From Polymyxa betae A26-41 (Eukaryota > Protista > Endomyxa: Phytomyxea), in contig RBZT01000373.1 in NCBI GenBank assembly GCA_003693705.1, positions 1 through 64,000 of the forward strand: a DNA stretch of 64,000 nucleotides. Direction: 5' to 3'. Shown here piece after piece: positions 1 through 64,000 of this stretch. The notes under the pieces were generated by a model, which saw nothing but the letters and a program-made list of their open reading frames with translations, was not told the origin of the DNA and searched no databases. Position 1 is the first letter of the stretch; every line of letters begins with the position of its first letter. Position numbers and translations under genes: made by a program.

Positions 1-4
1 ATTT

Positions 5-186
5 TATATACAAGAGGTTGATACAGTATGATGTATAGGGAGATATATTGTTACATTTAATTTACAAGAGGTACATTTGACATATAATAGGTAGATATAA
101 TGTATAGGGAGATATATTGTTACATTTGATATACAAGAGGTTGATATGATGTATAGGGAGATATATTGTTACATGTGATATACAAT
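5..186. repeat. Degenerate tandem repeat (core ATGTATAGGGAGATATATTGTTACAT x3, interspersed TACAAGAGG)
   Basis: The core occurs at about 31, 99 and 149. The repeat may extend beyond the window start. Confidence 0.85.
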
Positions 187-272
187 AGAAGGACGGACAG
201 GAGGGTCCCTCATCCCCTCTCTATTCATTACATACAAATCATGACCATCATCATCAGGTGTGCGTGTGTTTC

Positions 273-1862
273 ATGATCCAGATTATGACATCTACCACAA
301 TATCTCTGTTTCTCCATCTATTCCTCACTGCACTGGCTCCCATACAGATCCCAGCACTCACTATAACATCCGATTATATGGAACCCTTGGAGAATATCAC
401 CTCACCGCATGTCCTCAACACAGCCGTATTCGAGCCCTATGCTATTTCCGGGCCCATCGTACTGGCTCGCGACAATCCGGCCTCAATCGCGTTCTCGGTG
501 GTGATTGTATCTGAAGATGGTAGTCGTACTAGCCATAATGATATCATTCATTGGGCAGATCGATGTCTACATTCACATTGTGCTGCTATTATTGTACATC
601 GTAAATATCCATCTAGAGCAGCATATCCAGGTAGATTTGCCATTTATTTTAGAGAGATAACCGATGATATGATCCGTGTACCAATGGTTGAAGTTACTTG
701 TCAAGATGGAGATCAAATACTAGATTATTTGAGCAATGATCCAAATGCTATTGCTCATATACGTTCTGGTGATAGAAATCATGCATGGGACTTTTATACA
801 TCAGCTTCATCTCGAGTATATTTTATTATATTATCTGTGTCTAATCTATTTATGACATGTACTGTTATTGGGTGGTTATGGAAGGAGACACTGATTCCAG
901 CCCCTAAAGACTGTCATATTGTTACTTGGACGTTATTCTGTCTAGCTATGGCTAATCTATTCCAAATGATACACAATATACAACGAGGGTTTTTTGCCAT
1001 TATAGAACAGTTACCATTAAATGTCACACTATGGCTTCCACCTGCTTGTTCTTTCTGGTATGTACATATATATAGTCTCTATATCATCTTCTAATATTGT
1101 ATAATAAGTGTATTCTTAGCAGCTGTTTCAGTAACATTCTGTATGGTACGAGTTAATCTACATCTTCGTGGACGTCGTCCAACGATATGGACATCAACGA
1201 CATCATTAATTATATGTACTGTATTATTAATGGGTACATTGCTGGCATTAAAAGGCATCCCATTTCTATCTATACCTGCAATATTACAATCCAGAACAGC
1301 ATGCAAATGGTTCATCTGGATATCTATGATGGCTATAGGCGTTATATTGATCCTACACGCCTATCTCATACGTCGTACATTGAGTATGATTATCAAGACG
1401 ATAGATCGGTTCACAGACCGTCGTGTCGATGCTATTCAAGCGGAATTTGCACGAATATTATTCTGTGCTATAGCCATTACCATTCAATCATTGATTGGCA
1501 TTATACGAGGATGTCGAAATGTATACATGTGTGAGATTTATGACGGTCTACAAGATCTTGACATGACTGATGAAGGTAAATGCATCACATCACATACTAG
1601 TAACAGATAGATTGCTAATATCATATATTTAGTCTTGAGCTGGATCTCTGATATCTGCAATGTAATTAGTAGTGGATTTATGTCATGGACTGTTATCAGT
1701 AGATCATCGAGTGAAGATGATCTAGACTCTAATCCAGCACAGACATCACATATACAGACAGCTGCATTCATGATTCGACATTGTGATGATGACGATCAAG
1801 ATCGCATCTCACAGCTTCTCAGGCGTTTTCACATATTCAGGAGGTATGATCGATGCTCATAG
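273..1862 (+). CDS. Membrane protein: signal peptide, possible PA-like extracellular domain, several TM helices
   Basis: ORFs 258-1094, 1143-1610 and 1635-1862 can be joined by GT-AG introns (about 1058-1118 and 1576-1633). It has a hydrophobic N-terminus, a PA-like PMVEVTCQDGDQILDYL segment and multiple hydrophobic stretches. Confidence 0.55.
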
Positions 1863-1961
1863 AATAAAATCAGAAAATGTCTTGATTAATTTCTGAAATA
1901 AGTTGGTGATTATAATATGCTTGACGGACCTTCATTTTATATGTGCTTGTGTCTGATATAA

Positions 1962-3108
1962 ATGTCTTCGTTCAAACATGTTCCATACATTATCGGTATT
2001 GACGAAGCTGGACGTGGGCCTGTATTAGGACCTCTAGTATATGCTGCTGCATATTGTCCTGTATCACATCAATCTATGCTCCAAGAACTGGGATTTGATG
2101 GTCACCATCCAGGACTGCATCTGATCACGTTCTAATCTTTGATAGATTCTAAAGCACTTACTGCTGATGAACGTGACCGTCTACTGACATTAATAGATTC
2201 GTGCGATTTTATCGATTATGAGCTGGATGTGATCGATTCCTGGAAGATCTCATCTTCTATGCTTCATCATCACAAATATAATCTCAATCAAATGTCGCAT
2301 GATGCTGCAATGGGGCTTATAGATAAAGTCATATCCAAGGGTATTATTGTAGAGCAGGTATCCATTAATTTGATCTTGCCTCTATATTCAAGCGATTGGC
2401 TATGTTTCGTTCTTTTCATGTTTCAGAACTGTTCCGCCGGGTGCCATCTCAGTAATTTATGTTATTTCTAGATCTTTGTAGATACAGTTGGAGATCCGAA
2501 TACCTATCAGCAAAAGTTGTCTGTTAGATATCCAACAATAAAATGTACTGTAAGCAAGAAGGCTGATAGTTTATACCCGATTGTATCGGCTGCGTCCATC
2601 TGCGCCAAGGTATCTAGTTTATTGTATTGAATCTAGCTGGCTTGTCATCATATACACAGACACGTCGTGATGCAGTCATTGATGGATGGAGTTTCAAAGA
2701 AGAATCTGCAGATAATGCTTTTAATCGTGATTATGGTAGCGGATATCCATCAGGTCGTATTATTCCACGTTATCTTGTCTTCAATTCTTTGTTCATAATA
2801 GTTATCAGATCCACGAACGAAGGCTTGGCTTCAGGAACATTGCAGCAACGTATTTGGATTCCCAGATTTCGTTAGATTCAGTTGGTCGACATGTTCCTTA
2901 ATATTGAAAGACAGATGTCGTAAAGTATCATGGTTACAGAGCCTTAATTTAGAGAGATAGTTTATTTATTAATTGCAGGTGTGATGATGAAGATAAACAG
3001 CAAACTATTACTGATTGCTTCACCAAACGTAAGCCGGCTTCAAGTAAGAAGCGGAATGCATTTTTTCTGACAAGGAATATGTTGCCATTGGAATCCAGAA
3101 TTAGTTAA
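1962..3108 (+). CDS. RNASEH2A: Ribonuclease H2 catalytic subunit A
   Basis: [47 protein letters not shown] and FVRFSWST motifs across multiple exons. Confidence 0.95.
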
Positions 3109-3190
3109 ATTTTTTTTAATAAATGCAATGTATGATCAGCCCACTCTCATACAGAGAACTGCCGCTTATCAGATTAGAAACGAATACGAA

Positions 3191-3838
3191 TTACACTAGA
3201 TGAGAGTAGGCTTTAATTAAATGTTTTATTATAGTAGCATGTCCTGGCCCAAAGCTGTTCCTTCTAAATAGTGTCCTTGGTCCATTTAGTGGCTGCATTT
3301 CAGATGTCTTATGAGCTAGAAAAGCAGCATTATATGAGGAGCGTTCTGTACGAGCTACATGATTTAATACACGAATTATTAACAGAAACAGGATGAATGG
3401 TAAAGCTAATGCAGCTATGAGAATTCCCTGCATCACGTCAAGTACTACGAAAAACAGCCTAATTCAGTGTGACCTTATGCTGCAAATGATGGACCTGAAG
3501 AAAACCTTGAAGCAAGCGAGCGGTTAGACCCCAATGGCTGATGTAGAACCCAGTGGCAATCAGGCCCAAAGCCATCCATAATTCCATGATCAGTTCTATC
3601 GATTTGTTTCAAAAACAGATCTATAGAATACTTTGCCATATTCCATGGAACTTTTTCACGCATTTTAACATTGAAAACCTCCACAGATTTGCTTCAAGTA
3701 ACGTTTCAAAAGCATCGAACTTGATGTTGGTTTTCAGAACTGGATTTTGATTACCCAGTTTATAATAATCAAGTGTTCTGCGATTAAAAGATCATAAACA
3801 ACATAAGAAATGGTAGATATCTTAACTCGTTTATTCAT
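3191..3838 (-). CDS. Hypothetical small membrane protein; 5' end uncertain
   Basis: The last exon 3191-3436 has a TM helix. An upstream hydrophobic exon (ELWMALGLIATGFYISHW) is flanked by splice-like sites. Confidence 0.35.
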
Positions 3839-3902
3839 TCTCGCTCAACATCAATATTTAAGCGAATCTGATCGGGTACAAACCATTGATCATTATTGAA
3901 GA

Positions 3903-4303
3903 ATGAAAAACCTGGCTTATCGACAGAACCGAGTTTCTAAACGTCCTGATGCTAATGTTCAAGCACGTATTATTGAAGATACCCGATTAAGAGAAGCGAG
4001 TGAAGCAATGGCCTTGTCAGTTTCATAGTAATTACTACACAGGCTCTCAATTATTAACAAATTCGAATTAGAGATCGACGACTGGATGCTTGGGCGGTAT
4101 GGCAAGGAAATAATAAGGCATATCATCATAAACAGGAGACCAATAGAAAGCAGGCTATTGCACAAGAACTTCAATGTGCTAATCAGGAACTACTTCTAGT
4201 TCGACGTGCTAATTTACGAGACCTTTTAGAATCTGAACATGCCAAATTAGAACGTGAACTGAATGATATGGGCCTGGCTATTGTCAGAAATGATCTTCAT
4301 TGA
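3903..4303 (+). CDS. CFAP141: CFAP141/C1orf189-like ciliary microtubule inner protein
   Basis: Two exons, absent from the ORF track. The C-terminus ANQELLLVRRANLRDLLESEHAKLERELNDMGLAI resembles the family pattern VRRAALxxLxxxExxxxxxELNxMGxAF. Confidence 0.7.
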
Positions 4304-4459
4304 AAACAGAAGTATACAACAGATATCTGTAAATATATCACAGACGTTCGTCAATGGATATTAAACGCAACGATTTACATCAATCGTCTCGGCTGTCAAT
4401 CTTGCTAGAAAGAACATTAACACCATCGAGCTGATCTTAAATTAGGAAGAACGATGAAT

Positions 4460-4603
4460 GTCTATGATCGATATAGTTATAGGAGATTATAAGAGAGGTG
4501 ACCTCGCACCATTTATAATATTAGATCATACAGAGGTCTATGATAGATAGGAGTAGTTTATAAGAGTGGTGACCTTGCACTGATCGCATAATGGATCATA
4601 CAG
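4460..4603. repeat. Imperfect direct duplication of about 77 bp upstream of USE1
   Basis: TCTATGAT..TATAAGAG(A/T)GGTGACCT..GCAC..GATCATACAG occurs twice. Confidence 0.6.
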
Positions 4604-5711
4604 CAGCTGTTAACTTCATTCGTCTACTAGATCGATGTTATCATCAAGCGTTAGATCCGGATCAACATATACACCATCTATCAAATCTACATAAGGTATT
4701 GAGCGGATCTTAGGACCTCATTACCAATAGCACTGTTCATCCGATCTCTCGTTGTTTTCAGAAAAGTCTAGTTTGTTATCAAAATTACCATTTTCTTGTT
4801 TCAAATATGGTTATCTCTAGGGTTTTAGCAATTTATGTGAATGTACAGTCTGCATATATATTACGAGAACAAGCTGAGATTCTAAGTCAAACTGATGAAG
4901 GATTGGATTACCTTCAGAAGAACGAATGTCAAAGAAAACTTTCATTTCTTTATCAAACATTGGGTATATCTGATAATAGAACAACCTCACATCCTGCTTC
5001 TTTCACACAAGCTGAAAATAACGCACGTCTCAGTATGTTAAAAGCTAAACGATTTGAAATAACTCGTTCTAATAGAGGTTTCGTAGAATATCAAAATCAA
5101 GCTTTAGAGCAGCAGCGACGGATTCTATTTCAGAAAACAAAACCATTTGAAAATGACTCCGAAGAGATTTTACCAGAAAACCCTGCTGACAGCATGAAAA
5201 GGGTCCATGAGCGGAAATTGCCAAAACAGGAGCATAAACTGCAACAAAAACACCCTGAAAGCAAGCAAGAACGTCTAGAACACAATGTGCTCAGAAAAAG
5301 ATTGCAGAACCCTAAGAAACCTGATTTCAATTCAGATGCTGCTGTAACACCTGGTTCCATAGATGAAGAAAGAGCTCGTCATGAAGAAATCAGTGGAATG
5401 TTAATCAACTTATCACAAAGTCTCATCCATCGAGCAAAAGATATCGGCAAACATGTTCGTAATGATAATAAGGTATGAGAATATCTGTGTAGATGAGTAT
5501 ACTAGAAAGTAATTGTCAATAGATCCTTAATAATGTTGAAGGACAAAGTCGTACAGCAGTTGAAGAGATCGGAGATCAACATAAACATTTGAAGCGACAA
5601 CAACGAGAATCAGGATGGTGTGCTTTTGGGACATATTTCTTATTGATTCTCGTGGCTATTTCCTTTCTTATCACATATTTCATGGTCAAAATGTTCCCCA
5701 AGGCTAATTGA
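4591..5711 (+). CDS. USE1: ER Qc-SNARE Use1
   Basis: N-terminal VNFIRLLDRC, a SNARE helix (HEEISGMLINLSQSLIHRAKDIGKHVRNDNK) and a C-terminal TM tail. Three exons. Confidence 0.75.
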
Positions 5712-6737
5712 TATTGAACTTGATCCGGATTCATTGTAAGTTATAAACCTGAAGCTCGCGATGTCAGCTCTGGATCATCCACAATGTTATTGTACTGTTT
5801 GACAAGCATTGGGCTGTATCTTACTTACAGATGGCTGTCAGAATATCAAGTGAATCCTTTGGTGATCCTACCCATCCATGATGCCGTCTATCATTGCAAC
5901 GTTTAAAATTCTTAAAGAGCACATAGCTATATTTTAAAGCATGTGGACTTTCTAAGAAGACATCCATAAGTTATTATATTGTATGTCATACAAAGTGAAT
6001 TACTACGATGATGAAGTGATTTCTGACCGATAACAGAATCGGCGACCCGTGCTGTAATGCATTCAGAATTACTATGGAGAAAAAATTAATTATACAGGAT
6101 TAAGGATTGTGGCCTGATTGGGATCATATTTCTAGCCTGTATGATTTGATATTCATGATGTTTGATGAACGGTAATCTAATGCTTGGTCAAAGTATCTGC
6201 AACGACATTATAACAAGTTGGAATAGCTCGTAAATGCAACACATGATGTTCCTGCCATGACGCTTTTTATTCTGTTGCGTAAGGATTGCAAGCAACATTG
6301 CGGATCGTATTGGAGCTCTAAACGCCAGGCTGGCTTTAGTTATCTTCACCTTTACAATTATTCACGGCTGTTCGAGACTATGATTAGTATAACTTTCAAA
6401 TGAGGATCATGATTTCTGTTTGGGCATGATCAGCGGTTCTACTTTATCGGGCAGCGAAAAAGCTTGAAAATTTCATGGCCTCACGGTGACAAATACATGG
6501 ACCGTAGCTCTGACTATGAGCCGATGAAATCTCGACCTTTGGATCACAATAAGCAATGCTGATTGTGCATTCTAACATGTATGCAGGTGATCATGATTTC
6601 TGGATGTGACATTCAGATGTGATCATAACACTGTTTACATTGTTAAAGATGGATATTTAATAAAGACGCAATTTCTGATGCGTGTTGTAATGTTGTGATA
6701 GAGAAAGAGAGAGAGTCATTCTTATTATCAAGAGGCA

Positions 6738-7180
6738 ATGCTGTTCTGTGCTGAATGGTATTATATATCTAATGATGTTCTAGGATTATATCTAACATTA
6801 TAGGCAGTAATAACCTTCTCTATCCACATCAGGACAGACAACATCGTGCTCTCATGTATACCTGTAAGCATTGTCAACACTCGGAAGTAGCTTCTAGTAA
6901 TTGTGTCTATACTAATCATATAGCTACTAAACATACAAGGTATAATTGAATATCTTCATATCATGAATACATTAACTGACTATATTACTTCAGTTTCGCG
7001 ATCAACGGTGAAGTGACCCAAGATCCAACATTACCTCGAATGATGGATAAGCCATGTCCTAATTGTGGACATCATGAAGCTGTTTATATGACATCTGGTG
7101 CTGGAGCTAGAGATGATGCTATGAAACTTGTATTTGTGTGTTGTAATCGCGATTGTGGACATTGGTGGAGAGAAGCCTAA
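6738..7180 (+). CDS. RPB9: RNA polymerase II subunit RPB9
   Basis: MLFCAECNNLLYP...YTCKHC...DPTLPR...CPNCGHHEAV...MKLVFVCCNRDCGHWW. Two introns, absent from the ORF track. Confidence 0.93.
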
Positions 7181-7402
7181 TATTCATTCAATATCATATC
7201 TTTTACTTATTTATGAATAACATCTCTTATATTCCACAAATGTCATGTTCTTACCAACATGATATATCTAATTCCATCTTCCCTTTCTTCCACAATTCCA
7301 TATCTTTATATATTTAAATTTCATTGGCTTTTGATAATGGAATAGTTCCTTAAATATTAGTGGATTTTATCCAGATCACAGTCTGAATATCTGTATTTGA
7401 GT

Positions 7403-9394
7403 TTATAATCCATTATCATGATCAGTAATATCATTCAATATTCTGTTAATAAGTTCTTTCTGTTTGCTTGATATTGTTTCAGGTTGGAATGTACAAACCT
7501 GTTTATGTGCTTTCTCAACATCTTTCACTAATCGATCTTTACTGATTTGTCTCTTTAATGTCGATGTTCTGAAACTAAATGGTTTCATAACTGTCGTATT
7601 ACCAACTCGATATTTATCAGCATGTTTAACACGAAATGCATCCTGTTCACGCTGAGCTTTCTCTTCTTTCTGTTTCTCACACAGCTGCTTTAACTCCAAG
7701 AATCTATTCAGTCCACGAACTACGACAATCTCTGAGAGTAAAAGTTAAACGGTAACCCTAGACCCCTAAACCCTAGCTCAAACCTGTCCCCGATTGTACT
7801 TCCCCATTAACTGCCGGTGTAAATGAACATTCTTTGAGCTGTTCCCTTTCAAGTGCCTTTCTAGCCGCTTCCAATTTCGCCTCCTATATGATAATCAGTA
7901 TTTTAGGATAATGATGTTTGATCTCCCCAATTCTAGGTCGTACCGGACCTTGCTGGCTGTATATTGCTGTATACGTTTAGACATAACTACTGGATCTGAG
8001 AATGTATATAATCCTTGTGATGATTGTGCTATTGCAGATAATTGTGGTTTAAATGAACATTCAGCACGTCTCTTCTCTTCTATCTCTATTCTCATCTTAT
8101 GTCGAGCTTCTCGTGCTCGATCATTACTTAATCGATCATCAATATTCTCGGAACGTGAACCAGCTAATACACGAGATCGACGATTGATTTTGGGAGCGAA
8201 TTCGAACTGCGAGTAGAACTGTTCACGAATCTGCTCCTGTTGGGTCAGTACGGTCACTGAATGATTGATGTCTTCCTCCATACCTGATTCTGTTTCTGAT
8301 TACGCCGTTCAGAATCAACTTTTGACATTCGAACGAAGGGATCGTGATCATTGCGACCATGTGGTGTATTTCTTAGGATAACATCTGCATTATTGGTTGT
8401 TGGACGATGTGAAGATGGAGATTGTTGACGTTGTAATAATGAAGTCTGTCGCTGCTCCTAATATTATAATAAATCAATAAATATGATCATATAATCAAGT
8501 GAATTGTTACCATAAATGTCATCTGCCTTTGTACAAAATCAACAGGTAATCTATTAGATATTTGTAATTGATGAACAAGACGTCTACTAATATCATTGAT
8601 CTCAGGACGAAACCTTAATTCATCATCATAGTCAGAAGATGTAGCTGGAGTTCGTGGTCGTGGTGGTACTGCCCCCATCTATCATGTTAGTAATATCAAT
8701 ATATCTGTCGCTATCAACAATGGTCTGATTGCCTACAACCTGTTCCTGACGTCGCCGTCGTCTCATTAACTGCACTGATGTCCTATTCATCTCAGGACGG
8801 AAGGTCAATTCAGCACTGGCTTCGTGGTCGTACTGGGCCTTCAGCATCTCACGTTTATAGATAGCTTCACGTTGTAGTTCATTGGTTCTTTGATAGATTG
8901 GTGCTCGATGTTCCAATAATGCACGAGATCGTCTATTGATATTTGGTCGAAATCTGCATTTGATGAATAAATGGAATGATTTGAGAGATATGAACATACG
9001 TGAACTGTGTTTGATCTAGACGTGATTTTTGTTGTCGTCTGGCTTCTATCTCTGCTTTACTTTCAATCTGACGTCTTAATAATCTTTCATGTACAGGTTC
9101 ATCACTAGTTATAGTACATGATGTATTCGCATCTAATTGAGGACGAAATGTACATTGCGACATCAGTCTCTCTTCATTACAACGACGAAGTTCTTCGCGA
9201 CGTTCCATTATAGCACGACGTTCTGCCTCCCATCTTTGTAATCGATTTGTGATCTTATTCGATATAGCTTTAGCAGGTTCTGTCCAGGCTTGTTTGGGTG
9301 CTGATGGTTTTGAAGCAATTAGCTGAACACAAGCATCAATATCCCGTTCTAGATCATCTAATGATTGTACAGAATCTGCATCAACTTCTGTCAT
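7403..9394 (-). CDS. Coiled-coil protein with repeated (C/L)xFxPxI/L motifs, probably microtubule- or cilium-associated
   Basis: About nine FxP motifs (e.g. CTFRPQL, FRPNIN, LTFRPEMN, FAPKIN, CSFKPQL, CTFQPET) across exons joined by GT-AG introns. Confidence 0.7.
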
Positions 9395-9447
9395 ATTATA
9401 ACGATGATATCTGTGACGAATGCAACAAGATTGAATGACATGGAAGA

Positions 9448-11079
9448 CTATGAAGAATGTGATTGTTTCATTTTAATACTGAGAAGATGATCAATTTGTT
9501 GTTGCAAACGGGATGTAGTATCTAAATGTGTTTGTAGAAGATGATAATATTTTGTAGTCCAAATATGAATATGATGTTGAATATCATCATATACATAATG
9601 ATCATGAATATCACGATTATTTGATATATATCCTATCATATCACTTAATTGTCGCTCTCTATCATATCGTAAATCACGTTCAGCATGTAAATCACGATAT
9701 ATTTCTTGACATATCTCTCGACTTGTATCTAATTCATATTGTAATGCAGCAATACCAATCAGATCTGCTTCTGCATCTGTCTGTATTTGTTCATCTCTAT
9801 ATCTATCTAGATCTTCATCTCCTGAATTACAATGTAATACAGACATCGTTGGCCTTAGAATATCAGTAATAAGAGATGTAGATGCAGACTGATATTGTAA
9901 TACAGGTTGATCTCTATGATATATCCATTGTATATCAATATCGCATATATAAATATATTGAATACCAATAGAACATATCCAGTTCAATGTTCCAGGTATA
10001 TGTATAACATCCAGAATACGTTCATGATCAATACGATCATGTTTAGTACGAGATCGTATACGTCCTGTATCTCTATCTCCAATATGAATATGTCCACTTC
10101 TATCTATAATATATACTTGACATCTGTATGAACGTATTCGTGTGATCCATACTCCTAATTGTATAACAGCTAATCTAGATACATCTGCACATCTCCATAT
10201 AGATATACATCCATCTGATGATCCAGACCATATCTGTCCAGTACTATCTATATACAATAAACATGTACATGATCGTGCTCCTGGACCTGATATTAGACCT
10301 CGATAGTTCCCAGATCGAGTCCAGATACGAATCCCTTCTTGAGTCCCAGCCCAGAGGTCGTACTGGGCCAGGTCGATACACAAGCATTTGATCCAGGTTA
10401 GACCTGATGTCATAGTTCGTAATGGAACTCCATTCATATCACGTTGAATAAGTTTCCTAGAAACAAATCAATACAAAATACTCTTTAGATGATCCAAATC
10501 TGATAAATGATAAAGCAATAATGAGAGAACTCACCAATCATCAGCAGCTGTCCATATATATTCGGGTTCACATGCTATACAGGTAATACTGGCCCGATGT
10601 CCATGTTTGATCTGAGTAGATGGTGTAGATGGTGATATATTGTATGGTAGATGATGTATAGCTCCATTAGCACGTCCAATCCATATTCTATGATGATATA
10701 CATCATTACATATACAAGTAATAGGTATAGTAGCATGTTCTTCTATATGTATAATATGAATGATACATGATGTCTCTATACATCGAATATGTATAGTAGA
10801 ATCTACTAATATCAACCATATATATGATCCTCCTATCTCACAATATCGAATTCGTTTCTCAATGAATATCTCACCAGGTTCACGATTGATCTCACCACAT
10901 TCTTTAACTAATAAATCATCATCTGTGCATGCATTAGTCAGCAATAACTCCTGCTGCTGCTGCTGAGATTTTGTTGATGTCGTCGACGCCTTCCGCAACG
11001 ATGAACGATTTCCTGAACGTGACCTGACTTTAGACATAACATATACTGGTACAGAACATTGATCTGATAAACATGACAT
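9448..11079 (-). CDS. WD40-repeat protein with C-terminal coiled coil
   Basis: HGHRASITCIACEPEYIWTAADD, LWAGTQEGIRIW and IWSGSSDGCISIW. Intron at about 10459-10534. Confidence 0.7.
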
Positions 11080-11122
11080 TTACATAGAACGTGGGAACGA
11101 CTAAGTACGATCCTGGAGATGT

Positions 11123-11738
11123 TTACTGTTGATGAAGTAGACATTGTTGATATTGATGAATAAGATGTGAACATTGATGTCCCTGTGTCTCTTGATAACA
11201 TTGAAGAATATTTAAACGTAGATGTGCACATTGATGTGATTTGGATCTATTAAGAGCATTATCATGATCAACATCACCATCTTCTACATGATACTTTCTC
11301 AATGTATCTGATACTATATCTGATACCTCTCTTAATTTAATATCTTCATCATCCAGACCTTCAGCCTTCTCTTGCATAACATCAACCGGCTTCTCTTGTA
11401 TCACATCAACCGGCTCTGTCTTGTTAGCAAGATCAGAGACCTGATCATGATCTGAAATCTCACCGATTTCCTCCTTAGCAATAGATTCTAATGTCTGATC
11501 AATATGATCATGGTCATGATCATCACGATCATGAATATCAGGTATAGCTGATGTAATAGTTGATTGCATAGCTTGACGACGTTGCTGTATTCGCTGTCTA
11601 CGTTTGACCAAAGCACGGATCAGCTCTGGATCCACCTAATCGTTATAATCAGTATCTGTGTATTCATATAAACATACAAGTACTAACTCGGATGCCATCT
11701 TGATCCTGTTGATCATGTTGAGATTGACCTGAGCCCAT
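11123..11738 (-). CDS. MIC19: MICOS subunit Mic19/CHCHD3-like
   Basis: An extra first exon gives MGSGQS (myristoylation motif) then [12 protein letters not shown], a charged middle region and a C-terminal CX9C-X8-CX9C. Confidence 0.7.
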
Positions 11739-11987
11739 CAACACCCTATCAATTACCTGTATGATTCAGATTTCAAATATTTATTACACTTCGTACTTTA
11801 TATGCCAATAAGCGCAACATTTTCCAATACACACAAAATCCCTTCTCCTTCTCCTTTTGCGTTTCTGTCTCATTATGTAAATCGTGAATTGTACGTACAG
11901 TATGAAATAAAATAGTTCGTATTTGCTAGACGATTGGATTGCAAGAGCGGTAATAATTGGATAACAATGAATAATTGTATAAATGTA

Positions 11988-14374
11988 TTATAGGCAGGAT
12001 TGAAATTGTTCAATAGAGAAAGGTGGATATTGTCTCTTATATAGATTCATACAGATAGTATCATTATATTTGAGCATACCATTAAATGAACATTTCATAT
12101 AACCATGTGTACCAAGTGGTTCATCAATCTGTCCAACCAAACCCGATTTTGTTGTTAGACCAACAGGCATGAACCAACGAATATCAGATGGACGGAAGAA
12201 CATGTATCTAATAACAATCATTAATATCATGATTATAAACACAAACAATAAAGCAATATGAGAATTAATCATTAAAAACATAGATAGTATAAACATAAAA
12301 TATAGAGATAATTTACCTGACAACAGCACGACGTTTATGTACTCGAATAGGATATCCAGTTAATACAATACGCTTGATAAGTAATCGATTTGGATCAGAA
12401 CCAATATGTGATCCATTAGCAACCATTTGATCATTTTCAAATATTAATGTTGATGCATGACTGAAATCAATACGACTATAACATGATGCAATCGTATAAC
12501 GATTTGGTTGTAAGAATCGTTCAACCCGATGCTTATCACAATTAGGTGTATCTTGAGAGAAGATGGGTTGAGCTGGGAAACGGCGAAATCCAGACGCAAT
12601 CACAACTGATGATTTCGACTTGATTGGTTCAAGAGTTGATGATAATCTTTTGATCTTATAATGCGATACAGATACCTATGATACTCAATTAATTATCAAT
12701 TAATTGTTGATATGAAACAAATGAACTGAATGAGATCGTATGTAATATAATGTCCAACTAACCTGTCTCTCATATATATGTAATGATGATACAATTAGAT
12801 ATGGACGTTGTATCCATTCTTGTATCATCTCCATTGGAACACCAATTACAATCAATTGACAATATGAACCAGCTGATGCTCCATGAGTCTCTTTCGATTC
12901 CATTAAAGCACGTTTCCTGGCAGCTAAATAACTCTCAAATCTAAAGATATGTCCATATTCAATAGGAAGCTCTTCCATTGGATCCCAATATGATGATACA
13001 AAGTTCTGTAGACCTCGATATTTCTGAAATCGAACTCGAGCTTCTTGTTCAATAGGACAATCAACTTCATCAGGAAATTCCAATTCATCACGTTCCATTC
13101 GAAATTTCAATGCCATAGCTACATGATCAGCACCTTCATCTCCTGCTTTTGTTGATGTTGTTGTCATTTCAATATTCATATCATCATCATTATCATTATC
13201 ATCATCAGATATAATAGCTGCTTCCCATGTAGCTTGAACATCAGTTAGACCAACTTGCGACATTAAACGTTCTTTTCTTTCAGCTTGACGTCTGAATTTT
13301 GCCTCTTGTTCACATTCTTGTATTTCTTGTTCAGTAATGATAGATTGTTCATTAGCGAATGGATCCAGTTCACAAAGACCATCTAATGATTGTCTCTGCA
13401 TTGGATCAGCAATGAATTCTTCACCATTTGACATTGTAATGCGATCAAGCTGGAAATCTCCATAACCTGTTACATGAACAAGACGATCTGGAGACCAGAT
13501 CTGACCAGAACCTCGAATATATCCAGATATAGAAACTCTGTTAATTCCATCCATACCAACATTTACTTGAATATTATCACCAAGCATATATGGGCGTAGA
13601 TCTCTCCATCCTATCGATTTCAGGGAAAGATTCTTTAAATGTCGAATTACATCCAAACTCTATAGATCAGGAATTAGCAAATAATAGGAATAAAGTATTA
13701 AATTTACCTTATCAATAGATATGATTTTAGGTTTATCAGGTAGTAAAGTATGCATATATCTCATACATGTCTTCTTAACAATATTTGATGATTTGTTATC
13801 AAGTCCTTGTGTTATAATTAAACAGGTTGGTAATCCTTGAGCTTTCACCATAGTTAATAGTTCTTCACTACTTTCATCAACACCAAATCCATCACTAGAA
13901 TCAGGTCCTGATCTCGGATACACAACAGGAACAACAACATCAGCAACTTTGGACACATCGAGGAATGAGAATGCATCTCTACTAGCTGTATAATAATAAG
14001 AATATAATATACATATCATATTATTGCAATATATCACCTTCAACAAAAGTAAGACCATTGATAGTAACAGGACAATTAAGCATAAGTTGATCAGGATGTG
14101 CACCAGCAGCAATAAGCAGCTGGTTTCTAGCAGATCTAATATCTACCTCAGAATGACATGGTAGTAATGCTATTAAACGTGGACATGATTCTGGTAATTG
14201 AGCACGTTTGCTGACTTTCAGTTTTGATTTACAATTGATAGAAAGGTCGGTTGTGCGAACAATCTCATCAACACGACCTTTTGAGACCTTCTTAATCTTG
14301 CCTTTGGATCTGCCTTTGAAAGCTTTAGGACCTGGTCGATCTGGTCGATGATGATGCTGCTGATCTGCCTTCAT
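11988..14374 (-). CDS. TSR1: Pre-rRNA processing protein TSR1
   Basis: FPDEVDCP..ARVRFQKYRGL..SYWDPMEELP, KRIVLTGYP and EPLGTHGYMKCSF..TICMNLYKRQYP. Confidence 0.95.
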
Positions 14375-14528
14375 GATGACTTCCTTCAAAAAAAAGTCAG
14401 CCAGGTAATGAGGAAATATCTACGGACTCCGTGACGGATCTCGACGTTTTTCTTTGTTTTATCCAACAAAAGTGTATTTTTACAAATAGTCAATTGTAAT
14501 TGCAAGTTGATAGATTGGGTGATGGATC

Positions 14529-15062
14529 TTACATAATGCCAGGCATGAACATAGCTGTTCTTGGTGTACGAATATCTCGTGTACCAAATCCTCCCATACG
14601 ATATCCCATTGGTCCAGGTCCTGCTCCATATCCACCATATCCTAATCCTATACCTGGTCTATAGAATGGCTTCTTATACATCATTGTTCCATAATCATCT
14701 TCAACTGTTACAGTTGTTCTTGGAAATCCATCTACAGCATCAATCACTGTTTCTTCTCGTTTGCTTGCCCTGCTGTCATGCTTAACGCTATGACGAAATT
14801 GGTTTGGTGTTTCAACAATGATTTCCTCGGGTCCAGAAGGCGGTGATCTTGCTAATGGAGGTGGTGGAATGTAAGGTCCTGATGCATATAATGGACTAAA
14901 TCCTGTTGGTTCTAATGGTGTTGGTCCTGGTCCACCTATTAATCCTGTAGGGCCTGATGGAGCTCCTGGACTAAAGCCCAGGTTAGGCTCCAATCCCATC
15001 GACAACGCATGCGTCATGAATGTAATCGCCAGAATAGTAATCAGCATGATTGATGTGCACAT
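14529..15062 (-). CDS. Secreted Pro/Gly-rich small protein
   Basis: Single exon with signal peptide MLITILAITFMTHALS, a P/G-rich body and a GYGGYG tail. Confidence 0.7.
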   Translation of the reverse strand: MCTSIMLITILAITFMTHALSMGLEPNLGFSPGAPSGPTGLIGGPGPTPLEPTGFSPLYASGPYIPPPPLARSPPSGPEEIIVETPNQFRHSVKHDSRASKREETVIDAVDGFPRTTVTVEDDYGTMMYKKPFYRPGIGLGYGGYGAGPGPMGYRMGGFGTRDIRTPRTAMFMPGIM

Positions 15063-15331
15063 TAATTACGAATATGAAGATCAACAGATTGTTGCAGGGA
15101 ACCTCATTGTTGTTCTTCCACAAATACCATCCTCCGACCATAAACACTTTTATTGACGTATTTCGGAGACTTCGAATTCTTAAGAGAATCTGAGCGTCTG
15201 TATAGTTTCCTCAATGTTAAAGGCCTCTGATCTCCACTGCTAATATAGGCTGGTTAATGTAGTACTATGAACAAAATTGCCACTTTATAAAACATCGCGA
15301 ATACTGGGGTTGTTCTTGTAATAATATCTAG

Positions 15332-16500
15332 AATGGCGGCCAATTCGCAAGGCGAGTCTTTGAATGTGACAGGTATTCGTGCTGGTTTCCATCAAGAACC
15401 AATCCTTGCTCAGTAATCTTACGATCTTTGTCAAATCTTCAATGAATTAAGGTCGCGGGCCTCCTTTTACCCAGTTATTTTAATGAACAAAAAGGAGAGA
15501 ACAAGGAGTGGATGCCTGACATTTGAACCAGCCTCTGAGGACTTCTAATATTCGATATCGAATTATGAGATATTAATTGTGGTGCTCCAGCAGCTCTGCA
15601 AGATAAAAGGGTCCAAATTTGGAGCGATTCTTTCAGAATATGTCGATCGCTTAACACATTTTCATGGATCGAATCGAAAATTGCTCTTTTTAAAGACGAA
15701 GAAGCTGATCTTTCCGTACATCATGAACCGGCTTTTGCCATTATCATCAACGAGTTGGATGGATAGTCAACCTTTGCTGAATCCTGGAAGTATTTTCAGT
15801 AAGCAGTGTGCTTTTTGTGTGGCATTAGCTGGATTATTTTTAAACACCGCTTCATTGGAGTCCGATATCTCGATTTTGGGCTGAGAGAAAGATAATACCA
15901 CAGGTCACTCACTGATCTGTCTTTTTAATTTGAAGGCATCCTGCAAACGAAACAGTTTCACAAGCACTTAAGACTGTGATCTTGTTGATATATCATCGTT
16001 GATAAATTGTCAGTAAAGTAGGTTTTATGATTTGTACACAAAACACATCGAAACAACGTAATGGAAACCCAACAGCCTTAGATGCCATTGGAAGGCGCGA
16101 TTACGACAATTTCATTATTGCACAATGCCGAAAATAATGCAGCTGTGGTGCCCAACTTGGCGTATTTTCGCTAAATTCGGCAAACGCCGATACTATGGAG
16201 CCTGGCATGTCTATTTATAAAGTCAGGAACAGTTTAGCAATCAGACCATTAATATAGCTTATCATTTATCTGATCAATTCATAAGATTCTTTATGCATCG
16301 AATTCTAATGTTGTAAGTGTTGAAACAAATTGTTCGAAATGGTCTTTGGCGATTGTATATGAGAGGCTGTATACTAACAATACTTCGAATACAGTAACCA
16401 GCAGTTAAAGTTCTCCTGTTGCTCACACAATTTTATTGCTGTTCGATCGTGAAAGGAAATTTTACTAAAAGCTTTGACAAAGTAATATATGTTGAGAGAT
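15332..16500 (+). CDS. Unresolved multi-exon gene or relic, weakly UBE3D (HECT_2)-like
   Basis: Fragments RLLPLSSTSW, CSCGAQLG..IYK and AVKVL, with many splice-like sites. I could not build an uninterrupted model. Confidence 0.2.
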
Positions 16501-16580
16501 GACACCATAATGCGACCCTCTTTGTCTCATATTGTTCATGTATCTCTGTTCTATCTTACTATTGTATAGACAGTAGTCAT

Positions 16581-18171
16581 ATGTGTAGGCTGCTGGTCTA
16601 TAAAGGGCTTAATCATCAGCCCGAGCTCCTCTCCAAGTAATGATCTTGTCTTGTCTCGAGCTTAAAAAAGCCAACATCTTCAACAGTCTAATCACCAGAC
16701 CTGAACATTCCATTATCAAGCAATCATATCAATGCAGAGAGAGACAAGAAGGTATTAGTTTCTCTTGCTCTGAGCGAAAATCTAATAGTCAATTGTAGGA
16801 GCCCATATGTAGGTCTCCAAGAAACTATAGCAGCGTGATTTCAGTTTCTTTAGGCCTGGTGCATTAAATGCTGACGGATTCGGAATTGGGTAAAGTTGTT
16901 GTAGGAATACTTTCTTACTGATCACTGAATCTACTATGTAGATGGTATACTCCAAAGGTTTACACCAACTTTAATGTTGAAGCTAGAGTTGAGAATTGTT
17001 AGATCGATCCGACGCCCTGCGTCTTCACATCAACGCTGCCAGCTTGGAACAATCGCAATCTGAACAGGATCTGTACAAAGATCAGTTCATCTTTGATATT
17101 CGCTCATGTTCGTGCTGCTGGCCTGGGATCTCCAATTACGGAATCAAACTGCCACCCGTAATTTTTTGGGCAGTATTCCCTGTCACAAGAATTCATATAC
17201 TCTACAGGTTTATAGCAGGAAGGTTCATGTTTATGCACAATGGTAGCTCTGTTTATAATTTCAGAGACGGTTGTTTCACTCGCCCACTTTATAAAATCAG
17301 GTCATGTTGGTGAATTCTCGAGATTGAAAAGAAAATTAGTCGCATCTTTAAGCGAAGCTGCCTTCCAGATCATTGAAGGTATATTCTACAGATCTATTTT
17401 AAAAGCATTCTTGAATCTGTTAGGAACCACCGATTCTGAGCACTGCTTCGCGTTATATTTGGATGAACTATCACAAATCACGAAACTGCATGGGAATAGC
17501 GATATCGCAGCTAATGGCTTCTTGAGCAATGAATGTGTTCTTCCTCAATATCTTTTAGATGCAATGTAAAACTTATGAGAATTGAGTTTATCGGCTTTTG
17601 ACCAGATCTTGATTAGGAAGAATACATTGAAGCGCCTTAAAGAGTTGCGAATCGAATGTGGTATAACAGAACATTCCTATCTTAATTTTGCAGGTTTCAT
17701 TTTTCAAGGCGTTGTTATGATCTAATTAATTAGTTGATAGTCACGGATGGTGAAAGCGTTGTGATTACTCGAGTTATCGATGACGATAGCAAAACAAAGA
17801 AGGCTGCTACTATGTACTTTAGGTAGGAAATTATTTTATATTTTGAATCTTGAATACTGGATATTTATATGTCGATAGCTCCGGTACCACATTTAAATGC
17901 AACACGAAGGGCAATTATACGATGGCCCAACGAGATAGACGAGAAGTTAGTCTGGAAAACATGTCTCTTCAAGTACTTATTTAGGCAGGAAGTCGTAATC
18001 GTAGCATCCGAACGTTTGACAAGCGTTGAGGAAGACTGGGTAGTTTATTATGAATGAAAGTTAATACTCTGACTATTGCTGATACAGATGGAAGTACCTC
18101 AGAACTCTATCATGGTCATTACATCCAGGCTAAATGTTGTCACATTGGAATTTTTTCGCAGTAGGCTCTAA
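16581..18171 (+). CDS. Class II glutamine amidotransferase, DUG3/YafJ/EgtC-like
   Basis: MCRLLVYKG (N-terminal Cys nucleophile), NADGFGIGWY, PAWNNRNL, FAHVRAA, NCHPF, FMHNG, GTTDSEH, LNFAVTDG and VASERLT. Confidence 0.9.
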
Positions 18172-18359
18172 ATTATGCTATAGGTTCTCACAATGTCTGT
18201 GGATTAAATGTTCAAATTGTTTTATCTACCTATTCATTATCAACAATGAGTTATAGCAACAAATGAAGATATCGTCTGGGCTTTATGCTCAGTAATTATA
18301 TTGTATAAAGACGCTATCGGAATCATTTTTCGATCTTCAGGAGAAAATTTCTCAATTTT

Positions 18360-18472
18360 NNNNNNNNNNNNNNNNNNNNNNNNNNNNNNNNNNNNNNNNN
18401 NNNNNNNNNNNNNNNNNNNNNNNNNNNNNNNNNNNNNNNNNNNNNNNNNNNNNNNNNNNNNNNNNNNNNNNN
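18360..18472. other. Assembly gap (113 N)
   Basis: Run of N. Confidence 1.
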
Positions 18473-18534
18473 GATGACTTTCTGATTATTAATTAATACG
18501 GAGTTGTGGAGTGAGATTCGTTATTTAATTAATC

Positions 18535-20036
18535 ATGGGTAAAGGAGAAGGCGGCTTTCTGACGCCCAAGGCCATTGCTAACCGCATTAAGGTCTCAAAA
18601 TGGTCCTTTCAAACCTGGCTGGCTTATCGATTCTGTTGATAGGCCAAAGGACTCAATAAGCTTCGATGGTATTGTCAGATGTGCCAGAAGTCCTGTAGAG
18701 ATGAGAATGGCTTTAAGGTCAGTATCCTTTCATAGCTTACAACTATGAGTTATTATAAATTTTCAAAATGTATTGATACTTCTCTTATCCATTACCAGTG
18801 TCATTGTATGTCAGAATCGCATCTTCGTCAGATGGCATTATTTCGTGAACGTCCTAACCAAATGATGGGCGATTTTTCACGACAGTTTGAAAATGGATTC
18901 GTTCGTATTTTGAAAATCAGGTTTCTATTTTTGTTTAATGGCTCTTGCTAATATTTAAATGACTTTCTTAGAGGTAAATCTCGAGTTTTGGCGAATTCCA
19001 TTTACCAAGAATACATCGCCGATCGTCATCATGTTCATATGAAATCAACACAATGGGAGACGCTTTCCAGTTTCGTTCAGTATCTCGGCAGAACAGGTCA
19101 AGCTGAAGTCGACGAGAATGAGAGGGGCTGGTTCGTCAAGTATATCGATCGAGACCCGAAAGTACTGCAAACATGTTTTTTGATGCAATGCTAAGCTTTC
19201 TTCAGACCCTTGCTCAGCGTGAAGCCGACGAACGTAATAAAAAGCAGGCAGTCGACGATGTCCAGCTAAAAGAGCGGATGCTGGAAAGACAAATTGAAGA
19301 GGCAAAGCAGCTTCAACTCGAAACAGAAGGTATTCATTGGGTTTAGTCAGTTTTTAATCAACTGAAGCTTCGGTAGTGGCACCTACGCAACTGGAGCGAC
19401 ATGAAGAAGATGACAAAATTGGGTTCGCTATTCCATCTGTTCCAGAGCCTCAAGCGCAATCAAGTTTGTTGATAGCTGCTTTGTCTCAATTTGTTTTAAA
19501 ATACTATCTGTATAGGGCCAGCTGTGAACGTTTTTCAGAATGTGTCTTCCAATGGTTCGCATTCACAGAAAGAGTCGCGCCAGAAACGTTCTGCTGTTGA
19601 GACATTGATGGAGGAGATACAGGCCAAGCAGCGCCGTGTTGATATTTGGGTAGCCAAAGGCCTATTTGTCAAAATTAAGAACAAAAAACTGAAAGATGGG
19701 GTCTTTTATAAGAAGGTGCAACAAAATTTTATGTGGAATCCCCGAATTATACTGAATGGCAAGCAGAAAGGAGAAATTATTGACGTGATCGAACCGAGTA
19801 TCGCCCGGGTCCAGCTCTCAGATGATGATAGACCCATTCTTCGTATTGATCAGTCTGAGTTAGAAACAGTGATTCCAGCGATTGGTGGACAGGTTAAGAT
19901 CGTTGGTGGAGATCGCCAACGGGGTAAAGTCGGTTATCTGGCATCCATCGAAGAAGATTCGTATTCGGCTACAATCAGATTTGGGTCTACATTGATTCCT
20001 GGATTTGCATATGATCATATTTGTAAAACTGTCTAG
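18535..20036 (+). CDS. KIN: DNA/RNA-binding protein KIN17
   Basis: TPKAIANRIKAKGLNKLRWYCQMCQKSCRDENGFKCHCMSESHLRQM, HVHMKSTQW and C-terminal ELETVIP KOW repeats. Confidence 0.96.
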
Positions 20037-20121
20037 TATATTAGATATGGTGGATGTATTCTAGCAAAGGAGTCTCTTCCACCTTCAACAAACGATCGAC
20101 AGCACTGTCTAAATCTTTGTG

Positions 20122-21081
20122 TTAAGGGCTAATGCTCTCCTCCACTTGTAAACTGGAGTTATCTTTGGTAGGAGACGGCGGCATCTTGAGCGACTTGCCA
20201 ATGCCCTCCGGCAATAAATTATCGTCTACATCTGCTTCTTCAGCAACGACGACATCTGGTAGTGATGGTGCACCACCTGACATTAAGCTGTTGGTGGTAT
20301 CTTCCAAACCGAAAGGTAATGTTTGGAACATCTCTGATTTGTTCTTTCTTCGGATTCTGGTGCAAGCAGCACACCTGCAAATTCCAGCACAGGATGGGCA
20401 GATCCATCCAGGGCGTTTAGAATTCGCGATCGAATCGCCATAACATTTAGCCAAACAGCCATCACAATACTTCTTCCGGCAATGACGTTTATCTTGTCGT
20501 GACCGCCTATTGAATAAATTTGAGCAGAACGCCAGATGATCCAAGCTGCGAGCATTCTTGCATTGATGGCATGATGTCCCCCGATAAGCTCGTTCCGGTT
20601 GTGACGTGATCGTCTCTTCACCTGGATGTTGCTGTTGTGGTTGAAGTGGTTGTGGCTCGAAGCCAGCAGGAAATGACATAACTGGATTAACAGATGATAG
20701 TGGGATCGGTGAAGGTCCTAAATCAGAACCCAAAGCTGGTCGTCCAGCAACAATAACGGGAAATATTGAAGGGACCAAGGAAGAATCCTCTTTATCCGAT
20801 ACAAAAATCGGATCAAATGGCCGCTTCTTGATATCACAGATAAAAGATATCACAGGTTTCTGCAGAAATGGATTGAAGATGGCGGTGGTTGGATTGGGAA
20901 AGACGGTCTCCCCTGTCTCCAGAGTAATACCACTGTCCAGCGACTCCATGGTTAGCTTCTTCATTAAGGTCTGTCGTTCTACAAGGGCGCCTTGTTCATC
21001 GACAAACCGAATGGCAACATCTTCAACTCCAGCCTGTCGGGTAAGCGCCAGGATCTCATTCCAGAGCTTTTTGATGTTCAT
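20122..21081 (-). CDS. zf-4CXXC_R1 zinc-finger protein
   Basis: SCHQCK...KYCDGCLAKCYG...WICPSCAGICRCAAC. Confidence 0.85.
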   Translation of the reverse strand: MNIKKLWNEILALTRQAGVEDVAIRFVDEQGALVERQTLMKKLTMESLDSGITLETGETVFPNPTTAIFNPFLQKPVISFICDIKKRPFDPIFVSDKEDSSLVPSIFPVIVAGRPALGSDLGPSPIPLSSVNPVMSFPAGFEPQPLQPQQQHPGEETITSQPERAYRGTSCHQCKNARSLDHLAFCSNLFNRRSRQDKRHCRKKYCDGCLAKCYGDSIANSKRPGWICPSCAGICRCAACTRIRRKNKSEMFQTLPFGLEDTTNSLMSGGAPSLPDVVVAEEADVDDNLLPEGIGKSLKMPPSPTKDNSSLQVEESISP

Positions 21082-21582
21082 GCTGAAACAATTTCAATGA
21101 CGATGTCGTGACTGAAGGGCGCACTTTTATTGAATGACTCGGTCGAATTAATTTAATCACACTGAATAATCTTTCCATGTAACATTATCACCATACATTT
21201 CTATCTTTCATTTCTTTCATATCGTCCATCTTGTGGTAGGTGTCATTTCAATCATGAACTGAAGCCCGATTCTAAAGCCTATCGCATGCATCGGGTTAAA
21301 ATCTTTCTTCGTGAATTTTTTGTGAATCCGGGCAGAATCTCCAGTCTTGTTAACTGTATATTCCTGTCCGCGTTTCTGTTTCATACAACATGTGCCTTTC
21401 ACTGTAATATGTTTAAAGTTATATATTGTGCAGCATACGTTTACTAATGAACACTTGCTAAATGCAATGATGAAGTTTATGAATATGTTTGTACATGGAA
21501 GTAAACTTCATACGCTGTTTAACGAGGCCATCATAGGCTTCATAGCCCATATAGTATTAGAATTTCCTGCATCCGACTTCAT

Positions 21583-22338
21583 ATGCCATTCTCATACATA
21601 CCACCACAGAATTTCGGTTGGACATTGAGCCCGTTGTCTATTCAACTGCCAATACTTCGAGTGATAGGTCTGGTTGCCGAAAACTTGTACAGATCAGGTG
21701 AGCCCAATGGGCTGAACTTGCCTTTCCTGGAACGATTACAGTTGAAAACGATTATATATCTGGCACCTGATGAACCATCACGTCTATTGTAATCGTAATG
21801 AATGCTCTCGTTTAACAATACCTTCTTATCATTTGTGTTTTACAGACTCAATTTTGTCGATGATCAAGATATCAACTTTCTACATCTTGGTCGTGAAGGC
21901 ACTAAAACTCCATGGAAGACAGTGTTAGATGATCTGTTGATATCTGATTATGCCTTATCATCATGTTGTTAGATCCGAAGAAGTCGTACTGGCCGTCCTG
22001 GACAAAATCTTGGATATAAACAGCTATCCATTGCTTGTGATGTGTCATCTTGGTCGACACCGAACTGGAACGGTTCTTGGTTGTCTTCGAAAAGTGCAAA
22101 GGTTGTTGTTTGTAGTAATGATCTATAGCCATAATCATCGAATTACTCAGGTGGAATCTGGCATCGATTTTTGAGGAGTATCGTCGTTATGCTGGCAATA
22201 AGGTATTGTTCAATGAAGAATGTTGAGATTTGGTTGATACTGGTTTAGGTGCGATTAATGAACGAACAGTTCATAGAACTATTTGACACTGATCTCGTAC
22301 GAATTCCTGCTAATCCTCCATCCTGGCTTTATATCTAA
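21583..22338 (+). CDS. OCA1/SIW14-family (PFA-DSP) phosphatase
   Basis: IPPQNFGLVAENLYRSGEP, YPLLVMCHLGRHRTGTVLGCLRK, EEYRRYAG and NEQFIELFD. Confidence 0.9.
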
Positions 22339-22453
22339 CTTAATCAATATTCCATCAGCGAAATTCGATTTTGAGATGTCGTCATCGGAACTCATTTTAT
22401 CAGTGATTATCTATATTAACTAGGCAACTACTGAAGTTATGACCCTCAGCGTT

Positions 22454-25400
22454 TTATATTGGTCTGATGATTTTCTTCTCATTAGTTGCATAATCAGCAG
22501 CGACTTTGGCTTTCATTCGAAGCTGAAATAATTCTCTCTCTTGTTCTGCGCTGAGCCTAATTGTCTCGGCTTTAACTTCCTTTTCAATGTTTGTGTTTGA
22601 TGATGGTATTGGTTTTAAGAGTCGATTCTCATTATTCAGGATTGGCTTGACAGCTGGAATCGATTGCTGGTTTTTGATCTCTTTGAAATTAAGGGTTTTG
22701 GCATTGCTAGATACAGTAGGATCTCGTCTTTCTAAGATCATTCTTTGACGTTGACGAACGATCTCTAGGCGATCAGTCTCCATTCTTCGCCTTTCCTCTT
22801 CAACGAAAGTTCGCAGTTCTTCGATTGTAGTCCTCTCAGATTTGATTTTTACCTTTTCTTGTTCAACTTCTTGCTTTATCCTTTTTGATTCTGCTATATC
22901 AGATTGAGCTTGCCGATAAGCCAATGCTACAGCCTCGGATTGAGATCGAATTTTCTCGCCAAATTTCTGTATATCGGCCATTCGCGCAGACAACTGTCTT
23001 CGTTGCTCGACTAAATTTGCTGAAACTTGCTCTGTTTTCTGCTTTTCTTGCTCCATTTCCGTCCTTAACTGATACAGAGTTTACTCGTCATTATCTGATG
23101 ACAACTTTTAAAGGATCAGCATACCTTTGCTGCGATCTCACGATCTCTTCGAATGATTTCTCCTTCAGATATCACCATTTGATGCGCTTGAGCAAATGCA
23201 CGTTGTCCAGCACTTTCAGCAGCTTGCGCTTCGTTAGCCTTAGCTTGTGCCTTATCACGTAAAAATGCGATTTCAGCTTGGTTTGCTGCAACTTCCAACT
23301 TCCAGTCTTTTACGGCTCTGTCGAAAGTTCTTTTCTCCTGAAATGCACAACTGTAAGACTGACAAACATTCAGAATCTATCCTAAATTTGACCTCTTGCA
23401 AAGCAGCACGTTCATTAGCAATTTGAGCTTTCAAGCTTGAAGATTCGCTCATAAGGAACTCCTGCAGGGCTTCTAGTCTTACTTCTTCTTGATGCAATCT
23501 CCCTCTCTCTGCATCATGCTCTCTTCGTAAACTTTCAAATGTCGCTATCACCTAAGAACGATTTTTAGCTATGATTAGGCAGATAACAAACACTCACATT
23601 TGTATGTCGTTTAATCTCTTCTTGCAGTTTTCGTTCGCGCTCGATTAGAACCTTTTCTCGGGCATCGGCATCAGATCGTCGCTGTTGGTCTGCACGTGTT
23701 ATTTCTTCTCGAACTTCTCTTTGTATACCCTCGACGGTTACTGCTGATCGACTCACAGCTTCTGACATTGAGATAATCTTATGTTCATCACCATGCTGAC
23801 GTTTAATCGCCGCAATCTCCATCTCATGCATTCGCTTTAAGCTGTCTATTGCTTCTTGCTGTAATCTTTCCTTGGTTGCTATTGATGCTTGCTGGATAAT
23901 GTTGATATGTTCTATGGCTGCTTTAATCTTTCTCTCTTCCTCAATTCGAATCTTAATCATAAATGAATCGAAGCAGAGAGAAGACATGAACTATACTACC
24001 TGAACTTCACGTTCATTCGTGGCTTTTGTGTGAGCCAGCAGCTGTTCTTGGTGATCAGCTGCTGCTGCTTTTAATTGAACCTTTAATCCTTCTACTTCAG
24101 ATTCCAACTCTTTGATCGTTCGTTTCGCTCTTGATAAATCGGAATTGAATTGGGCTATCTGGTTTGCTGTAGCTGCTTCTTGTATTTGCGATACAATGGT
24201 ATTTCTGCCTGGGTTAATAGATTCTTGATCCGATCTTAAAGGCTCTATCGAGTCCCAAATAGATGCAGTCTGGAAACTCGGGACTGTTGAGGTTCCATTC
24301 GGTGATGGTTCTGACAAAACCATTGAAGCAGATTTAGTTATAAGGGCCGGTTGTAAAACAGAATTAGCTGATCTCGATTGGGTTGAAAATTCAGCAGATT
24401 CTGTTAGATTGGGAGCATTCAAAGATTTCGAAACTGTCTCAGTAATTGCAGGAGCAGGGAATTTAGATGATTGTGTCACTGTGATTTCTTGCTGCTGCGG
24501 TTGAATCATAATTTCATTCATTGTTGGAGTTGGCAACTCAACAGGACGATCGCTTTGTGTACTTCTGACCGGCGAATCTTCAATTTTATTTGTAGCTGAT
24601 GTACGCGCCCTTCTACCTGCTCTTGCCTGAAGGGGGATTGCACGCTGAGTATTATTTGCTGTAGGAACATATCCAGTTTCTATTTCTGCAGATGGCGATG
24701 CGTTGTGCTTCGCCTGCAATTGGTTCGACAACGGTATCTTGGAGTCGTTCGTCCTCGTTTCTGAATGTGATCCATTTGCTGGGAGCTGCATTCTACCAGA
24801 TTTCGTTCCTGAAGAAGACGATGACGATCTATTATGAATTGGGTCTGGTTTGTCATCGAGCCCGGCAAGGAAATCATCATCGGAAGACTGAAACCAAGAA
24901 TTACTGCAATATAGATATATTGGCATCAATAATTCTTACGAAATCAGAATTGACTGGTTTTGGATTAGATTCGGGAACCTGGTCGGGTTTCTGCTCTTTC
25001 TTATCTAAACGAAAGATTAGCTCAATGAATAGTATTCAGGACATCAGGACCTGATCGACCAAGCAGCATGTTTAATGATGTCTCAGCCTCTGCTTCTTCT
25101 TGAGCTAGAATACGCAGAGCCTCATCGCGAGACGAGGTATCAGATATCGCAGGTTCTGCGGCTGTCTTCGACGACAGTTCTTTTCCAACTTTCTTCTTCT
25201 TTCGAGGTTTCCGAGTGGGTTTCGAATCGGTGACTACATTAACAGGATTCACAACCTTTGGTCCAGCTAAACCTCCAAATAAATCTTCATCCAATGCGCT
25301 GACCCAAAGTTTATCTTCGAGTTATGACAATTGATTTATATGCTTTACCTAACCCCATTTGCAGATTTCGGAGCAACAACTGGTTTTGGTGTTGCATTAT

Positions 25401-25569
25401 CAGATAAACTAGAACGTCTTGATCCAGCAGATATCTGTCTACTCGGGGAAGGTTTCACATTGCTAGCCTGACGAGAAAGTCGAGCTGAGTTCACAGGTTT
25501 CTCATCATCGGAGTCAGTAAACAGAAGAGCATTCAACTGATCATCATCAATATCATCTGTTTGATCCAT
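22454..25569 (-). CDS. Large protein with disordered N-terminus and long coiled coil, possibly FBF1-like
   Basis: Seven spliceable exons. Acidic DDxL/FxxL motifs are followed by about 450 aa of coiled coil. The family call rests on architecture only. Confidence 0.6.
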
Positions 25570-26092
25570 AAAACAGAGGGGCGGATGCACCCCTTAGCTA
25601 TAACAATCGCCTAATTTCAGAACATCAACATGATCATGACGACATTCAGTCACAACCAAGCGATATGCTTTTCCTGTGAAGTGTGATGCTGATCCATGTA
25701 AATACTAAATAGGCTATCGAAGGCACCAACTGAGTAGCTACGATTCATCCGAACCTAACAGAATGAGCCTGAGCAGAAAATATTCTCGGTGGCCACCGCT
25801 GGACAGATATTAATCATTTATGCATCTAATCATTCATTATTTTCTATTGGAAGCCACAACTCAGTCAATATATATAATCAATAGAAGTAAGAAAATAGTA
25901 GTATAAATGAGAAAAAAGAAGAGTTGCAGCCCTCTATAGTCAAGATAAGTGTTGTCATTATATGGAGTGATTGATGTCAGGACTACCAATACCTCTCAAT
26001 AAACAGACGTCAGTAATAGAGACATCGTAATCGCTCACTAAAAATATAGATGATTTATGTAATGATATTCGCATTCAAGGAATGAGATTTAC

Positions 26093-26575
26093 TTAAGCAG
26101 AGATTTCCTCGTTGGCGGTCGATTCGAAGTTGTCAACCAGGTCAGGCACATCTTCATCGTCTTCACCGGCGGCAGCTCCTGGGACAGCCCCGTTCTTGCT
26201 GTACTGCTCAATGATCTGCTTCAGGTTCTCGACACTGTCTGGACCCAGCTGAGAGTAGATCTCGGGCATCAAGGAAGACAGTTCCTTCTCCTCACAGTTT
26301 CCGCTGACAACATATGTGTTGGCGGCAATAGCAGCCTGAACCTTGGGGTTCGTGAAATGGATCACCTTGCCATCCGATTTGAACAAGTTAACTTCTTCAA
26401 TTGTCGGGATAGTGTTGACATTCAGCTTCTTCAGCGTCGACTGAAGGCGTTTGTCATCTTGGGTGGCGGTCTTACGAACAGCCTTCTTCTTGCGGCGAAC
26501 AGTACCACGTCCACCGGTTCGTACAGCCTGAGAGCCGAACTTGGCCTGGAGCTTGGCACGTGTAGCTTCGTCCAT
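26093..26575 (-). CDS. BTF3: Nascent polypeptide-associated complex beta (BTF3/EGD1)
   Basis: VRTGGRGTVRRKKK..DDKRLQSTLKKL..IEEVNLFK..HFTNPKVQAAIAANTYVVSG..QLGPDS..DVPDLVDNF. Confidence 0.97.
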   Translation of the reverse strand: MDEATRAKLQAKFGSQAVRTGGRGTVRRKKKAVRKTATQDDKRLQSTLKKLNVNTIPTIEEVNLFKSDGKVIHFTNPKVQAAIAANTYVVSGNCEEKELSSLMPEIYSQLGPDSVENLKQIIEQYSKNGAVPGAAAGEDDEDVPDLVDNFESTANEEISA

Positions 26576-26886
26576 GATGAAATTGATGCTAGACGACAAG
26601 AATCCGATTCGAGTTCTGCGACAACACACCGTACGGTAATATTGACGGACTCCGAACTAAATAAGAATGCGTTGATACTTGATTAATGCAATTCCATGTT
26701 CTCCTTGCTCTTGTTTGCTTATATATTTAACCCATGACATTCTTTCTATTGCAGAAATTTTCTATGAAAGGCTGCCTGATTTACTTACAATCGTGTTTTA
26801 TTTTATGTGGCATCATTTCTTTCAAGTTTACTGAGATTTGGTAACAGACATTCGTGTGCCTTAATAAAATCTAGACAAATGTTATA

Positions 26887-27369
26887 ATGCAAAATCCATT
26901 CGATTCACCTAGATCTTCATTATCAAGCACAGAACAATTCAATTTTGTGGAAGTTTGCGTGGCAAAATGTGACGATAGGACAGCATCTGGAGACTTTTCT
27001 GATAAGCTATTCAACAATTCATTTCATAATACCACGATGCCTTTTGACAAGGTTAATAATAATCGTCATTTTAGGACGTCACCTCATAGTGCACCGCTTA
27101 AATCGATATCAAAAGAGTATATTACAAAAGCTGGAAGGTTTAAAGTGAAAGATATCACTGAAGATTGCGATTCGAAGCCTTTTCAACGAGTTACGTTGAG
27201 TGCCGGGTCCAGAAGTGACATCTCAGACCAGGGAATTCTGGATCCGATTCAATCTCTAGATGCTGTCAAAGAAACTATTAAGGCAATTGTTGCCGAACGT
27301 GATCATCTGGCATCTGAAAACGCCCGTTTGAGGATGGAGAACGAACAGCTGCGAAGGCAAAAAGGTTGA
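26887..27369 (+). CDS. Small protein with GRFKV motif and C-terminal leucine zipper
   Basis: 160-aa ORF with KAGRFKVKDI and LASENARLRMENEQLRR. Confidence 0.6.
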   Translation: MQNPFDSPRSSLSSTEQFNFVEVCVAKCDDRTASGDFSDKLFNNSFHNTTMPFDKVNNNRHFRTSPHSAPLKSISKEYITKAGRFKVKDITEDCDSKPFQRVTLSAGSRSDISDQGILDPIQSLDAVKETIKAIVAERDHLASENARLRMENEQLRRQKG

Positions 27370-27810
27370 TTTATCACCGATTTGTTCTAATTTGCTATGC
27401 GTAGCAAGCCATACATGAAAAACTGGTCCGTCTGCAGACAAGTTCCATTAATAACATGTTCTAATTCATTAGCAACAATTCCTTTCCGCCAGCATTGAAA
27501 ACAGAGCAATACAGATTCTTCAAATTCCTCGACGCGGAGAATGGCAGCGTTCAAGCAGACCTCTTAGAATCAGATTTGAAGCCGACTCCGAAATATGAAC
27601 TGAAACGCCTTCAGGCTGCCCTGACAGCAATTCCACACTATCGATTACTGAAATAAAGAGATAAGCCCGAAGCTCTTCTATCATATCAATTTAAATGTGA
27701 AGTTGGATGTTAAAAATGAAACGTTTACATATGAAGGGGTGGTGGTTGACTGATTGGACCTGCTTGTTGGGGGCACCATCAGCCCAACCCCTTTCTTATG
27801 TCATTCTATA

Positions 27811-29079
27811 ATGACACTCTCCATCTTCATTCTCATTTTTGCCATCGTCGCGGCTGATGGTACACCGCCTTCCCGGCCTCAAACACTGCTTTTTGTTCGC
27901 GAGCCTTTAACCAAGTATGCGGCGTTCATTGATGGCTTGAAGACCCAGCTGCATCACCATGTTATCGTTTCTAGTCAGAGGGAAGAACTTGTAAAATTTG
28001 GGGAGAGGGCTTTTGACAATCTTATCATCTTCGATTCCAACGACGATGTGTACTCAGTTAGCAAATTACTGGATTTCGTCGATCTGGGCGGAAATATTTT
28101 AGTTGCTAATGACAAGCCTGGAAAGTTTTCGAAAGCTCTCGCTAATAAATGCGGATTCGATTTTGACGAACAAAATGTAAGCTACTGCAATCCGATTTTC
28201 AAAACCTATTGCTAAATTGCAGACCAGACTTTTGTTACAAGTGAGGCGAATTCATTGGATTCATTACATAAGATGGTTGCTGTTCCATCTCACAATGCAA
28301 TTAATATTGATGTAAACGGAAAACCAGTTGCATTTAGGGGAATTGGTCAAGCACAGAGTCAGCTTACATGGACAGAAAAGTCTTTTCCAGTTCTAACTGG
28401 TGATCTTTTTATTTACTCATTCGACCCAACACAAAAATCTGTTGAAACAGCAGGCCAAGAACTTATTTTGATCGGTGCTCTTCAGGCATTTAACGATGCT
28501 AGGATCACTCTCATCGGCTCGTCGGATATGTTCTCTGACGAACTATTCGCTGTGGAATCGTGTGCTAACGAAGAGTTCACATTGCGTTTGGCGGCTTGGT
28601 CGTTTGGCCAGATGGGACGTTTAAAAGCTTCGAATATCTATCATCACAGAATCGACAAAGGCCAAGATTCTATATCTCCAAAGCAGTATACCGTCAATGA
28701 TACAGTCGTGTATCACGTCAGCATCCATCAATTCGATGGATTTACAAATCAATGGAAACCCTTCGTAACCGATGATTTACAGCTCGAATTCGTCATGATG
28801 GACCCTTATGTTCGCATTCCGTTGAAATTGGTTAGCCCTGGGGATTACTCGGTTGTATTTACAGTGCCTGACGTTTATGGAGTGTTCAAATTCCGTATTG
28901 AATATGATCGTCTGGGATTCTCAAAGCTGTCATCATCCACGGTCGTCCCTGTTCACCCGAAACGTCATGACGAATATGAACGATTCATTGATCGTGCTTT
29001 TCCTTACTACGTAGCCGAATTTTCCATCATGATCGGCTTCATGCTATTTGCTGGAGTATATTTATACCATAAAGACTGA
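27811..29079 (+). CDS. WBP1: Oligosaccharyltransferase subunit OST48/WBP1
   Basis: Signal peptide, FVDLGGNILVA, LQLEFVMMDPYVR, PDVYGVFKFRIEY, HDEYERFI..AFPYY and a C-terminal TM. Confidence 0.95.
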
Positions 29080-29212
29080 ATCTAATCGTTTTATTTCACC
29101 AATAAAAGTTGCAAATAATAGATTATGTATTATGTTGATTGAGATTTGAGACAGGCAGCATTGTGTCATTTAGCAGGCCATTGCGCAATTGTAGTGAGAA
29201 GTTTTATAAGGG

Positions 29213-29957
29213 ATGGAGTTAACAGGGTTGCTGGGCGCGTCTAGAACCGACCAGGAGAATGACGATGAAGGCTGGTTCTCTGAGTTCTTTAATCTGACCT
29301 GGACCCAACGTCTCATGGGATTTGCTATCTGTTTTGGGCTCGGCACTCTGTTTGGGGTTTTGTCATCTTTGGCGGTTGGCTCTATTCTTGTTGGTTCGTG
29401 AATCCACTCCATTTTACTTTACAAGGCTTAATAGATTAAAAGGGCGACCTGCAAAATTTGCCTTTCCCTATACTCTTTCAAATATTCTTTCACTCGGAAG
29501 GTAGTAGTGATCTTGTTTTAACCTCATAAGTTGATTTCTAACATTATCGATAGTACGACGTTTCTAATGGGCCCCACAGTGAGTTCAATGTCTTATCAAT
29601 TGACTTTCATTTTATGATATGGCGTAGAAACAGTTGAAAAGTATGTTTGCTAAGGGAAGGCGAGGTAAGATTCTTATATTTTCTAATTACTTCGCTCTAA
29701 TATATATTCAGTCGCCACTGCTGTATATTTGTTCTTCCTGATCGTTACACTTGTACTTGCCTTCAACGTATGCACCATTTGTGTGGGAATCTGCTTTCCG
29801 ATTTTTAATTTAATTATAGCGAGCGAAACCAATTTTAGTGCTACTTTCTATCATCATTCAGATGTTAGCTTTAGCGTGGTATTCACTCTCATACATACCC
29901 TTCGCTCGTGATGCTGTAAGTGCCTGTTTACGCCGAACCTGTATTGCACTATTCTAA
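29213..29957 (+). CDS. SFT2: Vesicle transport protein SFT2 (Got1/Sft2 family)
   Basis: LTWTQRLMGFAICF, KFAFPYTLSNILSLGSTTFLMGP and WYSLSYIPFARDAV. Confidence 0.9.
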
Positions 29958-30001
29958 GGGAACTATTATTGTGCAAAAGCTAAATAATCTATCTGTTAAA
30001 T

Positions 30002-31990
30002 TTATTGTGGTGCGGCCGATGATGCCGGCACACCCTTCCTTATCCTTCCAAACTGATCGAGAGTTCCTTCAGCTTCAATGACGGATGGTGTTTCGATCGG
30101 TCTTGGGGCTTCATTAGTCGAGCCTACGGGCCCTCTTCCTTTAGCCCTTGGTCTGGGCCGAGCTCTGTGTGGCGGTGGACCTGGAAGTCCTTTGTTGCCA
30201 GCTGGATTCTCATGCACAAATGTACACGAATCGCCTAAAGTACAACCACGAGGCATTTGGTAAAATCGGCAGGTACGACCTTGTCGACGATCATCGAATG
30301 TTCTGTGCGGATACATTTCTCCTCGGAAAGGCGAAGGCGGACGATCTCGAAATTCATTGGGCCGCTCTGCAAACCTGCTGGGAAAACGATGATCTGGATA
30401 GCCACGATAATCTTCGTATCGGCCATGGGGTACTGGCCCATTAAATTCATTATACGACGCAGGACGAGGTGGATACGGAGGTAAAGGACGAGGTGGAGAA
30501 CGTCGCCGGTGATCTTGATCATACGGATATGGAGGATGTTCACGAAACCCTGTAGGTCGGCCATAACTGTCGAATGGTGGAGGACGATCAGGATGGGGCA
30601 AGTATGACAGTCTTTGAGGAGGATAATGCCAATCTGATCTGGGTGGTGATGGAGGTAATGGCAGTCCAAAATTATCAACAGTTATGTCAACAGGAGGTGG
30701 TGATCTCGGCCTATCACGTCGAGCAGCTGGAGGAGGAGATCGAATTCGTCCAAAACCAAATGGCTGAGTTTCTGTAGGCTCAAGACCAAACTCGTTGCTT
30801 TCCAGTAAGTCATCTACTCCGGCAGAAATTAGCTCGTCTAATGCCAGAGCGCTCTCGGAATCCAGCCCCAACACTTCGTTAGGCATCGGCGGGCCTGACT
30901 TCATCCCACCAACGGGAGGTGGAAGATTCTGAAAATGAATTTTAGCGATAGTTCGATTAAGCTGCAAATAAGAACAACCCTCAAATCAGCCAAGTAGGGA
31001 GTGATGTTTGATGGCGGTTCAGAAGGTGGTGGTGATGGATTTAAAGGAATATGATCATTTTTGAAATAAACCACTTCCATAAGACCAGCAGCTCGATTAG
31101 CCTGCATTTTTGCTTCTACGCTCTGAGATGCATATTCACGAAATGCACAATTTTCAGGAATGATCAATGAAGCTGGACATGACCACGACGTTTGTGGTGC
31201 GATCTGTGGCGCCTTCGACCGTGACGATGATGATGACAACGAGGCTGAAGTCTGCTTCTCTTCTGGCGGCGAATGAAATACGCGAACCATTTCTAATCGA
31301 TTTTCAGGCGCCCATTGCAATGTTTTACGATTGGTTCGGGTCCTTTTCGCGGTCGGTTCATCATCACCGCTGCTACTGTAATAATTGGGGTCGCGCTCGA
31401 AAACGACTTTTCTTTCGTTATCGCCAATTGTTATTGAGAAATGTCTCGGATCGGGACGATCGCTTTGCCATTGAGACAAGGCTGTTTTAGCCAGCTCTCG
31501 AATCTCGTTGCTGGGACATTTTAAAGCCAGCTCGGAAACAGCCGCTTCAATAGCAGTTGACATATTCCCGGATATTGGTAGACGTGCTGCTAATTTCAAC
31601 AGAGCGATCTGAATGGATGACAAAATGAGAAAAGCGATCCATAAAAATAAAACGAAACATTACAGAACGTAGATTACAGAAATACAGCAATAAAAACCAT
31701 AGGAACAGAGCAAATTGTATTACCTGGAGAGCAGCATGACCTTGTGATAAAGCCTGGTTTAACCAAGATGCTAAAAGAACATGTCCGTCAATGGTCATAA
31801 ATTTACTCAGCGCTTCATTGGTTTCAACATTACAAATCGTGTTAACGATCACGAGTCGTTCGTCGCTGTTCGCGATCCTCATCTCATTCACCTTCTTTGC
31901 CATACGTTCCAAATCGGATGGGATACGTCGCGGCAGACGACGCTTGCGCTTGCTTGTCGTCGGCGCCTGGTCCTTGGCATCGGTCGACAT
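30002..31990 (-). CDS. PPP1R10: PP1 nuclear targeting subunit PNUTS-like
   Basis: TFIIS-N-like N-terminus (GHVLLASWL..LLKLAARLPIS), PP1-docking RKTLQW...VRVF, a Pro-rich region and a CCCH finger CRFYQMPRGCTLGDSCTFVH. Confidence 0.75.
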
Positions 31991-32286
31991 GGACCGGTGT
32001 CAGCCAATGACCAGACCGGATAATCTAGAGCGTCAATGAGAACAATGGAAACGATCTTAAACGTCGTATTAAATCATCATGATAGAGCAGAAATATGCGG
32101 CCTTATTAACATTCTACGCAATAATACTTTACTGCACTCAATATGCTTGTCTCATGCTTATGGCTTATAGCTACCGATATAATATCGAGTGATGGGCAAT
32201 GAAATATTCATTGACAACTCTTTGATACTACGTCAAGCAACCGTGCACAATCAGCTCACGAAGTTTGTCGATCGGACAATTTACTT

Positions 32287-34781
32287 TTATTTTCTTCTAT
32301 CTAAAATCCCATCATCTTCTGCTGTAATTGGAAGCCAGGTCGACCGAAATCGGAGATGATTCTGCAGCCGTCGCAGCAGAAAGAGTAGTGATAATCCCAT
32401 TATGACAAGAAATAACATAACAAAGGAAATTGACCAACCTGAATCTTGTCCGTTTGGAAATGGAATTGGAATACGCCATGGATTATAGCAGAGACCTTCT
32501 GATCTATCTTGAGATACTGCATCAAGATGAGTAGGTGATGTTCCACCATTATCATAATCTTCAAGTATATTGGTTAAACCAGATCGAAGTTTTTCTGGAA
32601 TGATACCAGATCCTGTAAACTCCAATAAAAGAATTATAAGCCAATCAGATCGGGTCGCAATGTTTGATTGAGCATCGTCAATACCGTTCGAATCGCCAAA
32701 CACAGCAATTCTGCTGTTTTCTAATGACAATATGCCACCAATAGCGACTTCTGAATGACTTTGTGCTGATGATAACAAAGTCGTCAGCATGAGCTCGCCA
32801 CCAATGGGGAATCGTTTTAAAGACGACCCTGAATGAATGGAGACAGGACGGCCTTCAATACGAAATATTCCATCGATGATGTCATCAGAGAATTCGATAT
32901 CAAATGAACGTAACAAATCATTGATCGCAGGGATATTTGAGCCTCCTGTTAAAGGCTCCCACCATCTTTGAGTATTCTGGGAATGAGTTAAAACCCCTTT
33001 TAAAATGACGATAATATTCAAACCTTGTCAAAAAACTGAGTTTTTTGGGTTTCGGCACGATTAAACCAGTCTGCTATAACGACCAACGATAGTCCACGAT
33101 TAAAAAGATCATTTTGCAGTTTGACGATCTCAGAACTTTTGAAGGGCCGTTCTGGATCGACAATCAGCAATGTGCCATATCTATCACCAATAAAGCAAGT
33201 TAGATCTCGTGTCAGGATCTCGACGAAGAATCCGGCAGAGCGCAGCTCTGAATAAAACGACCGGAAATTCGTGTAAAGATGATCGCCATGCCAATCGAGC
33301 GTATCGACCTTCTCGTTGAGATTATCACGAGGTACGAAAGCTAATGGAAACTGAACATTGTGGTACTGATCCCATAATACTCGTTTTGATCTATCTGGTG
33401 TTGGAATCACTCGGCATGTTATTGGAATAATAAGATCGTGCAGACTCCCAGCAGACCGTATTACAAGTTTGATATTACCACGAGAGATTCTTTCTTCAAC
33501 GACATTATTGAATACACCGATATGTACAGCAAGCCATCCGCTCCAAGGCCATAATAATGACGGGTATGAGAAGCGAACATCAAGAAAGGAGTCACCCTCC
33601 TGTGTGAACAAAACCGACTCAATTCTGCTCTCTACTGAGATACTGTTCAGAATCGTCACATTAAAGGAGACAGGTTCGGCATCGGCGTATAAAGGTTGGA
33701 TGCAGTACGGCCCGAAATATGGACAATCAGTAAAATCAATGGAACTTGGTGATGATGAAATATGTGGTTGCATTGATTGTAGAACTTCGCCAGCACCTTT
33801 AATATTCATTCTTCCAGCACCTTGTTCGAATATGGAGATTTCTGGAAGGCGTTCAGCGCTCTCCATTAAAGCTTGCTTAATAGCAGCTGAATTTCTCAAT
33901 GGTGAGGTAGGAGATAAAGTTGATAGAAGCATTGTGACAGCACCTGCAACAATTGGAGAAGCAACAGATGTTCCCGATAATGTCCTACAGAATCCATTAG
34001 ATGCAGCAGCTTGAACACGATCAGCCAATGTGACAAGATCGGGTTTTATACGGCCAATTCCATTGTAATGAAGCTCAGAGAGCGTCATACCTCTAGCACT
34101 GAAAGGTGAAATGGATCCATCTTGATTTAAACCACCAACACCAATTACACATGGAAGATCAGCTGGGTTTAAATGTGTTCCATATAATGGACCATCATTA
34201 CCAACAGCTGATACGATAATAACACCAGCTGAGCATAATTCTAAGACTTTTTCTAAGAATGGAAAATCATAATGATCAGGACCTCCAACAGAAAAATTTA
34301 GGACATCTATACCAGCCCAGAGAGCATAATTTAAGGCATCCAGAAACCAGGCTGTGTATGAAGTTTGATCAGTAGTAAAAACGCGATAAATGTGAAGATT
34401 GGCATCAGGAGCCAAACCAGGGCAAGAAGGCGAAGAGCCTGCAATGACGGCTGCCACAAAGGTTCCATGGCCAAGTTTATCATCAGGGCTTCCATCACTT
34501 GTAAAGTCCAGAATTTCAATAACGTTTTTTAAAGCATCGTGAGATGTGGAAAGACCAGAATCGAGAATGGCGACACGGACGTTGTTTCCAGAAGCATAGG
34601 GGATGAAAGCATCAACTTGATTTGAAACACCATCGCTAGTAGCAAATGATAGCAATGATCGAGAGATGGGTGATTTGTAGAAAGGTAGGTAAATGTGAAA
34701 TATGATAGCTATACCAATTACTCCAGTGACAGCCCACCAATGAATAAAGTTCAGAGAAGCATGAGGCCTTTCAGGTGTCAT
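32287..34781 (-). CDS. MBTPS1: Site-1 protease (SKI-1/S1P subtilase)
   Basis: Catalytic triad motifs VAILDSG, GHGTFVA and LSGTSVASP, plus S1P-specific VGNDGPLYGT, RVLWDQYHN, LDWHGDH and WWEPLTGGSNIPAINDLL, and a C-terminal TM. Confidence 0.93.
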
Positions 34782-35637
34782 TTTCTACAAAGCCCAGATA
34801 TAGGGCAGCATATAAACCAAAGAGGTGATCAGCACATCCTAAGTTACAAGCTACAGGTAATGATATCTCAAGTACTGGATATCTGTGGTCTACTGTATGA
34901 TAAAGACCAGAATTTAGACTGACAGCTGAAAAAATTGCGACTTTTATAGGTAAGCCGAAATTCTGATTAAAAGACAACGTACGTATTTCCGTACGGACGT
35001 GCTGATTTAAACATTCTTTTAGGACTGAGAGTTTGTCATCAATAACATGGGGCGTTAGGCGTCTGATCGGCAGTTCATAAATAAGTGCCAATTAGTGTCG
35101 TTCTGCATCGCGACAAGACGACATTGCTCTACAGGCGTCGCTGAACAACAATTATCAATGCTATTGGCTTATGGGCATTGGAAGATGAATGAATACGCTA
35201 AGTAAATGCTTGGCTTCGACTCGCCCAGTCGTCCACATGAGAGTGCTGTAGCTTTCTGAATACTGGGCTCGAGATCTTATACGTTGGTTTAACCTATTGA
35301 CGGATCTGGGGCAGAATGCAGCTTATGGTTTCTGGATCATTCATCTGGGTCGGTTTCTGGTCCAAATGATAGTCGCAGCACGTTTTGAAAGCACTTTTGA
35401 GCTTATTTCTCTTAAACGGTTATTGCTATGCATGACTATATACTATACGATTCCATTTTGTCGCATTTTTTAACGATGAAATTTTCTGATAAATCAACGC
35501 GTTTGTTCCTGAATGCCACCACAATGGAACAGTTGGATATCGCTATTATAGCACAATATTTCTCGTTGTATAAACGGCAAAGAAATTAGGATGTTTAGTT
35601 ACTGAAAAAGGCAGACTGTCAGGAAACACACGCTGTA

Positions 35638-38600
35638 TTAAGATTTTCCATAATATTTATATGTTCTAAGGAATTCCTTGTGGCATGTATGGAATAGTGC
35701 TTGCGATGCTGCATCCAAAACACCAAAGGCTGCTTGAATCTGTTCCCGATCAGCAATATCGAATAGAGACATAACGCCTTGCGTGGCTGCTTGACGTTCT
35801 TCAACATTCAGGATCGGCTTCAAAGCCATAGCTCGGAAATACTCTGCAATCAACCGCGATGACAGCGGAACGGCAGCCTGAAGCCGGGACAATTCCACGA
35901 ACACACGAGAGATGTTGTCCACAAGGTTTGCGTTTGATGATTTGGACTGTAACGTGTCACGAAACAGGCGAATTAAGTGTTCGCAGAACACAGGCAGAGA
36001 AGGCACCATCGATTCATGGCGATACCGAACCAGGGCGAACATCAATCTGCTAACCGACGATAATTTATCCGATTGTTGCAAACGACTCATAACAGGATGT
36101 ACAGCTGAGATAATGAGCGCTGACTGATGAACTGAAAGCTTCACAGATTGCAAATGGTTGACGATCACAAATAAGGCATCAACTGCATCATTGATTCCTT
36201 GGCCAATTGCTGAGCTAAGACCGTTAATTAGACTGGTCAAATGTTTCTCAATGACTCGGCAGTGACCAGTACGATATCTGATGTGATTCAGTAAATGTGA
36301 CAGCACTATAATTGCATTATTTGAAGATGCCAGATGAGGGCGGAAGAAGACAATCATAGCTTCAAAATCGGATGATTTTGAGGCTTCACAAAATGCTGAG
36401 CATATTTCAGGGTAAGGATCCCGAATAAGCCATTGGCATAATATGTCTAGGCAGAGCTGAGGGTTGTTGATCGATCGCATTACAGAAGCAATTGATGCCA
36501 TAAACAACCTGTTTGACTCTGAAGGGGATCCGTTCTGGACAAAATCGATCAATGCAGGAATTCGATCCACGATCGATGTAAGGAATACCGACCGGGTCTT
36601 CACAAATTCTGATGAGGAAAGGGCTTGGAATCGCAATAGAAGCGATATTAATTTCAAGACAGATTGGTCGTTCCATTCTTGAGGCAATCGATCAACAATC
36701 ATATCGATAGCGCTATAGAACTCGTCATTGATAACAAATGTTGGCTTCTGTTCACGGATATGGTCGATTGGACGATAGAACGCCTCGGTGCATGTGAGAT
36801 TTTTGTAGTGAAGATGATCGATAATGGCTTCGACTACAACGCAGAGTAGATCGATATCGCTGATATGACGAACTGATGTTGCGACAAGCTCCGATAATCT
36901 CTGTGACAGAATCAGCTTCAACAATGTCTTAGCCAATGATGACGACATCAGCCAGCTTAATAGCACATCTGCTTCAAGTTTCATCAATGGCCATTCTTTG
37001 AGACAGGCAACGCGAACCCAAATTTGATGGTCAGGGCTAATATTAGAGAAAATGACCGCAGACACAGGTCCCATAACTTGATCATCGAGATAATCAGCAG
37101 GTAGCTGAGACAAACTATCAATTAATGCTGGTTGATCACAGATAGATCGCTGTAAGCAAAGAGCCAAAGAGCGCCGTAAATGTCGGTTCTCCAGCAAAGG
37201 AGGATGACGCAGCAACAGTTGAAGATTATCACGAGTGATGAAATTGGCGATCAAATCAATGCTTTCGGAATCTGCAAAACTCAACAGAAGTTCTATATGA
37301 GCTGATACCAGACACCAATTATCTGATGTGGTGCATTTGAGCAAATGCTGCACAAGCTCTTTACCAGCATTATACGAAGACGATAGCGAACGACAATGTA
37401 TATCGTCGAGACAGTATACAACAGCAGATAATATTCCTGGCGTTAAATCATCGTATGAAACAAGCAGATCACGATCAACATGGTCTAGATCAGACAGGAA
37501 ATCGAATGGAAGTTCAGTGACCTGATCGGGCAAAAGGGTAATCAGGTTTCGTCGCGAGCGAGTCCTCCTGGCAGCCGTGTAGACAGATATACGCTGATCA
37601 AGAGGCAGCTGAGAGCAATGATTCAAGGTGTTCACGATTTGTTCATAGTTATCAGGAATCTGTTCCCTCATGTTGTCCAATACTGTTATGATAATGTCAG
37701 CGACTGCAATTGGATTGACATTAGTATCCAATTTTTGAAGGATCGCATCGATAAGTAGGGAAAGCTGTAGTGCTGGAATCCGAAAAAATAAGGTCGCGGG
37801 AACCAAAGCTGAGAGCCTCAAATTGATGGAGGACTGCAGGAACGACTGAAAAGCAACCCGAATTTGACGAAGATCGGTATAAGCAGTGACGATATCGGTA
37901 GCAAGGCGTTTCGAAAAATGTTCCTCTTGATGGGCTTCAATCAGCTTCCAAATCACTACGAGACGGTCTTCAATGAACAGATGATCGATGCGAAGCAAAG
38001 CAGCGATCGCACTGAATGCGAGTTTAGGATTGCTGACGCCAATGATGGAGTCTAGGAACGATATGAATTTCGAGCGTTGCATATTCGAGACATCGCGATT
38101 CGGATGATATAGTCGATGTTCGTGTATCATTGCGAACATCGATTCAAACAAAATCAGCTGCTCATCGGATGATGATGATTCAGCAATCACTTCAAGGAAC
38201 GCTAGTGAGATGTTCATGTCAGCAGAATATCGCTTGGACTCCGATACGTCATCTTGAGTGTGATGTTTCTGAGATGATTGCAGATAGTGCTTAAATAAGG
38301 TCGGAATTACAACCGGTATCTGGTGCAGATTCGTAAACAGTTTGAGTGTGTACGACTGAAATCGTGGCTTTTTGGGTTCCTCAGCATCATGTTGGACATG
38401 AGATGACCGGAATTCATTTATCATGCTCTGTGGGAACAGATAAAGAGAAATCATGTTGTCGATAGCAGAGCAATCATCAAGGCGCGAGCGGATACTGGCC
38501 CATGGAATGAGCATTTTATTGCAAACCAGCTCGAACGATTTTCTCGATGGCTGATTTGACAATAGCTGATTAATATAATCGAGAACGCTCCCGATGAATG

Positions 38601-38949
38601 TTTGATGTGATTGAATCAGTGCTCCATGTTGAGTGCAACTCGTGAACAAAGTGATTAAAGAATCCAGCGTTGGATGAAATACATGTTGGTATTTACAGCG
38701 TATAGTAGATAAAATGTCAGTAATTAGAGTTAAAAGCTTGATGTCGTCATGCTCATAGACCTCGAAAAGAACAGTTAGAAATCTAATCTGTTTCGTTAGT
38801 CGGATCTCAAGTCCTAAGCTGAAACCATCAGCAATTGATTTCCAGAGATCTTCATTGAACCGTTGCAATGATTTCTTATTAGTGACTTCCTCATATGCTT
38901 TATACAGTCTCTGACTGGATTCAAGATCTACGTCAGGCTGGATATGCAT
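35638..38949 (-). CDS. URB2: Nucleolar pre-ribosome factor URB2/Npa2-like
   Basis: 1103-aa helical ORF ending GVMSLFDI..LDAASQALFHTCHKEFLRTYKYYGK, the Urb2 C-terminal pattern. Confidence 0.8.
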   Translation of the reverse strand: MHIQPDVDLESSQRLYKAYEEVTNKKSLQRFNEDLWKSIADGFSLGLEIRLTKQIRFLTVLFEVYEHDDIKLLTLITDILSTIRCKYQHVFHPTLDSLITLFTSCTQHGALIQSHQTFIGSVLDYINQLLSNQPSRKSFELVCNKMLIPWASIRSRLDDCSAIDNMISLYLFPQSMINEFRSSHVQHDAEEPKKPRFQSYTLKLFTNLHQIPVVIPTLFKHYLQSSQKHHTQDDVSESKRYSADMNISLAFLEVIAESSSSDEQLILFESMFAMIHEHRLYHPNRDVSNMQRSKFISFLDSIIGVSNPKLAFSAIAALLRIDHLFIEDRLVVIWKLIEAHQEEHFSKRLATDIVTAYTDLRQIRVAFQSFLQSSINLRLSALVPATLFFRIPALQLSLLIDAILQKLDTNVNPIAVADIIITVLDNMREQIPDNYEQIVNTLNHCSQLPLDQRISVYTAARRTRSRRNLITLLPDQVTELPFDFLSDLDHVDRDLLVSYDDLTPGILSAVVYCLDDIHCRSLSSSYNAGKELVQHLLKCTTSDNWCLVSAHIELLLSFADSESIDLIANFITRDNLQLLLRHPPLLENRHLRRSLALCLQRSICDQPALIDSLSQLPADYLDDQVMGPVSAVIFSNISPDHQIWVRVACLKEWPLMKLEADVLLSWLMSSSLAKTLLKLILSQRLSELVATSVRHISDIDLLCVVVEAIIDHLHYKNLTCTEAFYRPIDHIREQKPTFVINDEFYSAIDMIVDRLPQEWNDQSVLKLISLLLRFQALSSSEFVKTRSVFLTSIVDRIPALIDFVQNGSPSESNRLFMASIASVMRSINNPQLCLDILCQWLIRDPYPEICSAFCEASKSSDFEAMIVFFRPHLASSNNAIIVLSHLLNHIRYRTGHCRVIEKHLTSLINGLSSAIGQGINDAVDALFVIVNHLQSVKLSVHQSALIISAVHPVMSRLQQSDKLSSVSRLMFALVRYRHESMVPSLPVFCEHLIRLFRDTLQSKSSNANLVDNISRVFVELSRLQAAVPLSSRLIAEYFRAMALKPILNVEERQAATQGVMSLFDIADREQIQAAFGVLDAASQALFHTCHKEFLRTYKYYGKS

Positions 38950-39220
38950 ATCTGCAACTGTACATTCTCAGATGCAGGTCATTCCATCTTCTCGGACTGC
39001 GGGACCCCCGTTCCAGAATTTTCGATTTAAAAGTTCAATTTTTTGTCTAAAAAACCTTGTTGGTTTCAAACAATTTGTCGCCGGTAACTAATAGAAACGA
39101 TTGGCATAACTCGCTGGAAAGACTGATTGAAATAAACTATGAATTATCATAGGGTACGGAACACGATCGACCTATTTTCGGTGCCAATTGCTACAGTAGC
39201 TGGCTCCAGCTCCGGCCTCT

Positions 39221-42200
39221 ATGGAACAACATGGGCCTGGTCCGACTCTCGCTGACATATCCAATTCGGTTGCATATACAATACTCGACGATTTAGAAAG
39301 TCGCGGCGTCCTAACATCTGCCCAAGTTCAAACCTATAAAACCAAATATGCACAGCTACACGAAATCGTCTTGGAAACCTACGAGAATGAGAAAATTTTG
39401 TTGGCGAAAGCCAAGCAAATGAACCTGGACTGGATCGACAGGAAAAAGAAACTCGACAAGAAGATCGCGGATCGGTTGGACTTCATCGATAAGATCCAGG
39501 ACCTGAAGACGCATCATGAGCAGCGATCCGCCGAGGTCGGCACCGCTGATGCCGCTTGATCGCCTATTAAAATAGCCATAGGTTGCCAGCCTCGAGGAGC
39601 AGGGAGGCCTTCATAACTATGAATTGGAGGAGTTAGAGAGGACCAAAGTTGACCTCGTAGAAGACATGGAGATTAGACGTAAAGAAAGTGAGACGTTAAC
39701 GTTACCTGTCCTAGAACGACTCCGAAACAATATCAAAGAGATTCAGGTGAGTATTGCATTACATTCTGTCGATGACCTCCACCATTTTCTTAATAATAAG
39801 CTTGGCTCTAACATTTCGACACAATGATTCAAGGTTGCAGCTCAGGCTCTCACATCGACATAGGCTGAAATTGTGGCTCATGAAGATGCTACGCAGAAAG
39901 AAGCCAAGTTCAAGGAAGAATATGGGCAACGGCTGGTTCAGCTAAAAGCGGACAGTGAGGTAAACTAACGATGTGATTCTACTACTATGCCTCTAATGAA
40001 TTGTGCTTAGTCATTAGAGAAAGAGAAATACCAGTACCAAGTGGAATTGAATCGAGCCAAAATTAATCCCGAACGGATCAAGGCTCAGATTGAAATGTCC
40101 CAGAAAGCTATAACTGGTTTAACAGCGCAAGGGCAGTTCTTGTCACAAGAAATTGACAAGCTGAATGAGGTTGATATGCCCAGATAGGATTGCTCTCTTT
40201 CTAATGTCGATAGGAATATGAATCTATTAGCAATGAGAAAAAGAAAGTTGGGTCAGCTCAACTGGAAGCGATGTTCAACTTGGAGAAGATTCGCAAAGAG
40301 GTTTGGAAAGCTGAACGCACCCTTAGTGAGACATCAAAGCAACTTGAGAACGAGAAGATTCGGTATCAAGAAAAATTAAGCCAAAAGCTGGAGCTTGAAA
40401 CCAGCAATAATCACATGAAATCACGAATTAGGCTGGAATTGAATCATGTCGGTAAATTGTAAGTCCAAGGTATTTGTTATTGATTTGCGAATAAAATGTT
40501 GCGGACAGGAAGAAGTCGCTTGATGAATTGAAGCGACGTTTTGAAAAAACCAGACGAAAAAGAGATGCTATTAACAGTGTGATCGGTCCTCTTCGGGATA
40601 CACGGATTGCCCAAGGACATCAGTTAGCAGTGATAGAGGCGCAGGTAAACTCGTCTACGTAACGTCTAATTTTGCTCTAAAGTTTACTTCTAGACTAAAG
40701 AGAATCTTGCCGCCGTGGAGGAGTTACAAGCCGATATAGATATCCTGATATCACAATTCTTACGTGAAGAGAAGACAGATAGTATAGCTGAGAGCAAACT
40801 CAAAGAGTATCACGACATCAATGCAAACCTGGAGGAAGGTCTTAGGCACTCTATGAAGAAAGAAAAGTAATGCATGCATACCATGTGTTTTTCTTTTTAA
40901 GAATTTTACTTGACAGGGAACTGAAAGGGCTAATTCGCGATATGAGCTCGAAACGAGATGTGATGTCAAGAGACACCGCAAAGGCAGCTGGGGATTACAA
41001 AGCTATTAAGGAGGAACTCAAAGTGAAAGATTTGATAATGCTTGATTTGAGTAAGAAGGTACTCAGTTGTATTCTGGATCATACATTGTTTTTTATGACT
41101 ACTGAAGGTGTCGGATGTGAAAGCGCGCCTTCAAGAATGCTCTGTCATGTACGATCTCATCAAGAATCAACGGAATAAATTCGCTAACCTCACTCAAGCT
41201 TGCAGTCAGGTGATTTCACTCCAAAAGTCGCTTTAAATGCTGAATGCTGCAGGAATTCGCTGAGATGAAAGAAAAAATCAAAATTTTACAAAATGAAGTC
41301 GAAATTCTTCGAGCCGAATCTGCAGCAAAAGAGAAAAGTCTGGCAGACGAAGCTCGGGTTTTGCAAACGGCACAAACCACAAGAGATGCGATGAGGTGAG
41401 TGTTTATTTTTTCAGTTTTGAATTCAGTAACTCAGAGTATCCCAAGACTGGACCAATCTAAGCTTAGAATGAAATACAAAGCTAAAAACATTGAATCAGA
41501 AAGGCAACAAATTGAGGTTAAGAAACTTAATCAAGCCATTGCAGCAGCGGAAAAGGAAATGAATCGAATGAGAACAAGTTTTGCTAAAGCAGTTGAAGGT
41601 AAATTGCGGCTTGATTTAGAGGAAGGCAGTGCTGACGCTCTTATAGGCAGAAATTCGACTGGTATCCAATTAGTGGACCGTAATGACGAACTTTGTATTC
41701 TACATGAAAAGTCAAATATTCTTGAGTCAATGCTGAAAGCCGGAGAGAAGAAGTTGGCAGAGATTGACGACGGCTTGCGAAGATCACATTTGGAAATTGA
41801 AGAACTTAACAGGCGAATCCGGACTGCAAAGGAGAATGTAGCTGGAGAGAAGCAGGTGCTTTGAATTTGGTTCCTGCTTTTCCTTGATGAATACGGTGAT
41901 AGGTTGCTTCCCTTCGTGCTGGGATTGCAGATATTACTGCAAAGATTTCAGAGAGAAGGCAACATATCGCCGACCTCAGCGAAAAATTAGAGACTCCATC
42001 AGCTTGCCAACGACATAGAATTATTTCTGGAGATGACTTGGATGTAAATCAGCTTAATTCGAAAATCGAAGTTCTTCAAGACATTCTCAACGATAAAAAA
42101 GAACAATTGCTAGAAAAGGATTTGGTTTTAGAAGAAGTAATGGACGACAATCCGAAGTTGCATGTCATTGGAATTTTTACTCTGCAAACAGGTCGGCACC

Positions 42201-42865
42201 TTAAGTGATAAGCTAAAGATTAAAGCAGCGGAGGGCCACGATAAAACCTCATCGTTAGCTAATGAACTGAATCAATGCCAAGATATCATCAGGAAATTGA
42301 GGCGGAAGATGATGGCGACTGTATCTGAACTTTCAATGTATCAAGCTACAGTCCTTCGTGTAAGTTTATAGAAGGTAAGTGTTCAGATCCAGAATTAAAA
42401 TATTTCAGATGGAGAAAGAGAAGCTTGAGAAAGAAGCTGAGTTGGCCCAACAACAAAATCTTTTAGAGCAAGGTTCCTACTGAAGTTACGCCTAGCTACT
42501 ATGCATTGAGAATTTGTTGATAGGATTAGCACCATCAGAAGCTGCCGAACAGGAATGGTACCGTATGGAGCGCGAACGTATTCGCCGTCGAGACGAGTTG
42601 TTGCATCCTGAACGAACACATCCGAACGATTTCCATTGGCGACAGCAAGAGGTTGTAGAATTCATCTTTATATGGAACTGAATATGAATGACAGGTTTCA
42701 TAGGGGAAACTGAAAACGATGGCGGAACCTCGACCGAACGCCTATGTCTGTGAAGAACTCGGAATCCCGAAGCCATATGGTGGTAATGCTCCATTCAAGC
42801 CAAGCATGCTGGGGGCCAACTTACGTCATATCCAAAAACCCAAGATACGAGAAATCGTAATCTAA
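39221..42865 (+). CDS. CCDC146: Coiled-coil protein CCDC146/MBO2
   Basis: Many coiled-coil exons, [32 protein letters not shown] and [33 protein letters not shown]. Confidence 0.92.
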
Positions 42866-43018
42866 TAAATTAATCTACTCAAATGTTAAAATCAGAGGCA
42901 GTTGTAAATCAGTTTTGGTCAAAGGACTACAGTACAAAAGCCGCCATTCCAAGGGGGCTGCAGCAATCATGTGACGTGCTGATTCATTGGAGGTTCCGGG
43001 CTAACTTACAGTACTGTC

Positions 43019-44673
43019 ATGAAGAATGCCTCTATCATAACCCTGTTGGCTTTGGCATCTTCATCAGCTGCTATTTATGCAAGCATCCTTTATGCCCAAG
43101 GTGCAATTATTTCAGATGATTTGTCTGATACCATTTTTCATATGAATTCTAGCGAGAAAGCCAAAGAAGCAGCCGCTAAAGAAAAAGACACCATCAGACT
43201 CGATTGTCGATGCACTTGAAGTCTTAACCCCTGGGTGATTACCTTAACAGGTCCTTGTCTCTATGTATTCTGACTGAATAAAGTCAGTGTACATCTCTAA
43301 GTACTAGCTATGGTGGCGAGCTTCTGTCCATGGTCGATAAAATAGCAGGCGCTTGTGCTGCAAAGCACGCAGAGGTATAACTTTACTTTTCCCTATCTGC
43401 ATCTAATGTATCTGCAGGGAATTATTGTAACTGTTAGCATGAGTGAAATTCATTTTCAGATTCCAGCTCGAGTTGGTGATATCGTTATATTGACTGCCAA
43501 ATTAACTGCCGCATTTAAATCAAGGTTCTGGTTCAGTTTCAAACAACAATTTTACTGAAATTACGGCAGTATGGAGGTTGAAGTGTTGGTTTACGTCGAA
43601 CACCCGATTACTGGAAAGCAATCGTTCTGCTGCCGTGCCTTGCTCAAGTTTGTTGCGCTTGATCGGAAACGGCGTCCGCGTCCAGTTCATGAATTGATTC
43701 CAGAGACACCTGAAGAGGTCTTTTGCATCCGGCTGTCAAGATAAACACCATTCAATATTCATTAGATCAAAGCGCATCGTGATGCTGTTGCACGAAATGA
43801 GGAATTCAGAAACCGAAAACAGATTCCAGCCGAAGAAATCGATACTCTTTGGAAGGTAACAAATGCGGTCAAAAAGAAAGTTTTATCAACCCGTTTGCTG
43901 TGTTCAGAACCATATAGAAAAGAGTACGAGTTATTTGCCTAAGTCAATGACGACATCGCTTGACGATATGAAGCTGGAGATGACAAAAATCGTGATGCCA
44001 GCCAATGCGAATCCATTAGGAATTCTGTTTGGCGGTCAGGTAATAATACATCCTGAACTATATCCCACTTTTAAGTTCGTTTGTTTTATGTTCAGCTATT
44101 GCAGTGGATGGAGCATGCTGCATATGTATCCGCCTCTCGTTTATGCAGATCTTTGGTACTAACTGTCGGCCTAGACCAGATGTCATTCTTGGTACAGGTG
44201 GGCTGAAGGAAATCTGTTTTTGCAGAAACTGAACAAATTGTAGATCCCGGTGGGCTCAGTCGTTATCATTCGTTGTCAAGTAAACCGAGTATTTATAACG
44301 TCTTTAGAGGTCAGGATATGGAGTCCACAAAATATGAAATTTGAGTTGCATTCTAGATTGGGGTCCGTGTCGAAATGGCAAATTGGTTGAACGGGAACAT
44401 CAAATCATCTGTCCATTGCAATTCCGGATATTTCACATTCGTATCCATCGATGAAAATACCATGCGTCCCAAGGAAATTAAGCATAATGTTGTCGCATCC
44501 AACGATAAAGATAAACTACGCTACATTCAGGCAGACGTATGCTAAGAAATCGCAGATCGAACTTGCTTTAAATTTGGTTTTAGGAGCGCCGCATGCGAAG
44601 AATGGCTACACGAGAACGAAGTCGCAGCACACCGGATCCTTACTTACATCGTTATAGCGTTGCTCAACCCTGA
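43019..44673 (+). CDS. Double hotdog-fold acyl-CoA thioesterase with N-terminal hydrophobic anchor
   Basis: YGGELLSMVDKIAGACAAKH, AFKSSMEVEV, VMPANANPLGILFGGQLLQWME and YFTFVSID. Confidence 0.88.
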
Positions 44674-44795
44674 GCGTGCCTACTATTTCCATCATCAATC
44701 GGAGAGACGTTGATCTGTTTGCATAAACAATTTTGCAGATTCCGGATCGGAATGAGTCATACTGACATCATTTTTCAAACTCGGATTTTTCCAGC

Positions 44796-45408
44796 ATGGT
44801 TGGCGCTTGCTGCTGCTGTGTCTGTCTTATATCAGTTGGTGCGATAGCTTTCATTTACCTTATGGTAGCCTGGCCATCTGTAAACCTGCAACCGAAATTT
44901 CGTATGGAAGGCGTTAATGTAAAAACATTCTCCATGTCGAGAGTCGACCTGGATATATCCTTTGAAATTACCATCACCAATCCGAACAGTTTCAAACTCA
45001 TGCTGACAGATGGATCAGCCGATGTCAGGTACGACATGAATGGTCGCCACATAAATCTGGGGCGCGTTGTCCAATTTCCAACCGTCGAATTGCCTGCTTC
45101 CGATTCTGCAACTTTTCTAGGAGTTCTACCTGTTCAATTGAACGCTACAATGCATGACTTGACGTTTCTATCAGGTATGCTATATTACAAAACTTTCGCA
45201 AGGCAGGGTTAACTGATTACATAAACAAGATGTTTTCGGTCGATGTTCCACTGGCAGAGGATGGGACTTTCTAGCTGAACTCCGATTCTCTGCTGGGGCC
45301 CTGTATTTCCCTTTAACATTGCCTGTGGTGTTTCCAAGAACCAAAGTCCATGTAAATTGCCCTGGTTCCGGGTTGTTTTCCAAATTCAAAAAAACCTTCC
45401 TCAAATAA
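44796..45408 (+). CDS. LEA_2/WHy-domain membrane protein
   Basis: Cys-rich N-terminus, TM helix and ITITNPNSFKL motif. Two exons. Confidence 0.7.
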
Positions 45409-45515
45409 AAAACGTATCGTATGCGAACAGCTCACGTCGCTGGCACGCGCCGAATTATACATTCGACGCTTTGACAAAATGCTTCTTCAGTTGGCCAAGA
45501 AGACTTGAACCAGAC

Positions 45516-45734
45516 ATGATATCGGCTAGGACGACATTGAGATGGAGTTTCTCGCGGGCATTCAAAGTCCCGTATCTGGTCACCGACGAGATTCAGATTG
45601 TTCTGGATTCGCGAAGACGTCATGCGTTGTTCAAGTCAGTGCTTAGAAGACAAATCGACAAAGAACTCAGAATGCATCGTGAATTTCTGGAGCGCATCGA
45701 ACAGAGCGAGCATGATCCAAATAAGAGATCCTAA
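45516..45734 (+). CDS. Hypothetical small basic protein, possibly mitochondrial
   Basis: Arg/Ser-rich N-terminus (MISARTTLRWSFSRAF) and a helical C-terminus. Confidence 0.35.
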   Translation: MISARTTLRWSFSRAFKVPYLVTDEIQIVLDSRRRHALFKSVLRRQIDKELRMHREFLERIEQSEHDPNKRS

Positions 45735-45799
45735 TTCACAACTTGCAGAGCAAGAACAAAATCAAAACTTGAAAAGCTTCAAACTTTCAGTCTGAAATT

Positions 45800-47123
45800 T
45801 CAGTCTGCTTTAATCGATGTCTTGAGTTTAGCGTCGATAATTCGGTTTAACCTTTTAGCGATTTTCGAGTCTGGACCGCCTTCATTAGCGGTAATTGACA
45901 TTCGCAGATCCTTTAGCATAATGCCAAATGAACTAGCTCGAAACGATTCACAGTTCGGGATCGTATCCAGCACCTGAATGAACCGATTCGGGTCTGTAAA
46001 AACATTCGAAATGAGGTCTTTGAATAACCGTCTGGCAGTTTCCTGCCACGTTTCTGGCTCGTGTGTTGTACACAACGATACGACCATTGTGATGGCAATC
46101 CCGCCAGGGCATTTAAAATCGTCAATAGTTCTGACATTCGCTCGACTGAAATAATCAGCTAAACGTTTGCTAAAAATTACGTTCAGCATCGATAAGTAGA
46201 CTACAGCGACCGACAAACAAACCTTCTCAGACATGCTAGAACCGCATTTGTATGAAGCTGGAGTTCCAACGAATTTGAGCATAAATACCGCCAGATACCA
46301 TTCTGAGCACAAATATGAACAGTGAAACGCGAATGATCGTTCATCGAAATGTGGTTAAGGAAAAGTACAAGAGAAATGTATTTTTATAGGAAAGATAAAT
46401 ACCTGGATTAAAGCGGGTGCCATTACAGATTCAACAGCATTTTTATCAGCATGGATTGCATAGAATTGAACAATCTCCAATGATTCCTGAGCAATATCAG
46501 ACTCGCAAGATTTATGGTGAAGGTAGGAGTATACAACCTGTAAGTATATAGATTTAGCGATTAAATCGAGATGTTGATGGGTGATAGCCCATAATAGCAT
46601 CCGGTTCGAGAATCGAGGTTCGCTGCCAACACATCTGAACTACAACATTCAAATCTGATCGTAAAGTATCGTTTCTATGGCAAAAATTGCCTCGCACAGC
46701 CATTGAGCCAAAAACGATGTTTGAAAAGATTCCACATACAGAGTAGAGAGAAGAGATAACTTAAGATCATCAGGGAGAATCTGTATAAATACTGCAAGGT
46801 CTTGCATATCTTCTGATAGATGTGCTTGAATTAATTGCAGAGCCTGATACACGATATCCATTGGGCGGCAGCAAATGTCGAGGATTTCAACCAAGGCGGC
46901 GACGACATCGACATTGACATGTTTATAAAGAATTGGATTAGACCAACTCTCTGTTGATTGTAGAAGCTCACTCTCTATACCGAATTATGGGATCGACAGC
47001 CGATAAGGCGATTTCGTACCTGGACAGTGACCTTGTTTGAGACGATCACGTAGCTGATATACATTGGAATCAAGAATATGTTTAGGATCCAGTTCAGTAT
47101 CATTGTCCGTTAACAGGACCATG
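45800..47123 (-). CDS. Hypothetical multi-exon helical protein
   Basis: Four consecutive minus-strand ORFs with GT-AG boundaries. Confidence 0.5.
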
Positions 47124-47141
47124 ACTACCGGTAGGTATACT

Positions 47142-47487
47142 GAAATCAGAATCAGAATTGGGAATGTCTTGCTAGAGCAGCACAAATTGACGCAATTTCT
47201 TTCATTTAGAAGTTTAGATGCAAGTCATTTGAAATCAAAATTGATTGGGAATGTCTTGCTAGTAGAACAGCACTAATTGACGCAATTTCTTTCATTTAGA
47301 AGTTTAGATGCAAGTCATTTGAAATCAAAATTGATTGGGAATGTCTTGCTAGTAGAACAGCAGTAATTGACGCAATTTCTTTCATTAAATTTTAAATGCA
47401 AGTCATTCCTACCGTATTGAAATCAGAATTGGGACTTGTCTTGCTACCGGTGAAACAGCACGTATTTAATTGGCGCGGTTTTATTTC
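47142..47487. repeat. 90-bp tandem repeat, three near-complete copies plus one degenerate partial copy
   Basis: The unit GAAATCAAAATTGATTGGGAATGTCTTGCTAG...AATTGACGCAATTTCTTTCATT...ATGCAAGTCATTT starts at 47231 and 47321, with variants at about 47142 and 47420. Confidence 0.95.
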
Positions 47488-47571
47488 GAGTGTTCATATG
47501 TCTGTCCGTGACAGTGTACTAACATACGTTCGAAGATCTTCATAAGCTCAAAGTTGATTAGGACAGCCAAG

Positions 47572-48701
47572 ATGACAGGTCTTAGCAAAGAACAGGAATG
47601 CTTAAATTACGTGCAAGCTCACGCTAAGAAAGGTGATCCAGAATCAGGTAATACTTTGGCAAATCCCTTTGATAGTTTATTGAAACATTTGCTGTACGTA
47701 ACTGATTTTGAATATTCTTTTCTTAGGTAGTGAACTTTTGGAAATATGTTTGTCCTTAAATTATTGCTTAATGCTCGATGATAGTGCTTAACGCTATTGA
47801 CGAATTCTGCTCTAAGAACTGGATGATGAATGTTGGCGATGTCAAAGGCCAAATTGTGGAGAAGCAAATCCAAAAGCACAAGCCGAAGGTAACTGCTCAA
47901 AGCACCCGCTAATGTTTGGCTGTTTCAATGAGATCTGCGCGCCCTGCGATCTTCAGCTTTTATTCAGTATTGTTTAGGTGATTGTTGAAATCGGCGGTTA
48001 CTGTGGCTATAGCGCCGTTCGTTTCGCCCATTTACAGCGCCAGCTTGATCCTGATGCAAAGTACTACTCTTTCGAATTCTCTCCAGAGTACGCCAATATC
48101 GCAGCTCAGGTCTGAGAATTATTCATTGTTGTAGAATCCCAATTTTTGAATGTGCTGCTTGCACAGGTCATTTCATTTGCAGGTTTGAGCAATTATGTCA
48201 CGATCAAAGTGGGTCCTTTTGATCAGAACTTCCTGAAATCCGGTCTTCGCCAAGTAGACGTAAGGATTGGATGTTCTTGCTATTCTCTTTATTGACAGCA
48301 CCTATAGATGTTCTTCATTGATCACGCTAAAGAGCTTTATCTGCCTGATGTCAAGCTGATCATCGACAGTGGAACCTTGAAGAAGGTCAGTCGGGTTCAT
48401 CTGCTGCTGAAATAATCCATTATGCATTTCATATCATTTGGAAGCTCTTATTTTGCTATTCCTTTCTGCTTTTTGAGTTCAAATACTTTGTTATACAATT
48501 CAATTCTAAGCTTTGTTGTGGTCGATAAATTTCAACCAGGGATCCGTTATCGTGGCCGATAACATCGTTTATCCTGGCGCCCCTGACTACAAGAAATTCA
48601 TGCAGAACCATTCTCAATTCAAAAGCGAATTGGTTGATACATATCTCGAATACAGTGAAGACCAGAAAGACGCTATCATGTTCTCTGAATACCTGGGCTG
48701 A
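47572..48701 (+). CDS. COMT: Catechol O-methyltransferase-like, cytosolic copy
   Basis: [62 protein letters not shown] and LEY. Five introns. Confidence 0.93.
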
Positions 48702-48940
48702 TCAGAAGGCTCTAACACAATACTGTTCTCATTAAACATTTTGCCACTCGGCTTGCTATCAATGCTTGCATATCGCCTTGGTCCGGTTTATCCTACTATC
48801 CAGTAAAGTTATGTGCAGGTTTCTTCGCACGATGATGCAAGATCATGAGCAGGTCGTGCCATGCACTAAGTATTAACATAATGCATTACAGATAAAGGGA
48901 GAGGCCACACCCGGGTCACTTCATCATTAATCAAATCATC

Positions 48941-50011
48941 ATGTTTATTACACTATTCTACTGCCTCACCTTCGTAGCGGTTAAGGCACACTTTGCTAGA
49001 GCTACTCCTGGACAGCAGATCGAAATTAGCAAGGAACAAGCTCTCCTCGATTATGTATTTGAGAACGCTGAAAAAGGGAACGCCGAATCAGGTCTGATGC
49101 CTTATCCGCTCGATTCGTTTTCGTCCGTCAACCATGCCGACGATTGCTTCTGAGCAGGAATTTTCTGATACGAATCTGGGGCTCATTGAACGTGCGTACA
49201 GTATGGAAAGAAATGGACAATTTCAGCCTCGCGAATCCGATGTTGTTTGTCAGTGATATTAAGGCAATTATCATTGAAGAAGAGATCGCCGAACACAAAC
49301 CAAAAGTACTTTGGTTGCAATTTCCTGCATTTAGTGACTGTTATGTTTATTTGGCGTCAGGTCTTTCATGAACGCTCATCCTAATCATGGTTAACTCAGG
49401 TGATTGTGGAAATCGGCGGCGATTGTGGCTACAGCGCTGTTCGTTTCGCTCATTTGCAACGTCAGCTTGTTCCTGATGCCAAATATGTATCTTTTGAAAC
49501 ATGCCAACAACATGCGGATCTCGTTGCGACGGTATCAGGTTTAATGCTCTAACAATCTATCGCTCATGAATACATTTGTCATAGATTGTTTCATTTGCTG
49601 GATTAAGCAATGTCGTAGATATCCAGGTGGGCACTTTCACCGAAGATTTCCCACGATCGAGTCTTGGCGAAGTCGATGTATTGAACGCCTGTTATTCTAT
49701 AAAGCAACATTTGATTGTATCCACAGATGTTCATTACGGATCATTCCAAAAGTCGCGATCTGTCTGATGTCAAACTCATCATTGAAAGCGGGACTTTAAA
49801 GAAGGTAAAATTCTTCAAGTCGAAATCGGTTTGTAAATGGCCTTGCTAGGGCAGCGTTATCATTGGCAATAATATTCTATGCCCCAACACATCTGATTAC
49901 AAGGGATTCATGCATGATCATACCGAATTCAAGAGCGAGCTAATGGATACTGTCGCCGAATATTCAGTAGAAAACAAAGACGCTGTTATGATTTCCAAGT
50001 ATATCGGCTGA
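48941..50011 (+). CDS. COMT-like paralog with predicted signal peptide and divergent active site
   Basis: Same five intron positions as the upstream copy, an N-terminal extension MFITLFYCLTFVAVKA and [21 protein letters not shown]. Confidence 0.9.
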
Positions 50012-50441
50012 TTGAATCAGGCGAAATGTCTCCACATCATCCTATGCTCTTATCTTTAAACCGGCTGTTATGGCGTCTTTTGGCATTCATCCGAAGCTAT
50101 CTTCTAGCAGATCGACCTGTGCCAAGTACAATAATAAAGCATTTGTCAATTATTTGGTGGTGTGATCCGGGTAGTATTGAGCAGCAAACAGTTCACTTTT
50201 CTGACGAACGAGGATACAATGTTGGTAAAGCGTTAGTTAGTGGATATGACCAACATCTGGTGATTTGTTTAACAATACAGATCCTAACATTAAAACTGTG
50301 TTCGATACTAAACTGTCTCAAGCTATGAATACGTCAACTCGTTGAGAATCTCTGAACTAAGACATCCTCGAAAGGATTCGTAGAAGATTACAGCAGGAAT
50401 TTTATTCGTACTTGAAATGCTGGCTCAGGCGATCAAGATAG

Positions 50442-52510
50442 TCAACGCCCAGAACCTTCCACTTCAAAGGCAAATTCATCAAATGAGATCATCCCATCCT
50501 TGTCATGATCGAATTCACGAAAGATTGCATCAGATTGTTTAGCATCCAAATCCCATCCATTTAGGCCCAGCAGATGATCGAATTCTGTTTTCGATAAGAA
50601 CCCGTCCTTATCATTGTCGAAATTTCGGAACGTCTTTCGTAGAGCTGTGTTCTTATTGTTTAACAAAGCTCGTAATCCAGCTCGAACTTCTCTAAGATCC
50701 GTCCGACGTCGGTTATCGACAGATGGCGGCCAGATTTGGAGCAGCTGGCGTGTAGCTGTGTCAGCATCAATCAGCTCAAACACGAAGCTATGAATCTCAA
50801 CTCGGGCGCCGATCTGGAAATCCTCCATCTTGAACATGCGCTTCTTATCATGATTGTAAATCAGACTTCGTTCTAAGAACTGTCACGATAATACGTCAGC
50901 ACGAGTATGGTAGAAATGAACCCATTATTAAACAACATTAAAATCGCTTTAAAATCTGTGAGATCTCATAGTTCGAATTATGAATCCAATTTTTTTTTTT
51001 TTTTTTGATACACGTGAAACAATACTTCTTGTTTAAATTGAGCTGAATTACCTTTCCAGCAATAAATCCTGAATTTCGAATGGGATTCTCAAATACAGAG
51101 ACAGTCTCATCAACAGGAAAGAATGTGATCACAAACTCTCGAGCAACATCTTCAGGTCTATTTGATACTTGACGTGCCTTAAATCTCATTGCATGTTTAG
51201 CGAGCCGGCCATGATTTGGGTCAGGACGATTCCGCCGAGCTTTAAACGCCTTCTGAGCGGCCTCGATCGCCTCTTGCTCGCTCATCTCCTGCCCATCAAC
51301 ACCCTTCATATGATGCTCCAATTCGCCAGCAGCACCGTTGCCAACACCGTCAGATAATTCAATGCCGAATTGTGATTTGTAGTAGGTCTTGGTAAATGCA
51401 TCAGCACGCTCTAATACAACATCACGTCCAAATACACGAATAACGTGCCCGATCTGGAAATCGAGGGCGTTATAGCACTCAGATTTATCGGAATATTCAC
51501 CAATCTGATCAATACCAAACGCTGGGGTTGTCTTGCGCAGGCGTTGTCTCTTGACGAGGGCCGGTACGGGATCACGACCGGAATTAGCTTGAGCGATCTC
51601 CAGAACTTCAACCGTGTCATCGGCTAAGAAGTAGTGTACGACCAGATGACGATCATTCCAACGGGCCCAGAACCTTAATACCTTTGATCGAAGGGTTATG
51701 AGGGTTTTAGGGTTTACAGCGGATCTAGGGGAATACCTTTCCATCCAGAGCCAGGAACTGACGTGATCGCTCCAGTTGCCAGGGCTGTGGTCGTCCATGT
51801 ACAGATTCATAATGAGCTGATACAGGCTCATATTGGTCTGGTGATGATATCTTTGATAGGTGATGATGATGAAAGGGATCTGTTGGGATCTGCTCTCCTG
51901 ATTCCAATTCATTCCCATAAAACTGTCGTGTGAATTGATCAGCATCAACCAGACGATAAACACGTCCAAATATACAAATGTCTCTACGAGTCCCAAGATG
52001 CTCATAGGACAAGTACGGGGCCGTACTGGCCACATCGGTATCGGCGATGGAGACGCGGGCCCGGGCCAGTATGTCGCCATGACGCATTCCATTATTATCC
52101 TCTTTACATTCACTGATACGAATAGTTCCATCTTGTAGATAATACAGAAGGACGATGCGTATAAGACGATGGGATTCGATTTGTGATTCATGAACAGATT
52201 GTTGATAATATCCATAGAATCTTAGAACTTGTTGATCATAAGCGATCCATGATGGCAGCTGGCTCATTGTCACATCTGTATTCTTTAATCGTGTATGTAA
52301 ATCACTCTGTATCTTTGTAGTAATATCAGCTGGAACCCATTGAATGATATTGGTGTTAGCAGGTGCTATTGGAGTTTTATATTGTAATGGATCACATATA
52401 GCCTGACCATTGATTAGATCAAATCTGGTTGTATGTGGGAAATGATGTCTTGTTGATGGATTAATGCATTGACCAGGTAGAAATGGAATACGACGTTCAT
52501 CACCCACCAT
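50442..52510 (-). CDS. EFHC1/EFHC2 (Rib72)-like axonemal protein with three DM10 domains and EF-hands
   Basis: WIAYDQQVLRFYGY, DGKVLRFWARW..HYFLADDTVEV..NSGRDP, RNSGFIAGKFLER and two EF-hands (DNDKDG, DHDKDG). Confidence 0.92.
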
Positions 52511-52558
52511 TTGTTATTATGGTACGACCAACGATCTTAGATTGTACAGATATTGGGT

Positions 52559-53830
52559 TTATTGTGATGAATTATGCCCAGCGCTGCTCGAATCGAATTC
52601 GCCAATTTTCCGGCTCAGAGCGGCGTTGTCGAAACGCAACTGGGCGATGAGGGCGTCCCGATCTCGTACAGACTCAATTAGCGATTGTGCCACCGATTGA
52701 AACGCGTAATTCTGTTCGATAACTTTAACATCGGCAGTCGATAATTGAGGAATTCGTCTCTGTGCTTCTAATGACAATAATGCTACAGCTTTCTTAGTCT
52801 GATCTCGTGATTGTAATGCGTCCATGGCGTCCTGTAAACTGGTCGCTTTCCTTTGTAGCTCAGCCTCAAGGCGTGCCTTCTCTTGCATCCATTTCACAGA
52901 TTCATCGGCGGCCGCCGTTGACAGCTTCTTCAGCGTCTTGTCCAAGGCGACTTGCAATGAATCGGCTTTAGCCCGCCACGAATTGCGATCAGCAACTGCA
53001 GCGTCCAGCTCAACAAAGAATTGGCGTTCTTTCTCGGTCGCTTTCGCCTGCCATCTCTCCCGATCTCGTTTCGCCTCCAAAGCAACTGCCTCTCTGGACA
53101 TTGCGAACTTCGATAGTGCTTCATCGCGAGCCTGGCTCAGTGTTGCAATCTCGAGAACGAGGCTGTTAGCTTTGGCGCTGGCGCTCTCTGCAGATTGTTC
53201 CGCCTCGGCACGTTTAATTTCGGCTTTGGAAGCGGTCTCCTGCAGATGGCAGACCTGAGCTTGTAGATCACTGATTGACGACATCAAAGTTGTGATGCGA
53301 CTTTGAGCTGATTGCAGATCAGTTGTTAGACGTCCGACATCATTTCGCAACGATTGATTGGTCTCTTTCATCTTCTGCGTCTCGATCTCATTTGCTTCGA
53401 TGCGTTTGTACTCGACTCGGTCGCGGGTTCGAACGATTTCCGATCGTAACTTTTTAAGTTCAGCTTCTAATATCGTCACTCGAGATACAGCTGGCTCATT
53501 GCGTTGTCTTTCAGCAATGAGTTCCGCCAGCTGACCTGAAAGTCTCCCGATCTCTTCTTGAGCCATTTCTTTCTCGTCGATCGCTTGCTGCAAACGCCGA
53601 TTGTCATCGGTCTGTTGAGGTCGCGGTTTCGGTTGTTCTGGCTGTGGTGTAACCGTTGTTGATGGTATCGGTATGGAGAAAGTCGTCATTGCAGGCATTT
53701 TGATGGGCTGTGTGATACCTTTACGGAAAGCGCCAAAGAATCCATCATCGGTCTTAGGAGGAGGCGGTGGCGGGCTTGGTTTCGGCCTGTTGTCGTCCAG
53801 GGCCGGATCTGGTGTCTGTATAGATGCCAT
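52559..53830 (-). CDS. Hypothetical coiled-coil protein with Pro-rich N-terminus
   Basis: 423-aa ORF with long heptad-rich stretches. Confidence 0.75.
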   Translation of the reverse strand: MASIQTPDPALDDNRPKPSPPPPPPKTDDGFFGAFRKGITQPIKMPAMTTFSIPIPSTTVTPQPEQPKPRPQQTDDNRRLQQAIDEKEMAQEEIGRLSGQLAELIAERQRNEPAVSRVTILEAELKKLRSEIVRTRDRVEYKRIEANEIETQKMKETNQSLRNDVGRLTTDLQSAQSRITTLMSSISDLQAQVCHLQETASKAEIKRAEAEQSAESASAKANSLVLEIATLSQARDEALSKFAMSREAVALEAKRDRERWQAKATEKERQFFVELDAAVADRNSWRAKADSLQVALDKTLKKLSTAAADESVKWMQEKARLEAELQRKATSLQDAMDALQSRDQTKKAVALLSLEAQRRIPQLSTADVKVIEQNYAFQSVAQSLIESVRDRDALIAQLRFDNAALSRKIGEFDSSSAGHNSSQ

Positions 53831-54086
53831 TTGTCAGCGACAGAAACGGGAGATATGAAATCTGAGACACACGCCTCTTCATTCATTTACCTTTACCATA
53901 ACCATGGAGATTTTTATTTCCAGTTTGTCGTATTGGTGTAGAGTTTGTATTCGTCAAAAACCGAATGAAAATTAAATTGGTTTCCACCATAATGTTCTTA
54001 TATTTAATACAACACCGAAAGAATATTTTACACGACAGCTGCAATAGGATCGTACTGTACCGAGGACATCAATATACCTAAATACA

Positions 54087-55282
54087 ATGACTTCGGAAGA
54101 GCGATTATCGGCTGCATCCTGCTTGCGACCTTCAACAAGCTGCTCAAATCTATCTTCATGTTACTCAACGTATCGTATCCAGAGATCTCAAAGTGCCAAA
54201 CAATGGGCCAGTACCAGAAAAGTATAGCAAACCATTATTGATATCTAGAAACTAATATCAAGTAATAGACCTTATCAAACTTACAGACGCCATTTCATCG
54301 TAAAGCGGCCCGATCTGTTAGCGCTGACAATCTTTTGTCACGAACAAAGGCAAAGTCGGCGTTAATTCAGGCGACGTTACGGTCAGTTCGTAGTCAGCTT
54401 CTGCTGAATACTCGAACTCCTATTAAGAGGCAGGTAGTACATCAACTAAAGCAGACTGTCGCAAAACCATTCCGTTCTGGATTGCTGAACTTCGAAGTGG
54501 AGCTCTGCGAGAGGTTGGCCAAATGCAGCAATATTACTACGAACAATCCAATCGAGAAGCGACTGGACATCGTTCGTGAAGTTTTGGTCCGAATGATTAC
54601 CGAAGATCCTGTGCTTGGTGCCATTTTATCAAGGATTCGTGATGAATATGATAGAGCCATCAGAGAGTTGATCGAGAACCGTGATGGTGCCGGACGACTT
54701 AGTGAACTATCGCTACAACGACTGACTGATAAAAATGAAAAACTAAGTCGAATATTGAAAAAAACTCGAGAAGAATGCAGCGAGAAGACCAAAAAATTAG
54801 CAGAACTTTCATTGCAAATGGAACTGTTAGAAATCGATAACGAATCGCAAAAGGAACAGATTATTGACTTGACGAATCGACTGATTACGAATTCAACGAA
54901 CCCAGGAGAGGCTGATGATGATGATCTATGTCGATATATGACAGGAAATCTCCAAGTTTTCGACAAAGAAGAAACTGTATCCGCCAGAGCCGTGCACCAG
55001 ACGAAAGCCAAGAAGGGCTTAAACCAAGCCGAACAAAAGATCAACATACTGGAAGCTGAACGTGGCGAAGTCGAAGAAGCGAATAATCTCGCCAAACAGA
55101 TCGTCACCAAGATTGACCACCAATACCACGGTTTCGTCAACGAATGGAACCAGAAGCATACAGCGCTTTATGGGGTGGCGGCCCGGTTCAGCATCGATCA
55201 GGACGACGATAACGAGGAAGGCGCTGATGGAGGTAAAGACGATGAAGACTTGACATCAATAGGTATGATAACTCAGTCATGA
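54087..55282 (+). CDS. Coiled-coil protein with TSNAXIP1_N/C6orf118-like segment
   Basis: RLDIVREVLVRMITEDPVLGAILSRIRDEYDRAI. First exon from ATG 54087, intron at about 54223-54269. Confidence 0.6.
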
Positions 55283-55454
55283 TAGAGGTGGTATTAATAC
55301 CCCCTCTAAGGGTTGTGAACGCAATTTTCTGATTTTGCAAATGTTAGGGTCTGGATAGCAACAATGTAGAGAATCGATAGAAGGGAAAAACAGATCATGA
55401 AAACGCAAATGTTAATGAATATCAAAGTTGTTAAAAAACCAGCAATTCCTTAAC

Positions 55455-56200
55455 TGCAGGTGCGATCCAGGGATCCAGTTAGAAAGCGATTGGAAATAGG
55501 GAAGGCGACGGCGACATTAACTGGAAGGTGATGGCCGACGCAACGCGCCATAGGCTGAGAGATGCTGCCCTGGGGCATGACAGGAGCAAGCCGACATCGT
55601 AGACAGCGACAATAGAATCAGCCGATGAAGTTATTAGCGAAAGTCCATCACACGCGAACGCTAGCGAATTTCCTTTAGATGAGGCTGAAAGGCAGCCAGC
55701 ATTGAACCCGATTCTAAAGACCATACATGGACAAATCCGTTTTGAGATCCGACAGCGATTAATGTGCCATCTGGAGAAACAGCCAAAGAAGTCGGAGATT
55801 CCGGTAATGAGCAATGTAATAATTGTTTCATATTGGACAACTTAAAAATAAGTGAAGAGCGACGACCTTCAGGAGAGAGCGCAACACATGGCTGAAAGGC
55901 ATTCATAACAAATGCTGTTACAAGCGATTCAATCCATCCAGACCGTGCTTAAGCCGATGAGGATGACTTCATATGGATAGTGCTAAATTGAATAATTTAA
56001 TTGACCTTTGCCTTGTCAACAGACAGTCCGTTGGATTGAGCCGACAAAATAATAACGGTGCTGACAATTAATCCAGTAATAAACCTGCAATTTTTCTCGC
56101 AATGAGATTCATGAATCCATCTCAAAATCGGAAATTACCCGGCAACCAGGATCGAAAGACAAGCGAGTGAATGGTCGGTGAACAAGTTCTCGACATCCAT
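55455..56200 (-). pseudogene. IPI3/WDR18-like WD40 gene, frameshifted and truncated
   Basis: LPESPTSLAVSPDG..HLKEI / SLAFACDGLSLITSSADS..YDVGLLL / GHHLPV..RFLTGSLDRTC lie in successive frames. No further repeats are visible before the convergent gene. Confidence 0.6.
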
Positions 56201-56246
56201 TGCGAGAGCCTTAAGATCTACACACATATTAACTCATCAACGGATA

Positions 56247-56903
56247 CTACAAGATCCCAAGTATACCGTCTCGGAAAGCTTTCCAAACCCTAAAACCCCT
56301 GTGAGCCACACCAGGCGGTGGTGCCAAGTTTTGGGTCGCCTTTTTGTAGCCTCCATCGATAAAATTCTCAAATTCGACAGCGGTTCGTGGGCCCATGTAA
56401 TCGTACATCATTCCATTTTTAAAAAACGTAATAGTTGGGTATCCCTTGACATCAAATCGCTGGCAAATATCTGCAGAACAACGATCAGAGAACGAATGTC
56501 GATACTCCAGTGTACAATACCTCTGTGCTCATCGCAATTAACATTGCCGATATTGGCAACCGGAGAGTCGATAAATCCTTTTGTCATGGCGTCATGTTGG
56601 CTTTGGGCGAAGTTTTCCCATTCCTTAAATTGCATGATAAGTGCCAGAATTGCAAAAGCGCAAATCCACTGACTTGGGTCATTTTCTTGCAATGGCCACA
56701 CCATGGAGCATAGAAACTGCATCATTTTGCTTAACAAATAAAATATATGAGCATAAAGGGCAGTACCAAATAAGCCAGTCGCCCGTCATCGCTCCACTAC
56801 CGATCTGGGTCTGAACCTCGAAGTTTTCAGACGTCAGTTCGACGACGTGGCCAGCGAAGGCGACAGCGACCAGACAGGCCAACAGAGAAACCAATCGCAT
56901 CAT
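56247..56903 (-). CDS. Secretory-pathway single thioredoxin-domain (PDI-like) protein
   Basis: Signal peptide, VVELTSENFE, FYAPWCGHCKKM and FDVKGYPTI. At least three introns. Confidence 0.9.
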
Positions 56904-59900
56904 TTTGAAATTAATGAATGATGAAGGTATCAGAGGCCCCGTTCACTCAGAACCGAGGTGCAATTTCAGACATGGTCACCCGTACGGGGGTTTTACGCAA
57001 TTTCCGATCTTCGTGGCATTTATCAGTGGTCAGTGTCTACGAGATCAATGATTAATCGATCAAATTTTACGATCCGATTCTAAAATTGAGACGCCGGAGT
57101 TCTGCCGCATGAATTTCTGGATCTATTGCGCTCAAATCTGTGCTCGGCACTCCGAATTTGGGGTACACCGCTCGAAACCATGAAAAAAAGGAAGTTTATC
57201 CCGGGCAAATAACCACCCCGACCAAATACCGGTAGCCATTATCGATGCACAGAAAAAGTGCGTCTGTTCGCGGATATTGTGTAACATTAACATTACAGGG
57301 ATCCTGCAACCGTTACTCTATCGTTGAGATGGAGCCAATTCCGCCAATGTTGAGGTCGTCGGGCTTAGAAAAATATAAAATGGACGCAGCTGTTATGCCT
57401 ATCGTGAGAATTGTGATGTTGAAAGTGGCAGCGCGCATACCATTGGAACCGTCGTGATGAGCCGAGTAATTAAATACTATTTATAGATTATATTGCCTCA
57501 ATGGCGTTTAAAGATCCCGCCGAAATAACCACCAACCTATCAAAATCGGGGTCGAGGCCTCGACGGTGGTGGCTATTTGTGCCTATGTACGTAGTGTTAA
57601 ATAATATTTTTCAAACATTGATAGTTTTTTTATTCAAATCAAGGACAAAAAAAATTAAATTAGATTCTTATTTTCCTATACAATACTGTATCTATCATCA
57701 ACCAAATAACTTAATTTCTAATTTGATTATGGTAGTTTCATTACTATTAGGTACAAAGTTCCGACGTTCACTGTAGTTAGGCATGAAGATAGAAACTGCC
57801 AAAGAGGCCAATATAAATACTGCTTTGCCTCAATTTTGATAATAGCCACTCTGGTTACATTCTTGACAGCTCAGTTGTGCACGCGGGCCTGCTGCAAAAA
57901 GGTATACACCACTGATAACGACAATTTCTGTTTTTTTTTTCAGCTTCGGTTGATGGGCGTGTTATGATCAAAACCGCAACGGATTCACAACTGTGGTGTG
58001 CCTGTGCATAGAATTGAAGACAGCTACTACCACTTCGACAAAGACAGAAGCCTTCAATCGGCTCGAGATAATCTGTGGATAATGGCCAGACGGTAGCTCG
58101 ACTCAATTCTATTGTCTTTTCCATATTCGTATCGACTGGACGTCTCTTATTCCTCCATATTGATTATCGTTTTGCACTGATAATCAGTCTCAGCTTTGTA
58201 CTTTTGAGTGTGCATGTTACGTTACTTGCATATCTCCTCATATCTTTATTTATAGAGGTCAGAGCTTGATGATGGCAGCTTTTCTGCAAATATAATCGAG
58301 GGTGCATCTGGTCCGTTGTTGGCACTAACTATTTCTCGCTTATCATTAGAATCAAATTGCGATTTCTGGTTCGTCAAATTCTACCAGCTTTGATGTAATA
58401 ACCTGCAACCTGTACGCAGAGAGTTGTTATCGGTATCAGGTTTTCACCTCTCACAATTATATAGAGGTTTGGGAACAGGCTAATACTGAAGTCCATTCAG
58501 GCTGTGGAACAGACGATCAGGTCCAGAATGATGAATATGTTTTTCTGTGATTGTTTTCAATATCAGGTTATGAAGATTCATTTCACTCGATTGGTAGATC
58601 TCTCACATCCTATCAGAAGTCTGTGATAGTCTGGGAATTCATGGGTATACATACGACATTGACCTGTTTGTTAACGGCATCATGTACGAGTTCCCTAAAT
58701 CAACAGCGCTCTACTGAAAACTTTATCAATTTTGTTAAAGGCGGCTACCACGATCTCACTTCAAACCCATTCCATCTGGAATCAGTTGGACAAAATCTAG
58801 TCGTAAAGGTATCTTCTGACTGTCAGCGTGCGTTTACTTAACTGGTGCCATAGAAGTCGAGACTAAGTTGTGCAATTTGAAATTTTCAGATATTCAGAGC
58901 TGACAAGCTGTTTCGTAGCGCTCGGGTATGTCTCTTTATCATCATCTATTCTTACTGATATGCAACCTTATAAGACTGTTGTTGGCATTGCTACTACTCC
59001 TTAGCATTTATGATGACCATGAACCCTCCCACTTATGCTAAAGGCAAGGGCCAATACCTTTCCTAATATAGTAATTTACATATACATATTTAAAATATAA
59101 ATATTTAAATAGATTTGTGTTCTTAGCACGAATTGATAATCTCAAGAACGTAACCGCTTGTGTCGATAGATATACATTTCCGCAAATGCAGCATCTAGCC
59201 CAGATAAAGAATTAATAATCAAACAGGCGCGAAACGGCGCCATTCCATCTAAAATATTGTTATTTATCAAATGACGATTCTCAGCTGCAGACTTACACGA
59301 ACACAGAATAAGAGAAATTGATGATGCTAGAATAAAAGTGATGGCTGCCAGAGCTCGTCGTTGCAATACTTGTGGAAATCCAGGAACGGGAATCGCCATG
59401 CTAATATACATTAGAATCGTTAACAGAGGATGATCATCTAATCCCGTTTTGCTAGAGAGCTCATCCTCGCTCACATTTCTGAACTAAATTCAACAGACAG
59501 CGAAATAAGAGAGCCAAGTTAGTTACGGGATCAGTTTCTTTTGTAGATTAGTCGAACTTGGTTGATTCTGCCCTCGGAATGATAATCGTCGTGGTTTAGT
59601 GCCAGTCGGCCTATCGTTTGGTGGCAGCAGCAGGTACTCATCAGAATCGTCGCAAACATTTCTACACTCGAATCAATCATCGATGTATCCAGGTGTTTAG
59701 CTGCTTACCTAAGCAGATGATGGGACGAAATTGACGTCGTGTCTGGACTGAAGAGCTGCGACATTACCTGCAGAGTTTGCTGATGGAACCCAGCTCAGAG
59801 ATTCTAGAAAGACGCACTTTATTGCCTTCGAATTACCGCCTAAATCAATTTTATATGACAGTCATGGTGTCAGATAACATGATATCCATTATTGGGAATA

Positions 59901-60216
59901 TGCTGTCACTACTGTACCAGCATAGAAATTGTTAGCATTTTTTACGTTTTGAAATCCCAAAAAACTTTTTCGTTACTTCATCTTGATTCTAAAACTTTGT
60001 AAAAGTATCTATTTCTATCTTTATCATCTGTAAACCTGTACCATTCAGAATCATTGTCAAAATGAAGTCAATGTCATACGAATCAGTTTCTACGATTAGT
60101 CCATTAATAAAAGTTTTAAACAAATTCTAAACAGAGGTCGTTCTAGTGCTATTATTCAAGCTAAGTTCAATCGGCGCTGTTTGATAACTCGTTTCAATCA
60201 TCATCACTAAATGACG

Positions 60217-61004
60217 CTAGTCATTATCAGTACTAAATCGCCGGCTGTTAATATCAAGATAATTGACCTTGGTCATCTCAAGGACCGCCTGAATATAGAG
60301 CTATTGAATTCGTCACAACTACATGCACTCACAAATTTGTTATCATTGACGATCCGAGTTGTGGAAATTGTAGAGTCCAAGTCCATATTTATCTACTGCC
60401 GTCGGAGACAGACCAGTTCTGACCAGTCGGGGCTACGATCGTACTGACTGAGTTTCGTACTGTCAAGGCCACAGCTGTTTTCTGATTGATTTCCCTTATC
60501 TCAACCGTCTTGATTCCCAGGACGACGATGGGTTGCAGATTGCTCAACTTTCCACAAGCCACCCACGTGGTATGAATGACTTCATTAATCACTACTGTCA
60601 GCACAACCCCGTTTTCGGACAGACTACCATTACTCGCGCTACTTGATTTGGAACCAACCAGATCCCAGCCTCCAAGGACAGTAATTTCGAGGTCCGTATA
60701 CGCATGCAAAATGACGATTTTGTTGATCTCAATGTGCCAAATGCGTCTATTATCCTCCAGTTCCAGTACCATTGGGGCTTGCCATTTCAAGAGACCGTTA
60801 CGATTGCTATCCAGACTGGAAAACCTAAATCTGAACTGCAGGTGTTGCGGGCATTAGCTCAATGGGAGGCGATGTTATCCCTGAGAGCTACCCAGCTTCA
60901 ATATAACCACAAAACATTGTTTTAATGTCAAGTTTTCTCGCTCGAAAACCTGTTAAAGTTTATAGTAGATCCCGGTCATTAAACATGACCTCAGGTGTCG
61001 TCAT
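60217..61004 (-). CDS. Orphan paralog A; 5' structure uncertain, possibly degenerate
   Basis: The spliced C-terminus DSTISTTRIVNDNKF|AVLEMTKVNYLDINSR matches paralog B. Confidence 0.4.
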
Positions 61005-61211
61005 AGGGTGGAATCTGTGGTTAGATTGGCATTGATCTGACAGGTTTGCGTTGTCAGATCTAAGACGATTAATTCCAATGCATCCAGATCTGCTGTCGCA
61101 ACGAATCGACTCTGGCAGAACACTGTCTTCCAAGACAACATTCAAATCTTCCTCAACAACATTAATAATATCGAAACAATGAAAGAATTATTTAACTATG
61201 TTACAGACGGC

Positions 61212-62068
61212 TTAAGCAGAATCGCGCTCATTTGCTGGGATTTCATTGTCGGGTTTCATCCTTTTGATTCCAGTGGATCCAAACCCGCAATCTCCACGAA
61301 CTGATTCCGGGAGAGAATCGACTTCCACGACTTCGGTGTCTTCTTCGTATTTCTCCAAGATCAGCTGAGCAACCCGATCCCCGGCAGCAACTAACATACT
61401 ACTAAGAAAGAGCGATCCAGCATAGCAGAGAAAAAGACTCACCTTGAAAATCGACACCGGCATGATTGAACAAGACGATGCCTACCGGCCCTCTGTAATC
61501 ACGATCGATGACCCCAGCACCAACTATAAAGGCAACAGTAGCTTAGAAAGACATCAGCCAAGTAGAAACTTCGAGAAGCTTTGTAACAAAATGCAAAATT
61601 TTCTACTGGGAAAGATTGTGGTTGAGAATCAAGCAAAAAGTCGGATAAGGTTTCACCAATATTAAGGTTGAATCGACAAAATTTGCCTAAGAAATTTTGA
61701 AAAGGCTACAAAAACCTCAATGCTTTTGTGAGATCAATGCCGAGTAATTACCATCGATGTGGTGCTTCCAGGCTAAACCCGATCGAGGGGCAATACTATA
61801 GCAACTCAGTAAAATGAATGTAGGCCAGCAAGACCCGAGCATACCGTCCATAGACACCAGAAGGCAGGGCGATGGACAGCCCGGTTGGGACCAAAGCCTT
61901 GCCATTAGCTGGGACGACGCACGCCTCGCTCGCAGAAAGATCGTAGCCGGCCGCCATCTCCGACCTGCATGACTGTGAATTCGGCGGCGATGACGAAGAA
62001 GGACGTTACCCCTTTCTAGGCAGGATAGCGGTCGGCGTCAGCCTCTGCACGATCAGCAGCGACGACAT
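61212..62068 (-). CDS. DUT: dUTP diphosphatase
   Basis: [43 protein letters not shown] and [10 protein letters not shown]. Confidence 0.96.
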
Positions 62069-62072
62069 CTTT

Positions 62073-62603
62073 TCAATGACGAGGGGGTGACCCCTTCATG
62101 GCGGGTTGCTCTGCCCCTCTCTCAATGAAGGGTTGCGCCGAGAGGTTGCGCCCGCTTTCAAGCTTCAACGCTGAATCCCGGCTGTTAATCTCAAGATGAT
62201 CCTTGGTTATCTCAAAGACCGTCTTATATTGAGCTAACATAGATTGCTCACAATTACATGCTCTTACAGTTTCGAATTTGTTGTCATTGACGATCCGATT
62301 TGGAGAAATTGTAGCTTCCGATTCCAGTCCTGTTATGGTAGATGTCAAGGGAATCGACTGCTGTAACAGTTCTACCGTGGCTCGATTATTTTTCAAAGAT
62401 CCAGCAGCCAAGAAGGAATTGGTCGATTCATGGCAATTACAGCTCAAGAAATTCTGTTTGTGCCGCACAGATCACATTCGATTTGCTAACGAAGACAGTC
62501 TAAAGCTTGTCAACCAGTATTGATATTGCTGCAACTACAAGATAAATTAATTAATTGGGTACCTTAATAGTATTGCAAATATCAGGGAATATACTGTAAT
62601 CAT
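62073..62603 (-). CDS. Orphan paralog B, predicted small secreted protein
   Basis: The best splice gives MITVYSLIFAILLSCNCHES..EATISPNRIVNDNKFET|TVFEITKDHLEINSR. Confidence 0.5.
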
Positions 62604-62836
62604 GCACGCCCAAACTGGAAGTTGAGTGGCTCAGAAGACGGGAGATGGACCTGATTGCACGTTGGTTCGGCCGCCGGCGAAATTAGTCTTGATAGAGCTG
62701 TCCATCAAACACAACCTTTGAGAGCGTTCTACGATTAGCATTTTTTTTATTCAATATCCAGCCCAAAAGATTTTCTCTTTCTGTTTTCACTCAGATGCGC
62801 AGCATAAATTCCCTGGAATTAAAAGAATGTTATTGC

Positions 62837-63567
62837 TCATTTAGAACTGGAATCGATACGTTGCTGCCGAATAATGAATAACCAGGTTTCTACCAAAAGT
62901 ATTCCGACAGCACAGACTAAACCGCACACAGCCGCCTATTCATCAGCATTAGTACAATACGCTTGACGTATTGACTTTTTTTTGTCTACCAATGTTTTCG
63001 ATGAGAAGGCAGAAGACCCCAAGAACAGCCCGAAGATAAAGGCGGTCGCCATTGAAAACACCAGATTCAGACCGATTGACAGCGACTGCCGAATTTCACC
63101 GACATCAGAGTCTAGCACATTTGCTGGTTTAATCACATTCGTCATCTGGTCATATCGTCTCTGGTCTAATCGTTTCTGAATTTCTGATAACCTTGCAACA
63201 AGTTCTGGGTCCTAATAACATATGCACTAAACAACTGAGATTCATAATTCGAAAATTGAGGCAAATATGAAAATGAAGGAGAGTGCCTCGGTTATGAAGT
63301 TTCAATCTAGAAAGCTGAAAAGACCTTTGGTCTCAGCTGGATTTCGAATTCAGGCACAGGCTCTGAATTGCTGACAATTGTATGGACGAATGAGCGATGG
63401 TCGCGCTCCATTCCTGGCAGACGCCGATGCTGTCCTGTCAGCAGGACCAGGTCATCAATAGAAACACGTTTGACTTCTCCATTGGCCAACAAACGCCATT
63501 TAGGCGATTTCGCAGCGAGGCTGGCGGCCGCTGATTTGATCAAAGGCGATACCGTGACATAAACCAT
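62837..63567 (-). CDS. VMA12: V-ATPase assembly factor Vma12/TMEM199
   Basis: DPELVARL..RRYDQMT..LSIGLNLVFSMATAF..GLVCAVGILLVETWLFII. Confidence 0.85.
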
Positions 63568-63655
63568 ATCGCACAAAGTTTCAAATTCAAAATTAAACAA
63601 TACAGATAATTACAGCTTAGTCGCATCGTTTATACATTTCAGCCATTAACATCTT

Positions 63656-64000
63656 CTAAGCCAAATAGCGAGCACCCAATGAATGAGCGATAAAAGCAAA
63701 TACGTCTGAGTGCTCCTTGATGATCTTTCCTAAAGGTTTGCCAGCACCATGACCGGCTTTCCGATCAATCCGGATTAGCAGTGGCGCAACTTGATTCTGA
63801 CGTTGGCCAACCGTATACTGTAATTCAGCCGCCAGTTTGAACGAATCTATGAAGTTTGTAAGAAAAACAGGCAAAATACGAACAGTGGAGCAAGTACGCA
63901 AAGGCACGACACGATCGTCATGATCAGCGGTGCATAACATAACAGCAGGGTATGGATCACTCTAATCGCGTTGAGAAAATCTGGATACGAAGCTGTGTGC
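63656..64000 (-). CDS. PREP: Prolyl oligopeptidase, 3' part only
   Basis: [21 protein letters not shown] and [13 protein letters not shown] (catalytic Asp and His). Confidence 0.93.

Follow-up and report, generated by a model that had tools for sequence, protein, structure and literature searches.

What has become of the second of two tandem catechol O-methyltransferase (COMT)-like genes in Polymyxa betae: does it still encode a working methyltransferase, and where would its product act? P. betae is a root parasite of sugar beet and the carrier of the virus that causes sugar-beet rhizomania, and to our knowledge almost nothing is known of how it deals with its host. The window analyzed here, 64,000 nucleotides of contig RBZT01000373.1, contains both genes on the forward strand, copy 1 at 47572-48701 and copy 2 at 48941-50011. 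The original prediction took copy 2 for a tandem duplicate that had gained a signal peptide and a remodelled active site, and proposed it as a secreted effector directed at phenolics. The pair allows a clean comparison, within one genome, of a canonical cytosolic enzyme with a sister that carries an export-type N-terminus, has lost a metal ligand and further core residues, and is intact and expressed.

Copy 1 is a canonical soluble COMT-like gene with six exons (47572-47647, 47785-47888, 47978-48109, 48167-48259, 48308-48385 and 48540-48701) that encode 214 aa. Copy 2 is a divergent paralogue whose model also has six exons (48941-49091, 49202-49305, 49400-49531, 49585-49677, 49727-49804 and 49850-50011) and encodes 239 aa. 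The introns of both are GT-AG throughout. Exons 2-6 are identical in length (104, 132, 93, 78 and 162 nt) and phase between the copies, so that all five intron positions are common to both, as had been predicted; all ten intron junctions recur in spliced RNA contigs from two independent studies. The two proteins share 58% identity over 214 aa without an indel, and 12 of the 25 residues encoded by the second half of exon 1 match. The 25-aa N-terminal extension, the intact reading frame and the four motif changes that had been read from copy 2 are present exactly as claimed.

Both copies belong to the class I cation-dependent O-methyltransferases of the COMT type (PF01596, Methyltransf_3). Protein P0165, which is identical to residues 1-161 of copy 1, matches this Pfam family with 41.5 bits (cutoff 22), and local BLAST of the spliced copy 2 model against fetched COMT homologues gave E values down to 1e-54 over ~210 aa; exon by exon (25-53 aa each), only weak sub-threshold Pfam matches were obtained. 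Exon 6 of copy 1 matches COMT chains in the PDB (E = 2e-5) and aligns to residues 163-202 of the rat enzyme (1h1d). No PDB sequence matched exon 6 of copy 2 at E <= 10, which may be taken as evidence of divergence. In the phylogenetic tree the copies are sisters (support 100/98), in agreement with a tandem duplication. The pair is nested in a clade (99/93) otherwise composed of oomycete sequences and one long chytrid branch, and is sister to one oomycete subclade (94/83); the ancestral COMT gene may have been acquired from, or be common to, oomycetes. A contig of oomycete contamination was ruled out: the neighbouring EFHC/DM10 gene is plasmodiophorid (57-58% identity to Spongospora and Plasmodiophora proteins), identity to oomycete COMTs is only ~54%, and each COMT-like gene has five short introns. 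When the exon 6 alignment was run as a profile against 1.84 billion representatives, no copy 2-like or plasmodiophorid homologue emerged; word searches with P0030 and P0165 found no copy 2-like or Plasmodiophora/Spongospora homologue, and a metagenome scan with copy 2 exon 6 found nothing. Since a control search with the EFHC/DM10 gene did recover its Spongospora and Plasmodiophora counterparts, this absence is meaningful for annotated plasmodiophorid proteomes, as distinct from genomes.

The two copies differ most tellingly in their active sites. In COMT, D141, D169 and N170 form the metal triad that binds Mg2+, K144 is the catalytic base and E199 binds the catechol (PMC5001633; rat numbering is used throughout). 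Equivalents of D141, H142, K144, N170 and E199 are retained in both copies, and with them the catalytic base and the catechol-binding residue, as are E64, G66, G70, Y71 and S72 of motif I (E-x-G-x-x-x-G-Y-S) and the E90 equivalent. The W143 gatekeeper is absent from both, in a column that is variable across the family. The metal triad is complete in copy 1 and broken in copy 2, where the metal-site motif A-D-N-I-V-Y-P-G is replaced by G-N-N-I-L-C-P-N (49865-49888): codon 49868-49870 is AAT (Asn) in place of D169, and N170 and P174 are retained. The codon is assigned to this position because copy 1 exon 6 aligns to the corresponding part of 1h1d, together with a codon check, and the predicted D169N change with D141, K144 and E199 kept is borne out on both counts. 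The column holds D in 128 of 131 homologues. Immediately downstream, G175N with A176T and P177S (codons 49889-49897 encode positions 176-178) forms an N-T-S sequon, and D178 is conserved.

Further changes in copy 2 fall on positions that hardly vary elsewhere in the family. The loop over the SAM/substrate site (49237-49266) carries W38P, M40L, N41F, G43S and G47A, and the consensus among 135 homologues at the columns of M40, N41, G43 and G47 is M (95%), N (90%), G (98%) and G (96%), respectively. Y68 is replaced by D (GAT, 49421-49423) within an otherwise intact SAM-binding motif I, in a column that contains Y, F, H or W in 135 of 135 homologues and never an acidic residue. The D-H-x-K segment (49739-49759) is retained, with D141 at 49739-49741, H142, and K144 at 49748-49750; at its end Y147, which is Y in 130 of 132 homologues, is changed to D (49757-49759). 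Over 36 near-invariant family columns, copy 2 departs from the consensus at 11 and copy 1 at one (130 homologues: median 2, maximum 9), and copy 2 has the most departures among 132 sequences. This pattern is beyond chance and upholds the proposed remodelling, just as the single departure in copy 1 agrees with its description as canonical. Judged from its sequence, copy 2 is homologous to the COMT family, yet it is not a canonical metal-dependent member.

The second distinguishing feature of copy 2 is its 25 additional N-terminal codons (48941-49015), which are present in the gene model and in the RNA contig. A hydrophobic core of 13 residues spans positions 2-14, with a mean Kyte-Doolittle value of 2.35, and the uncharged run of 13-14 residues from Met1 is ended by K15 in the stretch K-A-H-F-A-R-A. 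Rule-based (-3,-1) cleavage candidates with small residues (A-x-A-type) lie after A16, A21 and G24. The n-region contains no basic residue, the 19-residue hydrophobicity window is borderline (1.67), and only ~10 residues separate the uncharged run from the first conserved helix. Copy 2 has gained two N-glycosylation sequons, and direct reading of the sequence after the signal revealed no host-targeting motif. Within the transcript no AUG comes before that at 48941 (the contig that begins at 48907 has no earlier ATG), and this is the only in-frame start between a stop at 48893 and the part of exon 1 conserved with copy 1. A downstream translation start was ruled out, since protein-level conservation between the copies extends over the second half of exon 1 and 48941 is the sole in-frame ATG upstream of it. 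Because the nearest relatives, the oomycete COMTs, have hydrophilic N-termini with no hydrophobic segment, copy 2 has gained its hydrophobic N-terminus. A search of the parasite's own genome for a donor of the signal-peptide exon returned only the self-match, and thus no sign of exon shuffling. The predicted resemblance to a signal peptide stands as a hydrophobic gain and as a rule-based likeness to a cleavable signal; the N-terminus resembles a cleavable signal peptide more than an anchor of the membrane-bound COMT (MB-COMT) type, and a role as an ER signal peptide is the most likely one.

Membrane or secretory forms are not unusual in themselves, because about a third of the family (~35% of 127 full-length COMT homologues) has an N-terminal hydrophobic segment, TM-like in 24 of these (at least 17 residues). 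Moreover, TOMT offers the precedent of a Golgi signal-anchored COMT paralogue that works without the COMT catalytic residues (PMC5462536). Both observations favour a membrane-anchored parasite COMT, similar to MB-COMT or TOMT, that would sit on an internal membrane by an uncleaved anchor and serve the parasite's own metabolism or act as a non-enzymatic chaperone. However, anchors in the homologues comprise 17-34 residues inside extensions of 40-60 aa, and copy 2 has neither a TM helix of 17-25 residues nor a stem of the MB-COMT/TOMT type. Its short uncharged run lies at the extreme N-terminus and leads straight into small residues at -3/-1, and the whole 25-aa extension contains no stem, so that we regard an anchored COMT as improbable.

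Transcript data show that copy 2 is expressed. Copies 1 and 2 give separate transcripts, with a depth of zero at 48815-48905. The copy 2 junctions were seen in RNA contigs of runs X3 and X5, and its word depth was 124 and 327 in two runs, one from each of two studies, or roughly half the copy 1 value. These spliced contigs indicate expression during infection and dispose of non-expression, which the original prediction had named as grounds for rejecting it. No reads of P. betae were found in the raw-read RNA runs X18 and X9. Intron 1 of copy 2 (49092-49201) is mostly spliced as modelled, with word depths of 105.7 (X3) and 186.9 (X5) for the canonical junction. At an alternative 3' splice site, 49158, whose use lengthens the message by 44 nt and puts it out of frame, the word depth was 48.3 (X5), and a form with the intron retained had 38.7 and 79.6; the predicted products of these forms are truncated (53 and 70 aa). 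Between a quarter and 40% of the contig depth may come from transcripts in which intron 1 is retained or mis-spliced, with assembled-contig depth being a poor measure.

Copy 2 evolves ~12 times faster than copy 1 (branch lengths 0.895 vs 0.073), copy 1 is the better-scoring of the two for 216 of 217 homologues, and relative-rate tests between them gave chi-square values of 6.7-18.7 (p from 0.01 to 1.5e-5), all of which identify copy 2 as the derived copy, as originally claimed. Silent sites are saturated between the copies (pS 0.79, with differences at 26 of 44 four-fold sites), dN is 0.30 and pN/pS is ~0.3. Because the frame, splice sites and length are intact despite this saturation, we conclude that copy 2 has been selectively maintained. 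A redundant duplicate drifting under relaxed constraint, whose hydrophobic N-terminus would have arisen by chance from an upstream ATG, could account for the loss of several near-invariant active-site residues, for the transcripts spliced unproductively at intron 1, and for the lack of a copy 2 orthologue in the profile, word and metagenome searches. Conserved columns within copy 2 also show no significant protection (11 of 36 family-conserved columns changed vs 79 of 178 others; Fisher p = 0.14), a result equally compatible with a simple loosening of the former catalytic constraint and with a new function. Nevertheless, at saturated silent sites such a duplicate would hardly have kept 239 codons open, free of indels and with ten splice signals intact and in use: the frame stayed open in only 6 of 20000 neutral simulations. 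The pN/pS ratio, and a word depth that in two studies reaches about half the level of the canonical copy, point the same way, and we consider drift very unlikely.

On balance, we lean towards copy 2 being a working, selectively maintained COMT offshoot of the secretory pathway, which binds SAM and has ceased to be an ordinary Mg2+-dependent catechol methyltransferase. The two genes, alike in their six exons, would go back to an old tandem duplication in the Polymyxa lineage; their ancestor was probably a canonical cytosolic catechol-type O-methyltransferase, preserved almost unchanged in copy 1. In copy 2, exon 1 would have been extended upstream by 25 codons, so that the protein starts with a short hydrophobic stretch and A-x-A-type cleavage motifs, and D169, Y68, the M40/N41/G43 loop and Y147, all near-invariant, would have been replaced while the Rossmann SAM-binding core was kept. 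The product would then enter the secretory pathway, still bind SAM, and serve either as a methyltransferase with altered metal or substrate needs or as a non-catalytic binder. We infer that the signal peptide functions and is cleaved, that SAM is bound, that catalysis is lost or changed, and that the protein is destined for the host cytoplasm, the parasite surface or the spore wall.

With these features, copy 2 is a reasonable candidate for a secreted enzyme or decoy. That it is an effector passed from the intracellular plasmodium into the beet root cell, where it would methylate or sequester catecholic or phenolic compounds that serve the host in defence or as signals, is a tentative reading that we think rather unlikely. 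A secreted copy 2 might instead act on extracellular structures of the parasite itself, such as the zoospore cyst or the resting-spore/sporosorus wall, and not on host metabolites. No finding contradicts this directly; the objection to it is that SAM is not expected outside cells, so that a true methyltransferase would have to act within a compartment or in the host cytoplasm. The same signal-peptide evidence (the 13-residue core and the (-3,-1) sites) would apply to such a target, which also agrees with the signal not being followed by a host-targeting motif. Polymyxa infections have moreover been described as symptomless (PMC6328671), so that heavy host manipulation is not required; even so, a target in the parasite's own structures seems doubtful to us.

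Mammalian COMT (rat and human S-COMT and MB-COMT; PDB 1h1d, 1vid and 3bwm) is 48% identical to copy 1 over 161 aa. Motif I and the E90, D141, H142, K144, N170 and E199 equivalents of the mammalian enzyme are common to both copies, and copy 2 departs from it by D169N, Y68D, M40L, N41F, G43S and Y147D. MB-COMT has 19-25 hydrophobic residues in an extension of 47-53 aa, as against 13-14 in 25 aa. The nearest sequences found were oomycete COMT-like proteins of Pythium oligandrum (TMW65309.1; 54% identity to copy 1), Globisporangium ultimum (K3X7V4; 53%) and Phytophthora spp. Unlike copy 2, these have canonical active-site columns, and none shares its changes; the sole apparent N at the D169 column among them, in P0168, looks like a gene-model variant of P0161.

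PbBSMT of Plasmodiophora brassicae is a secreted SABATH-type salicylate/benzoate methyltransferase with an N-terminal signal peptide, for which activity has been reported and which is discussed as a host-directed effector. It shares with copy 2 a plasmodiophorid origin and the background of a SAM-dependent small-molecule methyltransferase, and differs in that the SABATH family is unrelated to the class I cation-dependent enzymes. Of the parallel originally drawn between the two, the difference in family stands and the effector role is an analogy only. PbBSMT was the only plasmodiophorid methyltransferase effector treated in the papers retrieved, and no relevant paper paired catechol O-methyltransferase with Plasmodiophora or with effector or signal-peptide terms (the pairing with Polymyxa lay outside the search). 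Should copy 2 prove to be secreted and to bind or modify phenolics of the host, plasmodiophorids would have made convergent use of small-molecule methyltransferases, and if it is a true effector, it would be the second, independent recruitment of such an enzyme after PbBSMT.

TOMT/LRTOMT, a COMT paralogue with altered active-site residues, functions independently of the COMT catalytic residues (PMC5462536). It resembles copy 2 in having a substituted Mg2+ ligand and in its place in the secretory pathway, which for copy 2 is putative. It arose by a duplication independent of the Polymyxa pair and, unlike copy 2, has a true signal-anchor TM helix with a stem of ~20 aa and resides in the Golgi of animal hair cells. 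The ligands lost are also reversed: TOMT keeps the D169 equivalent and has lost D141 and N170, whereas copy 2 has lost D169 only. If copy 2 is catalytically dead, it would provide a protist case of a COMT-derived pseudoenzyme beside animal TOMT.

Two COMT-like genes lie in tandem on the plus strand, a canonical copy 1 (exons 47572-47647, 47785-47888, 47978-48109, 48167-48259, 48308-48385 and 48540-48701) and a divergent copy 2 (exons 48941-49091, 49202-49305, 49400-49531, 49585-49677, 49727-49804 and 49850-50011), modelled from the sequence as proteins of 214 and 239 aa. All ten introns have GT-AG borders, exons 2-6 are identical in length and phase between the copies, and exon 1 of copy 2 exceeds that of copy 1 by 75 nt. 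The proteins share 58% identity in a gap-free alignment over 214 residues, and these are the only COMT-like loci in the genome. The matching exons 2-6, together with junctions seen in RNA, confirm the tandem pair with common intron positions described in the original prediction. A large exon on the minus strand (50941-52215), some 0.9 kb past the end of copy 2, carries a 425-aa open reading frame of the EFHC/DM10 type, a domain of flagellar protofilament-ribbon proteins. Its top match is an unnamed ENA protein (60% identity), its best named relatives are from Spongospora subterranea (58%) and Plasmodiophora brassicae (57%), and all remaining matches reach at most 41%. The contig is therefore plasmodiophorid, which rules out a contaminant. 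Between an upstream minus-strand gene and copy 1 lies a tandem repeat (47141-47407; 3.0 copies of a 90-bp unit, 92% matches) that stops about 100 bp before 47510, where the RNA contig of copy 1 starts.

Assembled contigs of two RNA runs from separate studies (X3, 2017; X5, 2022) reproduced all ten splice junctions with no base differences and, being spliced, represent RNA; copy 2 is thus transcribed, contrary to one outcome that would have undone the original prediction. Zero depth at 48815-48905 in both runs places the copies on separate transcripts. Word depth, a rough measure, was about half as high for copy 2 as for copy 1 (124 versus 247 and 327 versus 757). Two raw-read RNA runs that were also searched yielded no reads from Polymyxa betae. 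The RNA contig of copy 2 starts at 48907, the stretch 48907-48941 contains no ATG, and an in-frame stop at 48893 lies upstream of 48941, the sole in-frame ATG able to start exon 1. In the second half of this exon, 12 of 25 residues are conserved relative to copy 1 despite saturated silent sites, so that exon 1 is translated in the modelled frame; this conservation and the single in-frame ATG rule out a downstream start. Of the ten introns, only intron 1 of copy 2 (49092-49201, plus strand) shows alternative forms in the RNA contigs: it is also retained, or spliced to another 3' site at 49158. Both variants close the frame, after 70 or 53 residues, and their products break off just past the putative signal peptide and first helix.

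Homologues were searched exon by exon, and spliced proteins were compared by scripts only; single exons of both copies gave only weak Pfam matches. A profile of two exon-6 peptides retrieved 140 proteins from 1.84 billion representatives; COMTs of Phytophthora and of animals came from word searches that used two fetched proteins as queries. The closest full-length relatives come from oomycetes and bear the name catechol O-methyltransferase, among them those of Pythium oligandrum (54% identity to copy 1), Globisporangium ultimum (53%) and Lagenidium, followed by chytrid and zoopagomycete proteins; copy 1 is 48% identical to mammalian COMT. No Plasmodiophora or Spongospora COMT homologue occurred among the profile and word search matches; their proteomes were searchable in the database, since a control search with the EFHC/DM10 frame retrieved them. 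Nor did the profile search, the word searches or a metagenome scan reveal a protein resembling copy 2. A careful maximum-likelihood tree of 54 sequences placed the copies as sisters (100/98) inside a clade (99/93) whose other members are oomycetes plus one long chytrid branch, with the pair sister to one oomycete subclade (94/83). This affinity could stem from differential loss or from an ancient transfer among root dwellers.

Several fetched homologues are unusual in themselves. P0165, from a contig of 981 nt, passes PF01596 and equals copy 1 residues 1-161 (47572-48259) at 100% identity. Its GenBank title is 'hypothetical protein BVRB_020520, partial [Beta vulgaris subsp. vulgaris]'; it looks like Polymyxa DNA that entered a sugar-beet assembly and received a plant annotation. 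In P0004 (Lagenidium giganteum, 483 aa), a single polypeptide holds two full COMT domains one after the other, with about 45-47% identity to copy 1 apiece, representing either a fusion or neighbouring genes merged by the gene model. P0040 (406 aa) and P0095 (447 aa), from Logan contigs, have a long N-terminal part with hydrophobic segments, a C-terminal COMT domain, and asparagine in place of both D141 and D169 (rat COMT numbering); they appear to form a separate COMT-like lineage without metal ligands.

Divergence is concentrated in copy 2. Copy 1 outscores it against 216 of 217 homologues, the terminal branch of copy 2 in the 54-sequence tree measures 0.895 and that of copy 1 0.073, and relative-rate tests on amino acids against seven outgroups gave chi-square values of 6.7-18.7 (p 0.01 to 1.5e-5). 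At the 36 columns with at least 80% conservation across 135 full-length homologues, copy 2 departs 11 times and copy 1 once; the other 130 scored sequences have a median of 2 and a maximum of 9 departures, all fewer than copy 2. Its departures are M40L, N41F, G43S, G47A, F139I, Y147D, A168G, D169N, G175N, P177S and a shared D-to-E change. Copy 2 also has D in place of Y68, where all 135 homologues carry Y, F, H or W. All motif changes originally quoted for copy 2 were recovered in the alignment with copy 1, and D169N was verified: codon 49868-49870 reads AAT and corresponds to D169 because copy 1 exon 6 aligns to rat COMT residues 163-202. In COMT, Mg2+ is bound by D141, D169 and N170, the catechol hydroxyls are held by K144 and E199, N41 contacts the SAM carboxylate, and Y68 is required for efficient methyl transfer (PMC5001633). 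Copy 2 retains K46, E64, G66, G70, Y71, S72 and the E90 equivalent, as well as H142, N170, P174 and, as predicted and upheld by alignment and codon check, D141, K144 and E199. The SAM-binding core accordingly looks intact, and the predicted metal site and the lid above the methyl donor and substrate are altered.

These changes could represent plain decay, which we consider very unlikely. Between the copies, pS is 0.79, dN is 0.30, and 26 of 44 four-fold sites differ (dS about 1.2 or more); this saturation, with introns lacking clear similarity, indicates an old duplication. Despite it, copy 2 has kept 239 codons open with no indels and all splice signals, whereas simulated neutral change to the observed divergence left the frame open in just 6 of 20000 sequences. 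Overall, purifying selection acts on copy 2, at a branch dN/dS of roughly 0.3-0.5 derived from branch asymmetry rather than fitted. As a caution, its changes affect 11 of 36 family-conserved columns and 79 of 178 others, a protection that is not significant (p = 0.14). Judged from the substitution pattern, the old catalytic constraint is largely gone, and another constraint presumably keeps the protein together.

The hydrophobic core of copy 2 spans 13 residues (2-14; mean Kyte-Doolittle 2.35) and is ended by K15, small residues at -3/-1 mark candidate cleavage sites after residues 16, 21 and 24, and past these sites copy 2 begins almost exactly at the start of copy 1. The arrangement agrees with the classical plan of a cleavable signal peptide in eukaryotes, and we infer a signal function. 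An uncleaved anchor like that of mammalian membrane-bound COMT (MB-COMT) or the animal transmembrane O-methyltransferase (TOMT) would have precedent, as about one third of family members carry an N-terminal hydrophobic segment (MB-COMT-like); these are typically 17-34 residues long within 40-60-aa extensions, and a predicted core of 13 residues is too short to span a membrane, making an anchor improbable. The closest relatives, in the oomycete clade, have hydrophilic N-termini, so parsimony favours acquisition of the hydrophobic N-terminus by copy 2 over its loss from copy 1. An own-genome search with the putative signal-peptide exon found no second locus like it. Two N-x-S/T sequons are likewise new in copy 2, one arising from a change adjoining the metal site.

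The observation as a whole is confirmed and its evolutionary interpretation well supported; the functional interpretation is a reasonable hypothesis. We slightly favour a scheme in which an old tandem duplicate would have entered the secretory pathway through an upstream extension of exon 1 and been freed from the constraint of Mg2+-dependent catechol methylation, most likely retaining SAM binding. Under this scheme, copy 2 would with roughly equal weight be a methyltransferase whose metal or substrate requirements have changed or a non-catalytic binder. Delivery into the host cell, with host phenolics as targets, is put forward only tentatively; it is plausible in a biotroph living inside cells, where SAM and Mg2+ would be available. 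A role at the parasite's own wall or surface, which overlaps with secretory redirection, is likewise a minor possibility.

Copy 1 is an ordinary COMT-type class I O-methyltransferase. With N at position 169, copy 2 breaks the D141/D169/N170 triad and is thus homologous to COMT-type enzymes without being a canonical member. A literature search pairing catechol O-methyltransferase with Plasmodiophora found no paper among those covered, and one combining it with signal peptides and secreted pathogen effectors together returned only an unrelated serum-proteome study. The proposed parallel with PbBSMT, the SABATH-type methyltransferase of Plasmodiophora brassicae, holds as an analogy of role and no further: both would combine a signal peptide (putative in copy 2) with a small-molecule methyltransferase in a plasmodiophorid, but the two methyltransferase families are unrelated. 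TOMT, an animal COMT paralogue in the secretory pathway, has substituted active-site residues and functions independently of them (PMC5462536), and copy 2 shows a similar evolutionary pattern.
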